Origin: Macrostomum hystrix | Lineage: Eukaryota > Animalia > Platyhelminthes | Direction of reading: 5' to 3' | NCBI GenBank assembly: GCA_950097015.1 | Contig: CATNEN010000001.1 | Span: 9,920,001-9,984,000 of the forward strand | DNA: 64,000 bases | Part shown: positions 1-64,000 of the stretch, one piece after another | How the letters are laid out: each line of letters opens with the position of its first letter | Position numbering within the stretch: position 1 is the first letter of the stretch | Notes under the pieces: generated by a model | Seen by the model: only the letters and a program-made list of their open reading frames with translations | Told to the model about the DNA's origin: nothing | Databases searched by the model: none | Translations under genes and position numbers: made by a program

Positions 1-1
1 G

Positions 2-679
2 CGGGCCCGACGGTTGCGCCCGAACCGGTGTTGGTGGTGGTGGCGCGGCGGCACGTGGTCCCGGGCCCCACCCAGTCAGAGGCACCAGTTCCTGCTCGCA
101 CGCTGTCCGGATAAGATCGATAGCCTCGTTCGTCATGCGTCGCCGCGGTGTGAAAGCTACCGCTGCACTGACAGCCTCGCTCAGCGTCCGCTGGAGGTCG
201 GGGAACGGCACACCGGCGCGTTGTCCTCGAGTCCGATCCCGACGGATCGCCGTCCGCATGTTTGACACGGCTTTCTGACGTCCCTGGAAGGCGCCGTCAC
301 CGTTGCCGTAGTGGGACCACTCGTTTCGAATGAATGCCTTTAGGGACTGGAACACATTGCGCCGTGCAGCGTCGATGGCCTCCGGCTGAGGCGCCACCGC
401 TCTCTCCTCGCGGCGCTGTTCTCGACGTTCCCGTTGAAATTTCGCAGCGCGCTGTTGGCGTCGCTCCCTTCGCGTCAGCCTGGGCACTATTTCTGCGGGC
501 CCCTCGTTAGTGACGTCGACGACGCTCATCGGTTCGTCGGCACACAGGTCCAGAATGTCGGCCGGGTCACATGTCATGGACCCAACGTCGGCGATTTCTC
601 CGTCCTCTAGGTCGGCCAAGGCTGCAATGCGGGTGTAGTTCATGCTATAAGCTACAGGCAACGCGACCCGTGCCATCAT
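2..679 (-). CDS. Extra ORF (>=226 aa, runs off window start) downstream of Gypsy pol; function unknown
   Basis: Hand translation from ATG 679 (MMARVALPVAYSMNYTRIAALADLEDGEI...GPRAAAPPPPTPVRAQPSGP) has no stop down to position 2. GC-rich, same strand as the pol 3' end at 1270-2036. Absent from the ORF track because no stop lies in the window. Confidence 0.6.
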   Translation of the reverse strand, partial: MMARVALPVAYSMNYTRIAALADLEDGEIADVGSMTCDPADILDLCADEPMSVVDVTNEGPAEIVPRLTRRERRQQRAAKFQRERREQRREERAVAPQPEAIDAARRNVFQSLKAFIRNEWSHYGNGDGAFQGRQKAVSNMRTAIRRDRTRGQRAGVPFPDLQRTLSEAVSAAVAFTPRRRMTNEAIDLIRTACEQELVPLTGWGPGPRAAAPPPPTPVRAQPSGP

Positions 680-1269
680 ATAAGTTATTCCCGCATTTGA
701 CTATAGTGCTCTTAAATGATCCAGTCTGATACAATATGTGTATTTGCCCGATTCCCTGGCAACCATCTTGAATTACTCTACTTCGGTACAGTTTAACGTC
801 ATGTCCCGGGACGTTTAATATATGTAAGTAGTAATGAGTAGTAATTTACAACTCAACTTGCGTTGATCGTTAACTTTTCTGGTTGTGCTACGCGTCCATG
901 GCAACCATCTGGAATGCCTTCTATTTTCTCCAGACTGCAGACTAAATCTGAGCCGAATTTTCATCTTAAATTATTCATAACTAGCACTGCAAGCTGGCCG
1001 ATCTTCCTGACCGCAGCTTTGCATGTAGCTGTATTATCCCAGTAATATTAGCATACCGTAACAATATCTCACAGTCACAACTCCCTTCGGATTCAAGTAA
1101 AATCTAAAACATGGGTCTGACACTGTCATAACTTAATTCTCAGTAGCCAAAATCGAAGCAATAAAATGGAGACAATTCCTTCAGTTAACTCTCTCACGTC
1201 TCACTTTCACTTTCTTGACATTGTAACCTTCATGGTCTCGGCGGATTTTTTTAGTCACTTAAGAAGATT

Positions 1270-2036
1270 TCAATGATAATAATACGCAGGGGGCCTAATG
1301 TTCGCGCGGTCTCTCAGCCGCCGACCCCAGGCTGCTGCCGGAGGTGTGCCCCCTCGTTGAGGAGTCGGAATGCGACCCGCAGTCGCCTGTCTTGGCGGAC
1401 TGGCTAGCCGCGGGCTCTGCCTAGCTGGCGTCTCGTCCGGGCTCACCGCTCTGGGTGGAGTCCGCGGACTGTTTCTTTCTACCTGTCCTGTCTGTGGACT
1501 GGTCTGTTGTCCTGTCTGTGGACTGTTCTGTTGTCCTGTCTGTGGACTGGTATTATCAGTATTCTGAATTCTATCCCTTTCGCTGACTCTATCTCTAGCA
1601 CCTTCACCTTCTCTGTCTCGGTGGATTAGATTTCCTAAGCTTGGTCTCTGGACTTCTATATGAATGCTAGACTCTTCTGAGTCTTCTTCTTCGACAGGGC
1701 GGTCATCTCCATTTCGCCACTGCCGCAACTGGTCGTCTCTAAGATGGCAGGGTTTTGCTCTGTCTACAGTGATCACATCATGAATTCTTGCTGGCTGTTC
1801 TATGCCATCAACTTTAGGTCCAGGCTCGACTTTCAGATTTTTTCCATTATTCCTAACTTCTAAGACTCTGTATGGTCCGACCCACTTCCTGTTACTGTCG
1901 AAACATTTCTGGGTATTCGCGAGCCATATCAGGTCTCCTGCTTTGTAGAAATTTCTAAAGGCTTTGGCGTCGTAATTAGTTTTCTGTCGGTTTACCGAAA
2001 TTTTCTGCTTCTCTCTGGCGATTCTAAAGGACTCCA
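1270..2036 (-). mobile_element. Ty3/Gypsy element A: integrase C-terminus / pol 3' end, interrupted at 2037 by another LTR
   Basis: QKTNYD...YKAGDLIWL...KWVGPYRVLEV is the GPY/F module of Gypsy integrases. A Pro/Arg-rich tail ends RRLRDRANIRPPAYY. The frame is broken just upstream at the LTR junction. Confidence 0.8.
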
Positions 2037-2277
2037 TGTAATAAAGTCAGCGTGGCTTGCAGAGAGAGAAGTTCTTCAGAGCAGGCCAAGCCTAGCTCTC
2101 TAAATAAATAGAAGTTTATTTCTCAGCCTGACCAGGCTGACCAATCAGCCGCTACCTCTGGGCGTGCACGCGCTCCAGAGTACGCACATGCGCGAGTACA
2201 TTGCGAGAGAGAGAGAGAGAGAAAAATAACACCCTCAATCCCCTACTCTGCACTGATAGCGAAACGCAGTCACCACA
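2037..2277 (-). mobile_element. 3' LTR (241 bp) of Gypsy element B
   Basis: On the minus strand it begins TGTGGTG (2277) and ends TTATTACA (2037), giving TG...CA termini. It is preceded by a purine tract GGAGGGA (PPT, ~2278-2284), has an internal AATAAA (~2115-2120) and follows a pol stop codon at 2442. Confidence 0.75.
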
Positions 2278-2441
2278 TCCCTCCACACGTAGACGAAAAA
2301 AGAAGCAAAAAAAAGAACAAAAAAAGAAAAGAAAATGCATCCCAGCACCACGGCAACAATAACAAAAAAATCGAAGGTGCAAACACCACGCGAAAGCTGT
2401 AGAAAAAAAAAGTCTGTCAAGAAAAAACAAAAAAAACACAT

Positions 2442-2625
2442 TCAGTTGTACGTCAACCTGTCCGGGCATTTTCGGCTCCTCTGTGAACGCCGCGCCTGTG
2501 GAGTCGGAGGAAGCGGCGGCTGCATGGGCGGCGGCGGCGCGGTCGTTGGCTGGGCGGGCGACGGCGGCGGGGGCGGCAGTAGCGGCGGAACCTCTGCCTC
2601 AGCCGATTTGTAGCGCAGGTCGTCA
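2442..2625 (-). pseudogene. Extreme C-terminus of element B pol
   Basis: Minus-strand translation DDLRYKSAEAEVPPLLPPPPPSPAQ...PPTPQARRSQRSRKCPDRLTYN*. The RRSxRxRxxPxRL ending is typical of Gypsy pol, and PPT and LTR follow. Confidence 0.7.
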
Positions 2626-2657
2626 TTTATTGGCTGTTATGCCGAAATGCGTATGAT

Positions 2658-4457
2658 ATGCCCGTTCATCAGGAGTCCGTGAGCTACCTGGGCCACCGAA
2701 TCGACGCCAGCGGTCTCCACCCGCTGGAAAGCAAGGTCAGCGCGATCGTCGAGGCGCCAGCTCCCCAGGACGTCACCCAACTCCGCAGCTTCCTGGGCCT
2801 CATAAATTATTATGGACGATTCCTGCCGAACCTGTCCAGCGTGCTCGCTCCGCTGCACCGCCTCTTGGACAAGGGCGCTGCCTGGCAATGGAACAGCCCG
2901 CAAGAGAGTGCGTTTCACCGCTGCAAGGAGCTCCTGCTGAGCTCCCAGACTCTAGTGCACTTCGACCCCGGGAAAGAGGTCATCCTGGAATGCGACAGCT
3001 CGCCCTACGGTCTCGGCGCGGTCATCTGCCACCTGATAGATGGCGTGGAGCGGCCTATCGCGTTTGCGTCCCGCACTCTGGCCGATGCGGAGAAGAACTA
3101 CTCCCAGACGGAGAAGGAGGCCTTGGCAGTTGTTTTCGGCATCAAGCGATTCCACACCTATCTGTACGGCCGGAACTTCCAGCTGAAGAGTGACCACAAG
3201 CCGCTTCTAGGGCTGCTTCACGAGAACAAAGCCATTCCGCCACTAGCATCGGCCAGGATTCAGCGCTGGGCTCTGCTGCTGTCCAGCTACTCCTATCGAC
3301 TGCAGTACCGCAAGGGCGCCACCCTGCTGCGGGCGGATGCGCTGAGCCGGTTGCCGCTGCCGTCCAAGCCAGCGGATGCGCCGGCGCCAGCTGAGGTGGT
3401 ACTGCTGATCGACTCGTTCAACGAGGGCCCAGTGACTGCGGCTCAAGTTCGCTGCTGGACACGGCGAGACCCGCTGCTCGGTCGAGTGCTCAGGTTCGTG
3501 CAAGAAGGCTGGCCGGAGGATCGGCGATGGAGCGAAGATCTGCGGCCGTTTGCCTCTCGAGCTGCGGAACTGAGCGTGGAGGACGGCTGCCTGCTTTGGG
3601 GCACCAGAGTGGTGGTGCCGGTTCAGGGACGCCTGGCGCTGCTCGAGTGTCTGCACCAAAGTCACCTAGGAGCGTCCAAGCTGAAGTCGCTGGCCAGGAA
3701 CTATTTTTGGTGGCCGGGAATGGACGGTGACATCGAGCGGCTCTCGCAGCACTGCCGGCAGTGCAAACTGCATCAGCAAAGCCCACCTCCTGCGCCGCTG
3801 CAGCCCTGGCCCTGGCCTGACAGACCGTGGTCAAGGGTCCACATGGACTACGCTGGACCGTTCGAAGGCAAGATGTTGCTGATTCTGGTCGATGCGCATT
3901 CCAAGTGGATCGAGGTGCACATCTGCCAGTCCGCGACCAGCTCCGCTACAATCGATAGGCTCCGGCGGACTTTCAGCCAGTTGGGCCTGCCGGAGGTCGT
4001 GGTGACGGACAACGGTCCCAACTTCGTGAGCCAGGAGATGGAGAGCTTCATGAGCAGCAACGGCATCCGGCATGTCAAGGTGTCGCCTTATCATCCGGCG
4101 TCCAACGGCCTGGCAGAACGCGCGGTACAAACAGTGAAGGCGGCTCTGGTGAAGGGACGGCCGGCGGCTCTGCAGACTCGGCTCGCTAGGTTCCTGCTGA
4201 CCTACCGGGTGACTCCGCACAGCACGACGAGCGTTCCGCCGAGCCAGCTGATGATGGGCCGGCCTCTGCGAACGCTGCTGGATCTGGTACGTCCGGACGT
4301 CTCGGCTGTGGTCACGCGGCGACAGGAAGCACAGAAGCTACAACACGACAGGCGCGCCAGATCGAGGTCCTTCGAGGAAGGCGACGACGTCGTAGTGCGG
4401 GATTTCACGGGTCAGCAGAAGTGGCTGCCGGCCAGCATCAGCCGTCAAACAGCGTAA
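2658..4457 (+). mobile_element. Ty3/Gypsy pol fragment (RT C-terminus, RNase H, integrase), truncated at both ends
   Basis: VSYLGH, LRSFLGLINYY (RT end); CDSSPYGLGAV, NYSQTEKEALA, SDHKPL, ADALSRLP (RNase H); HQSH...C..C zinc finger, HMDYAGP, VTDNGPNF, SNGLAERAV (integrase D,D35E). Stops abruptly at KWLPASISRQTA. Confidence 0.95.
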
Positions 4458-6071
4458 TTGTTTATACCTAACTTGTTTATTCCTATCTTAACGTGAGCGA
4501 ATTCAAAACTATTTAACAATTTAAAAAATTCGTGGCAACGCTTCGCGAACCTCTTAGACTCTGCTAAGTAAACAGCTGTGCGTCCTTCGTTTATTTTCAA
4601 ACCTTACATTGAGGGGCACAGGAGTTTACACAAATTGAAATAATTTAATGTCACAGCAGTTTAAATAAGACTAGTGTGAATCGTGTGATTGTGACAGCTT
4701 TTCAAATTAGCTAAATAATAATAAAACCGATTCTACACACAACATGAAATAAATACATATTTAACAATCACCTAAATGCGTTTATTATTAGGAACTTTAC
4801 TTATTCCAGCCTCAAATTAAAGAAATTTTAGTATGGTGATTAATAGCACCTGGTAAAATGTAAATGGTAAAATAAACTGCAACTGAATTAATTCTTCAGC
4901 TTGGTGTAATTATCTGATTTACTGATTGATTATTTGATGTTTGGCTCAGTCAAGAAACCTGCTTCGGTTTTCAGTGCATTATAGCAGTATCCATATAGCT
5001 AAAGGTCGATTTCTTCTGGCAGTTGATGATAAATTTCCAGACCAGTGGAAAGACCAGCTGGCTTTCTTAAAGACTTTCAGCTGGAGTTGACGTGCAACGC
5101 GAACGCAGAAGCCTGTGTTTCGGAAAGCCAGGTCTGTTCCTTTCACCATCCGCGAATGTCGCAGAGGGGTGGCCGCCCGACAAGCGACATGAAGACGCCG
5201 AGGTGGCACGCGCCGAAAAAAAAGTAATTAAATATGCGACAAATTGAGCAAATATTCATAATAACCGTCACAAAAAGTCAGAATTTACTTTAACTAGTTA
5301 TTGTTAAAAATTAAATGACAAACGTGACAGCTGTGCATCAAAAAATTATAGTTGACTATTGTATTAAATTGAAATTGAAATTGACAAAATCAAATTCGCC
5401 TTCATGGGGATGATGATTACATGTGGGGATGGGATGGATGGGATGAGATCCCATGGTAGGTTGGTGCATTTGGATAGATAGTTAGCACTATCTTTGCCAG
5501 AGTGATGCGAGAGTGCTGAGTGGGCTCAAACTTCTTTTTGGGATTTGCCCTACTGAATTTTTTCAGTAGACTCGCGTCGGGTTTTTAGTGGAAAGCAATC
5601 AAATGTCATGGTACCTGGAGTCGAACTAATATGGAAGCCGCTCTTGCAACCTAATGCAGAACACCTTTTTTCACCATAGTGATCGAACCGAATTATTTGA
5701 CGATAATTTGCTTTGCCACTTACAATTCAAATTGGTGCCAGTTGCGTAGCATCAAGTCGTGGCAGTTCTGAAACAAGTATCTACGCCTGACTTTGCTGCC
5801 GTGTTTCTCGGCCTTCCTTGCAGCTGCGATGTCACCCGCCTAGCGGACGAACTAAATTTGCGGATCGTGACGTGCTGGCTTCCCGACGGGCTCTGGCTCG
5901 GGCAACGCCCGCGCACTAGCACTCCTCAGCCGGCAGGCTGTTAATTGTACATCCGCTGACTCCTCTTCAAAAGCGATTTTTTTATATTTTAGATAAATGT
6001 ATTTCATATATACATGCAGCTTTGCTATTCTCATGGCCACAAACATCGTGACAATCTAGCCGATATGTTTA

Positions 6072-6312
6072 GGGGTGAGAGACAGAGATGTTAACGCGTT
6101 TGCCTCTCGCACGAAGGTCCATGAGCTTGATTCCGTGACATTTATTTATTATTTATTTATTTATTTGAGGCGCAACCGCAGAGAGAAGGCTTTGGGGCTT
6201 GTCGTGCCATTTACGCCTAGAGGGGCCAACCTCCATGCAAGGCACAGTGAGAGTGTACACTCCATTACGATGAGAAAGTCAGGGTAGATGTATACACCTG
6301 AATGAGTGTGTG
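6072..6312 (+). mobile_element. tRNA-derived SINE family A, 5' half (split by LINE)
   Basis: tRNA-like head (GTTAACGCGTTTGCCTCTCGCACGAAGGTCCATGAGCTTGATTCC) and body (GGGGCTTGTCGTGCCATTTACGCC...GGCCAACCTCC) match the reverse complement of copies at 12.3, 43.4, 51 and 53 kb. Confidence 0.8.
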
Positions 6313-9300
6313 ACTTATTATATTTGCAGACTTATTATTTTTGCAGACTTATTATATTTGCACTCCGGTGCAAGTATATGCCGCGACCTCCCAGTGGTGA
6401 AGTCGGCGAGCCGCGCTTAACTGCTGCGGCGGCCAACAGCGGCAGGACCAAGCAGGGGCAGCGCAGCGCCCGGCGGCGAGTTGAACGCCGTCGTGAGCGC
6501 AATCGGCGAGGTCGACAGCGTGGCGCTGCTCGCCGAGCCGCAGCTCTCCGCGGTCCAATGGATCTTCTGGGTGGCGCCGGGGACCAACTTACTCAGCAAC
6601 ACCGAGAATCAGCCATCACAGGGCACGCTCAGGGTCGGGACGCTGAACTGCCGCACCCTCAAAGCCACCTGGCGGAGAGGACTGCTGGCGAAGCTAGCGC
6701 ACGACCTGAGATGCGATGTCATTGCGCTGCAAGAGGTGTCCATCAGGGCGGAACCAGGGCTCCACTGCGAAGACCTGGGTGCCGGATGGACTCTCCACTA
6801 CTCATCAGCGGACCATCGCGGTCGTGGAGGAGCCGGCGCGCTGATCGGACCGAGGCTGCAGCAGAGCTGTCGCTGCGTCTCCCTGTCCTCTCGGCTACTT
6901 CGGGTTGACGTCCGGCTTCGCGGCCGGAACGCTCGCCTTTTCTGCGGCTACGCGCCCCCTGCCACTCGGCCCGATGAGGCTAAAGATTTCTTCGAGCAAC
7001 TCTCGGTGCAGGTGGAGGCGATGGCGCAGCGAGACACAGTGGTTATCCTCGGAGACCTGAACGCAGTTCCGCGTAGGTCCGAGCGATCGCTGTTTGTTAC
7101 GCCCCGCGAGAACGGCAATACCGAAGCGCTGGAGGACTTCCTGGAGAGGCAGGACATGGTGTCGGCCAACACCCGCTTCCGCGAGCCACCTGGCAGGCTC
7201 GCGACCTTCATGGGCTGCAAACGGAGGCGGCGGAACGCGCGCGGCCGGTACGAAACACGGGGGCTGGCACAGCTCGACCACGTGCTTGTGCGCTTCCGGG
7301 AGCGCCGCCGCGCCATCAACTGCCGCACCATCACGCCACTGGCTCTGCGGTCCGACCATCGGCTACTCATCTGCGACCTGCGAGTGCGAGATCCGCTCTA
7401 CCGTCCGCCGAAGCGGCCACCGCGGCGCTACTACCGCGCGCTCAGGAAGGACACGCACCGCCGCTTTGCTAGCGCCTTCATCACCGCGCTGGGCGGCAAG
7501 CGTGGCAGCGCCGAGTAAGCGGACGTCAGTGCTGCAGTCCGAGCCGCCGCGGAGGAAGCAGCCCCGCTGATGCGACCGGCCCAGCGAGGGCAGCCGGTCT
7601 GGCAGGACGACCCCGCGATTCGGCAAGCGAGGGAAGAAGTTGAGAGGCTCCGCCTGAGCAGGCGACCAACTCGTGAGGCGGAGGAGGCCCTGGCGACTGT
7701 CTACCTGGAGCGGCAACAAGCTGCTGTCGACGACGCCATCCAGGCCGTCTCGATGCCAGAGGGCGCGTGGCCTGGTCCGCCATCAACGCTCTGACGGGGC
7801 GAAAGCGGCGTACTCCACCCACCCGGCGGGCGATACTCCGGACGAGCGCAGGAACGAGCTGCGCGAGTTCTTCGCCGCCATCGTTAACGCGCCGCCCCCC
7901 CCCGCTGCCAGACAACCTGACGCTGCCACCAGAGACGCCGTTGCCGGCAGAGGAAAGCTTTAGCATAGCACCCGTCAGCACAGACGACGTTGTGACGCTC
8001 GCCCAGAAGACTCCGGGCGTCAAGTTGCTGGGTCCAGACGAGGTGCCCATCAAGGCGCCGCACATCCACTGTGTGGCCAGTGAGGTCGCCAGTGCGATGA
8101 ACCGCGTGCTCTTCGGTGAGGCGGCGCCCAACGAATGGACCACGGCGCAAATCATCGCTATTCCTAAGAGGCCGGGCACCACAAGGCTAGAGGAGCACTG
8201 AGGAATCTGCCTTCAGTCCTGCGCTGCGTAGCTGTTCAATCGGATGCTGCTATCGCAGTTGCAGCCCGTGCTTAACCCGTATCTGCGACCCGAGCAGAAC
8301 GGCTTCTGGCCTCATCGCGGCACAGTGACGCAGGTCCTAGCTCTTCGCCGTGTCATCGAGGAGGCGCGGACTCGCCAGTTGAACCTGATTGTAGTCTTCA
8401 TCGACTTCAAGAAGGCATTCATCGTCAGGGCCGCGCTCCCACTGGTGCTTCGAGCGTACAAAGGTACTTCGAGCGGACTTCTTCGAGACATCTTCCGGGG
8501 TGCTCCAGGGGGATACGCTGGCGCCGTTCCTGTTCATCCTAGTGCTTGACTGGGTGCTGCGAACTGCTCTTCCGACTGACAACGATGGCCTTCTGCTGCG
8601 GCGACGCGTGGGTCGACGTCAACCGGAGAAACGGCTCAGCGTGCTTGGCTACGCCGACGATCTCGCCCTGCTGTCCTCGACCGTCGAGGGCGCTCAGCGC
8701 CAGCTGGACAGGCTGGTTGGCGCTGCGGCGAGCGTAGGCCTGGTGCTCAACACACAGAAGACCGTAGTGCTCTTCGTGCCGGTCGACATCGAGGCTGCAA
8801 TTTACTGCCGAGGGGCTGACGGGCAGGCAACTGAGCTCCCAAGATGCCAGCAGTTCGTCTACCTCGGCGGTCTGGTACCCGACGCTCGTGACGATTAGCA
8901 GCGTCGCCGCGGGCTTGCATGGGCGGCTTCCGTTCCGTGAGGACCGTAAGTCCGAGCAGGCCTGCAGTCCGAGGCCCTACCTGACCGTCAGAGGGCGGCG
9001 TTGTTCCGGGCGGTGATCGAGACCGTCCTCTTGTACAACGCCGAGACCTGGACGTTGACGGACTCGCTAGAACATCAGGTCGACGCGGTGCACGCTGGCC
9101 TGCTGCGCGCTGCCTTCAGGATCGGCGACCAGCGAGTCTCCAATGCGGCACTCCAATCCGGCCTGGCCCAGCCAAGCGAACTTCTGCGCCATCGGCGACT
9201 CCAGCTCGCAGGCCATGTCATCCGCGCCGAGTCGTACTGCCCAGAGCCGGTGCAGGAGGTCCTGCTGCTCACGGTACAAGCACCCTACCGGCGAGGACAG

Positions 9301-9439
9301 GCGCGCACCCGGCGCTGCTTGCTGGATGATGCCGGCGCTCCGGACTCTGCCGGTGGCGCGGCCTTTGTTCGCGCCCAGGCCCTCAAGCGCGCCCTGTGAC
9401 GCTGTACTAGACTCTGACAGCGTACTATGTTGATATGTT
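6313..9439 (+). mobile_element. Near full-length decayed non-LTR retrotransposon (RTE-like; AP endonuclease + RT)
   Basis: APE motifs GTLNCRTL, IALQEV, LGDLNA, LDHVLV, SDH. RT motifs GPDEVP, QNGF, FIDFKKAF, LQGDTLAPFLF, YADDLAL, FVYLG. RTE-type C-terminus RRLQLAGHVIR. Several stops and frameshifts; short 3' UTR ending TATGTTGATATGTTG. Confidence 0.9.
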
Positions 9440-9562
9440 GTGCCTGCGTATGGTCTGTGTGCGTGTGTGCTCAGGAGTCAGCGAAACGGATAGAATTGCC
9501 GTCTGGCTGGCTGCGGGTCAAGTGTCACCAAATGATGCGCCATTGCGCGTCCTCCTGCAATT
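9438..9562 (+). mobile_element. SINE family A, 3' half
   Basis: TGTGCCTGCGTA...GTGTGCTCAGGAGTCAGC...GCTGGCTGCGGGTC.AGTGTCACCAAATG...CCTCCTGCAA continues where the 6072-6312 piece stops, judged against the 43432-43780 copy. Confidence 0.8.
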
Positions 9563-10128
9563 AATTTTTATAATTACTAGCCGATGTCTTGTAAAAGTCA
9601 AGAAGGTAAAAACCCTTGGTCCCACATAAATGTGCACTCGAACCTAGGACCTTATTAAAAATCTATGGGCCAAAACTATAGACCGCACTTTCAAACCTTT
9701 CGTGAATGTACGGAGCTCATGAGCTGTGCCCGCCACCGCCTGCCCGCAGAAAAAACGCGTGAGGCGAGACAGCCGTAGCATGAGGGCAGAAAAACCCGCT
9801 CGGAGTTGCATTACAGGGGTGAGAAATAGAGAGCGTCCAGAACCTCTACCCCTGACCTCCCGTCCAACCAGTCTAATCCACACCAAGCCCCACCTCTCCT
9901 CCCTCCGCGTACCGTTTTCTCGCCGCTCGTCCCCTACTGCTCTCCGCCGCTAGACCCACCACCCCTTTCAAGTTTAAATCACGCAGATAGGAAGCCCTCC
10001 TTTTTCTGTATTCTGTATGAGTAAAAAACAGCAGGACTAGTGCCAAAGTGCTACAGAAAGGACTCCGTTATAAAAATACAGAAGACCTATTAAAACGATT
10101 TATAGTTTATAGTCACACATAGTTCAAC

Positions 10129-13100
10129 ATGTCGGCCAGTAGTCAAGACTTCTGGCGTCCGGGCGCTAGTCGGCCAAGAAAAGTGGCCACTGGACGAGCT
10201 TCGTCGGCCAAGTCGATGGAGAATCTAGCAGCAGTGCTACCGAATCCTAAAACTGAATCGGCGGTGCCTCGCATCGATCTGACCAATTTTGACAGTCCTG
10301 AATTTGATCGGCTGGACTATGTCCTGACGAGTCCGCGCAGTCTGGAGGCCTGCCATCGTCTGGGACTTCAACCGGTTCGACTGCTTTACAAGCGGCTGCA
10401 GGACTTTGAGCTTGAGAATCCCGGACTGCCGGTCGCTAAGCTGTTTGAACTGTACGACAAGTACGAATCTGAGAGGAAGGCTAGTCTGAGTTTGGCTAGG
10501 CAGGAGCGAGACAAGATTCTAGCAGCTGAGGAACCTGCTGCTCTGGAAGCGCTCAGGTAGTTACCACATTCTATGTTTAGATCAGGTGGGGTGGATGCTG
10601 ACTTCTGGCGGTGGATGGTGAGTTCTGGGTGTGGATAGTGAGTTCTGGATGTGGATGGTGACTTATGGGTGTGGATGGTGAGTTCTAGGTGGGTGGGGGC
10701 GGATGATGGTTATAGGAGGAAGAAGGGAGACAGCTCCTGAGGACTACAAAGCAGTGGAAAGATTAGGAATTGTCTTGGAAGAATTAGGACACTAGATAAT
10801 GAGTGACACATTTTTAACGAATTGAATACCATTTAAAATTTTTATTGCAGATATAGTACTTCAAACGGAACCCGGCAACCGCTTAGCAACGGTGACGTAG
10901 ACTGGGAGTCGCAGATTCGTCGCGAACTGGCCGATCACGAGGTGCAAGCTGAGAGGCTGCGACAGCGGCTGGAGAGTCAGCGGCTGCGTAGACTGGTCAG
11001 TCATTCAACTCTTTCCCACGAACTCCTACATTGCTTACTTTGGGGTGGCTGTTTGTAGCAGAGGAATGGGGTGGATGTTTGTGGCAGAGGAATGGGTGGA
11101 TGTTTGTGGCAGAGGAATGGGTGGATGTTTGTGGCAGAGGAATGGCGTGGTTGTTTGTAGCAGAGGAATGGGGTGGTTGTTTGTAGCAGAGGAATGGGGT
11201 GGTTGTTTGTAGCAGAGGAATGGGGTGGTTGTTTGTAGCAGAGGAATGGGGTGGTTGTTTGTAGCAGAGGAATGGGGTGGTTGTTTGTAGCAGAGGAATG
11301 GGGTGGTTGTTTGTAGCAGAGGAATGGGGTGGTTGTTTGTAGCAGAGGAATGGGGTGGTTGTTTGTAGCACAGGAATGGGGTGGTTGTTCGTAGCAGAGG
11401 AATGAAGTTCTGAATTTATGCAGATCACTGGGCTTTCAAATATTCCACAGGAGGAATCAAAAGCGCGTCGGGATCGGGAACATCAGCTGGCCGACGAAAC
11501 TCGCCGACGCTGTCAGTCAGCCGAGCTCATTGCACCGAGGCCGCCAGCGTCCTCGGCTTCATCGCAGTCCCAGTCGTCCTGGGAAAACCGCCAGCGCCTG
11601 GCCGAGTCTCGTCGTCGTCGCGAGGAGCGCGAGTTAAACGGCACCAGCCGGGCCGCCCTCCACGACAGCGCCGAGCAGCTGGCCCGCGCTGGTCGCGCTA
11701 AAGTCAGCCTGGAGTCGGACGAACAACAGCGGCGTCATCTGCGGTTGAAGCGTCGCGAGTCGGCGCACCGAGATCGCTCAGCGGAGATGCGACGGACGGC
11801 TAGGCGCGACTCTGCCGCGGCACTACGCGCCGCTGATCAGAGGGAGCAGTCGGCAACTAGGAATCACGAGCTGGAGCTGCAGAAGAAGCAGATGAGCTTG
11901 AGAGAGCAGCAACTCGTTCAGCTGGAGAGGTCTTTGAGCTATGCAAATGATTTTTATACCGATTCTTATCCTCCCGTGTGCATGATGCCCTACCCGGCGA
12001 AAGCGAACACGGGGACAAATTAGCGGTGCAGATACACTTATAGCCTAACTTGATGACGAGGCATTTTTTTTAAGATTAATCTGCAGTTACTCCTGACGTT
12101 TTCCCCAGTTCGCATGAGCATCCTTAACTACTTTTTTATGTTGGGTACTTAAGTACTTAAGATGCATAGAAATCGCACCAGATATTGCGCGGCGCATCCA
12201 AATCCAAAGCTATGTACAGCTGTTAAGTCCGTGGACTTGGGAGGTCGCAATTCTTACTTAAATTTCTACCCAGCTGATTTCTGTACACCCATTTTACGGC
12301 TGGGTGAGCTGAAGCACTAGGGAGGAGGGCTGCGGGCAAATGGCACATCCTTTGGTGACACTAGACCCGCATTAAGCGAGGAGGCAATTCTGCCCATTTC
12401 GCTGACTCCTGAGCACACACACACAGGTGTGTACATCTGCCCTGACTTTCAACATCGGTCAGGCAGTGTACACTTCCCTGTGCCTAGGAGTTGGCCCTCA
12501 AGGGCGTAAATTGCACGACAAGCCCCCGGCCTCGCCGCGGAATCGAGCTCAGGGACCTTGGTGCGAGAGGCAGCCGCGTTATACCGCTCTGCCTCTATGC
12601 GTAGATAGGCCTCGTTAATCCGCCTGGACGCTGCAATAATTTTGGTCGCAGCTGCAAAGGCAAAACTTTGATGGCTTGTCGTTCGATTCAGGCACCTCAA
12701 GAAGTCTGTAGGATTTGAGGAAGAGCCTACTTTCAGTAGCTAGCCCGAATATTTACTATCTATTCAACAACACGTTGACCGCCAGATTTCGCTCCTCAGC
12801 GGAGAGGCGGCATCGGCTCGAGTCTGAAATCGACACCTACAAGGAGGAGCTGCGTCGATATCGCCAGCTGGCCGAGCAGCGCGCCGAGGAGGTCGTGAAC
12901 CGGCGGTCGCAGCAGCTGGCCCGCCGCGCCGCAGCCAAAGAGGCCCAGCGTCAGGCCGTGGCCCGCCGCAATCAGCGCGAGCAGGAGCGCGCCGAGGAGG
13001 AGTGGCGACGGCGCACCGAGTCGAAGTCGATCGCCCGCCAGGAGGAGGCGGCCCGTCAGGTAGAGGCGCGTGAACGGGAGCGCCAGAATGCGCGCGCGGT

Positions 13101-13218
13101 GGCCGAGACCGCCGCCAGGTTGCGGGCCAGTTCGCGACGCGGCTCCGACACGTTCGACAAGAAGGTGGCCCAGGTGAACTTGGTCAACAGGCTGGGCCTG
13201 GGACACGAGTTCAAATAG
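10129..13218 (+). CDS. CCDC177: Coiled-coil domain-containing protein 177-like; exons 10129-10556, 10851-10995, 11451-11929, 12786-13218
   Basis: IDLTNFDSPE...YVLTSPRSLEAC...LY..YE.ER is the conserved CCDC177 N-terminal block, followed by an R/E/Q coiled coil. All introns are GT-AG and phase-compatible (2,0,2). Confidence 0.85.
10588..10695. repeat. Degenerate ~20-bp tandem repeat in CCDC177 intron 1
   Basis: GTGGATGGTGAGTTCTGGGT-like units, about 5 copies. Confidence 0.75.
11041..11404. repeat. 26-bp minisatellite in CCDC177 intron 2
   Basis: GGGGTGGTTGTTTGTAGCAGAGGAAT, about 14 copies. Confidence 0.95.
12262..12320 (-). mobile_element. Fragment of CORE-like SINE family B
   Basis: The reverse complement GCTTCAGCTCACCCAGCCGTAAAATGGGTG...CAGCTGGGTA matches 26945-26992. 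Confidence 0.6.
12321..12597 (-). mobile_element. SINE family A copy in CCDC177 intron 3
   Basis: Shares GAGGGCTGCGGGCAA..GGTGACACTAGACCCGC..GGCCCTCAAGGGCGTAAATTGCACGAC..CGCGGAATCGAGCTCAGGGACC with the other copies. Confidence 0.85.
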
Positions 13219-14184
13219 GCGGCTCCTCGGTTTGACCATTGTTTTAGAGTCCTCGATCCTAGTTTAGACTGTGAAGTATTTCGGGATCTTAATTCAAATC
13301 CTGACAAAATCCTATTTTCGACTCTCATAAATTTTGAAACCTTGACTTAATTACGGGTGTTTGGGATTCTAAGAATATTTAAGAACCCGGTTTAAAAGCC
13401 TAGGAAATTCTGATCCTGATTTAGATCCAATGGATGTTTGGGAAACCTATTTAGGTCCCCAAAGAAGTTAAAAATCTCGATTTGGGTCCCGAAGACGTTG
13501 GATAACTTCATTATAGTCCTAAAATAGTCAAGTAATCTCGGTTTAGTAAGTTTCGCAGATCTCGAGTTATGTCAGTCTCAAACCGGAAAGCGTTGTAAAA
13601 TCATCATTTTAGACCATTTTTTAAAAGACTAATTAATTTTTTTAGCTCGTACAATGGTTGTGATTGCCATGTTTGAAATGTGCACTCTTCTGCTACTTAC
13701 CTGAGTAGTATAACACTTCTAAGAGTACTTATTGGCGCTTTTTATTTTATAAAAAAGTCCCGCCGTCAGAGTTGTCTCTATTAAAAAGCTTTAACCAGAA
13801 TCCGTCCCGGAAATTTCCAAGATGTCAATTCGTCGAAATTTCTAACTTCTGTATACTTTTTTCTACTTTAATTACGAGTATATACGCTCGTAGCTCGTAC
13901 AAAATTCATCGTTCCGTCCATTCGATCCTGGAGTAGTTTAAATATATTTAGACCTACCTTTGAATCTGTGACTTGTATTGAGATTTTTTACATTTTTTTC
14001 AGCGCTGGCTGCTGAAGTAGAAAATGCTATTTTTTCTTACTATCTTTATTTACTAACTATACTACTCATGAAATTTTGATCCTCATTGGTTCCCCACACA
14101 AATTCCTGCATCCCAAAGCTTCTATTTCTAAAAGTGCATAACATTGTCTTATATGTGAATATTCGAAAATCTGTAGCCTAGCCT

Positions 14185-14388
14185 GAAATCGCACTCACTA
14201 CTTGAAGGTCAGGAGTTCGTTTCCCGACTCCCTTGGAGCAAGACACTTGAATTTTGACTCTTGTTTGGGGCGTCCCTCCATGGACTGAACAGCCGTATAT
14301 ACTCACGCAGCCTTCAGATGCGCAGCGCAATAGCTGCGTCTGTGCTGTCGGCTGCACATCAGACCCAACTAGGGCAAGTGTAATGACA
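14185..14388 (+). mobile_element. SINE family B copy, internally deleted
   Basis: Head CTTGAAGGTCAGGAGTTCG, GCAAGACACTT and tail CCATGGACTGAACAGCCGTA..CGCAGCCTTCAGATGCGC match 26833-27120. Confidence 0.8.
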
Positions 14389-14639
14389 TCATTGTTTATA
14401 TTTTAAACTGTGTGCAGCGGTGTCAGCTTGTTTTTTACAGATTTTTATCACCCAGAACAATTTCAAAGCCCACAAAATTTGATGAATTTGAAATCAAATC
14501 AAATTAAAATCAAATCCCAATGCTCGCAGCCCGCTTGCAAATAAAATGTACATGAAGATGTACAACATGTCGACCGCCCTTCTGCTACTTCTAATCTGTG
14601 CAAAGTTCTCTCACCCACCTCACTCCTCACAAGTCAACT

Positions 14640-14770
14640 AGCATTGGCCCTTCTCTAATTGGCTAACCTGGACCACTGTAACATTTTACAATCGGTCCTT
14701 CAGGGAGCCAATCAGAATTCAAGGCCGTCTACTTGCCCAGAAGGTTTACTAGCTCAAGCTTTAAAAACCT
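14640..14770 (+). promoter_or_regulatory. Putative NEK2 proximal promoter with CCAAT boxes
   Basis: ATTGG at ~14643 and ~14658, AGCCAATCAG at ~14706, TTTAAA at 14760; 55-180 bp upstream of the ATG. Confidence 0.4.
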
Positions 14771-14819
14771 AACGAAGACGATAACAAGTGTTGTTATATT
14801 TTGCATGCAAGTGGCTATC

Positions 14820-17800
14820 ATGGCCAAGCTATCCGACTATCAGATTCTCCAGCACATTGGTAGCGGCAGTTTCGGCACCTGCAGCAAAGTTTGCCTGCGA
14901 TCAAACACTTCGAAACTGTTCGCTTGGAAAGAAATTGACTATAGCCAGTTCACAGAATCGGAGCTGCAGATGCTGTGCCGCGAAGTCAACCTACTGCGCA
15001 CCCTTCAGCACGCCAATGTTGTGAAATTCGATGGTCGCATCATTGACTCCAGCAGCAGTCGAGTGTTTGTTCTCATGGAATATTGTCCGAATGGCGATCT
15101 GAGTGCACTGATCAACAATCTGGCCGGTGTGAACCGACTGCTGCCGCAGTTCCTTGTACCCGAAGCGTTCGTCCGACGTGTGTGCGCCCAATTACTATCA
15201 GCACTGGACTATTGTCACTCCCGCAATGTCATTCACCGCGATCTCAAGCCGGCAAATGTTTTAATGGACGCCCAATGGAGTGCCAAACTCGCTGACTTCG
15301 GCCTCTCGCGAGTCCTCTCGTCTGTGCAATCTTTTGCAACAACATTTGTTGGCACGCCGATGTACATGAGCCCGGAGCTCCTCGGCGATCAGGAGGACGG
15401 CTTCAGTACGCCTAAATCAGATGTGTGGGCTTTGGGCTGCGTTCTGCACGAACTTATGGCTCTGAAAGGTACGTAGGACGTTCGGGGCACTGTCTACGGT
15501 GATCAAGAAAGAAGAAGCAGTCACTAGTAAATAGGTTGTTGTCTGGGGTAGTCATGACACTAAATAGTTGTTGTCTATTGTAAATCATGGTACTAATTTG
15601 GGGTTGTCTAGGGTAATCATGTCACTAAATAGGGTGTTCTCTATGGTAAATCATGTCATTAAATGTGGGCCGTCTAGGGTAATTTACGACTCTAAATGGG
15701 GTGTTGTCTAGGGTAATCATGTCAATACATGGGCGTTTTCTAGGTTAATCGAGTCACTTAATGGGGTGTTGTCTAGGGTAATCAAGTGCATTCCTACCCA
15801 CAGCTCCATTCAGCGCCCGGACGAAGCCGGAGCTGCGAATCCAAATTCGCACCGGCTGCCACACGGAGCTGCCTGTGACATTCTCGCCAACTCTGCGCCG
15901 ACTCGCTGCCGAGATGCTGCGAGTTGAGCTGGACAAACGTCCCAGCGCTGCCGACCTGCTAGCTAGATCCGAGGTGAAGCTCTGGTCAGCGGCTGCTCTT
16001 TCTGAAGCGAAACCGTGGCCTAATGTGAACGGCGACGGCTACGGCTGCGGCGATGTCGGCGGTGTCAATGACAGGCGAAGAGCTGAATTGCTTCAGCTTC
16101 AGGTGACAACCAGTTTCTAGACTGGAATCGGGTTTACATTAAAAACTCAAATCACAAAATCACATTTGTGAATTTTGAAAATCAAGAACCTCGTCCAAAT
16201 CTTGAGAATTATAATCCTCGCCCTGAATCTTGGGAATCATAATCCTCGCCCTGAATCTTGAGAATTATAATCCTCGCCCTGAATCTTGGGAATTATAATC
16301 CTCGCCCTGAATATTGAGAATTATAATCCTCGCCCTGAATATTGAGAATTATAATCCTCGCCCTGAATCTTGGGAATTATAATCCTCGCCCTGAATCTTG
16401 GGAATTATAATCCTCGCCCTGAATCTTGGGAATCATAATTCTCGCCCTGAATCTTGGGAATTATAATCCTCGCCCTGAATCTTGGGAATCATAATCCTCA
16501 CCCTGAATCTTGGGAATCGTAATCCTCGCCCTGAATCTTGGGAATCATAATCCTCGCCCTGAATCCTGGGAATTATAATCCTCGCCCTGAATCTTAAGAA
16601 TTATAATCCTCGCCCTGAATCTTGGGAATCATAATCCTCGCCCTGAATCTTGGGAATTATAATCCTCGCCCTGAATCTTGAGAATTATAATCCTCACCCT
16701 GAATCTTGGGAATCGTAATCCTCGCCCTGAATATTGAGAATTATAATCCTCGCCTTGAATCTTGGGAATTATAATCCTCGCCCTGAATCTTGGGAATCAT
16801 AATCCTCGCCCTGAATATTGAGAATTATAATCCTCGCCCTGAATCTTGGGAATTATAATCCTCGCCCTGAATCTTGGGAATCATAATCCTCGCCCTGAAT
16901 CTTGAGAATTATAATACTCGCCCTGAATCTTGGGAATCATAATCCTCGCCCTGAATCTTGGGAATCATAATCCTCGCCCTGAATCTTGGGAATCATAATC
17001 TTCGCCCTGAATATTGGGAATTATAATCCTCGCCCTGAATCTTGGGAATCATAATCCTCGCCCTGAATCTTGAGAATTATAATACTCGCCCTGAATCTTG
17101 GGAATCATAATCCTCGCCCTGAATCTTGGGAATTATAATCCTCGCCCTGAATCTTGGGAATCATAATCCTCGCCCTGAATCTTGGGAATTATAATCCTCG
17201 CCCTGAATCTTGGGAATCATAATCCTCGCCCTGAATCTTGAGAATTATAATACTCGCCCTGACTCTTGAGAACGCTAATCTTCGCCCTAACCTAAGAATC
17301 ACTATCCTCGCCCAAACAGAAACGCTTGGCTGACCAGGAGGCAGAACTGTCAAAGGCTGAGGACAAAGTAGCTGAGCGAGAGCGCGTTGTCAAGCAGGCG
17401 GAAGCCGAGATTCAGCAAAGGCAAGCCGAACTACAAAGCTTGGAGTGCCGCCTAAGAGAGCTGGACCGGTCCTTGCGCGAAAAGCAGCAACTGCTGGCCG
17501 TAGCAGCTTCCACCGCAGCCACCGCTGGCGCTGCCTCTACCGGCGGACGAGAGGGTGTCGAGAGAAAATCTTCTCAGAGTGTCGCCGCTTCGTTAAGCAG
17601 GTGAGTATTGGGACAGGGCGTTTGGCACAGCTCAGCGACGACTAACGAGCTATCAAAGTAGTAAACAATCAAAGTAAAAACAAGGAATTCAAGCCAATCA
17701 GGTTGAAGGAGGCCAGGAGAGGTGAGCCGCCAGCCAATCAGATTAGGAGATAACGAAGAAATAAATCACTGACCAATCAGATACCAGGACACTAGAAAAA

Positions 17801-18259
17801 TGGCTAGCGAATCAGATTGTGCGTTAATCTGAGTTAATGATGCGGTTTTTTTTAAAACAACTTAGGTCTCGCCGTCATACGGAAATTGGCTGTCATCAAA
17901 CGCAGCTGAAAGTAGAACCGCAACAGCAGCAGAAGCAGAAACAGCGACGTCACAGGATCGCGCTTCAAAGCATCGACCTGTCGCCGATTGTAAGCCAGGA
18001 GCAAACCCAGCAGCAGCAGCAGCGTAAGTCACCGCAGCTTCTTGACGTGGGTGCAGCGGTAGTTAAGGACGCTAAAAAGCTGGTTACGGCCAAAGGAAAG
18101 TACCACAGTCCGGCTAGTGTGCAACACGAGGCCGAAGCGAAGCAGCAAAAGCAAGCGGGAACCTACGAGCCGATACTGGGCGTTGTAACCAGGAGGCAGA
18201 AACAGCTGCTGCAGAAGTGCAGCCCAGTGTTTCGACTGGTCAATGATGACAAGAACTGA
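14820..18259 (+). CDS. NEK2: NIMA-related kinase, NEK2-like; exons 14820-15468, 15804-16102, 17320-17600, 17866-18259
   Basis: IGSGSFG, WKEIDY, QMLCREVNLLR, RIID, MEYC..GDL, HRDLKPAN, DFGLSR, FVGTPMYMSPE, SDVWALG closely follow NEK2, with a coiled coil after the kinase domain. Introns are GT-AG and phase-compatible (1,0,2). Confidence 0.85.
15520..15785. repeat. Degenerate ~33-35-bp tandem repeat filling NEK2 intron 1
   Basis: GTTGTCTAGGGTAATCATGTCACTAAAT-like units, about 8 copies. Confidence 0.75.
16185..17315. repeat. 28-bp minisatellite filling NEK2 intron 2
   Basis: TCTTGGGAATTATAATCCTCGCCCTGAA, about 40 copies, decaying into the 3' splice site. Confidence 0.97.
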
Positions 18260-18559
18260 CCTGAAAATCAATCTACCTGTTATGGGTTAGCCAAACTTGT
18301 CAATCATTTTTGACGTTGCCTTTTCGAATCATTCAGAGCAACCGTTGGGAAATTTTACTTCTCCAATACTTTTTTGTTTTAGCAAATGTTTTATTGTGAG
18401 GCTTGACGCTCGCAAGACTCTCGTCAGCGACCAGAAAACAGAAAACTGTTCACCAACAATAACAATTAAAATCTCCCCACTCGCATTTTTATTATGCACC
18501 AGAGACTTAAGTAACTCACAATCATGCACTTTTGTTTTCGTCCTCTCGTCCTGACTAGA

Positions 18560-21310
18560 CACATTGTCGTTGTGTGATTGATCATGTCCAATAGTGACAA
18601 TTGACACCTTGTCCTTGTGTAATTGATCATGTCCAATAGTGACAATTGACACCTTGTCGTTGTGTGATTGATCATGTCCAATAGTGACAATTGACACCTT
18701 GTCCTTGTGTAATTGATCATGTCCAATAGTGACAATTGACACCTTGTCCTTGTGTAATTGATCTTGTCCAATAGTGGCAATTGACACCTTGTCCTTGTGT
18801 AATTGATCTTGTCCAATAGTGGCAATTGACACCTTGTCCTTGTGTGATTGATCATGTCCAATAGTGACTTGACACCTTGTCCATGTGTAATTGATCATGT
18901 CCAATAGTGACTTGACACCTTGTCCTTGTGTAATTGATCATGTCCAATAGTGACTTGACACCTTGTCCTTGTGTAATTGATCTTGTCCAATAGTGACTTG
19001 ACACCTTGTCCTTGTGTAATTGATCTTGTCCAATAGTGACTTGACACCTTGTCCTTGTGTAATTGATCATGTCCAATAGTGACTTGACACCTTGTCCTTG
19101 TGTGATTGATCATGTCCAATAGTGACTTGACACCTTGTCCTTGTGTGATTGATCATGTCCAATAGTGACTTGACACCTTGTCCTTGTGTGATTGATCATG
19201 TCCAATAGTGACTTGACACCTTGTCCTTGTGTGATTGATCATGTCCAATAGTGACTTGACACCTTGTCCTTGTGTAATTGATCATGTCCAATAGTGACTT
19301 GACACCTTGTCCTTGTGTAATTGATCATGTCCAATAGTGACTTGACACCTTGTCCTTGTGTGATTGATCATGTCCAATAGTGACTTGACACCTTGTCCTT
19401 GTGTGATTGATCATGTCCAATAGTGACTTGACACCTTGTCCTTGTGTGATTGATCATGTCCAATAGTGACTTGACACCTTGTCCTTGTGTGATTGATCAT
19501 GTCCAATAGTGACTTGACACCTTGTCCTTGTGTAATTGATCTTGTCCAATAGTGACTTGACACCTTGTCCTTGTGTGATTGATCATGTCCAATAGTGACT
19601 TGACACCTTGTCCTTGTGTGATTGATCATGTCCAATAGTGACTTGACACCTTGTCCTTGTGTAATTGATCTTGTCCAATAGTGACTTGACACCTTGTCCA
19701 TGTGTAATTGATCATGTCCAATAGTGACTTGACACCTTGTCCTTGTGTGATTGATCATGTCCAATAGTGACTTGACACCTTGTCCTTGTGTGATTGATCA
19801 TGTCCAATAGTGACTTGACACCTTGTCCTTGTGTGATTGATCATGTCCAATAGTGACTTGACACCTTGTCCTTGTGTGATTGATCATGTCCAATAGTGAC
19901 TTGACACCTTGTCCTTGTGTGATTGATCATGTCCAATAGTGACTTGACACCTTGTCCTTGTGTAATTGATCATGTCCAATAGTGACTTGACACCTTGTCC
20001 TTGTGTGATTGATCATGTCCAATAGTGACTTGACACCTTGTCCTTGTGTGATTGATCATGTCCAATAGTGACTTGACACCTTGTCCTTGTGTGATTGATC
20101 ATGTCCAATAGTGACTTGACACCTTGTCCTTGTGTGATTGATCATGTCCAATAGTGACTTGACACCTTGTCCTTGTGTAATTGATCTTGTCCAATAGTGA
20201 CTTGACACCTTGTCCTTGTGTAATTGATCATGTCCAATAGTGACTTGACACCTTGTCCTTGTGTGATTGATCATGTCCAATAGTGACTTGACACCTTGTC
20301 CTTGTGTAATTGATCATGTCCAATAGTGACTTGACACCTTGTCCTTGTGTGATTGATCATGTCCAATAGTGACTTGACACCTTGTCCTTGTGTGATTGAT
20401 CATGTCCAATAGTGACTTGACACCTTGTCCTTGTGTGATTGATCATGTCCAATAGTGACTTGACACCTTGTCCTTGTGTAATTGATCTTGTCCAATAGTG
20501 ACTTGACACCTTGTCCTTGTGTAATTGATCATGTCCAATAGTGACTTGACACCTTGTCCTTGTGTGATTGATCATGTCCAATAGTGACTTGACACCTTGT
20601 CCTTGTGTAATTGATCATGTCCAATAGTGACTTGACACCTTGTCCTTGTGTGATTGATCATGTCCAATAGTGACTTGACACCTTGTCCTTGTGTGATTGA
20701 TCATGTCCAATAGTGACTTGACACCTTGTCCTTGTGTGATTGATCATGTCCAATAGTGACTTGACACCTTGTCCTTGTGTAATTGATCTTGTCCAATAGT
20801 GACTTGACACCTTGTCCTTGTGTGATTGATCATGTCCAATAGTGACTTGACACCTTGTCCTTGTGTGATTGATCATGTCCAATAGTGACTTGACACCTTG
20901 TCCTTGTGTGATTGATCATGTCCAATAGTGACTTGACACCTTGTCCTTGTGTGATTGATCATGTCCAATAGTGACTTGACACCTTGTCCTTGTGTAATTG
21001 ATCATGTCCAATAGTGACTTGACACCTTGTCCTTGTGTAATTGATCATGTCCAATAGTGACTTGACACCTTGTCCTTGTGTGATTGATCTTGTCCAATAG
21101 TGACTTGACACCTTGTCCTTGTGTGATTGATCTTGTCCAATAGTGACTTGACACCTTGTCCTTGTGTGATTGATCATGTCCAATAGTGACTTGACACCTT
21201 GTCCTTGTGTGATTGATCATGTCCAATAGTGACTTGACACCTTGTCCATGTGTGATTGATCATGTCCAATAGTGACTTGACACCTTGTCCATGTGTGATT
21301 GATCATGTCA
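18560..21310. repeat. 43-bp satellite (first units 45 bp), about 64 copies
   Basis: TGTGTGATTGATCATGTCCAATAGTGACTTGACACCTTGTCCT tandem array between the convergent NEK2 and HEI10 genes. Confidence 0.98.
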
Positions 21311-21948
21311 AGCTGTTTTACAGCTTGTATATTAGTTAAAGTATTATTTACCACATTTACTAGATCACTACAAGTTATATATTGATTTTTAGAATGATTT
21401 ATTATTCGTATCTTGATTGATTATTTGAGTAGTTAACCGAACAGCAAAAGCTAGCAAAATACACTTGAAAATAAACAACAAATGATGCGAATTAGAAGTC
21501 AAAGAGACATTTTCAGTTTTATGAAACAGTTTTATACTTTTTAGGCTTTGATATTTTATAAATAACTGACAATCAGAAAAAACTTCTATATTAAATAACT
21601 GCAAATAGAAACAACAAGAGAAGTTTAAATATTCAGGCATTGCTGGTTCTGAACTATATATTTCGAATAATATTATTAGCTAGTACAAACAAGCGATCTG
21701 GAGATATCGGCGATAACCAAAACTAGAATTCGACACCGATATTCCTAAATACAAAGAAGAGACAAAAACTGTAAAACAGAAAGAAACATGATGTAACGGA
21801 TCGAAAATAATGCAACTTAAGCCAGGAACAAGCTTGGAGACTTCAGTAGAAAAGGTTAGGTAATAAACGGAACATTTTTAATGATCGAGCGATTCGTCTG
21901 TTTTTAAATTTTGAGATCAGTCATGAATTCTGACACCCATTGCTAGTA

Positions 21949-22142
21949 CTAAGGATAATAGAGATGATACCCACCGCCGCTGCCAACACCACCGCCGAAG
22001 CCGCGACTACCGCCCGGATTCCTGCTGCGGCTACGGTCGCGCTGGTCGTCGCGAAAGTGGCCTTCGTAATTTGGGTGAGCCCTGTGCCTCGAGCGAGTCT
22101 CGCGCCCGCGATGCTGCAGCGATGGTGGCAGCATCATCCTCA

Positions 22143-22174
<32 letters not shown>

Positions 22175-23166
22175 CTCCGTCGTTTAGCAGCTTCGCGAGC
22201 CCTAGTAGCGCTACGGTACATCCTTTCGAAGTCGCACAGCAGGCGCTGGTTAGCATCGTTGGCTAGCTCCAGCCAAGCTGAAAGATCCGCTGTGCGACTC
22301 TTGGCGTCAACCATTTGGACTTTGAGTGTTCGCATTCGCGTCTTCAACTTCTCGGTGGCATCGTTGGCTGACTGATCTCGAATGCCAATCAGTTTGAGAT
22401 GCTTGCGCAGCTGCTGCTCCTCGATGCCTTTCTGAGCCAGGTAGGTCCGAAGCTCGTTAGAAGTCTCGCGCAGCTCAGCAGTCTTGGCGCGGCACTCGGC
22501 TATGCAGCGACGCTTCTCGGCGTGAGCGCGCTGAGCGGCTTCCACGTCATGCCGCAGCTGCAGCCGCGACTTGAGGACGAAGCGTGAGATAAGAAGAACA
22601 TTTTAGCAAGATAAGCTTTTGAAGTGGAACCAATTAACCAGCTTGTTTGGGCTTGGGATCATTTTTAATAAGGATCAATTCTAAGTTTTTGTTTGAGTAG
22701 TGATCAATTTTGTTTGGAACCTTCTGATCAATCTATTCCAGGAAAGGTGGTTTGATTCTCAGGCTATTTGATGATGGCACGCCTAAATACTGACCTGCGA
22801 CATCCAGGTACTCATGCTTGCCCTGACATATCTAGCTGCGAGTTTTAGCTTCACGCCAGACAGGCCGCGATTGTTGGTCTGCATCTGGCGACCGTGATTA
22901 AAGTTCAGCACTTGCCTATCGTCAGCAATGATGGCATCGCACAACGGGCACTTTATACCGCTGGGTGATGCCGGACAAAGACCGTCAGGACAGCGCCAGG
23001 GCGAGTGATCGCCGCAGAGCAGGTGGGCGCAAGGCAGAATGAAGCCGTCATTGACCAGAGGCACATTGCAGCCAGACATGTTGCAGCGCAGAACCTGCAG
23101 AGCAGCGCCATTCCCTGATGGCTTTCTGGTGACAACAGTGCTGGTAGATATGAACGGCTGGGACAT
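21949..23166 (-). CDS. CCNB1IP1: HEI10/CCNB1IP1-like RING + coiled-coil protein; exons 23166-22795 and ~22569-21949
   Basis: LRCN..GC...L..GFILPCAHLLCGDH...CPLCD...GLSG...ASMSTWMSQ follows the HEI10 pattern CN..C...C.H..C..H...CP.C...GL...W.YQ. Donor CAG|GTCAGT at 22795, in-frame acceptor at 22569 (or 22557), then a coiled coil. Confidence 0.7.
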
Positions 23167-26100
23167 AGCTACTGGCAGTGCTGAAAAAAGCAAGCAGTTT
23201 TTTATATCAAACAAGTGCATAAATCTAAAAAAAGTAAAAAAAATTAAAAAAATAATAATAATACAGAAAAACACTAACCTATCAAGTAGTGCTTTTAAAA
23301 AGAACATGTTATGACATCGCAACAAAGTAAATTAATTAAAAAAACAATTTAGCTTTAAAATTACAAGCAATCAGTAATAAAAACCAGACTACTTGATAAA
23401 AAATCAAAGTAAATAATAGATTTTTCAGATTTCAATACCATTCTAAAGAATATACAACATTTTACATTGAAAATTATTAAGCGCATTCATATCTTTGAAT
23501 AACATTTAATGTAAGTTTAAACTTGATATGAAAGTATTCACTTTATATCCTTTAGGATTAAGCTTCTAGGTTTTTGAGACAATTAAAAACATTCTAAAAT
23601 ATAAAGAAACTTTTATATTTGAACTTTATTGATAATTACATGAATAATCTTGCAATTAAATAGATTATTTACATTACTTTTAGCAGAAATTATTTGTAAA
23701 GACTTTTTGCATGGGTAGACACCATGATAATTTTTTTTAATTATAGGATCTATAATTTGCACTCTTAAATTCTCAATAAATTTTAACAACTGGAAAGTAG
23801 AAACCAAACAGAAGATGCTAGCATAAAAGTAAAATCATAAATTATTAAATTGACAGAGCCTCTATTGAAAACATTTTTAGATTAAACATATTATTGGTGC
23901 ACCCAGTATCACTGATCCGCCTTTTTTACAGTTCCCTTTCTTTTTGAAGTAGTCATCAAAATATTTATTTTATTAGATATAGAATATACATCGAATTGTA
24001 AATAACTTTTTATTTGATATTATAAAATCTTGCATAGGCTTACAATAGGACTTGGAAACAAAATATGATATATGGGGTTCTCTATTGCAAATGCACTATA
24101 AGCATTTTTACATTTTCGAAACAAAAATACAAACATTTTTTTAACTTATATGGCTTAGATTTTTTTATTCCGTCTTACACATTCTGCGAATGATTTACAG
24201 TGTCACTCGTGTCACTAAAAAGTGACTAAGTCTAATCTTATTGTTATGTACTGATTGCGACTCTCGCGCGGCACGCAAGCTCGCAGACGAAAATTTTAAA
24301 TTGGCCAATTTTATATGTCGTAATTACTGTACGGTCGTCACAAATAACTCCGGAAAAATAAAATTAGGAACAAATGTCCACCAGATTCCTCATTTTTTTG
24401 TCGTATTGGTATTTGTATTACTTTTTTAAAGATAATATTATACGAGCAGAAGTGAGTAGCGAAATTGTGACAATACGAGTTTACACAGGTGATAATGGCG
24501 CCTTCCGAAAGCAAGGCATGTGTAAAAATATTTAAGGATTTAAAAAAGCTGGTAATTTTGCTCAGACAACTCCTACAGCTCTTTACTAATTTTTATGTAT
24601 ATATTTAGCTAGAAATCTACCACTTTTTTAAGCACGTGCAACTTTGATCCTAAAACAAAATCTGATGGCTCACGGTAAGATTGAACTTGTAAATCAAACA
24701 TTAATTACAAAAGAGCCACACAACACAGGATACATTTGTACCTAATTATGTGTTTCTACTAAATATTACTGTGGCGTACGAGTATTTACGAGAAAATTCT
24801 TATATTCATCTTTTTTGAAATATGAATAACTCAAGGAATAAAATATAAAATACGGATAGGCTACTCACAGTTAACAGTATAAATCAGACACGTAATGAAA
24901 AGTGAGGGCAATACAACCAAGTGGTTGTGCAATTATTCAATGCAATTTGGTAATGCATGTACAAAATTTTCTGCTGGTACTTGCTTTGCCCAGAGTAAGG
25001 GTAAGATTTATTCGCTGAAAACTCAATAGTACATGTAGTGCCTAGGGTGGATTGCGAGACAGAGAAGAACGGCTAACTGCAGCTACTCTTTGCCTCCAAG
25101 ATCGATAAATTAGACGGTTAACCCAACTATATGTCAACTTCTGTGGCCCACCCCGTGGCGACCCCTGATTGGCTGTCCTGGGGTAGACTTTAGGGTGTTC
25201 GACTGGGGGTTTAGACCGACGCTAATCAAGATAAACAGAGATAAGCAGCAAGAAATAGATATTTTATTAATTGAATAGCACATTTACTTGGGGTGCAGTT
25301 TACTTATTTCACCTCGCAAGACTAAATATCATGGTACATTAAGATAATTGAGTTTGCTGCCATATATTATAAACATACTATATGCAAACACAGTACCTTT
25401 AAAGGGAACCTGTTGGTTCTTATGACCTGGTCTAATCAGACTAAACATTTGAATCCTAACGATACGCTCGTAAAAGCGACCAGCATTGGCTGTGGAATTA
25501 TACATAAAAGAGCTGAGGCTGGGTAGAAATGAGGCATCGAGAGATGGGACAGGGGGATATCAGACAAGACTGAGGCTAGAAAGTGAGATATTGGATTTGA
25601 GAGAGCGGATATAGGAAAGATAAGATGGGTCCGTGATGAAAGAGGGCAGAAACGCATTATTTTCTTAACAGTAATTATAACATGTCTCTCTTGAATTAAA
25701 ACAAAATTCCTCTGCTTGAAGGCAGATATATATTTTATATAACCTTGGACTGGGATGCGAACTTTCGACCTCTTAGTCAGAAGTGCAAAGCTTCCTTGTT
25801 GCAGCATAACAAAGTTCATAATCTATTTTTTAAGTTAGATGGAACAATGGGATTTGAAGTTATACGAGTACTATTAGATGTAAAGCAAGCCCAAAGTACT
25901 GTAGAAGTGCAATACATTCTATTATTTATGACAGGCATATAAATTCACTCAAGCTATAGTGAGATAGAGATGCATGATCATATTCACAGCCTGTAACTGC
26001 ATGGAGCTAGTATTGTACATAACTAGTCTACATGACTCGATCCTCTCACGTACAGTTTTTCTTAGACGAAATGATTTCTACCATCTATGTAGGCCTAGCC

Positions 26101-26379
26101 TGCCCTAATCCCCTCTCCCAATGTCCCAGCGACTAGCTGAAATCATGCGCATGACATCCGAACAGGAAGATGGAATTTGTTGTTATAGAATACACGGTAC
26201 AATGTACCATGCATATATACACATATCATGTTATATACACATATCTTGAACACACTTTTCTCTTTACTTAGCTCAAACTCAGTCAACGTTTTCGATAAAT
26301 TGCGTTGAAATTGCGATAAATGAAAGAATTTCAATTCTTTCTAAGTTCGTTTAATAAAGCACTCGGAGTTGAAGAGAGC

Positions 26380-26545
26380 ATATTTCATAACCAAAATACT
26401 AACTTGTTCGTTTGAGCTCGATTAGAAGCGCATATTCCTTATGAGAATACATTATGTAGTAAGTGCGAAATTAAAGTGGAAAACGAGTTCCACTTCTTAT
26501 TTAAGTGCATTTGAGATAGGTATAGCCCCGCATGTTCGAATTTTG
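26380..26545 (+). pseudogene. Relic of non-LTR ORF2 C-terminal zinc knuckle
   Basis: Translates IPYENTLCSKCEIKVENEFHFLFKC, homologous to 44124-44441. Confidence 0.65.
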
Positions 26546-26832
26546 AAAATAAAAGTTGTACTTTTATAGAGTCGTATTTTTAACTCCTATGCGCTTCCCT
26601 AACCAATTAAAATTCTTTCTATTTTTTACAACACTTCGATTTTTTCTCTTCTTTTTCGATTAATTTACTTATAGATGGCGTGCGCGTTTAAAACTGAAAT
26701 AAAAATATCGTACTCACGCAGTATTTCACTCCTTCAATAAAACAAATGTATTACAGTAGTATGTAGTGTCAAAGTAGAGCGCGAACTTTTAATGAATGAT
26801 TTATTGAATTCTTATATACAATATATTTACAG

Positions 26833-27120
26833 GGCTGTAGACTAGTGGCAACAGCGTCGAACTCACGACTTGAAGGTCAGAGGTTCGATTCCCAACTCCA
26901 CGGAAGAAGTTTGTGTCCTTCCGCAAGACACTTAGCTCTGAATTGCTTCAGTTCACCCAGCTGTTAAATGGGTACCAGCATCAGCTAGGGTAATTGATGG
27001 TGGGTGTGGCGTCCCCCAGTCCATGGACTGAACAGCCGTACGCAGCCTTCAGATGCGCCACGCAATTGCTGCGCTGTGCTGTCGGCTGCATATCTGGCCC
27101 AAAAGGGGCAGGTGTAATAA
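26833..27120 (+). mobile_element. tRNA-headed SINE family B with CORE-like central domain
   Basis: A-box-like TAGTGGCAAC and B-box GGTTCGATTCC. The central GTGTCCTTCCGCAAGACACTTAGC...CTTCAGTTCACCCAGCTGTTAAATGGGTA resembles the CORE (MIR-type) domain. A second copy lies at 14.2 kb. Confidence 0.75.
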
Positions 27121-27677
27121 GTTATTAGCATTTTTTTACCGAATCAATTTCTTTGTTTGAAATTCAAGGAAGATCTTTATCTGCAGAAATAGCATGCTGG
27201 CAGATAATTGCAAAGCCTCCACATATGTTAGTTATGATATAAGTTAGCTAAGTTAAAGCCATGATTCACGTTCCTGTATCCTGCCTGTGTAGTTTTACTG
27301 CTATGCATATCGGAAGGCGTTTTTGTAACCGTAGAACACCAGAAAAATAATTAATTAACTTTGTGTAACTAAGGCGATCTACATACTATATGGCATACTT
27401 GTGTGTTGCCTGCCTGTGTGTTCTAGCCTGCCAATTTTGTTGCATTGTTGCTTGCATACAAATTCATTTGTACTTTTCAAGCATTAGCTTCTATCTAACA
27501 CGTGTTCAGGCCAAAACTGTTCATAAAAAAATAAAAACACTGAAATACTATATCGCATATGCTTGAGAACAACATAAAAGAATGCAAAAATGATGAATCC
27601 TGTAATATGTATGCTAATTTATTTTTACTAATGGAACTATTTTCTGATTACTCGTAGAAAAAAAAAGATGAGCCTAA

Positions 27678-28685
27678 GGAGATTGAAGAGTGCCAAGAGG
27701 GATTGAAGAGTGCCAAGAGAGATTGAAGAGTGCCAAGAGGGATTGAAGAGTGCCAAGAGGGATTGAAGAGTGCCAAGAGGGATTGAAGAGTGCCAAGAGG
27801 GATTGAAGAGTGCCAAGAGGGATTGAAGAGTGCTAACAGAGATTGAAGAGTGCCAAGAAGGATTGAAGAGTGCCAAGAGAGCTTTAAGAGTGCCATGAGA
27901 GATTGAAGAGTGCTAAGAGGGATTGAAGAGTGCCAAGAGGGATTGAAGAGTGCCAAGAGGGATTGAAGAGTGCCAAGAGGGATTGAAGAGTGCCAAGAGG
28001 GATTGAAGAGTGCCAAGAGGGATTGAAGAGTGCTAACAGAGATTGAAGAGTGCCAAGAAGGATTGAAGAGTGCCAAGAGAGCTTGAAGAGTGCCAAGAGA
28101 GCTTGAAGAGTGCCAAGAGAGATTGAAGAGTGCCAAGAGGGATTGAAGAGTGCCAAGAGGGATTGAAGAGTGCCAAGAGGGATTGAAGAGTGCTAACAGA
28201 GATTGAAGAGTGCCAAGAAGGATTGAAGAGTGCCAAGAGAGCTTGAAGAGTGCCATGAGAGATTGAAGAGTGCTAAGAGGATTGAAGAGTGCCAAGAGAG
28301 ATTGAAGAGTGCTAAGAGGGATTGAAGAGTGCCAAGAGGGATTGAAGAGTGCTAACAGAGATTGAAGAGTGCTAACAGAGATTGAAGAGTGCCAAGAGGG
28401 ATTGAAGAGTGCCAAGAGAGATTGAAGAGTGCCAAGAGGGATTGAAGAGTGCTAACAGAGATTGAAGAGTGCTAACAGAGATTGAAGAGTGCCAAGAGGG
28501 ATTGAAGAGTGCCAAGAGGGATTGAAGAGTGCCAAGAGAGATTGAAGAGTGCCAAGAGGATTGAAGAGTGCCAAGAGGATTGAAGAGTGCCAAGAGGGAT
28601 TGAAGAGTGCTAACAGAGATTGAAGAGTGCTAACAGAGATTGAAGAGTGCTAAGAGGGATTGAAGAGTGCCAAGAGGATTGAAGA
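27678..28685. repeat. 20-bp minisatellite
   Basis: GATTGAAGAGTGCCAAGAGG, about 50 copies. Confidence 0.97.
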
Positions 28686-29231
28686 AATACGAACGAGAGC
28701 CAGTAAGGACTACAAGTTTAAGAATAGCCTAGATGTCTCAGAAAGGAAGAAGCAGTGCCATTGACAGGCGGACAGATGACCTAGTGAAGGCCCCAGTTGA
28801 CCGATCGCTGGAGTAAGAAAGAGCATATGCACTCAATCTTAGAAGAGTTTTCTGGTCGCCCCAAACAGCTCAAGAGATTCATAAGCTCGGGCTGCGCAGG
28901 ATGGGTGTCAGAATTAATTGAATTTCTGGAGCTAAAAAAGCTGCAGAAAGGTCAGTCTGTACTTGTCCCTGGGCGGCGTCGACAGTAGAATAACAAAAAT
29001 CTTAGAAAATGTTGGTGGGCTAAATCTCAGGAGGATTTTTCTATTTGCTGATGCTATAGATAGCAATCTCATAAAATGTGACGCACCCCTTCCTTCCCTG
29101 TTGGCTGTTTTGCTTTCAAAATCGTTGAGACTCGACCTGGGTGAAATATAGTCTAATGATTGTGTGCCAATAACTCCCAATGGACCGATATACCTAAGGG
29201 ATCTAAAAACTAGAATAGTAGAAACTGAAAT

Positions 29232-29710
29232 AAATATGAACACAGGGTGTGAGATATGAACACAGGGTGTGAGATATGAACACAGGATGTGAGATATGAA
29301 CACAGGGTGTGAGATATGAACACAGGGTGTGAGATATGAACACAGGGTGTGAGATATGAACACAGGGTGTAAGAAATGAACACAGGGTGTGAGATATGAA
29401 CACAGGGTGTGAGAAGGGTGTGAGATATGAACACAGGGTGTGAGATATGAACACAGGATGTGAGAAGGGTGTCAGATATGAACACAGGGTGTGAGATATG
29501 AACACAGGGTGTGAGATATGAACACAGTGTGTGGGATATGAACACAGGGTGTAAGAAATGAACACAGGGTGTGAGATATGAACGCAGGGTGTGAGAAGGG
29601 TGTGAGATATGAACACAGGGTGTGAGATATGAACACAGGATGTGAGAAGGGTGTCAGATATGAACACAGGGTGTGAGATATGAACACAGGGTGTGAGAAA
29701 TGAACACAGG
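29232..29710. repeat. 20-bp minisatellite
   Basis: GAGATATGAACACAGGGTGT with occasional 11-bp short units. Confidence 0.95.
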
Positions 29711-29864
29711 AAGTCTTAAAGTAATGATAGCCGCTTTAAATTTATTTGCAGAAAAAAAATTAAACAAAACTGCTTATGCTTAGAATACGCTTATAACAAT
29801 AATTAACTAAATCTTCGTACGAGCTGCAGTTTCATAAAGAACATCGTGAACTACTCCAGAGAGT

Positions 29865-31094
29865 CTACAAGTGCCTTTGTCGCGTAGAATCTAGACCCGA
29901 AGTCGGCAGACATGTCCTACAGAGCAGACAGTTGAGAATGCTGTACAGGAAATTCTGCAGGGCTGTACGGAACAGCTTATTAGCGTAGGCATAGATCAGA
30001 CTGTTGGTGCTAAAGTGCAGAATGTACAGCAGCTGAGCTGCCAGCCTTAACGCATTGTAGTACGCGTAGATGTGCTGCATGTTGGTGTGAAGGGTTGTAA
30101 ACAGCATCTGACCCATGGATAGGGCCACATAGTTTGGCAGATTAAATGCCAGATAGATGAAACAGAATCCCATCAACATGCGAGTGATCTGGCACTGATG
30201 CTTGCGCAGCTCCGGCTGCTGCTGCTGCTGCTGCTGCCGAGCATCGGCAATGCTCCCACCAGCGCTGCAGTTGCCGCAGCCTGCAGCTCCGCTGCCACTC
30301 GTCAGGCGTGTCGATGCAGCTCCGCAGCCGCCAGGCAGCATCTCTATGGCAACGGGATCCTGGAGTTCAGCAACACCTGGACAGCTGTTGAGGTTGCTGT
30401 CGCTGCTGACTTGTCGACCAGCTCCACTGCCCGCCCTGACGATGCTGCTGACTAGTCTGCGAACTCGGCACAGAATGAGGCAGTTCAGCAGAAGCAGGAT
30501 CAGGCCAGGCAGGAATGACACAATCAGAGCGTCGGCCAGCTGGAAAGCTCTGGCGTGATTGATGCCCGTTGGCACGCACATCATCGTGTTGTTGTGGCCG
30601 ACGGCGTGACCGAAGCCGACAGTCCAGCGGCAGTGCAGATTCCAGCCGATGGCTGCCGCCACGGCCAGCTTGATCAGCAGGCAGACCCGATGCGCGTTTC
30701 GCTTGCAGCCGGTCAGGCCGCTCGGCGCGCTCAGGAACAACAACCTGTCTATGGTAATAAGCACCAGCAGCCAGGGACTGAGCATTGAAGCCAGTCCGAA
30801 CAGGTAATTGGTTAGGAAGCAGGTGTACTGACTCCAGTTGTGCAGTCGGGTATAGCTCAGTGAGAAATAGAAGAGCAGCAGGAAGAAATCGTTAGCTGAT
30901 AGCAGGCGCAGTGTGGCAGACAGGTAGTGCCGCCTGACCGGCTCGCTCCAGAAGACGCAGAAATTAATTAAATTAGTTGTCATGCCCAGCAGTGCGAAGA
31001 ACATAGTGGCGTGCTGCAGCCAGCGAGTGTTTGGATAGCCAGTTGGACCGGAAGGGTCCATCGTGTCGTTGTTGATTAACAAGCTTTCATTCAT
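29865..31094 (-). CDS. Class A (rhodopsin-like) GPCR, probable peptide receptor, intronless (paralogue 1)
   Basis: Seven hydrophobic segments: TM1 G.TTN.IN, TM2 LSAND, TM3 ITIDRL, TM5 LPG, TM6 FNLPNY, TM7 NSLIY. N-glycosylation sites near the N-terminus; 409 aa. Confidence 0.9.
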   Translation of the reverse strand: MNESLLINNDTMDPSGPTGYPNTRWLQHATMFFALLGMTTNLINFCVFWSEPVRRHYLSATLRLLSANDFFLLLFYFSLSYTRLHNWSQYTCFLTNYLFGLASMLSPWLLVLITIDRLLFLSAPSGLTGCKRNAHRVCLLIKLAVAAAIGWNLHCRWTVGFGHAVGHNNTMMCVPTGINHARAFQLADALIVSFLPGLILLLLNCLILCRVRRLVSSIVRAGSGAGRQVSSDSNLNSCPGVAELQDPVAIEMLPGGCGAASTRLTSGSGAAGCGNCSAGGSIADARQQQQQQQPELRKHQCQITRMLMGFCFIYLAFNLPNYVALSMGQMLFTTLHTNMQHIYAYYNALRLAAQLLYILHFSTNSLIYAYANKLFRTALQNFLYSILNCLLCRTCLPTSGLDSTRQRHL

Positions 31095-31462
31095 TGTCGA
31101 TTGCAGAATAGTGAGGTGCAGGATTTTTGGATTTTTAAGGAGAAAAAATGTTTGAAATTAAATTTTGAATGCACGCGCTGCTATTCTGGGATAATAACTA
31201 ACCTTGGGATAACTCTGGAAGCTAGAAAACCTGGAATGTATAATTCAAGTTAAACACATTGGGAGCTTGTGTACATGGGCACAATGCTGCCCCAAATAAA
31301 CTGTGTCCACTGATTTCTGATTGGCTCGGAATTGGGTAAAGATTATTCAGCCCCCTTCCCCAATCCCCACTGTTTCTCCTCTCTTCCAATTTTTTTCTAC
31401 CGAAATTCGATCTGGACTTTTTTGATTTTATTCTTAGCCACCAACACTTCCTACCTGCATCT

Positions 31463-32747
31463 ATAGGGTGAGATGCAGGTAGGGAGTGGAATAGACAATA
31501 GGGTGAGATGCAGGTAGGGAGTGAAATAGACAATAGGGTGAGATGCAGGTAGGGAGTGGAATGAGACAGTAGGGTGAGATGCAGGTAGGGAGTGGAATAG
31601 ATAGTAGGGTGAGATGCAGGCAGAGAGTGGAATAGACAGTAGGGTGAGATGCAGGTAGGGAGTGGAATGAGACAGTAGGGTGAGATGCAGGTAGGGAGTG
31701 GAATGAGACAGTAGGGTGAGATGCAGGTAGGGAGTGGAATGAGACAGTAGGGTGAGATGCAGGCAGAGAGTGGAATGAGACAGTAGGGTGAGATGCAGGT
31801 AGGGAGTGGAATGAGACAATAGGGTGAGATGCAGGTAGGGAGTGGAATGAGACAGTAGGGTGAGATGCAGGCAGAGAGTGGAATAGACAGTAGGGTGAGA
31901 TGCAGGTAGGGAGTGGAATGAGACAGTAGGGTGAGATGCAGGTAGGGAGTGGAATAGATAGTAGGGTGAGATGCAGGCAGAGAGTGGAATAGACAGTAGG
32001 GTGAGATGCAGGTAGGGAGTGGAATGAGACAGTAGGGTGAGATGCAGGTAGGGAGTGGAATGAGACAGTAGGATGAGATGCAGGTAGGGAGTGGAATGAG
32101 ACAGTAGGGTGAGATGCAGGCAGAGAGTGGAATGAGACAGTAGGGTGAGATGCAGGTAGGGAGTGGAATGAGACAATAGGGTGAGATGCAGGTAGGGAGT
32201 GGAATGAGACAGTAGGGTGAGATGCAGGCAGAGAGTGGAATAGACAGTAGGGTGAGATGCAGGTAGGGAGTGGAATGAGACAGTAGGGTGAGATGCAGGC
32301 AGAGAGTGGAATAGACAGTAGGGTGAGATGCAGGTAGGGAGTGGAATGAGACAGTAGGGTGAGATGCAGGCAGAGAGTGGAATAGACAGTAGGGTGAGAT
32401 GCAGGTAGGGAGTGGAATAGACAGTAGGGTGAGATGCAGGTAGGGAGTGGAATGAGACAGTAGGGTGAGATGCAGGTAGGGAGTGGAATGAGACAGTAGG
32501 GTGAGATGCAGGTAGGGAGTGGAATGAGACAGTAGGGTGAGATGCAGGTAGGGAGTGGAATAGATAGTAGGGTGAGATGCAGGTAGGGAGTGGAATGAGA
32601 CAGTAGGGTGAGATGCAGGCAGAGAGTGGAATGAGACAGTAGGGTGAGATGCAGGCAGAGAGTGGAATGAGACAGTAGGGTGAGATGCAGGCAGAGAGTG
32701 GAATGAGACAGTAGGGTGAGATGCAGGCAGAGAGTGGAATAGACAGT
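31463..32747. repeat. 35/36-bp purine-rich minisatellite
   Basis: AGTAGGGTGAGATGCAGGTAGGGAGTGGAATGAGAC, about 36 copies. Confidence 0.97.
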
Positions 32748-33304
32748 GCAGTTTTAGGATTTGAAAATACAAAAGTCATGTTCAATTAAAGTCGGCAGAG
32801 TTGGCGGTAATAAATTTACTGCTGAGTGTTTTTATTTCAGCAAACTCAAAAGTCTTCAGCTGGTTCAGTTCCAGCAAATTTCACGACTCAAACGAGCTAT
32901 TTTATGATTATTGGGATTAAACAAAGCATTTAACTAAAATACTAATGTTGTTCTAAGCAGCTAGTGGGGTGGGAAGCTGTTGATTTGCAGACGACTTTTT
33001 TCCTAGTAGTGACAATGCCCTGGTCTCTACGCTATTGCGTGGAGGAGACTCCAGCGAGGCAGTCAAATAAAAAAAAATACCGTCGGAGACTAGAGCCTAG
33101 GAACAATCTGCATTGCCCATAACAGACTTTGTATCTGAATTCAACCAGTAGCTGCCACAGCCCTTGACTCGATTCCCTCAAAAGCGCTAAATACACAATA
33201 GCACAAACAGGAGCTATAATTAAAATACAGGCTTGCTGATCTCTAAATGAGTGCCTGTTTCGCTTTATGCATAATTAGCTCCTTGTGCCTCCCCACTCTA
33301 TAGA

Positions 33305-34788
33305 TATCACATTCTCCCATCTGTCTCCATAATCTCCCGATCTCCCATTCTCCCCTCTGGCTCCCCCACTCCCTAAATATCCAATTCTCCCCCCTGTCTC
33401 TCCCACTTCCTAAATCTCCCATTCTTCCCTCTGTCTCCCCCACTCCCTAAATCTCCCATTCTCCCCTCTGTCTCCCCCACTCCCTAAATCTCCCATTCTT
33501 CCCTCTGTCTCCCCCCACTCCCTAAATCTCCCATTCTCCCCTCTGTCTCCCCCACTCCCTAAATCTCCCATTCTCCCCTCTGTCTCCCCACTCCCCTGAT
33601 CTCCCAGTCTCCCCTCTGTCTCCCCCACTCCCTAAATCTCCCATTCTCCCCTCTGTCTCCCCCACTCCCTAAATCTCCCATTCTCCCCTCTGTCTCCCCA
33701 CTCCCCTGATCTCCCATTCTCCCCTCTGTCTCCCCCACTCCCTAAATCTCCCATTCTCCCCTCTGTCTCCCCACTCCCCTGATCTCCCAGTCTCCCCTCT
33801 GTCTCCCCCACTCCCTAAATCTCCCATTCTCCCCTCTGTCTCCCCCACTCCCTAAATCTCCCATTCTCCCCTCTGTCTCCCCACTCCCCTGATCTCCCAT
33901 TCTCCCCTCTGTCTCCCCCACTCCCTAAATCTCCCATTCTCCCCTCTGTCTCCCCCACTCCCTAAATCTCCCATTCTCCCCTCTGTCTCCCTCACTCCCT
34001 AAATCTCCCATTCTCCCCTCTGTCTCCCCACTCCCTAAATCTCCCATTCTCCCCTCTGTCTCCCCCACTCGCCAAATCTCCCATTCTCCCCTCTGTCTCC
34101 CCACTCCCCTGATCTCCCATTCTCCCCTCTGTCTCCCCCACTCCCTAAATCTCCCATTCTCCTCTCTGTCTCCCCCACTCCCTAAATCTCCCATTCTCCC
34201 CTCTGTCTCCCCACTCCCCTGATCTCCCATTCTCCCCTCTGTCTCCCCCACTCCCTAAATCTCCCATTCTCCCCTCTGTCTCCCCCACTCGCCAAATCTC
34301 CCATTCTCCTCTCTGTCTCCCCCACTCCCTAAATCTCCCATTCTCCCCTCTGTCTCCCCACTCCCCTGATCTCCCATTCTCCCCTCTGTCTCCCCCACTC
34401 CCTAAATCTCCCATTCTCCCCTCTGTCTCCCCACTCCCCTGATCTCCCATTCTCCCCTCTGTCTCCCCACTCCCTAAATCTCCCATTCTCCCCTCTGTCT
34501 CCCCGCTCCCTAAATCTCCCATTCTCCCCTCTGTCTCCCCACTCCCAAAATCTCCCATTCTCCCCTCTGTCTCCCCACTCCCTAAATCTCCCATTCTCCC
34601 CTCTGTCTCCCCGCTCCCTAAATCTCCCATTCTCCCCTCTGTCTCCCCACTCCCTAAATCTCCCATTCTCCCCTCTGTCTCCCCACTCCCTAAATCTCCC
34701 ATTCTCCCCTCTGTCTCCCCACTCCCTAAATCTCCCATTCTCCCCTCTGTCTCCCCACTCCCCTGATCTCCCATTCTCCCCTCTGTCT
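33305..34788. repeat. 36/37-bp pyrimidine-rich minisatellite
   Basis: CTCCCTAAATCTCCCATTCTCCCCTCTGTCTCCCCCA, about 40 copies. Confidence 0.97.
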
Positions 34789-35342
34789 GTCCAGTCTAAT
34801 ATTAGCAACGAAAGTCTCCATTGGCATTCCTAGACCAACATTCGGATTGCAAAATTGATCGAATGACAAAGCACAAGGGGCCCACAATAATTTAAATAAA
34901 TTAATTATTAACAAAGCCTGTTCACTGCACCAAGAACTGCCTTAACTGCATATTTTAAAAATTGATGGGCAAAAATATTCGCATTTCAATTTTTTCCGAA
35001 TCTCCCCCAGGCCCCTTATCAGATTTTGCTGCATTTGTTGCTTTTTTATGCCAATGACCATCAATTGGCGATTTTGGCAGCTAATAAAGAAAGTCTAAAG
35101 ATTTTTTACTCATAAACAGTGTCCGTAAATATACTTCAAAGATAAGACAATCTCAGGAAAAAGCTTTCTATATGCTTGTCACCCACCGCTTTGTGAGTAG
35201 TGTGTTAATCTAAGAGAAGCACAAACGTATTATTAGAAAAAAATTTACTTCTTGCCGTTTTTCCTGCGATTACTGCTAAGATTCTTAATTATATTCCAGT
35301 TTAGAAACTGCGATGATTCTCGATATTATAAATTTCTGGTCT

Positions 35343-35660
35343 CCAGCTCCGATTCCTGCTACGATTCCTGTAACAGTTCCAGCTACGATTCCTGCTACGA
35401 TTCCTGTAACAGTTCCAGCTACGATTCCTGCTACGATTCCTGTAACAGTTCCAGCTACGATTCCTGCTACGATTCCTGTAACAGTTCCAGCTACGATTCC
35501 TGTAACAGTTCCAGCTACGATTCCTGCTACGATTCCTGTAACAGTTCCAGCTACGATTCCTGCTACGATTATTGTAACAGTTCCAGCAACGATTCCTGTA
35601 ACAGTTCCAGCTACGATTCCTGCTACGATTCCTGTAACAGTTCAAACGACGATTCCTGCT
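35343..35660. repeat. 12-bp-based compound repeat (24/36-bp units)
   Basis: Blocks of GCTACGATTCCT and GTAACAGTTCCA. Confidence 0.95.
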
Positions 35661-36525
35661 ATAATTTTTGTGAGGATTTCTTAATAATTATACTAGTTAG
35701 GATATTTTGTAATGCAACTAATGCTCAAACATGTCGGTTATGGCGTTGCCAAAATCCAATCAGTCACAGTCCAAGCATGCAAATGAATATGTGAAAATAA
35801 TTGAGCTTGTAAATCGACAGTGGGTCACAATGGTGTTTGCGCTCTTCATATTGTCCTTCTAGATTCTCGAGGCTTTAAAAATAACTTTTTAGACCTAAAA
35901 ATTTCCACCGTTCAAATTTCAAACGAGCCGCAGCGATGCATTGTTAAAGACGAGCTTACTTCTAGTTTTAGGCATTCAATTTCTAATCACAGTCAACCTT
36001 GCCTGACTAAACACAGCTTTGTTAGCACATTGATCGGGGGCTTTTAACCGGAAATTCCTTTCTTTCCGCTCTGGTACGTTCCTAGCTTTTTATAACTTTA
36101 AAACTGAGAAATGTACATACACCTGTTCCTGACATGTGTTAGACGTTTATGCACTTGTTAAACAGAGACCCAGGTGTTAGACAGCGATCTAACAGGATTA
36201 GAACTGATACTGATTAAAAGTACATTGAAGCCTTCTTTTTCATTTGCAAAACTAGTTTTATATTTAAATAATTTGTTATTAGACTGAATCTGCATTCGCA
36301 GCTTTCAACAGGACATGATGACAGAAGTAAAACATGATGACAGTCAGTCAAAATTATAGCTAACTACGAATAGTTTACTAGTTCAATTGACGAGCAAAAA
36401 AATGACGTAATATTTCAAACAAAGAATCTCGGGTTTCTACAAATCTTTTTGCCAACAACACTGCACAATAGTAGCAAATTGATAAACTTATATAAAAAAT
36501 TGGAATACGAAAGCAAAATATTTTC

Positions 36526-37234
36526 AGATAGCCAGTTAGATAGTTAGTTAGACAGGTAGTTCGACAGCTAGTTAGACAGCTAGTTAGACAGTTAGTTAGA
36601 CAGTTAGTTAGATAGTCAGTTAAATAGTTAGTTAGACAGGTAGTTAGACAGGTAGTTAGACAGCCAGTTAGACAGCTAGTTAGACAGCTAGTTAGATAGT
36701 CAGTTAAATAGTTAGTTAGACAGGTAGTTAGACAGTTAGTTAGACAGTTAGTTAGATAGTCAGTTAAATAGTTAGTTACACAGTTAGTTAGATAGTCAGT
36801 TAAATAGTTAGTTAGACAGTTAGTTAGATAGCCAGTTAGATAGCCAGTTAGATAGCCAGTTAGACAGTTAGTTAGATAGCCAGTTAGATAGCCAGTTAGA
36901 TAGCCAGTTAGATAGCCAGTTAGACAGTTAGTCAGTTAGACAGTTAGTTAGATAGCCAGTTAGATAGCCAGTTAGATAGCCAGTTAGATAGCCAGTTAGA
37001 CAGCCAGTTAGATAGCCAGTTAGATAGCCAGTTAGACAGTTAGTTAGATAGCCAGTTAGATAGCCAGTTAGATAGCCAGTTAGATAGCCAGTTAGACAGT
37101 TAGTTAGATAGCCAGTTAGATAGCCAGTTAGACAGCCAGTTAGATAGCCAGTTAGATAGCCAGTTAGACAGCCAGTTAGATAGCCAGTTAGATAGCCAGT
37201 TAGATAGCCAGTTAGACAGTTAGTTAGACAGCCA
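36526..37234. repeat. 12-bp minisatellite directly after the GPCR paralogue 2 stop codon
   Basis: GTTAGATAGCCA / GTTAGACAGTTA, about 59 copies. Confidence 0.95.
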
Positions 37235-37241
37235 GGTGTCA

Positions 37242-40200
37242 CTAGTCGTGTTGCCGCCGGCAGACGAGCAGTTTTATGCACAGGTTGCGAAAGGCTCTCC
37301 TGTAGTGCCTATAAGCGTAGGCATAGATCAGACTGTTAGTGGCAAAGTGCAGATAGTAGAACCACAGGGCGCAGGCCCGCGCAGTGTTGAACGCCATGTA
37401 CACAAACTGGGATTGCCATTCGATACGAGCGAACGACACGAAGCCGTACATAATTAGAAGATAATTGGGAAAATTGAATGCCACGTATGCTATGCAGTAG
37501 CCTAATAACATTCTGGTGAGCTGGCACTGGTGCTTAAACAGTTCTGTTTGCTGCTGCTGCTGCTGCTGCTGCTGCTGAGGTAGTGCAAGGTAGGGGCATT
37601 GCTGCATTGTCCTATTATTTCGCTGCTGTCGGCAGCAGCAGCAACAGTGAAAGCTGGCGCTGCAGTAGTTGAGACATCGGCCAAAGCATCCTACCCGTTG
37701 TCTGGATGATGCATCGGTGGCAGACTTACCCGCTGTGGCAGCGGTTATGTCACGACAGTGACGAGCTAGATATCGCCCGCCACTAGAGAGGATCGCCGTC
37801 TCCGAGGTAACACAGGTGAGTCGGTCTCTTCCTGCCTCGCACGTGAGTAGACTCAGTTCCAGCTGCGTGGGTTGGGTATCTAGCTGTTAGACAGAGAACT
37901 GCCTGTTAGACAGAGAACTACCTGTTAGACAGAGAACTGCCTGTTAGACAGAGAACTGCCTGTTAGACAGAGAACTGCCTGTTAGACAGAGAACTGCCTG
38001 TTAGACAGAGAACTACCTGTTAGACAGAGAACTGCCTGTTAGACAGAGAACTGCCTGTTAGACAGAGAACTGCCTGTTAGACAGAGAACTACCTGTTAGA
38101 CAGAGAACTGCCTGTTAGACAGAGAACTGCCTGTTAGACAGAGAACTGCCTGTTAGACAGAGAACTGCCTGTTAGACAGAGAACTGCCTGTTAGACAGAG
38201 AACTGCCTGTTAGACAGAAATCTGCCTGTTAGACAGAAATCTGCCTGTTAGACAGAGAACTGCCTGTTAGACAGAGAACTGCGTGTTAGACAGAGAACTG
38301 CCTGTTAGACAGAGAACTGCCTGTTAGACAGAGAACTACCTGTTAGACAGAGAACTGCCTGTTAGACAGAGAACTGCCTGTTAGACAGAGAACTGCCTGT
38401 TAGACAGAGAACTGCCTGTTAGACAGAGAACTGCCTGTTAGACAGAGAACTGCGTGTTAGACAGAGAACTGCCTGTTAGACAGAGAACTGCCTGTTAGAC
38501 AGAGAACTACCTGTTAGACAGAGAACTGCCTGTTAGACAGAGAACTGCCTGTTAGACAGAGAACTGCCTGTTAGACAGAGAACTACCTGTTAGACAGAGA
38601 ACTGCCTGTTAGACAGAGAACTGCCTGTTAGACAGAGAACTGCCTGTTAGACAGAGAACTGCCTGTTAGACAGAGAACTACCTGTTAGACAGAGAACTGC
38701 CTGTTAGACAGAGAACTGCCTGTTAGACAGAGAACTACCTGTTAGACAGAGAACTGCCTGTTAGACAGAGAACTACCTGTTAGACAGAGAACTGCCTGTT
38801 AGACAGAGAACTACCTGTTAGACAGAGAACTGCCTGTTAGACAGAGAACTACCTGTTAGACAGAGAACTGCCTGTTAGACAGAGAACTACCTGTTAGACA
38901 GAGAACTGCCTGTTAGACAGAGAACTGCCTGTTAGACAGAGAACTGCCTGTTAGACAGAGAACTGCCTGTTAGACAGAGAACTGCCTGTTAGACAGAGAA
39001 CTGCCTGTTAGACAGAGAACTGCCTGTTAGACAGAGAACTGCCTGTTAGACAGAGAACTGCCTGTTAGACAGAGAACTGCCTGTTAGACAGAGAACTGCC
39101 TGTTAGACAGAGAACTGCCTGTTAGACAGAGAACTGCCTGTTAGACAGAGAACTGCCTGTTAGACAGAGAACTGCCTGTTAGACAGAAATCTGCCTGTTA
39201 GACAGAAATCTGCCTGTTAGACAGAAATCTGCATATCAGAGAAAAATCTACCAGTTAGACAATAATCTACCTGTTGAGCTGAAATATATTCTTGTTTATT
39301 TTTCTCCGTTTGTTGCTAGAGAGAGAGGAAATAGGTAATTCCAAGAAGTCAAGATTATGTTAAAAATGGTTTGCCCATTGAAATTAGTTCTGACTTTCTT
39401 AGCCGGATGCAAAGCAGGATAATGAATTCGATCCGGCTTGTCAGCTAGTTCACATTTCATTTCCTCCACTGATCTTAAAATTATTAGTTATGATTGAAAA
39501 CAAAATTTTCGGGAACAATTCAATGTGAAATAATAAAATAGGAAGGCCATTTCTCAGAGCTAGGCTGTCGAGGCCAAGGGATGAGAGGAAAAGTTTAGGT
39601 TGGATTAAGGGGTTCTAGGATATAGGATTGAGGGATTGTAGGATATAGGATTGAGGGATTGTAGGATATGGGATTGAGGGATTGTAGGATATGGGATTGA
39701 GGGATTGTAGAATATGGGATTGAGGGATTGTAGAAGATGGGATTGAGGGATTGTAGGATATAGGATTGAGGGATTGTAGTATATAGGATTGAGGGATTGT
39801 AGGATATAGGATTGAGGGATTGTAGGATATTGGATTGAGGATTGTAGGATATAGGATTGAGGGATTGTAGGATATGGGATTGAGGGATTGTAGGATATTG
39901 GATTGGGGGATTGTAGGATATGGGATTGAGGGATTGTAGGATATGGGATTGAGGGATTGTAGGATATGGGATTGAGGGATTGTAGGACAACGGACTGTGG
40001 GATAACGGACTGTGGGATATGGGATTGTGGGATATGAGATTGTGGGATTTGGGATTGTGGGATATGGGATTGCGGGATATGGGATTGTGGGATATGGGAT
40101 TGTGGGATATGTGATTGTGGGATATGGGATTGTGGGATATGGGATTGTGGGATATGGGATTGTGGGATATGGGATTGTGGGATATGGGATTGTGGGATAT

Positions 40201-41016
40201 GGGATTGTGGGATATGTGATTGTGGGATAACGGACTGTGGGATATGAGACTATGGGATATGGATAAGATCCATATGAGACCAATGTCGCTCACCTCGGCA
40301 GGCGCGGTTCCGTTGGCGGCCTCAGTGGCCCTGCTGACTGTGTTAACCAGTCGGTTGATGCGGCAGAGGATGAGTACATTGAGCAGGGTCAGCAGGGCTC
40401 CTGGCAGGAATGACACCAGCACACTGTCTGCCACGATGAGTGCCCTGTTGCTGTCCGTGGACACGCAGATGAGAGTCTGGTTTCCGCCGCCGAGAACATT
40501 CACACCGAAGCTGACAAGCCAAGCGGTGTGCAGGCTCCACAATGCGCAGCCTAGCACAATGCCCAGCAGAAGAAGGTTCGCCCGACGCCGGACGAAGCTG
40601 CCACCGCCGACAGTCTGGGGCAGGTTGGCCTGGCTGGGATTGGCCAGAAACATCAGCCTGTCGACTGTGATGGACACCAGAATCCACGGACTGACGGTGG
40701 AGGTCAGGCTGAAGGCGTAGTGTACAGCTACGCAAGCAGCGGCTGAGTGGTCCTGAATGTGGCCATTGTTTAGAACCAGGGACAGCAGCAGCAGGCAGAG
40801 TGCACTAGCTGACAGTAAACGCAAGCTCACTGACAGGTAGTGACTGCGAACCGGCTGACAGAAGAACACCAGCAGGTTGATGAGATTGGCGGCCACTCCA
40901 GCAAGCATGGTGGCCAAGTTCAGGTAGTGCAAGCAGGCCATGATGATGTGGATGTGGCTAGGAAATGAGTCGGGTGTTGAGTCCGTGCTCTGGTTGTTCA
41001 GCACAGCCAAGCTCAT
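37242..41016 (-). CDS. Class A GPCR paralogue 2, 454 aa; exons 41016-40294 and 37883-37242
   Basis: Exon 1 carries TM1-5 (HYLSVSLRLLSA, ITVDRL, VSFLPG) with donor GAG|GTGAGC. Acceptor CTAACAG|CTA at 37883 opens a stop-free frame into KHQCQLTRML, FNFPNY, HFATNSLIYAYA. Clearly homologous to 29865-31094. Confidence 0.88.
37884..39235. repeat. 19-bp minisatellite forming the 3' end of the GPCR2 intron
   Basis: CTGTTAGACAGAGAACTGC, about 70 copies; on the sense (minus) strand GCAGTTCTCTGTCTAACAG. Confidence 0.98.
39600..40262. repeat. Compound 23-bp + 15-bp minisatellite near the 5' end of the GPCR2 intron
   Basis: GGGATTGTAGGATATGGGATTGA units grading into GGGATTGTGGGATAT units. Confidence 0.95.
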
Positions 41017-41420
41017 GCTGCGATGTCGCTAGTGACGCAATGTTAGCTTAGAAAAAATTCTAGAGAGTGAATATTTTACAGGCTTGAAAATGCAGCTTTA
41101 AATATACTGGCCGAATAATGACAGATGCCTGCATTGATGCCTGCTGTGCTCAAACTGCTAGCGGAATCCACACGACTGGATACTATTGGCTGGTGAAGGC
41201 ACACAGGCCTCACAATCAGCTCCTGTCACTCTCTCCTTGTCCCGTTCACTTGTCTAATGTTTTCACCTGATGAAAAGGCTGCATGCTGTTCCTACCTGAC
41301 TGGGAATTCATTAATTTAGGCGGGCAAATGAAATGAAAATCAGTTCGCGAAATACGCTCGTAACTTCCCCAGACACAAGGTCTATTCAAGAGACAGTCAG
41401 TATCTACTAATTAAAGGATA

Positions 41421-42003
41421 CTAGAGCCTACTCAAATGAGAATAGTAGAGTCTACTCAAATGAGAATAGTAGAGTCTACTCAAATGAGAATGGTAGAGTC
41501 TACTCAAATGAGAATAGTAGAGTCTACTCAAATGAGAATAGTAGAGCCTACTCAAATGAGAATAGTAGAGTCTACTCAAATGAGAATAGTAGAGTCTACT
41601 CAAATGAGAATAGTAGAGTCTACTCAAATGAGAATAGTAGAGTCTACTCAAATGAGAATAGTAGAGTCTACTACAATGAGAATAGTAGAGTCTACTCAAA
41701 TGAGAGTATCAGAGTCTACTCAAATGAGAATAGTAGAGTCTACTCAAATGAGAATAGTAGAGTCTACTCAAATGAGAATAGCAGAGTCTACTCAAATGAG
41801 AATAGTAGAGTCTACTCAAATGAGAATAGTAGAGTCTACTCAAATGAGAATAGTAGAATCTACTCAAATGAGAATAGTAGAATCTACTCAAATGAGAATA
41901 GTAGAGTCTACTCAAATGAGAATAGTAGAGTCTACTCAAATGAGAATAGTAGAGTCTACTCAAATGAGAATAGTAGAGTCTACTCAAATGAGAATAGAGT
42001 CTA
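41421..42003. repeat. 24-bp minisatellite
   Basis: GAGTCTACTCAAATGAGAATAGTA, about 24 copies. Confidence 0.97.
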
Positions 42004-42529
42004 TTATCATTTCTCATTAGTAGAGTCATCATTTTAAACGAGAAGAAAAACAAGCTTTAGTTTCCCCGCTGCAAGCATAAGATATTCTCAATGAAGGCGC
42101 ATCGAAAGGATTAAAAGATTAGAGGGTGGGTCGAGGACAAAATCCCAAACCGGGGACGTCTCTTATAGACATTTTCTTTATGAGGCGTTGATTCGTGCTG
42201 CAAACTCCGTAAAATCCTAATTTCGAATCCGCAAAATCAGCCTGCCAAATATTGCATTGGGTTACAGCTTCGAAAATTATAGATTTTAACCCTTCTGCCC
42301 CGATAAAGCTAATGCAGCGGGTTAATTATTTTCTAACCTGCTCCAGATCGCTGCAATATCTAATCAGGGTATCTAGATTTTTCTAGCTTTTTTGTAACTA
42401 GGCACGGCTTCGTACCCCTGGCGAACCTGTTTCATGCCATGCTAAAATGCTCCCCTATCTCAGGCTTCTCACTCTCACTCTGATAAATATCACTCTGTTG
42501 ATCCGTGAACTGAATGGCACTGCATCGCT

Positions 42530-42981
<452 letters not shown>

Positions 42982-43431
42982 TGCTTTGACTCTGTCAGAA
43001 GGGTAAACCAACCGGATGTGACTACAGAAGTCTGTCCGTATTCTCAGACATAGAGAATAATTTATCTCGTCCATCCGCTCACAAATCCTACTTTTTTGAC
43101 AGAGTGTTGCGCCATCCGTTACTGTGGCAGCCTGTCTGGGATTACAAGCTGGCGTACATCATCCTGCCCAGAACTAAGCCTAGGAGCTCCTGGCGCGGTG
43201 CTGCTAGCTGCAAGTCATTTCCTGTGACTGATAAGCGGGATTAGCCTGAACACGGGTTATCTTCTGAACTCCCCTCACCTATAATCCGAGCACGCAGCTA
43301 TCTCAGAATCCCGTGTCCAAAGGATTGGCCTTCTCAGATTAGGATGACCGGTAAGAGCATCAGAAACTTATTGGCTAAGGTGGTTTCTTATTTTTTTGAA
43401 AGATTTCTACAACAAACGATAATGATAATAT

Positions 43432-43780
43432 TTGCAGGAGGGCTGCGGGCAATGGCACACCATTTGGTGACACTAGACCCGCAGCCAGCGAGGAGGCAAT
43501 TCTGCCCATTCTGCTGACTCCTGAGCACACACGCACACAGATACTGTACGCAGGCCCACGCTCACACAGGTGTGAACATCTGTCCTGAATTTATCATTGT
43601 CAGGCAGTGTACACTCTCACTGTCCCTTGGAGGTTGGCCCTCAAGGGCGTAAATTGCACGACAAGCCCCCAAGCCTTCTCTACGCGGCTGCGCCCCACAA
43701 AATGTGGCCTCACCGCGGAATCGAGCTCAGGGACCTTGGTGCGAGAGGCAAACGCGTTAACCAACTCTGCCACTCAGTGC
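43432..43780 (-). mobile_element. SINE family A, most complete copy
   Basis: Minus strand: A-box GTGGCAGAGTTGG, B-box-like GAGCTCGATTCC, body, and tail ending CCTCCTGCAAATATTATCATTATC. Confidence 0.88.
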
Positions 43781-43879
43781 TTTTATAACGCAATAACGAG
43801 ACAAGACTCTGATGTCTCTATCAGGTTTTAGGATAAATTTGACACAGTTTTGGCTTTAAACAGATAATCACCAGTGCAT

Positions 43880-44441
43880 TGTATTTTAGTCGTAAAGTAC
43901 GGACGAATATTTTAGGAATTAGTGAAAAACTAAGTTTACGAAGGTACAAGAAAAGCTTTGAATTTTCTTAGCTGAAAGCCAAGACTAGCAACTCGATTAC
44001 ACCGTGTAATAGAAGTGGCTGAGCTTGGCTGATTTTCCCATCCTCTGAACAATCGAGTTTAAGAAAGATTTCTCCAGAGAAAAGTACCTGACAATAATCT
44101 CTAACCCAGAACAAAGGCGCACAATGTCCCGATTTCGTCCAGGAAACCACAAACTGGCCTGTGAGACATTGCGCACTGTAAGACCGAAAATCGCCTATGA
44201 AAACAGAACATGCCCAAAATGTAGAGTCGAGGTAGAGAACGAAACTCATATTCTCTTTAGATGCGATTGGTCCGTTTATGTTCCAATAAGAAATAAATTC
44301 ATAGAGAAAGTGGCAGGTACTGTTCGAAATTTCGAAAGCCTAACAGCTGATGACAAAATTGTGTATTTAATGACACAGGAAAGCACCGAATTAACAGAAA
44401 TTTTTGTGGACTTCATAGAAAGCATACTTAAAGCTAGATAA
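43880..44441 (+). pseudogene. 5'-truncated non-LTR retrotransposon 3' end (CCHC knuckle; RTEX-like)
   Basis: RFRPGNHKLACET...ENRTCPKCRVEVENETHILFRC...IRNKF is a typical LINE ORF2 C-terminus; the upstream part is degenerate. Confidence 0.75.
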
Positions 44442-45987
44442 AAAGCCACTGCCCTGAGGCCCATAGTTAGAATGCAACACACACAATAGCTATTCTCCTT
44501 TCGGGAGCAAAGTGATTTCAGTCACAGTTTAAATTTCCTGTTTACATTTCTATATTACATTTTTTTGTTCTAATGCCATTGTTTACCAATTTGCAAACAT
44601 TTTATTTACCTAAATTTAACACAATACATATGATACCCTCAAGCTCAAGTGACAGTGTTTGACTATGGCGTTCTGTATATTTTTCTGGGCTGTGCTCCGA
44701 CCAATTGCTACTAACGTACTGAAGCTGTGGTTGCGCAGAACATGTACATGAATTATCTGAAAAAGCATCCGTTTATATAAAATTAGTCCTGAAACTTATG
44801 CAAGTTTTGCACACTTTGGACAGAAAAGTAGTTCGCGAGAACTTAGTACACATCATCCTTTCGAGGCGTTCAAAATTCCTTCAGTTTGTTAAAATACAGT
44901 TTCGACTTTAAAATTTATCGTCCGCGCTTATTTTACAAGACAAATATTTCATTGTGACGGTGAGATATTTCGATTAAACAACTTCCTGGTTGAAACAAGT
45001 TTAATGTATTCAAAATAACCATTCGTGTCTCGTGTCGATCTTGTGGAAAAGCGTAGAATTCATTTTCTACATATACTACTGCCAGCGCAATGTGCTCAAA
45101 CTAAGGAGCCGCTTAACTTTGACGGAGCGGACTTTGGCTCGCTCTCAGTTGCTATGGAAACGAATTACTGTACTCTAGAAGCCCTTCCTTGGATTCAAAT
45201 CGCTCTATTCCGCCTCTGTGATTCTGTGATTTCCGTAAGGTGCATTTCCGGCCAATAAAATAGTTTTAACATGCAGTAAAAATGGCAGTTTCTTTTAGTT
45301 TTCAACTTTTTGTCTCCAGTTTCTGTTATATTCTTAAGTTTTGCGACATCAGAGACACAAAGTCACCTGAAATGTACAGTCAACAACAATTTTCTATACA
45401 ATCAGAACATTATTTGCGGCATAAAAAAGGCGCACCCTCAGAAATCGCGCCCTCTCATCCCCATTGTTATGGTGTTGTTCCCGAGACCAACATGGCTAGA
45501 CCTTCCGCGGAAGCCGGAACCACGTCAGGAACTTGAAGTGCATAAGAGCAATTCGCCGATAGAAGAAGGCAGCAGGCAGTGTGCCAAACTCTTCTCTCTC
45601 TAGCTGTACCCTTTCTATAGTTGTACGCGCCAGGCTGAAGACTTGACGGCAGCTACGTGATTTGCGCCTGACGCTATTGAACCAGGTCCTCATTTCCACC
45701 TTACTGACCCGCTGCAAGAATGTGCCATTCATGCATGCGCGCATTTGACAATATAAATTAATGCTGCATGAGCCAAGAACTGCTGACGCAGCCAAATATA
45801 CTGGCCTCAAAATAATTTCCATACCTAATCTGCATGCCTACCTGCAAGCTTGATTAATTATTAATTACTATTTCTGACATTGTAGCTGGAGAATAAATCA
45901 AACAGCAGTGACCATTGGCAGCCCGGGGCCAGACGATAATCTAGCAACCATCAGTGCCGTCCTCGACAACAGGGACACAAGCAAGCA

Positions 45988-47319
45988 ATGATTCCAAATG
46001 GTAAGCTTCAGCTTGTACTGAACATTGACCTACCGAATGCTGGTGAAAGGCTGCCGAAAAAACCGCGGAGCTCGTCGCCACGAACATCGCCTATACGAAT
46101 GCCATCGCCACCTCAGCGTCAGGCTCCGCTGCAGCCGCCTCCAGCCACGGAGGCTGTCACGCCGAAGCAGCTAATCTTACTGACCAGCTCTTCGACAGCT
46201 CCGGGAACGACAAGGTTAGCTGAAATTCCTTCTTCGTCATCGAAGTCCGAGTCGCAAGAAGAACCGTTGGATACAGAGTCTGATATCGAAGCTGACCAGT
46301 CTAGCGACGTGTTTCTGTCCGCCAGGCAACGCCGCCAGAAGCAGCAAGCAGAAATGGAGCAGCGTCTGTTCCGAGCGCCGACCAGGGCAGACGTCCAGCG
46401 AAGCGGAGGGAACAATGGCGGCCAGAGGCTAGTCAGGTTCGATGACGAAGTACCATCGCCGGCTGTAATCAACCTGTCCGGCTTCTTTGCCAGTCAGGCG
46501 GCTCGAGCGAGGCCAATATTTTCGCCGAAATACGATCGGCTCGCACGGCAGCAGCAGAATCATTTCCGACGAAGTGACCGGCGCGGCGGCGGCAGCGGCG
46601 CCAGAGATCCGGACGCGCCACCGCTGATTAGCCTGGCCTCGCTGGATGCCGCCGGCTCCAACAGCGCGCGCAGACAAGCGGCCGCCGGCTGCAGGCGGCG
46701 ATGTCGTCGAGCTTCAGGCATGGGAGCGGCGGTCAAGCCGACACGAACCGTCAATAGTCCGTCGCCGGCAGCAGTGGCACTCATGACGTCATATGGAGCG
46801 TGTTCGGACATTGTGAAGCGAAGGCACCCGCAGCCGCCACCGTCGCCTGTGGGTAACTCAGTGAGCAGAAAATTTAGCATTTTGATTTCGACTAATATTT
46901 GTGGCTTAAGGTGTTTATCTGCCCGCTGATGAATTTGTTCTGCAGCACTTTACAACGACTCGGTCAAATAAATTTCTATTTTTCCTGATCCAAAGGTGCG
47001 AATCGACATTGACCTAACACCTGAAGGACAGCAGCAGCATCAGCAGCAACAGTTTGAACATCAGCTACCGACACAGCATCAACAACAGCAGCACAGTCAG
47101 CAGGGTGGTCATCAGCTCTCTCAGCTGCTTAGCCGGTTCCATCTGCCTAAGGGCTCACTAAACACCAAGGGCTCTGATGAACAGCAACAGCAGCAGCCGG
47201 CGTCGTCGGGTCCGTTTCGACTAGCTGAGCCAAGACTCAAGCTGAACCACTTCGCGGGCTCGCGGCATCCTGGCGCATTCTTCTACCTGAACACCCGAAT
47301 GCACATCCACACACCGTGA
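45988..47319 (+). CDS. Uncharacterised low-complexity protein (~398 aa); exons 45988-46860, 46996-47319
   Basis: Long GC-rich ORF, donor TCA|GTGAGC, acceptor CCAAAG|GTG in phase 0, poly-Q runs; no domain recognised. Confidence 0.6.
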
Positions 47320-48523
47320 CATCTCAATGGGCAAAAGCTATTGAAAATTTGAATGGGATCAATGGCAGAAATGAGTGCTTCTTGTAGGCGGTAATATCCC
47401 TCAACCTAATATATTGAGGTCACACAATCACAGATATCGCTCCAATTTTACTTTCATATTTTTCTGTCCAGATTGCATGCAGGTAGTTTATTTGCTTCTT
47501 TATTAACTTCACTTCTGTAATTGACTTGCTAAATCTTTAATACTGTCTCAAGAGTGCACAAATTAAAATAAAGCATTAAAAAACGAAGTAAATATCTGTT
47601 TTACTTTTCTTTTCTGTATACTTTGGTGTAATCATTTTTGCTGCTTCAAAAAACCGAACAATTAAATAAAAGCACACAAATCTTTATATTAAACAATAAA
47701 ATCAAGTTGCATTTTATGCTAACTAAAGCGGTATAAAAATCACCTGTTTGATTTATTGTTGAACGGAAAGAGATACTGCTTGATTTGAGCTTTTGAAAGT
47801 GAAAGGTGCACCACAATGCTATAGAATGCAGCCTAAATTTATGTTGCTGAAAGGCTATATACTCGTATTATCAGGATAAAGTAAGATTTATATTACATAA
47901 CAGCAGTAATATCCTAGAGCTTCGTTTGCATTTCTTTTGAGGGTCAATGCACACACAAGCGATGCGTTGAATGTACTTTTTTAATTACAATTAAAAAACT
48001 TGCATTCTTAACATAGCTCGTACATTGTGTTTCAACGCGCACTAGCTATGGTATGACGTCACTCTATTTGGGGTGTAAAGAATTCCGAGTGACAAATGTA
48101 CACCCAATAGAACAGGTTCGGATGGTTTGGGGGTAGAGAATCTGACTGAGTGTACAAATGTACATTCAGAACGAAGGTTTCGGTATGTTTAAAGATTGTA
48201 ACATAATTGAGTATTCGAATATGCGGAAAACACAATTTATTGACTTGATCACTCAGCACGTCTACCTATAAAAATAATGTATACTTATACAATTTTACGA
48301 TTCGAAAGTACGAGAACAATCGGAAAACAAACTGAAAATCTGCCTTATAATCTACTTAACAGGCAGGCGATGAACAAATGAGTCTAAAAAATCTGCTTTC
48401 TCAAAGTACAAGCTCACTCACCTGTCGACTGCTAAAAAACAAAGCTCCTAATTCTTGTGCAGGACTAGATTCCAACTTGAGACCACTATTCAGAACGTGC
48501 ATTTAACTCCGTAAAATTAGTTT

Positions 48524-49987
48524 TTACTTTTCGGTCGAGGCCTGCAGCAGCTTGATGCGATACGGCCGGGCAATATCTCGCCGGCGCAGCATCTTGCGCA
48601 TCCTTTCGATGTCGCCACCGGCAACGGAGTCGAACCAGCGCAGGTCTAGATCGCGGCATAGTCCATGGAATCTCTGGAATACCTCGGCGCAGCCGTGCTT
48701 GCCAAGCCGAGTGCTGGGCTCGAAGGACAGCAGGTTGTAAAGAAGATTCTTCAGCTTCTGATTCACTTTTGGCCGGTCGTCCACTTTGGGTCGCACGTTG
48801 GCTCGCCAGAGTTTGAGAAAAGACCGTTTTAAATGTTTCTCATTAGCTGCGGTCCCTGAGGACGAGCTCCCGTTGGCTGGAGCGGTGCCCGCTGCAGCGA
48901 TGGCAGCGGGTGATTCCAGAATCTTCGCCCGATGCTCCTCGAACGGCAGGCGGCCGTAGACCATGTGAAACATGAGCGCGCCCAGGCTGTACCAGTCAGT
49001 CGAGTGGTCCACCATGCGGCTGCCCTCCTCCAGCTGCTCAGGCGGAACCCAACGGATCGAAGCGAACACAGCCACGGAGCAGCGGCTGCCCCAGTAGTAG
49101 TAGGGGTTCTCTATCGCTTTTCCCAGTGCGCAGGCCTTGGCCAAACCGAAGTCGCCCAGTTTGACGTCACCAGCTTCGTCAATCAGAACGTTGTCAATCT
49201 TTAGGTCGAAATGAATGAAGCCACTTTCGTGAAGATAGCTAAGTGCTTCCGCAACCTGCAAGGATAGGTAGGTCACGTAGGTCTGCAGGTTGACGGCCTC
49301 GCGGTGTCGCTCGTCACTTCCCGCGATGTGATCCAGCAGGTTCATCGCATCGCCAACAGCGTAGTACTCGTAGACCTCGAATGGTCGATCTGTTGTGGTC
49401 AGAGCGTATTTAGAATCCAACAGTTTGGCGATGAACGGATGATCGCAGTGATAGATATGGGAGATGCTTTTAACAATATCCATGGATTCCAAGTTGCGGC
49501 AGTGCAAGTCCAGCGACTCGGATTGATGCGGCTCGGCGCTGACGTGCTTCTTAATCTGCTTGACCACCACGGATCGTCCTGGCTGCAGCGCCTGCAGCTG
49601 CCGATCCTCCGTGTTCTCCTCGAGGCCACGGCCCAGACGCTTGGAGATTTCAATCAGAGCCAGATGAGTTGTGCCAAATGAGCCTTCGCCGATTCGGGCG
49701 TACAGGCGGTAAGTGGCACTGGCGGTCTCCAGAACCGCCAGCTGCCCATCTACCGTGGCGTCGTTGTTATCTTTACCGTTGCGAATGTGCTTGGCACATT
49801 GGGGTATTTCAAATACCTGCTGCGACAGCTGCTGAGATCCTGATGACTGCTGCTGCTGCTGCTGAGATGCCTGTCTCGAACTGCTGCTTGAACGTGATCC
49901 GCTGCTGCCACTGGGCACTCGGAGCTGATTGTGATGGCTCTGATGATGCTGGCTGGAGGCACTGCGTGACTGGTGGGGCTGCAGCAT
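48524..49987 (-). CDS. Divergent Ser/Thr protein kinase (AGC-like), single coding exon
   Basis: IGEGSFG, VVVK, DHPFIAKL, IHFDLKIDNVLID..G.VKLGDFGLAK, WVPPE, DWYSLG, GRLPF, LL...P.TRLG. Confidence 0.9.
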   Translation of the reverse strand: MLQPHQSRSASSQHHQSHHNQLRVPSGSSGSRSSSSSRQASQQQQQQSSGSQQLSQQVFEIPQCAKHIRNGKDNNDATVDGQLAVLETASATYRLYARIGEGSFGTTHLALIEISKRLGRGLEENTEDRQLQALQPGRSVVVKQIKKHVSAEPHQSESLDLHCRNLESMDIVKSISHIYHCDHPFIAKLLDSKYALTTTDRPFEVYEYYAVGDAMNLLDHIAGSDERHREAVNLQTYVTYLSLQVAEALSYLHESGFIHFDLKIDNVLIDEAGDVKLGDFGLAKACALGKAIENPYYYWGSRCSVAVFASIRWVPPEQLEEGSRMVDHSTDWYSLGALMFHMVYGRLPFEEHRAKILESPAAIAAAGTAPANGSSSSGTAANEKHLKRSFLKLWRANVRPKVDDRPKVNQKLKNLLYNLLSFEPSTRLGKHGCAEVFQRFHGLCRDLDLRWFDSVAGGDIERMRKMLRRRDIARPYRIKLLQASTEK

Positions 49988-50954
49988 GGTCTGCCAACTA
50001 GCTGTCTGCTGAGAAGCGTCCTTGCGAACTGTCTATAAAAAATTGCACTTCTAAAGACTTCAATACAATAAGGCCGTCCTGCCCATCAAGCTAGTTTTTG
50101 TTTCTTTAACACGTCTCAGTCTTAGCTGTCCTTGCTAGTTGCTGCGACTAAATAGTTTCAATGGACGGGCTCGCGTATTCCTGCTGAGCTCATCTATGTA
50201 AATTGTTGAGCGTCTCCAGCGGAGGTTTCTGACTGACAGACTCTATCTCCATGCAGAGGAGGCAATGAGAATTAGGGGAGAGAGAAAATACTAAACTAGA
50301 TAACGAAGCGTATGGCAACAGAAACACGAGCAGTGGAGAAGACGAATAGATAGCACAGCCAGACGCAATGATAATCTGCGGCGGTTCATTTGTTTGCAAT
50401 GAGCTATTCGATTGCAGTCTATCTTACAGTTGGAGCATCATTTTCAGCCCTCGCCTCACCTCTTCTCATCACCGGGCAGTCTGTAATTCTATCTCTTCTT
50501 TTATTTTATTTTTTGTTCGCCGACCCCTAATACGGTGCTCAGAAAAATGCAGGTGAGGCTATATAGTTTGGGAGCTCTTGAGAATAGAAGAGAAGAATTG
50601 AAGGTCTGGGGAGGGCTTAAGTAGACAACCCAGTGCCAGTGTCCATCTAATTATCGAATTCTAATGCTTGGACAATATTTCGAATTCTCGTAGTTCTTAC
50701 TATATAGTGTTTTTCTTCAGTGCTGAGTCTGACACTATTAATTGCTTATACCGTTGACATCACAGTTCCGTGCGATTATGATTTGAGTACAAACAGTGCT
50801 TCAAGAATAATAAATTATTTCTTAGTTTTATTTTTGTCTAATAAATCTACGTTTAGATACGATAAGTAGCTTCAAATATAGTAGATAGAAAGAGTCAGTA
50901 AGACAGAAAGATAGTAGATTATGGAACATTGCAGATTGCGAATTAAAAAAAATT

Positions 50955-51248
50955 ATTTTTGCGGGGGGTGTACACAATGGCACAGCATTTGGTGACACTA
51001 GACCCGCAGCCAGCGAGGAGGCAATTCTGCCCATTTCGCTGACTCCTGAGCACACTACCCACACTCACACAGGTGTGTACATCTGCCCTGAATTTATCAT
51101 TGTCAGGCAGTGTACACTCTCACTGTGCCTTGGAGGTTGGCCCTCAAGGGCGTAAATTGCACGACAAATAAATGTGGCCTCGCCGCGGAATCGAGCTCAG
51201 GGACATTCTTGCGAAGGCAAACGCGTTAACTACTCTGCCAATCACCCC
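50955..51248 (-). mobile_element. SINE family A copy
   Basis: Near-identical blocks to 43432-43780. Confidence 0.88.
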
Positions 51249-52026
51249 GTTAGATTTTCGGGTTGGTGTGGAGTAGATGATAAGAATGCAGAGAGTACAT
51301 TAGTGAAGTTTATAGTAGTAGTAGAGAGTAAGATCATTGATAGCACAGCTAAGTAAACCAAGTTCGAGTACAATGCAGCTCGTAAAACAACCCTAACAGC
51401 AACGAGTGATAGATTTTACGGAAAATTAAATACAAACATATATTTATTAAAACATCTTCTTCAGCTCATTGTTTGTCTTAAAAACAAACAGAGACAAAAT
51501 ATTTGTACAAAATTAATAATTGATAAATCATAAATCATTACAGTCGAATAATCATCTCAAGCAATACACGAACGTGGAGTGCTCTGGAAAGTAGTTGTGA
51601 TTAAAAAAAGGAATTATCAGCACGAAACGCAAGTCAAATTAAGTTACGAGTTTTTGCTTTAAACTGAAAGTTGAAAAAATTAAATATAGTTCAATTTCAT
51701 GCGGATCGAGTTTAAGAATTTCTAGAAAAAAATGTTCGCGTAAGGTGGAAAATATCTTGTCGTAATAATAAGTTGCTTCGAAATAGACAACCATGCTTAC
51801 TGACTGTATAAGTAGTACATTTATGTTAATCAAACCGAAAAAATAGAGATTTCGTCATTTGAATGCGAATTATTTTTGGGGCCATTGTTTCATGTCTAGA
51901 AAACGGAAGCAGAACACTTGAAAAAAGAAAGTCTTGATTTGCAAAATATATGCTGAAAACTAAATCATACTGTTCGCCAGTTTTTACACAAATTTCTCCT
52001 ATGCCGTCACCAAGCTGTGATCGACT

Positions 52027-53631
52027 TCAAGCATTGCCACCAGCGCCACCAGCAGATTTTCCGCCTCCGACCAGCTCCAGGATGCAGAACACGCCAGAAA
52101 TGATGGCGCAAATCGACGAATAAGCTAATCGATCCGAGAAGTTCGTTGTCTGGCCAATGCCCAGGCAGATTATGGCGCTGAAACCTAGATTTATGGAATT
52201 TTGTAGCGGGTCAGCTAAATACGAGTGACACATACTGCAGTTGGACCTCATGTACAGCCAGTGTACATCAGCAGCTAGTACAATGTGCCACCGGAATTTC
52301 AACACTAAATAAATCCTGCAAACGATTCTACAGATGGGCGAACAGAAACTATTTGGAATCAGGCGTCTCACCCAATGATTCCAACTGTTCCCTCAATCTC
52401 TATTTCGATCAGAAGTCTACAACCTCCATGGGACTGAACATGGCTTGAATTTTTGTAGTAAGAGAATATCTACCGTGCTAGCATTCCAGATCCTACAATG
52501 TTCTACACAGTCTTTAAAAATGAATCACCTCGTTAGAGAAAAGTGACTTTTGTTAACAAATTTGAACTCAATTCACGCAGCTATGTCCCTCAAACTCTGG
52601 TCAGATGATTTGCACTTCTTGCTCAACCCTCATGAGCACATTCTACGGGAAGTCTAGCCATTGCCACCTTGGCTCAACTCGGGGAGTCACTTGGACTGGG
52701 AATCGGCGAGCTAGTTTTGCAAGAAGGCACTGTCAACATGATCACATTTACTGACTGGCTGCAACAGCAGGAATAGTTACTGGTATTAGGCCAGTAACAT
52801 TTATGATTGTCCAGTCATCTATTGACCTTGAAAAATAAATTAAATTTGCAGGACAGGTGTGGACACTGGCACATCGCTTAGTGACAGTAGAACCACAGCC
52901 AGCCAATTCTGCCCTTTTGGCTGACTCCTGAACACACACACACACACAGATACTGTACGCAGGCATACGCTCACACAGGTGTGTACACTCTCCTTGTGTA
53001 CACTGTGCCTTGGAGGTTGGCCCTTAACGGCGTAAATTGCACGAAAAGCCCCCAATTAGCCTTCGCTCCGCGGCTGCGCCCCAAATGAATGTGGCCTCGC
53101 CGCGGAATCGAGCTCAGGGACCTCGGTACGAGAGGCAAGTGCGTTAACCGCTCTACCACTCACCCCCTCATCAATTGACCTTTAAGTGACCTAAAGTTTG
53201 AGCCCGAAGCTCAACTTGTTTATTGGCGACTTGATGTCCTATTAAGCGCTGTTGATGTTTTCGCATGAGCTATTTTTAAACTACCAACCGGTGATTCGTT
53301 GTTTGGGAAGGCAGTGGAGTATACTAATGTTTGTTGGATACTGTACCATAACTACAAATAAAAACTCACCAGCAATGAAGGCCATCACCAAATCCACAAT
53401 GAGCACTATCTTATTTCCTGCTGTTTCGTCCACAAACAGGTAGAGAAAGGTGAGCAGCACTGCACAGAAATAGGTGACAATGCCGATGATGAGGAAGGCT
53501 AACAGGGCGTAGAAGGCGTCTAAATTGGTCGTCAGACTGTAGCCAGAGCCTGCCGCTAGCCAGACAACGAACCCAATGGTGATCAACGCCCATGTACACT
53601 TCATCCACACCGAGCCATTGTTGAAAGCCAT
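52027..53631 (-). CDS. Small four-transmembrane protein (139 aa); exons 53631-53370, 52184-52027
   Basis: Four hydrophobic segments. Donor G|GTGAGT and acceptor CTAG|GT (phase 1) join into ...MAFIAGFSAIICLGIG...; claudin/PMP22-like topology but very short loops. Confidence 0.7.
52905..53170 (-). mobile_element. SINE family A copy in intron of the 4-TM gene
   Basis: Head GGGTGAGTGGTAGAGCGGTTAACGC...GAGCTCGATTCCGCGG and body match the other copies; tail diverged. Confidence 0.85.
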
Positions 53632-55147
53632 GCCAGATTGTCGATGAATGAAGATTTGCTGTCTCTGGTTTGTCTAATCAGACAGATAATTTAGTTTCAC
53701 ATTAATATAATTTCTGGCTTAAAGTTTTATCCAACCACAACACCCGTCTCTCTGCCTCCACCTCTCCCGTCTCTCCTCGTCTCTTGTGCACATTCCAGAG
53801 AAACGTTTACTGTTGTCATGACATTTCTAAATAACCAATCCACTTCACCTCACCTACGCAAACACAGGCCGAAGTCTAGGAAGAAATTGTAGGGAAAAAT
53901 ACAGTCCACCTCACAAACTCCCCGACCATTTCCCAGGTTCGTCTGTACTAGAAATTTTGTAGAGGCCAGAAAAGACAGACGGTTGCGACAGAAAAATCAG
54001 CCCGTCACGCTATCTGGATCTAGATAAACAACAACAACAGCTGCCTCTGAAAGTTGATTGCCCCAGCGTCAGACACTGAGCAGGCATTGGGTGGAGAGGA
54101 GAGGAGAAGAGAATAGAAGAAAGGGGATGGAGGCCGAGGCAGTCATTGGGTGGAAGACGACAATCGAGACGTCCATGGTTGAATGGAGACTTTTTGAGGG
54201 ACAGAAATTTTCTTACCAATGGATTGAAATGCCGTCTCTCTATGCTTCTAGAAGACAGAGGGTTTGCTTTTTCTATTATGTATTTGCTTTGTAGCAGCTA
54301 TTTTTAGAAACCTGGCAAATCCATGTGAAGCGCAATGAAGAAGAGAAAACACGCCGCATAATGAATTCAGTTTGTTATTTCGTTGTTTTTCAATTGAACC
54401 GACCCACCCACATTGTACGACTAAAGCTTAGCTGACACTGAAGCTTACTTGTATAGACGAAGAGAAAAATGATGAAATGGAGAGAGAAAAACTGGGAGAT
54501 AGACGGATGCAGTAAGAAAAAATCTGATTTTTAATGACGGAGTTGAAGTGAATAATCAAAATATTTAGTGCAGATATTTGTGAATGGTTAGCGAGAAAAT
54601 CTGAGTGACTGTGGCTCGTATACATGTTTACAATGAGCGACCAACTACTATCTCGCTGTGTACACAAGCACTGGAATTATTGGGTCAGAAAACAAAAAGA
54701 GGTAAAAAGCAAATTTTACCATATTGTTGACTGAAGGAAAATCTCTGCGGGTAGTTCGTCTCTCTCAGCACGAGCCTTAATTCTACCCACCCACCCACAG
54801 CAGAGCTATACATATTGCTGAGAGACTGATCTTTTTGCCATTTTTTGTTCTTCTTTTAGGCAAATACAAAATTTCTTCTCTATATGTTCTGCTTGCCAAA
54901 CCGAAACGGTCGTGCTTAAATTCTGATTTCGGGTCGACTTGGGCTTTGCGCTTCGAGTCTTTTAAAAATAGCGTCTGGACTCGAGCGCATGAGCGTATTT
55001 GTGTTCTATCGTGTCTTGAAACTGCGCTTTCGCGCCAATTCGAACTGGAATTTTATTATATAATTTTCGAACTTAGTTTGAACACCATTAAAGCAGTGTT
55101 TGAGCATCAGTTTGAATTTAGCTGTAGTGACGTTTCAAACATATATA

Positions 55148-55540
55148 CCAGTGTTTAGCAATGTTTGAACCAGTGGTTTAGCGACGTTTGAACCAGTTGT
55201 TTAGCGACGTTTGAACCAGTTGTTTAGCGACGTTTGAACCAGTTGTTTAGCGACGTTTGAACCAGTGGTTTAGCGACGCTTGAACCAATGGTTTAGCGAC
55301 GTTGAACTATTAGTTTCGCGACGGTTCAACCAGTGGTTTAGCGACGTTTAAACCTGTTGTTTAGCGACGCTTGAACCAATGGTTTAGCGACGTTGAACTA
55401 TTAGTTTCGCGACGTTTCAACCAGTGGTTTTAGCGACGTTTGAACCAGTGGTTTAGCGACGTTGAACTATTAGTTTAGCGACGTTTCAACCAGTTGTTTA
55501 GCAACGTTTGAAACAGTTCTTTAGCAACGTTTGAACCAGT
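55148..55540. repeat. ~23-bp minisatellite
   Basis: TTTAGCGACGTTTGAACCAGTGG variants, about 16 copies. Confidence 0.9.
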
Positions 55541-57513
55541 TTTAAGAACTTTTATAAGCATCCTTTCATTTCTTAGCGACGCCAGGCTTTTAATTTTGTT
55601 TTTTAATGGCTTGGTAAATTTACGAGCTAAATCTACGAGAGGCTCAATAGATTCTCTCAATTTGTACTTTCAACAAAGTCCGCTTTTAAAGAAAAGTCAT
55701 TCTCTTCGAATGTTTTGTTTAGATAATTTCCTACTATAAATTATACCTTTTACTTAGATGCTCAAGGTCAGTGGATTAAGCATTCTTCCCGCAACACACT
55801 ACTAATTGCGGGCTATAAGTAGTGTGGTAGTATGTTTATTACTTCCAATTCAATTCTTTTTTAATTCAATGGAATCTACTAACAATGAAGTAGTTAATGA
55901 GCTGAATTAAAGAAGATAGCTTACGGGTTTTAGGATTTAATAAAGTTCATTGGCTCGCACAGAGAATGCGGCTCGAGGGCTGCGGAAATTTAGCTTCCTG
56001 TTTTGTACCCTATAACAATCACTATAGTAGCTGCACAATAGACTGGTACGAAGTTTAAAAATCTGCAATCTGACACAGCAGACCAAGCCTTAATGAAAAA
56101 CTTTACTGCGATTTTTTTTTCGAATGAACTCACTATCTTGTATGACAGTGACTGTGGGTGTTAGGTTTAATGCCTAGAACCAAGAGGTGATTGATTTGAA
56201 TGTAATAAGATCCTCAAAACGGATGCTTGATTTTCTACCCTAACAATCAATTTAGAAGGTAGAAGTGCTGGTTTAGGAGAATAGGAAGAGGTGGACAAGA
56301 AATGGAAGACTGCAGAGGGAGGGATGGAAGAAGGGAAACGAAAAAATAGGAGAGATGGAAGAAGGGAGGAAATGGAAGAAAGGGGGAGATGGAAGAAGGG
56401 GAGATGAGAGACAGGAGAAGTAGTGCGATGTGAGAAGCAAGATACACTCTATAAAGAAAATAGTGAAGCACGGCTAATCATTGTGAATGAAATATGAAAT
56501 CACAATGAGCCAGCCAGACCCAGTCAGCATATTATTATCCTCCCTAGCTTTTAAGGCTTCAAAACCGGCAGGGATTATTGTTGGCAGCTTTAATTATACC
56601 CAAATTCATTCGTTTAGCGAGTTGAATCTCGATTCGGATAAACAATAGATCACTGAGAAATGAGGCAAAAGGTAATTTTAATGGTTTCTATATTTGGCTT
56701 GCTTAAGCGTCAGACTAGAATTAGCATTGAATTTAACTAATAGGTTTTTGCTTTTTCATTTATCCAAGAGATGTTTCTAATAATACACGTGTAGATACTG
56801 AATTAGCTTAGAAACGTTCAAGGATGGATTAGCATTCAATTCTTACCCTAAGCAATTGATTTTAGTCCAAAACATTCTAAAAGTACATCTTCCATGGGCA
56901 TGCTCTGAACAAGACCAGCTTCATCTCAAGCATGTTTGCCCCAATAGCCCTGCAATCTGCAAATCAAAACAAGCCAAAGCAGGCGGGATCACAGGAGCAG
57001 GAAGTGAGCGGCTTGTCCAGCTTCCTCAGCGAAGCTGTTTTGCAACCGCCTGGCACAGTATTGGTTCTCAGAGCCAATCACGAAAGCGCTGGAGCTTGCT
57101 TCCGTTTCAATTTCTAAAGGGCTTGGGGTTGTTCGGAAGTCGAGGTAGATTTGGATTGGGACTGAATACGGTGACAGTGCGCTGAAGGCGCACTTGAAAT
57201 TGCATTTTTTCTAGCTCATTGTATGATTTCCCCCCACGACTGGCGCTCAGGAGAGAAATAGTTTGGAGAAGCGGCACATGAGATTAAATGAGCTCATGAA
57301 AAACTGACTCGCACTCGCCATACCACTGCATCCATAGGACTCAAGTAGTAATAGATTGAGTGCTTTATCGTGCTCTGAGCAAACATTTTCTTTGTTTAAC
57401 AGAGCCGAACTAACTTCGACCCAGACGAACTATTGGCCAGGTCTTGCCCACGGTTTTTATATTGGATTTCTGAAGCGATTGTAAGCGTCAGGCAAACCGC
57501 CAGAGGTCTGCTC

Positions 57514-60045
57514 ATGCCGATCCCCCCAAAGCCGCCAGCGCTGCAGGTGACAGCGGTCACTCATCATTCCCTCGAGCTGTCTTGGGAGTCGCTGCACACC
57601 AAACTGTCCGGCGTGCTCACACCGGCCGACGGAAAACTCAAAGCTGAGGTTTAGCCTTTGAATGCTGATTTCGATTCTCAATAGTCACTTTTGTTCGTTA
57701 GCCAGTGAAATTTTTACTGTTATTCCGAAGTGAACTAACAGGATATTGCTCATTAGCCAAAGCAAAGGATAGATCAACTAGACTAGAGTAAGTGCTAAAA
57801 CAGCTCAGGGGCCCATATTAGGAGCTTCAAGGGCCGCATCTGGCCCGTGGGCCGGTTCCTGGACTACAAAGCACTAACCACTGGGCCATCGCGTTTCAGG
57901 TTCAAGTAAAAAAGTTCGAGCAACAATCGGACGAGCCGTCCACCTGGGACTTGGCCTACAAAGGCTACGACACTCGCTGCAGCGTTACAGGCCTGTCAGA
58001 TAGTCAGGCCTACTATCTGCGCTTTCGCTTCGGTGTAGAATCTGGCTGGAGCGAGTTCTCAACGCCGCAAGCCGTGAAGACAGCCAGGCGACTCTACACT
58101 GGCGAGGATCTGCATCGCCTAGTGCGACTGGATAAGGGCCCGGAGCTGCAGCGCGTGTTGGACACCGGCGAAGCCAATCCGAACGCGCCAGACGACAAAG
58201 GCTTCAGCCCGCTGATGCAGGCCGCGCTGGCGGGCAAAGGCAAGTTCTGCGCGATGCTGCTGGACCACGGAGCCGAAGTGGACTGGTGCGGAGAGAACGG
58301 TGAGGCTGCAGTCTGGACCAAACACTGGCCAAATATAACCACGAAGGTTACTGAATCCTTTAACATCTTGCTTTGTCATCTCCTATCTTGAATTTATCTG
58401 CATAGGCCCTCGAGTGTAAGTTGCAGAGCCCCGCTTTGTGCGGCCTGCTCTCGTCTCCACTTGCCGTCTGCTGTTGTCTCTGGTTGTCAGGTTTGCCAAC
58501 CTGGGATAAATTGTCTGATTTCTATCCGTCTTTTTTCTCCTAAGTCTATTCTCTCGTATGCCTAGCCGCGTCAGATTCGTCAATCTCTCGACATTGGGTC
58601 TATATTAAGGTTAGAAAACATGGACACATATTGTATGGCACCGGAGGATGCAGTGACTGGTATAGGAGCCATGGCCTGGGAGGGTCATAGTGAAGGCCCG
58701 GATGTAATTCCGGGTTTGGTTCAGAAGGACCTTCCGGAGCCGGGACTGCAACTCTGGATTGGCAGCTCGTGGCGTCCCTCCATCGGGTTTGATAGATAAG
58801 TTGGTGCTCCAGTATTTTATCTAACAGAACTGATTTTTGCGTCACTTTTGCGTTACAGGCAAGACAGCGCTCATGCTGGTGGCCTACCGAGGCGTGCTCC
58901 CCAGCCTGCGCCAGCTGCTGGACAGAGGCGCCAGTCGTCGACGACGAGATCGCAAAGGCTCCACAGCGTTGCACTACGCGGTTGACGGCGAGAAACTCGA
59001 TGCCATCAGCCTGCTGTTGACTTATCAGCGAGAAATCAACCCGCTGGAGGAGCCTACAGCTGACGAGGAGGCGAAGCGAGACGCACCTCGCACTGAAGAT
59101 GTGACAGCAGCTGAACTGCTCGCAGCCAGAGACGGCAGCGGCTGTTGCGCGATCATTCGTTGCGCAATGCTGAAGAACAATGGCAACCCGGATGTGACCA
59201 AGGCGCTACTGACTGCCGGAGCCGATGCCGACGCAATCGATGATCAGGTAACACGCGGTGTTATTATGTTAAATTTTCATTTTATTCCCGTATATATGCA
59301 CGTACGGCATCAACTTAAAAACGGTACACGTGTACTTTCATGATCACAGAATTTTGGGTTATTAAAGGTGAAGAGAAAAAACTAACCCAGTTGAGCTATT
59401 ATAGTTTAGCACAACTAGTGACACAGCTGCAGCAGCTATTGTGCTTGCCTTGTAAGGCTTGCGTACAAGCTACTTGTTCAGTCTATGGACTGAGGAAACG
59501 CCACACACTGCGGCTTCCTCCGTCTGACACGCATTTTACAGAGAATTCGAAAGTGGACATTGCCGCAAGATGAGAATTAGTCAGATGTGTGAGTGCGTGC
59601 CTGCATACAGTATCTGCGTGCATGTGTCCTCTGGAGTCAGCGGAATGTGCAGAATTGCATCCTCGCTGGCTGCGGGTCTACTGTCACCAAATGAAGTACT
59701 ATCACCCGCAGCCCTCTAGCAAATATTCAAAATATTTTACTATTATATACAGTATGAATTAGTGCATTAAGTTTCAAGTAAATCAGTGGTGTGAACATTC
59801 TCATTCGCGTCATTCCCCTTTGACTGCACCAGGGTCAGACGGCCCTGTTCTATTGCGCAATGCATCGCCACCTGCGCATGGCGGAGCTGCTGCTTGACGC
59901 CGGAGCAGACCCCGGCAGGCCCAATGCAAAGGGCGTGACGCCGGCAGCCGTGGCTGAGGCGCAGGAGAGCGCAGCGATGCGGTCGCTGCTAGCTAGACGA
60001 GCTGCAGCTGTTGCTACTACAAGTAGTCCATCAGCAGTCAACTGA
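57514..60045 (+). CDS. FANK1: Fibronectin type III and ankyrin repeat protein; exons 57514-57648, 57900-58299, 58859-59247, 59833-60045 (true start may be upstream, frame open from acceptor at 57403)
   Basis: PPKPP...VTHHSLELSW matches the FANK1 FN3 start; YKGY...V.GL...Y..R. Ankyrin repeats GFSPLMQAA, GKTALMLVA, GSTALHYAVDG, GQTALFYCA. Introns are GT-AG and phase-compatible. Confidence 0.9.
59585..59727 (+). mobile_element. SINE family A 3' fragment in FANK1 intron
   Basis: GCAGAATTGCATCCTCGCTGGCTGCGGGTCTACTGTCACCAAATG...CCGCAGCCCTC matches the family tail. Confidence 0.8.
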
Positions 60046-60690
60046 GTTTTGTAGCCTAATTTTTTAGAGACCGTCTAACTGACCACTTGACAATAGATCG
60101 AAGGATAACGTAAATTTAATGACGTAATACAAACAGTTTTGCCTTGGATAGGTAGCGAAAAAGCAGCCCGATCTCGTCTAGAAACTTTGGTTCCCTGGAA
60201 TTGAGAAAATCCACATGTACAAGTATTTAAAATCCTAATGTCCATGAAATATATACTCGAAATTTGTGTGCAACAATAACAAAAAGTCAGACATTGAAGT
60301 ATAGCTCTCAAAATACATGTCTTTATTTTGCACTGAAATAACGATGAAACTTTATTGTGCCTGAGCGAGTGTGTATTTAAAAAATCAAGGCTGGATAACT
60401 ATCGCGCTGTTTTTTTAGTAAAAACATTTTCTTGTCATTTTTACTTGGCGTGGTTAAGATGTGGACATAAAAAATTCAAAATGACGCTTGAATTTAACGA
60501 GGTAAAAAGAGGTTCAAAAAAGAAAATTATTTTTTCACTGAATATTTTAGCTATAAGAAATTTTCACAAAATCTAAATTTTTAATTTCATCTGTTAGACT
60601 TCTTCGGGCTTGTGGAAATAAAAGAAAACTGAAGTCGAAGATCGCGAGATAGAGCATATTCGCTGCCATGCGTGTTGCAGCACACGAAAA

Positions 60691-60807
60691 TGACGGCGGT
60701 GGAATGAATTTCAGACAGCGGGCGCCCGTCTTAGCTGACGGCCAGCTCGATTGGAGACTGGTTTTTCACGCCACAGACTGTCGTCATGCGTCCTGGTCAC
60801 ACCGTCA
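60691..60807 (-). promoter_or_regulatory. Candidate SECIS element (atypical) in the selenoprotein 3' UTR
   Basis: Minus strand: UGACGGUG/CGCCGUCA helix I; core AUGAC (60787-60783)...UGAA (60713-60710); GACAG/CUGUC and GGCG/CGCC helix II; unpaired AAAAA (60766-60762). GC-rich island in an AT-rich UTR, upstream of AATAAA signals at ~60325 and ~60353. Confidence 0.65.
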
Positions 60808-61139
60808 GATTGCGTGGCTACTACACCAGACAAACTTGCAAATTACTCTACTATTAGTAGCAGATAATATTGTTAACATATAGTTAAATAGTGTGTATTT
60901 TACTACCTGGCACTGCAAGACTTGCTATTTAAAATAATACTAGCTAACGAGGTATTTGCTTTGGATAACTAACTATTAATAATTATCGATATAAATTCAA
61001 ACCTTCTCGATTGGTTGATCGATTGAATTTTTGTTATGCAAGTTATCTATCCAAGCAAACATCTCACTAGCTATTTCTATTTCTCTTTGAGAACTGTGAA
61101 TTTCTCTTTTCAGCATCTTAGCAGCTCATGGCCTTCGTG

Positions 61140-61407
61140 TTACAGCAAAGCGCAGCCAGGACTTTTTGAATCCTGCAGCACGTTAGGCGACTCGCCATTC
61201 AGCGCTCGCTTCACCTCCTCAACCACCTGGCCCTCGTCCGGGAAGCCGTGCAGCTTCAGCTTGGAGAAGATCAGCTGATTGTTGATCGTCACCTCGAAGC
61301 AGCCGCGCCGGCCGTCCCTGCCGGTAACCTGAACCTCGCTGGGGCACGCGCTGAGAATGGCTCTGCGCAGGTGCTCGTAGCGGGGTTCGTAGCCTCATCC
61401 GCTGCCA
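61140..61407 (-). CDS. MIEN1: Last coding exon of an Rdx-family selenoprotein (SelW2/MIEN1-like); UGA-Sec at 61397-61395; first exon not found in window
   Basis: After acceptor CTCACAG| the frame reads xGSG-U-GYEPRYEHLRRAILSACPSEVQVTGRDGRRGCFEVTINNQLIFSKLKLHGFPDEGQVVEEVKRALNGESPNVLQDSKSPGCALL*. It has Rdx motifs G.FEV.IN.QL.FSKL...GFP and a terminal CAAX as in MIEN1. Confidence 0.88.
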
Positions 61408-62981
61408 CTGTGAGTTTTGTGTTGTTTGGACAAGGGTTAAGAGTTAATTCATGTACAGTGAAAGCGTTAATTTTTAACTCAACTGATGTTGGCACCCATT
61501 GTCTCGCTCAAGGATATAAATTGCATTATTTCGGTTAAGACTCGAACTTCCGACCTCTGATTCAGAAGTCTATAGCTCTAACCATCAAACAAGCTCATTT
61601 TTAATTTTAAAAATAAGCCCATCTCTATTATTAATAGCAACTAACTACAAGTTTCAAATCGAAAATAAAACTAATAAACATATTGTGTACTAGGTGCTTA
61701 CAAATACTGTCATAATGTTGTCATACATGTTTAATAAGTTCTTAGCTAGGGCATACTTACAATTTTGACAGGTCTCTAACAACTATATTTTTTAACTTCT
61801 TAACTCAACTTCTAAAATTTTTTATATATATGCGAGTTGTGTTATGACTGATTGTCATGAGCGAATAACTTTAAATTGCCAACAGATAATGACACTATGG
61901 ATAATAACTCAAGCCTTGAAAGCATGCTTCTAACAGTAGAAAGACAATGGGGGCATTTCAAATACCCGCTGCCTATTTCACAATACCGAACCAAACCAAA
62001 TGACCCATTTTTCGTGAAAATCCATCATCTGAATCAAATTTTTCTGCCCTATACGATGAACTAACTTTCAAAGTCGTCCGACGGCAGCATCGTTGTGATA
62101 TTCAGCAATTCTTGTCGGAGACCCTGGTGACAAGGACAACTAACATTGCTCAACATAAAACTATTTGGTGAATCCATATTGGTTAAAAATGAAAAAAGAA
62201 ACATTTTAATCAATCCAAAATAGTCAACAATGACAGCCGACATTACTACATGATAATGTAGTGACATTTCTGAGCAAAAATTGCTACTTTAAATTAGTTT
62301 TTTATGCCACCAGACACCCTGACAAGAATCATTGAATATCTCAATGATGCCAATGTTTTGTAATTCTGGAAGTTGTTTCACCGGATAGAGCAGAAAATTT
62401 TAGCCAGTGTTCTGGATTTTCATGACATTTTTTTGAATATTTTGTGAGATACAGAAAAAAATTGTGGGTATCTGAAATGCCCCGTGGTAATTTAAATGCT
62501 AAAGGGTGGGATGAGAGTTGAAAATCCATTATAGAATGATAGAAAAGCAAATGAAAGGGAAAACAAATATTCACAATATTATTTCTTTGTTTATATGAAT
62601 GTGCTAATTGCATTAATCCATAATAAATTGCATTATTTTTTAATTGCTGGATGTGGTACAAGTTTATGAAAATGGAATGCTACTTTAAAGTTTAAAACCC
62701 AATTTCTGGTATGACTTTGCAGTGAAAACCCTGCTATATACACTCATTGATACCCATTCTAAAGGAGATTCATAGATGTATGAGCCTGAGCACCATATCT
62801 ATAATCTATAACTATCTATAACTATAAGCACCATATCTAACCTAGTCACTTGTCAACTGATGTTTTGTCAAATGGTTGATGAAGTGACAAGAATTAAGAG
62901 TGCCCTAAATAGTAGTTGACAAATTGACCAGATTTGCTGAGGCTAGAAATCTGTGGTTGACAAAGTGACCTAGCTTTCTTG

Positions 62982-63341
62982 GGGTGCATTTAAACAGCTT
63001 AGAATGATTTAAACTGGATTAAAACTGCATTATATCAATTATTTTTTTGATTAAATTTGGTAAAACATTTTATTTCAGGAGACATTCACAACTTTTCCTA
63101 AGTGTATTCATTCTTACAATACAACTAACTGCTCTAAAATATAAAAAACATGCTTGGACTAACAATGATCCGAAAATATTAACCAAAGGCATTACAAGAT
63201 GCTTAAACTGCAATTGACTAAAGCACACCAAATTTATCATCAAATTTCCATAAATTTACTTTGTTTTACTGATGTAGTTAAAATGTTGTTCTAAGCCAGT
63301 TTAAATAGATTTAAGCCATTCTAAGCTGCTTGAATGCACCC
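62982..63341. mobile_element. MITE-like element with ~30-bp imperfect terminal inverted repeats
   Basis: GGGTGCATTTAAACAGCTTAGAATG ... CATTCTAAGCTGCTTGAATGCACCC; flanks TTG / TTA (possible decayed TTA duplication, PIF/Harbinger-like). Confidence 0.65.
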
Positions 63342-64000
63342 TTAGCTGTTTTGTAAACTTGTTTTCAACTAGCTGTAGAATATAATATGCAAAGTGCAAT
63401 ATGCAACATAACTATGAATATGAACATTAAATCCACTTGGTTTACTACATACACTGCTACTTTAGTCCCCCACCAGTCATTGGATCCATGCCATCATCCA
63501 CCTTTTCTCTCAACATGAAATGCAAAGTAAAGAGCTGATTGACTATACATGTAACTACGTGTTAGTATATGACTACATATATAATAATTGTACATGTTAC
63601 ATGTACACCCGCCCAATAATGGCCAACATAATTGCTACCTGATGTGCATGAGTTTACATGGCTATACTAAACGGGGCAAACCTTGCTAATTGGTTCATTG
63701 GTCCTCTGCTAAAGGGGGCTAACCTTGCTAAAGGGAGCATAGTTTCTCTGCTAATGAGAGGCATTGTTCTTTGCTAAAGTAGTTCTCTACTATAGAGGGC
63801 ACAACAAGACTTTCCAGAAAAAATCACCAATGTTGTTGATTACATGCTTGCTGAACAAGGCATCAGCAAATAGCAGCCATCCTTTATTGAACATATTCAG
63901 GCCATGGAATATGTTTGGGGATAAATGTAGTAAATAATAAACTCAAATATATAGTATATATGTAACTTTTTTATGCCTATACCTTTTGGCTCTTAACTAG

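Follow-up and report, generated by a model that had tools for sequence, protein, structure and literature searches.

Near one end of the window (the whole stretch of 64,000 nucleotides analysed here), the minus strand reads as part of a small redox protein that is interrupted by a single TGA. The question raised by this locus is whether that TGA ends translation or is read as selenocysteine (Sec). The original prediction proposed the second. The locus is a two-exon, single-copy, nuclear and transcribed gene of a Macrostomum-type free-living flatworm, which very probably codes for an Rdx selenoprotein of the SELENOW2/MIEN1 type with about 100 residues. The literature already describes the SELENOW2/MIEN1 family, with Sec forms in flatworms, and the gene is a further member.

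Gene structure and transcription

The minus-strand translation of 61140-61409 is SGSG-stop-GYEPRYEHLRR...SPGCALL-stop, in which the in-frame TGA at 61397-61395, the GYEPRY that follows it and the terminal CALL can be seen as first described. The coding part of the terminal exon (61140..61407, minus strand) is delimited by translation, by its matches to Pfam Rdx and to the PDB structure of MIEN1, and by RNA contigs. It contains the third base of a split Cys codon (61407), Gly-Ser-Gly, the Sec-UGA, an 84-residue Rdx domain including CALL, and the TAA stop codon (61142-61140, minus strand). The earlier remark that this exon goes unreported by the ORF track was essentially right, as the list has nothing in this frame but an ORF of 50 aa that starts at an internal GTG (61140-61292). 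This ORF from the GTG at 61292 is what favours a start of translation downstream of the UGA, which would give an N-truncated Rdx protein without a redox centre. Such a start is almost certainly not used: there is no in-frame ATG past the TGA, conservation begins immediately after the TGA, and the spliced mRNA offers a good ATG in exon 1, in frame with the TGA and followed by the code for the beta1 strand.

Public RNA contigs cover the gene and establish transcription of the locus. The contigs of all four runs considered (X6, X7, X1 and X2, from two studies and with three organism labels) contain the splice joint 64844->61407 (1407->4844 in L007 numbering), which appears as CT..AC on the plus strand. 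The acceptor guessed beforehand from the letters is exactly the one used, and transcripts enter the exon upstream of the TGA. The single intron is 3,436 nt long, of the GT..AG type. Its 3' part occupies 61408..64000 on the minus strand, with the acceptor AG at 61409-61408, and it extends beyond the window edge to the equivalent of position 64843. A tRNA-like stretch within it, at about 61520-61590, is not called as a tRNA by ARAGORN. Exon 1, located by RNA contigs and a donor scan of which it was the sole candidate, lies outside the window on the minus strand (contig 9984844-~9984940; L006:844-~940, where L006:844 is contig 9984844). Its ATG (L006:878-876) shares the frame of the TGA, with no other ATG ahead of it in the covered part of the 5'UTR. 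It codes for the 11 codons MSQPVIVSIEY and for TG, two bases of the Cys codon. The resulting MSQPVIVSIEYC closely resembles the N-termini of relatives, e.g., MSQPVKVHIEYCGGW/GYYPRY. Exon 1 thereby provides the beta1 strand that ends in Tyr-Cys right before the redox motif, as in relatives such as MSQPVKVHIEYC. The junction of exon 1 with 61407 keeps the frame and precedes the TGA by 10 nt; the mRNA therefore codes for a protein of 100 codons.

The acceptor region, cacag/TGGCAG/C, has two AGs 6 nt apart, both in frame and both completing the Cys codon (TG/T or TG/C). Use of the second (AG 61403-61402, exon from 61401) would give a minor Cys-Gly-Sec isoform, with CxU as in Sep15. Only the 61407 junction is found in the contigs of the 4 runs, but assembled contigs drop rare variants, so that a minor 61401 isoform could escape them; RNA ends and translation are likewise not visible in such data. 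This isoform is judged quite unlikely. It would be compatible with the main reading and would coexist with the form that has the longer motif.

The 3'UTR of about 830 nt (60307..61139, minus strand) is outlined by contig coverage on L007 at 358-987 (X6), 436-991 (X7), 307-931 (X1) and 410-962 (X2), and also at 1037/1050-1407. AATAAA signals are present at 60356-60351 and 60327-60322 on the minus strand. The coding part of the terminal exon shows no difference from the RNA contigs of runs X6 and X7. Among strains the ORF remains intact, with one synonymous and one replacement difference, the latter giving the residue found in M. lignano.

Family membership

All similarity searches used the piece that follows the TGA. 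Its 84 residues match Pfam Rdx (PF10262) with 48.3 bits (cut-off 22.6; E 1.2e-12) over profile positions 11-73 of 74. The best match among solved structures is human MIEN1 (C17orf37 or Rdx12; PDB 2ljk), with E 9.7e-13 over residues 1-83 of 84, and 189 library proteins match at E<=0.001. Such similarity goes far beyond chance. These results bear out the assignment to SelW2/MIEN1-type Rdx proteins, and membership of the SELENOW2/MIEN1 group is supported at the level of sequence. The fold and the Sec position are shared with SELENOW1 (SelW, PDB 2npb) and with three SelW-like paralogs of the same genome (L009-L011), whose sequences, however, are far less similar (E 0.019 for 2npb). In paralog L009, whose first exon was found, an intron splits the Cys codon after its second base, exactly as in the SelW2-type gene, and the acceptors of L010 and L011 are compatible with the same split-Cys intron.

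SelW2 genes have been reported in flatworms, including a planarian and a schistosome (PMC3828610). In published phylogenies, every invertebrate member of the group falls within SELENOW2, and MIEN1 proper arose from a duplication in jawed vertebrates (PMC13134290). The Macrostomum gene is thus a co-orthologue and no MIEN1. As no tree was built here, this placement rests on the literature and on the E-values. Like the Macrostomum gene, SELENOW2 of fishes, amphibians and invertebrates has a small Rdx fold with Sec at the second redox position, after a beta1 strand of the form V-x-V-x-Y-C. In SELENOW2 the first exon is likewise short and the 3'UTR carries a SECIS, for which the Macrostomum gene has a candidate.

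In Macrostomum lignano, BOX15_Mlig033428g3/g4 (PAA64976.1 and others; UniRef A0A1I8HGK5, 'Selenoprotein W') show 83% identity over the whole piece that follows the TGA and, judged by this similarity, are evidently the orthologue or orthologues. Their C-terminus is CNLL. The entries are either labelled 'partial' or represent a 397-aa fusion of two tandem copies, and all of them begin at YEPRY, just past TGA-Gly, so that they lack the N-terminus and the redox motif, and the motif is not comparable with that of the present gene. Truncation of the protein by automated annotation, which had been anticipated, is thus documented in the closest relatives.

The in-frame UGA and the redox motif

The TGA (61395..61397, minus strand) lies in the last exon and is unchanged in the contigs of all four runs. 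It aligns with the second redox Cys of MIEN1: in the PDB alignment, the Gly right after the TGA is matched by the Gly that follows the second Cys in the MIEN1 motif CEPC (GYEPRY against GFEATY). In the 34 relatives with a readable motif, the same position is given as 'W' in 27 and as Cys in 7, and is followed by G[YF]. A 'W' at the Sec site of relatives' proteins reflects a TGA read through by gene callers. In amniote MIEN1, Cys occupies the position of the putative Sec. The TGA thus coincides with the redox Cys/Sec of Rdx proteins, and the UGA is probably decoded as selenocysteine.

The motif itself differs from that of SELENOW2. In the mRNA it reads TGT GGC AGC GGA TGA, i.e., C-G-S-G-U (CxxxU), with three residues between Cys and Sec. 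The spacing is two residues (CxxU or CxxC) in 34/34 relatives with a readable motif, as it is in the SelW-like paralogs of the same genome, which read CGAU or CGSU. Of the CxxU-GY motif expected for the locus, the TGA at the Sec site and the following GY were found, and the CxxU spacing was not. CxxxU is without parallel among the 34 relatives, so decay of the active site has to be considered. According to such a reading, the UGA only terminates, the product is a peptide of 15 residues (MSQPVIVSIEYCGSG), and the Rdx frame downstream is a relic that was disabled recently, the widened spacing being a symptom of its decay. Because a UGA in the last exon would evade nonsense-mediated decay, transcripts of a relic would be expected to persist regardless. 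However, the TGA stands precisely at the Sec position of the family, shared by the three in-genome paralogs and the 27 relatives, and the 84-codon frame that follows it is intact and has retained its identity to M. lignano, including the CaaX box. Mere termination is consequently regarded as very improbable.

A stem-loop in the coding sequence (61323..61394, minus strand), seen by folding, is a candidate Sec redefinition element, though a weak one. Its main stem begins 7 nt after the UGA, and it has a predicted energy of -29.3 kcal/mol (z -1.87), equalled or surpassed by 10/200 shuffled sequences. At 61336 the strains differ (A>G on the RNA strand) in a way that would convert an A.C mismatch of this structure to G-C. 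The case for a redefinition element is marginal in this folding model.

Selenocysteine capacity of the genome

The genome contains a tRNA-Sec (78.5 bits, anticodon TCA) and SepSecS in three exons, with matches up to 1.5e-38. Also found were two GPx genes, each with one in-frame TGA, a SelM-like gene that reads CGGU and the three SelW-like paralogs, with a TGA at the same site. None of the MsrB matches in the genome has an in-frame TGA. A match to PF10961 (SelK) at L028 proved to be a tandem GA-rich repeat and no gene.

A SECIS candidate in the 3'UTR

Folding of the transcribed 3'UTR revealed one strong SECIS candidate, at 60691..60807 on the minus strand (60807-60691 in reading direction). Helix I is formed by 60807-60800 and 60698-60691. 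The AUGAC core is located at 60787-60783 and its partner, the 3' UGAA, at 60713-60710. Helix II has 12 bp and 3 bulged nt, an unpaired AAAAA run lies at 60766-60762, and the apex comprises two hairpins (60761-60742 and 60741-60726). The predicted fold has -61.6 kcal/mol (z -2.2). Three strain differences fall within the element, all at unpaired positions; through one of these, the 3' UGAA becomes a canonical UGAU. With its bulged helix II and two-hairpin apex, neither of which is usual in SELENOW2, the modelled shape is atypical. In addition, the A-run stands 16 nt after AUGAN, as compared with exactly 12 nt in four control candidates of the same genome. The element bears on the termination reading in two ways: its atypical form and its lack of a match to the curated model favour termination, but it remains a SECIS-like structure with a correct core inside a transcribed UTR.

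The Rfam SECIS model (RF00031) gave no match in 8 kb, 1.3 kb or 201 nt around the gene, nor in the whole genome. It was equally silent on seven control loci and on a textbook-shaped SECIS candidate of a GPx gene presented as 201 nt. Because the same model misses control selenoprotein loci, its silence was rejected as evidence of absence. A first strict SECIS scan found nothing. Relaxed scans gave candidates for L011, one GPx gene, the SelM-like gene and the SelL region, and none for L009, L010, L014 and L021, so that the recall of the scan is limited.

This limited recall, the 16-nt spacing and the frequency of about 20 hits in 128 kb for a similar filter leave some room for a selenoprotein gene whose true SECIS is a non-canonical element elsewhere in the UTR, 60807-60691 being a chance structure. 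Several observations speak against this. The next-best candidate in the UTR has a CUGA core and reaches -19 kcal/mol, compared with -38 kcal/mol; elsewhere in the window, a stretch as long as the UTR gives on average about 0.13 hits of the filter; and 60807-60691 possesses all core features (AUGA, 3' GA, 12-bp helix II, unpaired A-run and helix I) and is, per nucleotide, the most stable match of the window scan. A different SECIS is therefore considered unlikely. Three other SECIS-like sites in the UTR, ATGAG at 61129, GTGAG at 61067 (in a long hairpin) and ATGAC at 60438, were rejected for weak energy, for lack of a 3' GA partner or for 'cores' that are Watson-Crick-paired. A search for inverted repeats in 60880-61140 reported none. 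Folding of 60880-61140 shows a long imperfect hairpin.

The CaaX tail

The C-terminal tetrapeptide Cys-Ala-Leu-Leu (61143..61154, minus strand, from the translation) forms a CaaX box. Such a tail is a trait of the SELENOW2/MIEN1 group that is missing from SelW1, and the SelW-like paralogs differ from the SelW2-type gene in having none. Among 150 relatives, 93 have Cys at -4, with Leu as the last residue in 56 of them; a newt relative ends in CILQ. The CaaX box of MIEN1, CVIL, ends in Leu like CALL, and MIEN1 is prenylated by GGTase-I with a geranylgeranyl group (PMC6738349). Leu at the last position of CALL predicts geranylgeranylation, and the Macrostomum protein is likely to be prenylated, to judge from its tail.

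Proposed mechanism

Exon 1 supplies the Met, the first beta strand and two bases of the Cys codon, and exon 2 completes the Cys and continues with Gly-Ser-Gly-UGA-Gly-Tyr up to CALL, so that the mature mRNA has the UGA in frame. In the proposed mechanism, the UGA would be read as selenocysteine by the organism's own Sec machinery, directed by a SECIS in the 3'UTR, for which the AUGA...AAAAA...UGAA structure at 60807-60691 is the likeliest element. The product would have its redox centre, Cys-x-x-x-Sec, where beta1 meets alpha1 in a thioredoxin-like Rdx fold. A geranylgeranylated CALL would anchor the protein, a small selenol/thiol oxidoreductase, on the cytosolic side of membranes, as in human MIEN1. 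Failed recoding would release the 15-residue peptide without nonsense-mediated decay, because the UGA is in the last exon.

Implications

The gain is a practical one, for annotation: standard callers overlook the gene, and databases have its M. lignano orthologues in truncated or fused form only. With it, the Macrostomum selenoproteome gains a SELENOW2-type selenoprotein that is predicted to be prenylated. A literature search found no selenoprotein survey for Macrostomum, a model genus for regeneration and sex allocation. As the Rfam SECIS model missed all control selenoprotein genes tested in this genome, caution is advisable in automated selenoprotein screens of flatworms.

It is tentatively suggested, as a possibility that falls somewhat short of probable, that the gene encodes a functional Rdx selenoprotein in which CxxU has been widened to CxxxU and which is decoded through a SECIS with 3 bulged nt in helix II and a two-hairpin apex. 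If this is true, current search models miss such genes. The CxxxU motif and the 16-nt SECIS spacing, if both are functional, would be natural test cases for the geometry of Rdx proteins and for the rules of SECIS recognition. In that case, more variation would be permitted in the active-site loop of Rdx proteins and in the SBP2/SECIS architecture than is built into current search models.

Gene Structure and Transcription

The coding part of the gene's terminal exon lies on the minus strand at 61140-61407. Translation of 61140-61409 (minus strand) reads SGSG*GYEPRYEHLRRAILSACPSEVQVTGRDGRRGCFEVTINNQLIFSKLKLHGFPDEGQVVEEVKRALNGESPNVLQDSKSPGCALL*, where the first asterisk is the in-frame TGA at 61397-61395 and the second the TAA stop at 61142-61140, directly preceded by a CaaX box, CALL, at 61154-61143. 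The exon is GC-rich within AT-rich surroundings, and ...aaaactcacag stands directly upstream of it. In the mechanical ORF list, this frame is present only as a 50-aa GTG ORF. Both the translation and the list agree with the original prediction, which had described a minus-strand exon with a TGA and a CALL tail that was missing from the reported frames.

For the first exon, upstream minus-strand sequence reaching 10 kb past the window edge was scanned for a GT donor that follows a split Cys codon and, ahead of it, the pattern Met...[hydrophobic]-x-[hydrophobic]-x-[aromatic]. The sole candidate was ATG TCG CAA CCT GTA ATA GTT TCT ATT GAG TAC TG|gtaagt, whose last exonic base is at window-equivalent position 64844 (minus strand), as placed by the scan and by contig joints. 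Assembled contigs of four public RNA runs (two studies, three organism labels) were mapped onto G000:C1:9980001-9985400 (5,400 letters) of the genome assembly; the RNA evidence consists of contigs throughout, which report presence and junctions, not levels, ends or rare isoforms. The joint from 64844 to 61407 was found in contigs of all four runs, skipping 3,436 nt with GT..AG ends on the minus strand. Since such a joint is impossible from genomic DNA, the runs must contain cDNA, and transcription and splicing of the locus follow. The junction into 61407 therefore exists as predicted, and in every run it lies upstream of the TGA, which leaves neither a silent locus nor splicing past the TGA as an objection.

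The mRNA reads ...GAG TAC TGT GGC AGC GGA TGA GGC TAC.... Its last exon begins 10 nt before the TGA, which is in frame with the ATG of exon 1, and the model has 100 codons. No upstream ATG occurs in the covered 5'UTR (to about 64931-64940), and no spliced leader was seen in the contigs. With contigs extending from the stop down to 60307-60436 and AATAAA signals found at 60356-60351 and 60327-60322 (minus strand), the 3'UTR comes to ~830 nt. The contigs of runs X6 and X7 show zero differences from the window, and a few occur in those of X1 and X2. Two strain differences are coding; one is synonymous and the other changes Glu to Gly, the residue present in Macrostomum lignano. The locus is single copy in the genome of 220 Mb in 42 contigs.

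Two neighboring features were observed. In the intron, a tRNA-like stretch (~61520-61590, minus strand; …ggttagagctatagacttctgaatcagaggtcggaagttcgagtc…) was not called as a tRNA by ARAGORN and is possibly a SINE remnant. Convergent with the selenoprotein gene, GC-rich plus-strand exons at 57951-60045 encode an ankyrin-repeat-like sequence, and the 3' contigs of this gene reach 60267, ~40 nt from the 3' end of the selenoprotein gene (~60307).

Protein Family and Redox Site

Homology was searched with the 84-residue piece after the TGA alone (window:61143-61394, minus strand). It scores 48.3 bits with Pfam Rdx (cut-off 22.6; E 1.2e-12; profile positions 11-73). Among solved structures, the match to human MIEN1/C17orf37 (2ljk) has an E value of 9.7e-13 and spans residues 1-83, and that to mouse selenoprotein W (2npb) has one of 0.019. 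The residue right behind the TGA lines up with the Gly just past the second Cys in the MIEN1 redox motif, so the TGA occupies the redox Cys/Sec position of Rdx proteins, an alignment on which the original prediction depended. An exhaustive HMMER search returned 189 relatives at E<=0.001. Among the 150 listed, 34 show a legible N-terminal pattern, beta1-Y/F-C-x-x-[W or C]-G-[YF], with 'W' at the Sec position in 27 and Cys in 7; 'W' is the product expected of gene callers that take TGA for a sense codon. Cys stands at -4 in 93 of the 150 listed, 56 of them with Leu as the last residue.

The nearest protein comes from the flatworm M. lignano (83% identity, 99% coverage); it is a hypothetical protein of 83 aa, labelled 'partial', which begins at YEPRY. 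The same cluster contains a UniRef 'Selenoprotein W' of 397 aa in which two tandem copies are fused, both beginning after the TGA; in that model the CaaX ending is apparently absent from the first copy. In the records examined (P0001, P0153 and P0154), the M. lignano orthologues thus stand as 'partial' fragments beginning just past the TGA-Gly or as this fusion.

The redox motif of the gene is C-G-S-G-U, with three residues between Cys and Sec. A search permitting spacings of 0 to 5 found none other than two in the 34 relatives whose motif is readable, and the SelW-like paralogs in the genome have two-residue spacing too. This spacing is the sole defining family feature, among those tested, that the gene lacks. 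A second AG lies 6 nt downstream of the used acceptor (exon start 61401); it would keep the frame and yield C-G-U, and no contig of the four runs uses it, although contigs may miss a minor isoform. The CxxxU is read as the insertion of one residue into the beta1/alpha1 loop, specific to this lineage. In the literature searched, the only CxxxU case among selenoproteins was kinetoplastid SelK, which shares the spacing but is not an Rdx protein.

Selenocysteine-Decoding Capacity of the Genome

The genome encodes tRNA-Sec (Rfam 78.5 bits; called SeC with anticodon TCA by ARAGORN) and SepSecS in three exons (E down to 1.5e-38). Two GPx genes carry a single in-frame TGA each, and ESCGGURLN is encoded by a SelM-like gene. 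The TGA position of the gene under study is shared by three SelW-like genes: L009 and L010, in tandem 3.9 kb apart (G000:C34:3944189-3948275), and L011 (G000:C39:19520727-19520909). Their redox motifs are CGAU, CGSU and CGAU, respectively, and unlike the gene under study they have no CaaX tail. Exon 1 of L009 (MGKVKVHVVY + TG|gtaagc) lies 837 nt upstream, and its intron splits the Cys codon at the position, and in the phase, seen in the gene under study. Insertion of Sec at the UGA of the latter gene is probable.

Two further Rdx-domain loci, L013 (G000:C37:4227127-4227315) and L012 (G000:C10:2554474-2554683), have neither TGA nor Cys at the redox position, e.g., ...LIVTVEYDRYIGRPQF..., and may be redox-dead paralogs. 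An apparent SelK match (G000:C5:3315796-3315990) was rejected as not a gene, since it consists of GGTGAGAGGAAG(T/G)GTGAGACAGGTGGGGA-like units repeated in a long tandem run.

The SECIS Candidate and Other RNA Structures

Rfam SECIS_1 (RF00031) gave no match for the gene at any scale scanned and was also silent on seven control loci; it matched neither L011 nor the canonical-looking SECIS candidate of the Sec-GPx gene L017 given as 201 nt. As the model misses these controls, these negatives carry no weight. A structure-aware scan called for [A/G]UGAN and a downstream GA, enforced the first helix II pair, folded under constraint, and asked that helix II be followed by unpaired AA and that helix I form a duplex. 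One strong candidate was found in the 3'UTR (all positions minus strand). Helix I (60807-60800/60698-60691) is followed by an internal loop, AUGAC (60787-60783), a helix II of 12 bp broken by three bulged nucleotides, an A-run (60766-60762) within an unpaired GAAAAA, two small apical hairpins (60761-60742 and 60741-60726) and UGAA at the end of the 3' strand (60713-60710). Its core lies 353 nt past the stop, within transcribed contigs.

The combined energy is -38 kcal/mol, versus -19 for the runner-up in the 3'UTR, which has a CUGA core. A comparable filter fired 20 times in 128 kb (both window strands), ~0.13 per UTR length, and the candidate is the most stable per nucleotide among these firings. 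The element contains three strain differences, each at an unpaired position: two in a hairpin loop and one changing the 3' UGAA to canonical UGAU. This placement, with about a 9% chance, lends weak support. Four in-genome controls have SECIS candidates of their own: the Sec-GPx gene (L017 2039-2100), the SelM-like gene (L020, ~450 nt past its stop codon), L011 (185-252 nt past its stop codon) and the SelL region (L029, about 6435). Their AUGAN-to-A-run distance is exactly 12 nt each, whereas that of the candidate is 16 nt (12 paired, 3 bulged, 1 free). The two-hairpin apex is likewise absent from all four controls, two of which have long apical stems. The scan found no SECIS for L009 or L010. 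On balance, the element at 60807-60691 is more likely than not the SECIS of this gene.

A stem-loop also follows the UGA in the coding sequence, with its main stem starting 7 nt downstream (-29.3 kcal/mol; z -1.87, equalled by 10 of 200 shuffles). It calls to mind the Sec redefinition element of SelN and is a marginal candidate for a second recoding signal. Further along, the 3'UTR contains a ~133-nt imperfect hairpin at 60941-61073 (minus strand; -38.7 kcal/mol, z -5.2, none of 200 shuffles as good). It holds no SECIS core and may have a regulatory role or derive from a small inverted-repeat insertion. The sole coverage hole (60988-61036) coincides with its AT-rich apex, a kind of site at which assemblers tend to break, and the contigs of every run stop there.

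Relation to Known Selenoproteins

Fishes, frog and shark carry SelW2 in selenoprotein form, and only the Cys homologue Rdx12, now MIEN1, is retained in mammals (PMC3316567). A 2026 study placed all invertebrate members within the SELENOW2 branch, and dated MIEN1 to a duplication in jawed vertebrates, with Cys forms in amniotes only (PMC13134290). The planarian Schmidtea mediterranea and the schistosome Schistosoma japonicum were both reported to have Sec-containing SelW2 genes (PMC3828610). No selenoprotein survey for Macrostomum was found in the literature searched. Human MIEN1 is geranylgeranylated (PMC6738349). By this homology and the Leu at the X position, the encoded protein is likely to be geranylgeranylated and tethered to membranes, and a role as a thiol/selenol oxidoreductase is inferred. 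Since the group and its flatworm Sec forms were already described, the gene is a fresh addition to the known SELENOW2/MIEN1 group, with two unusual details, the CxxxU motif and the SECIS candidate.
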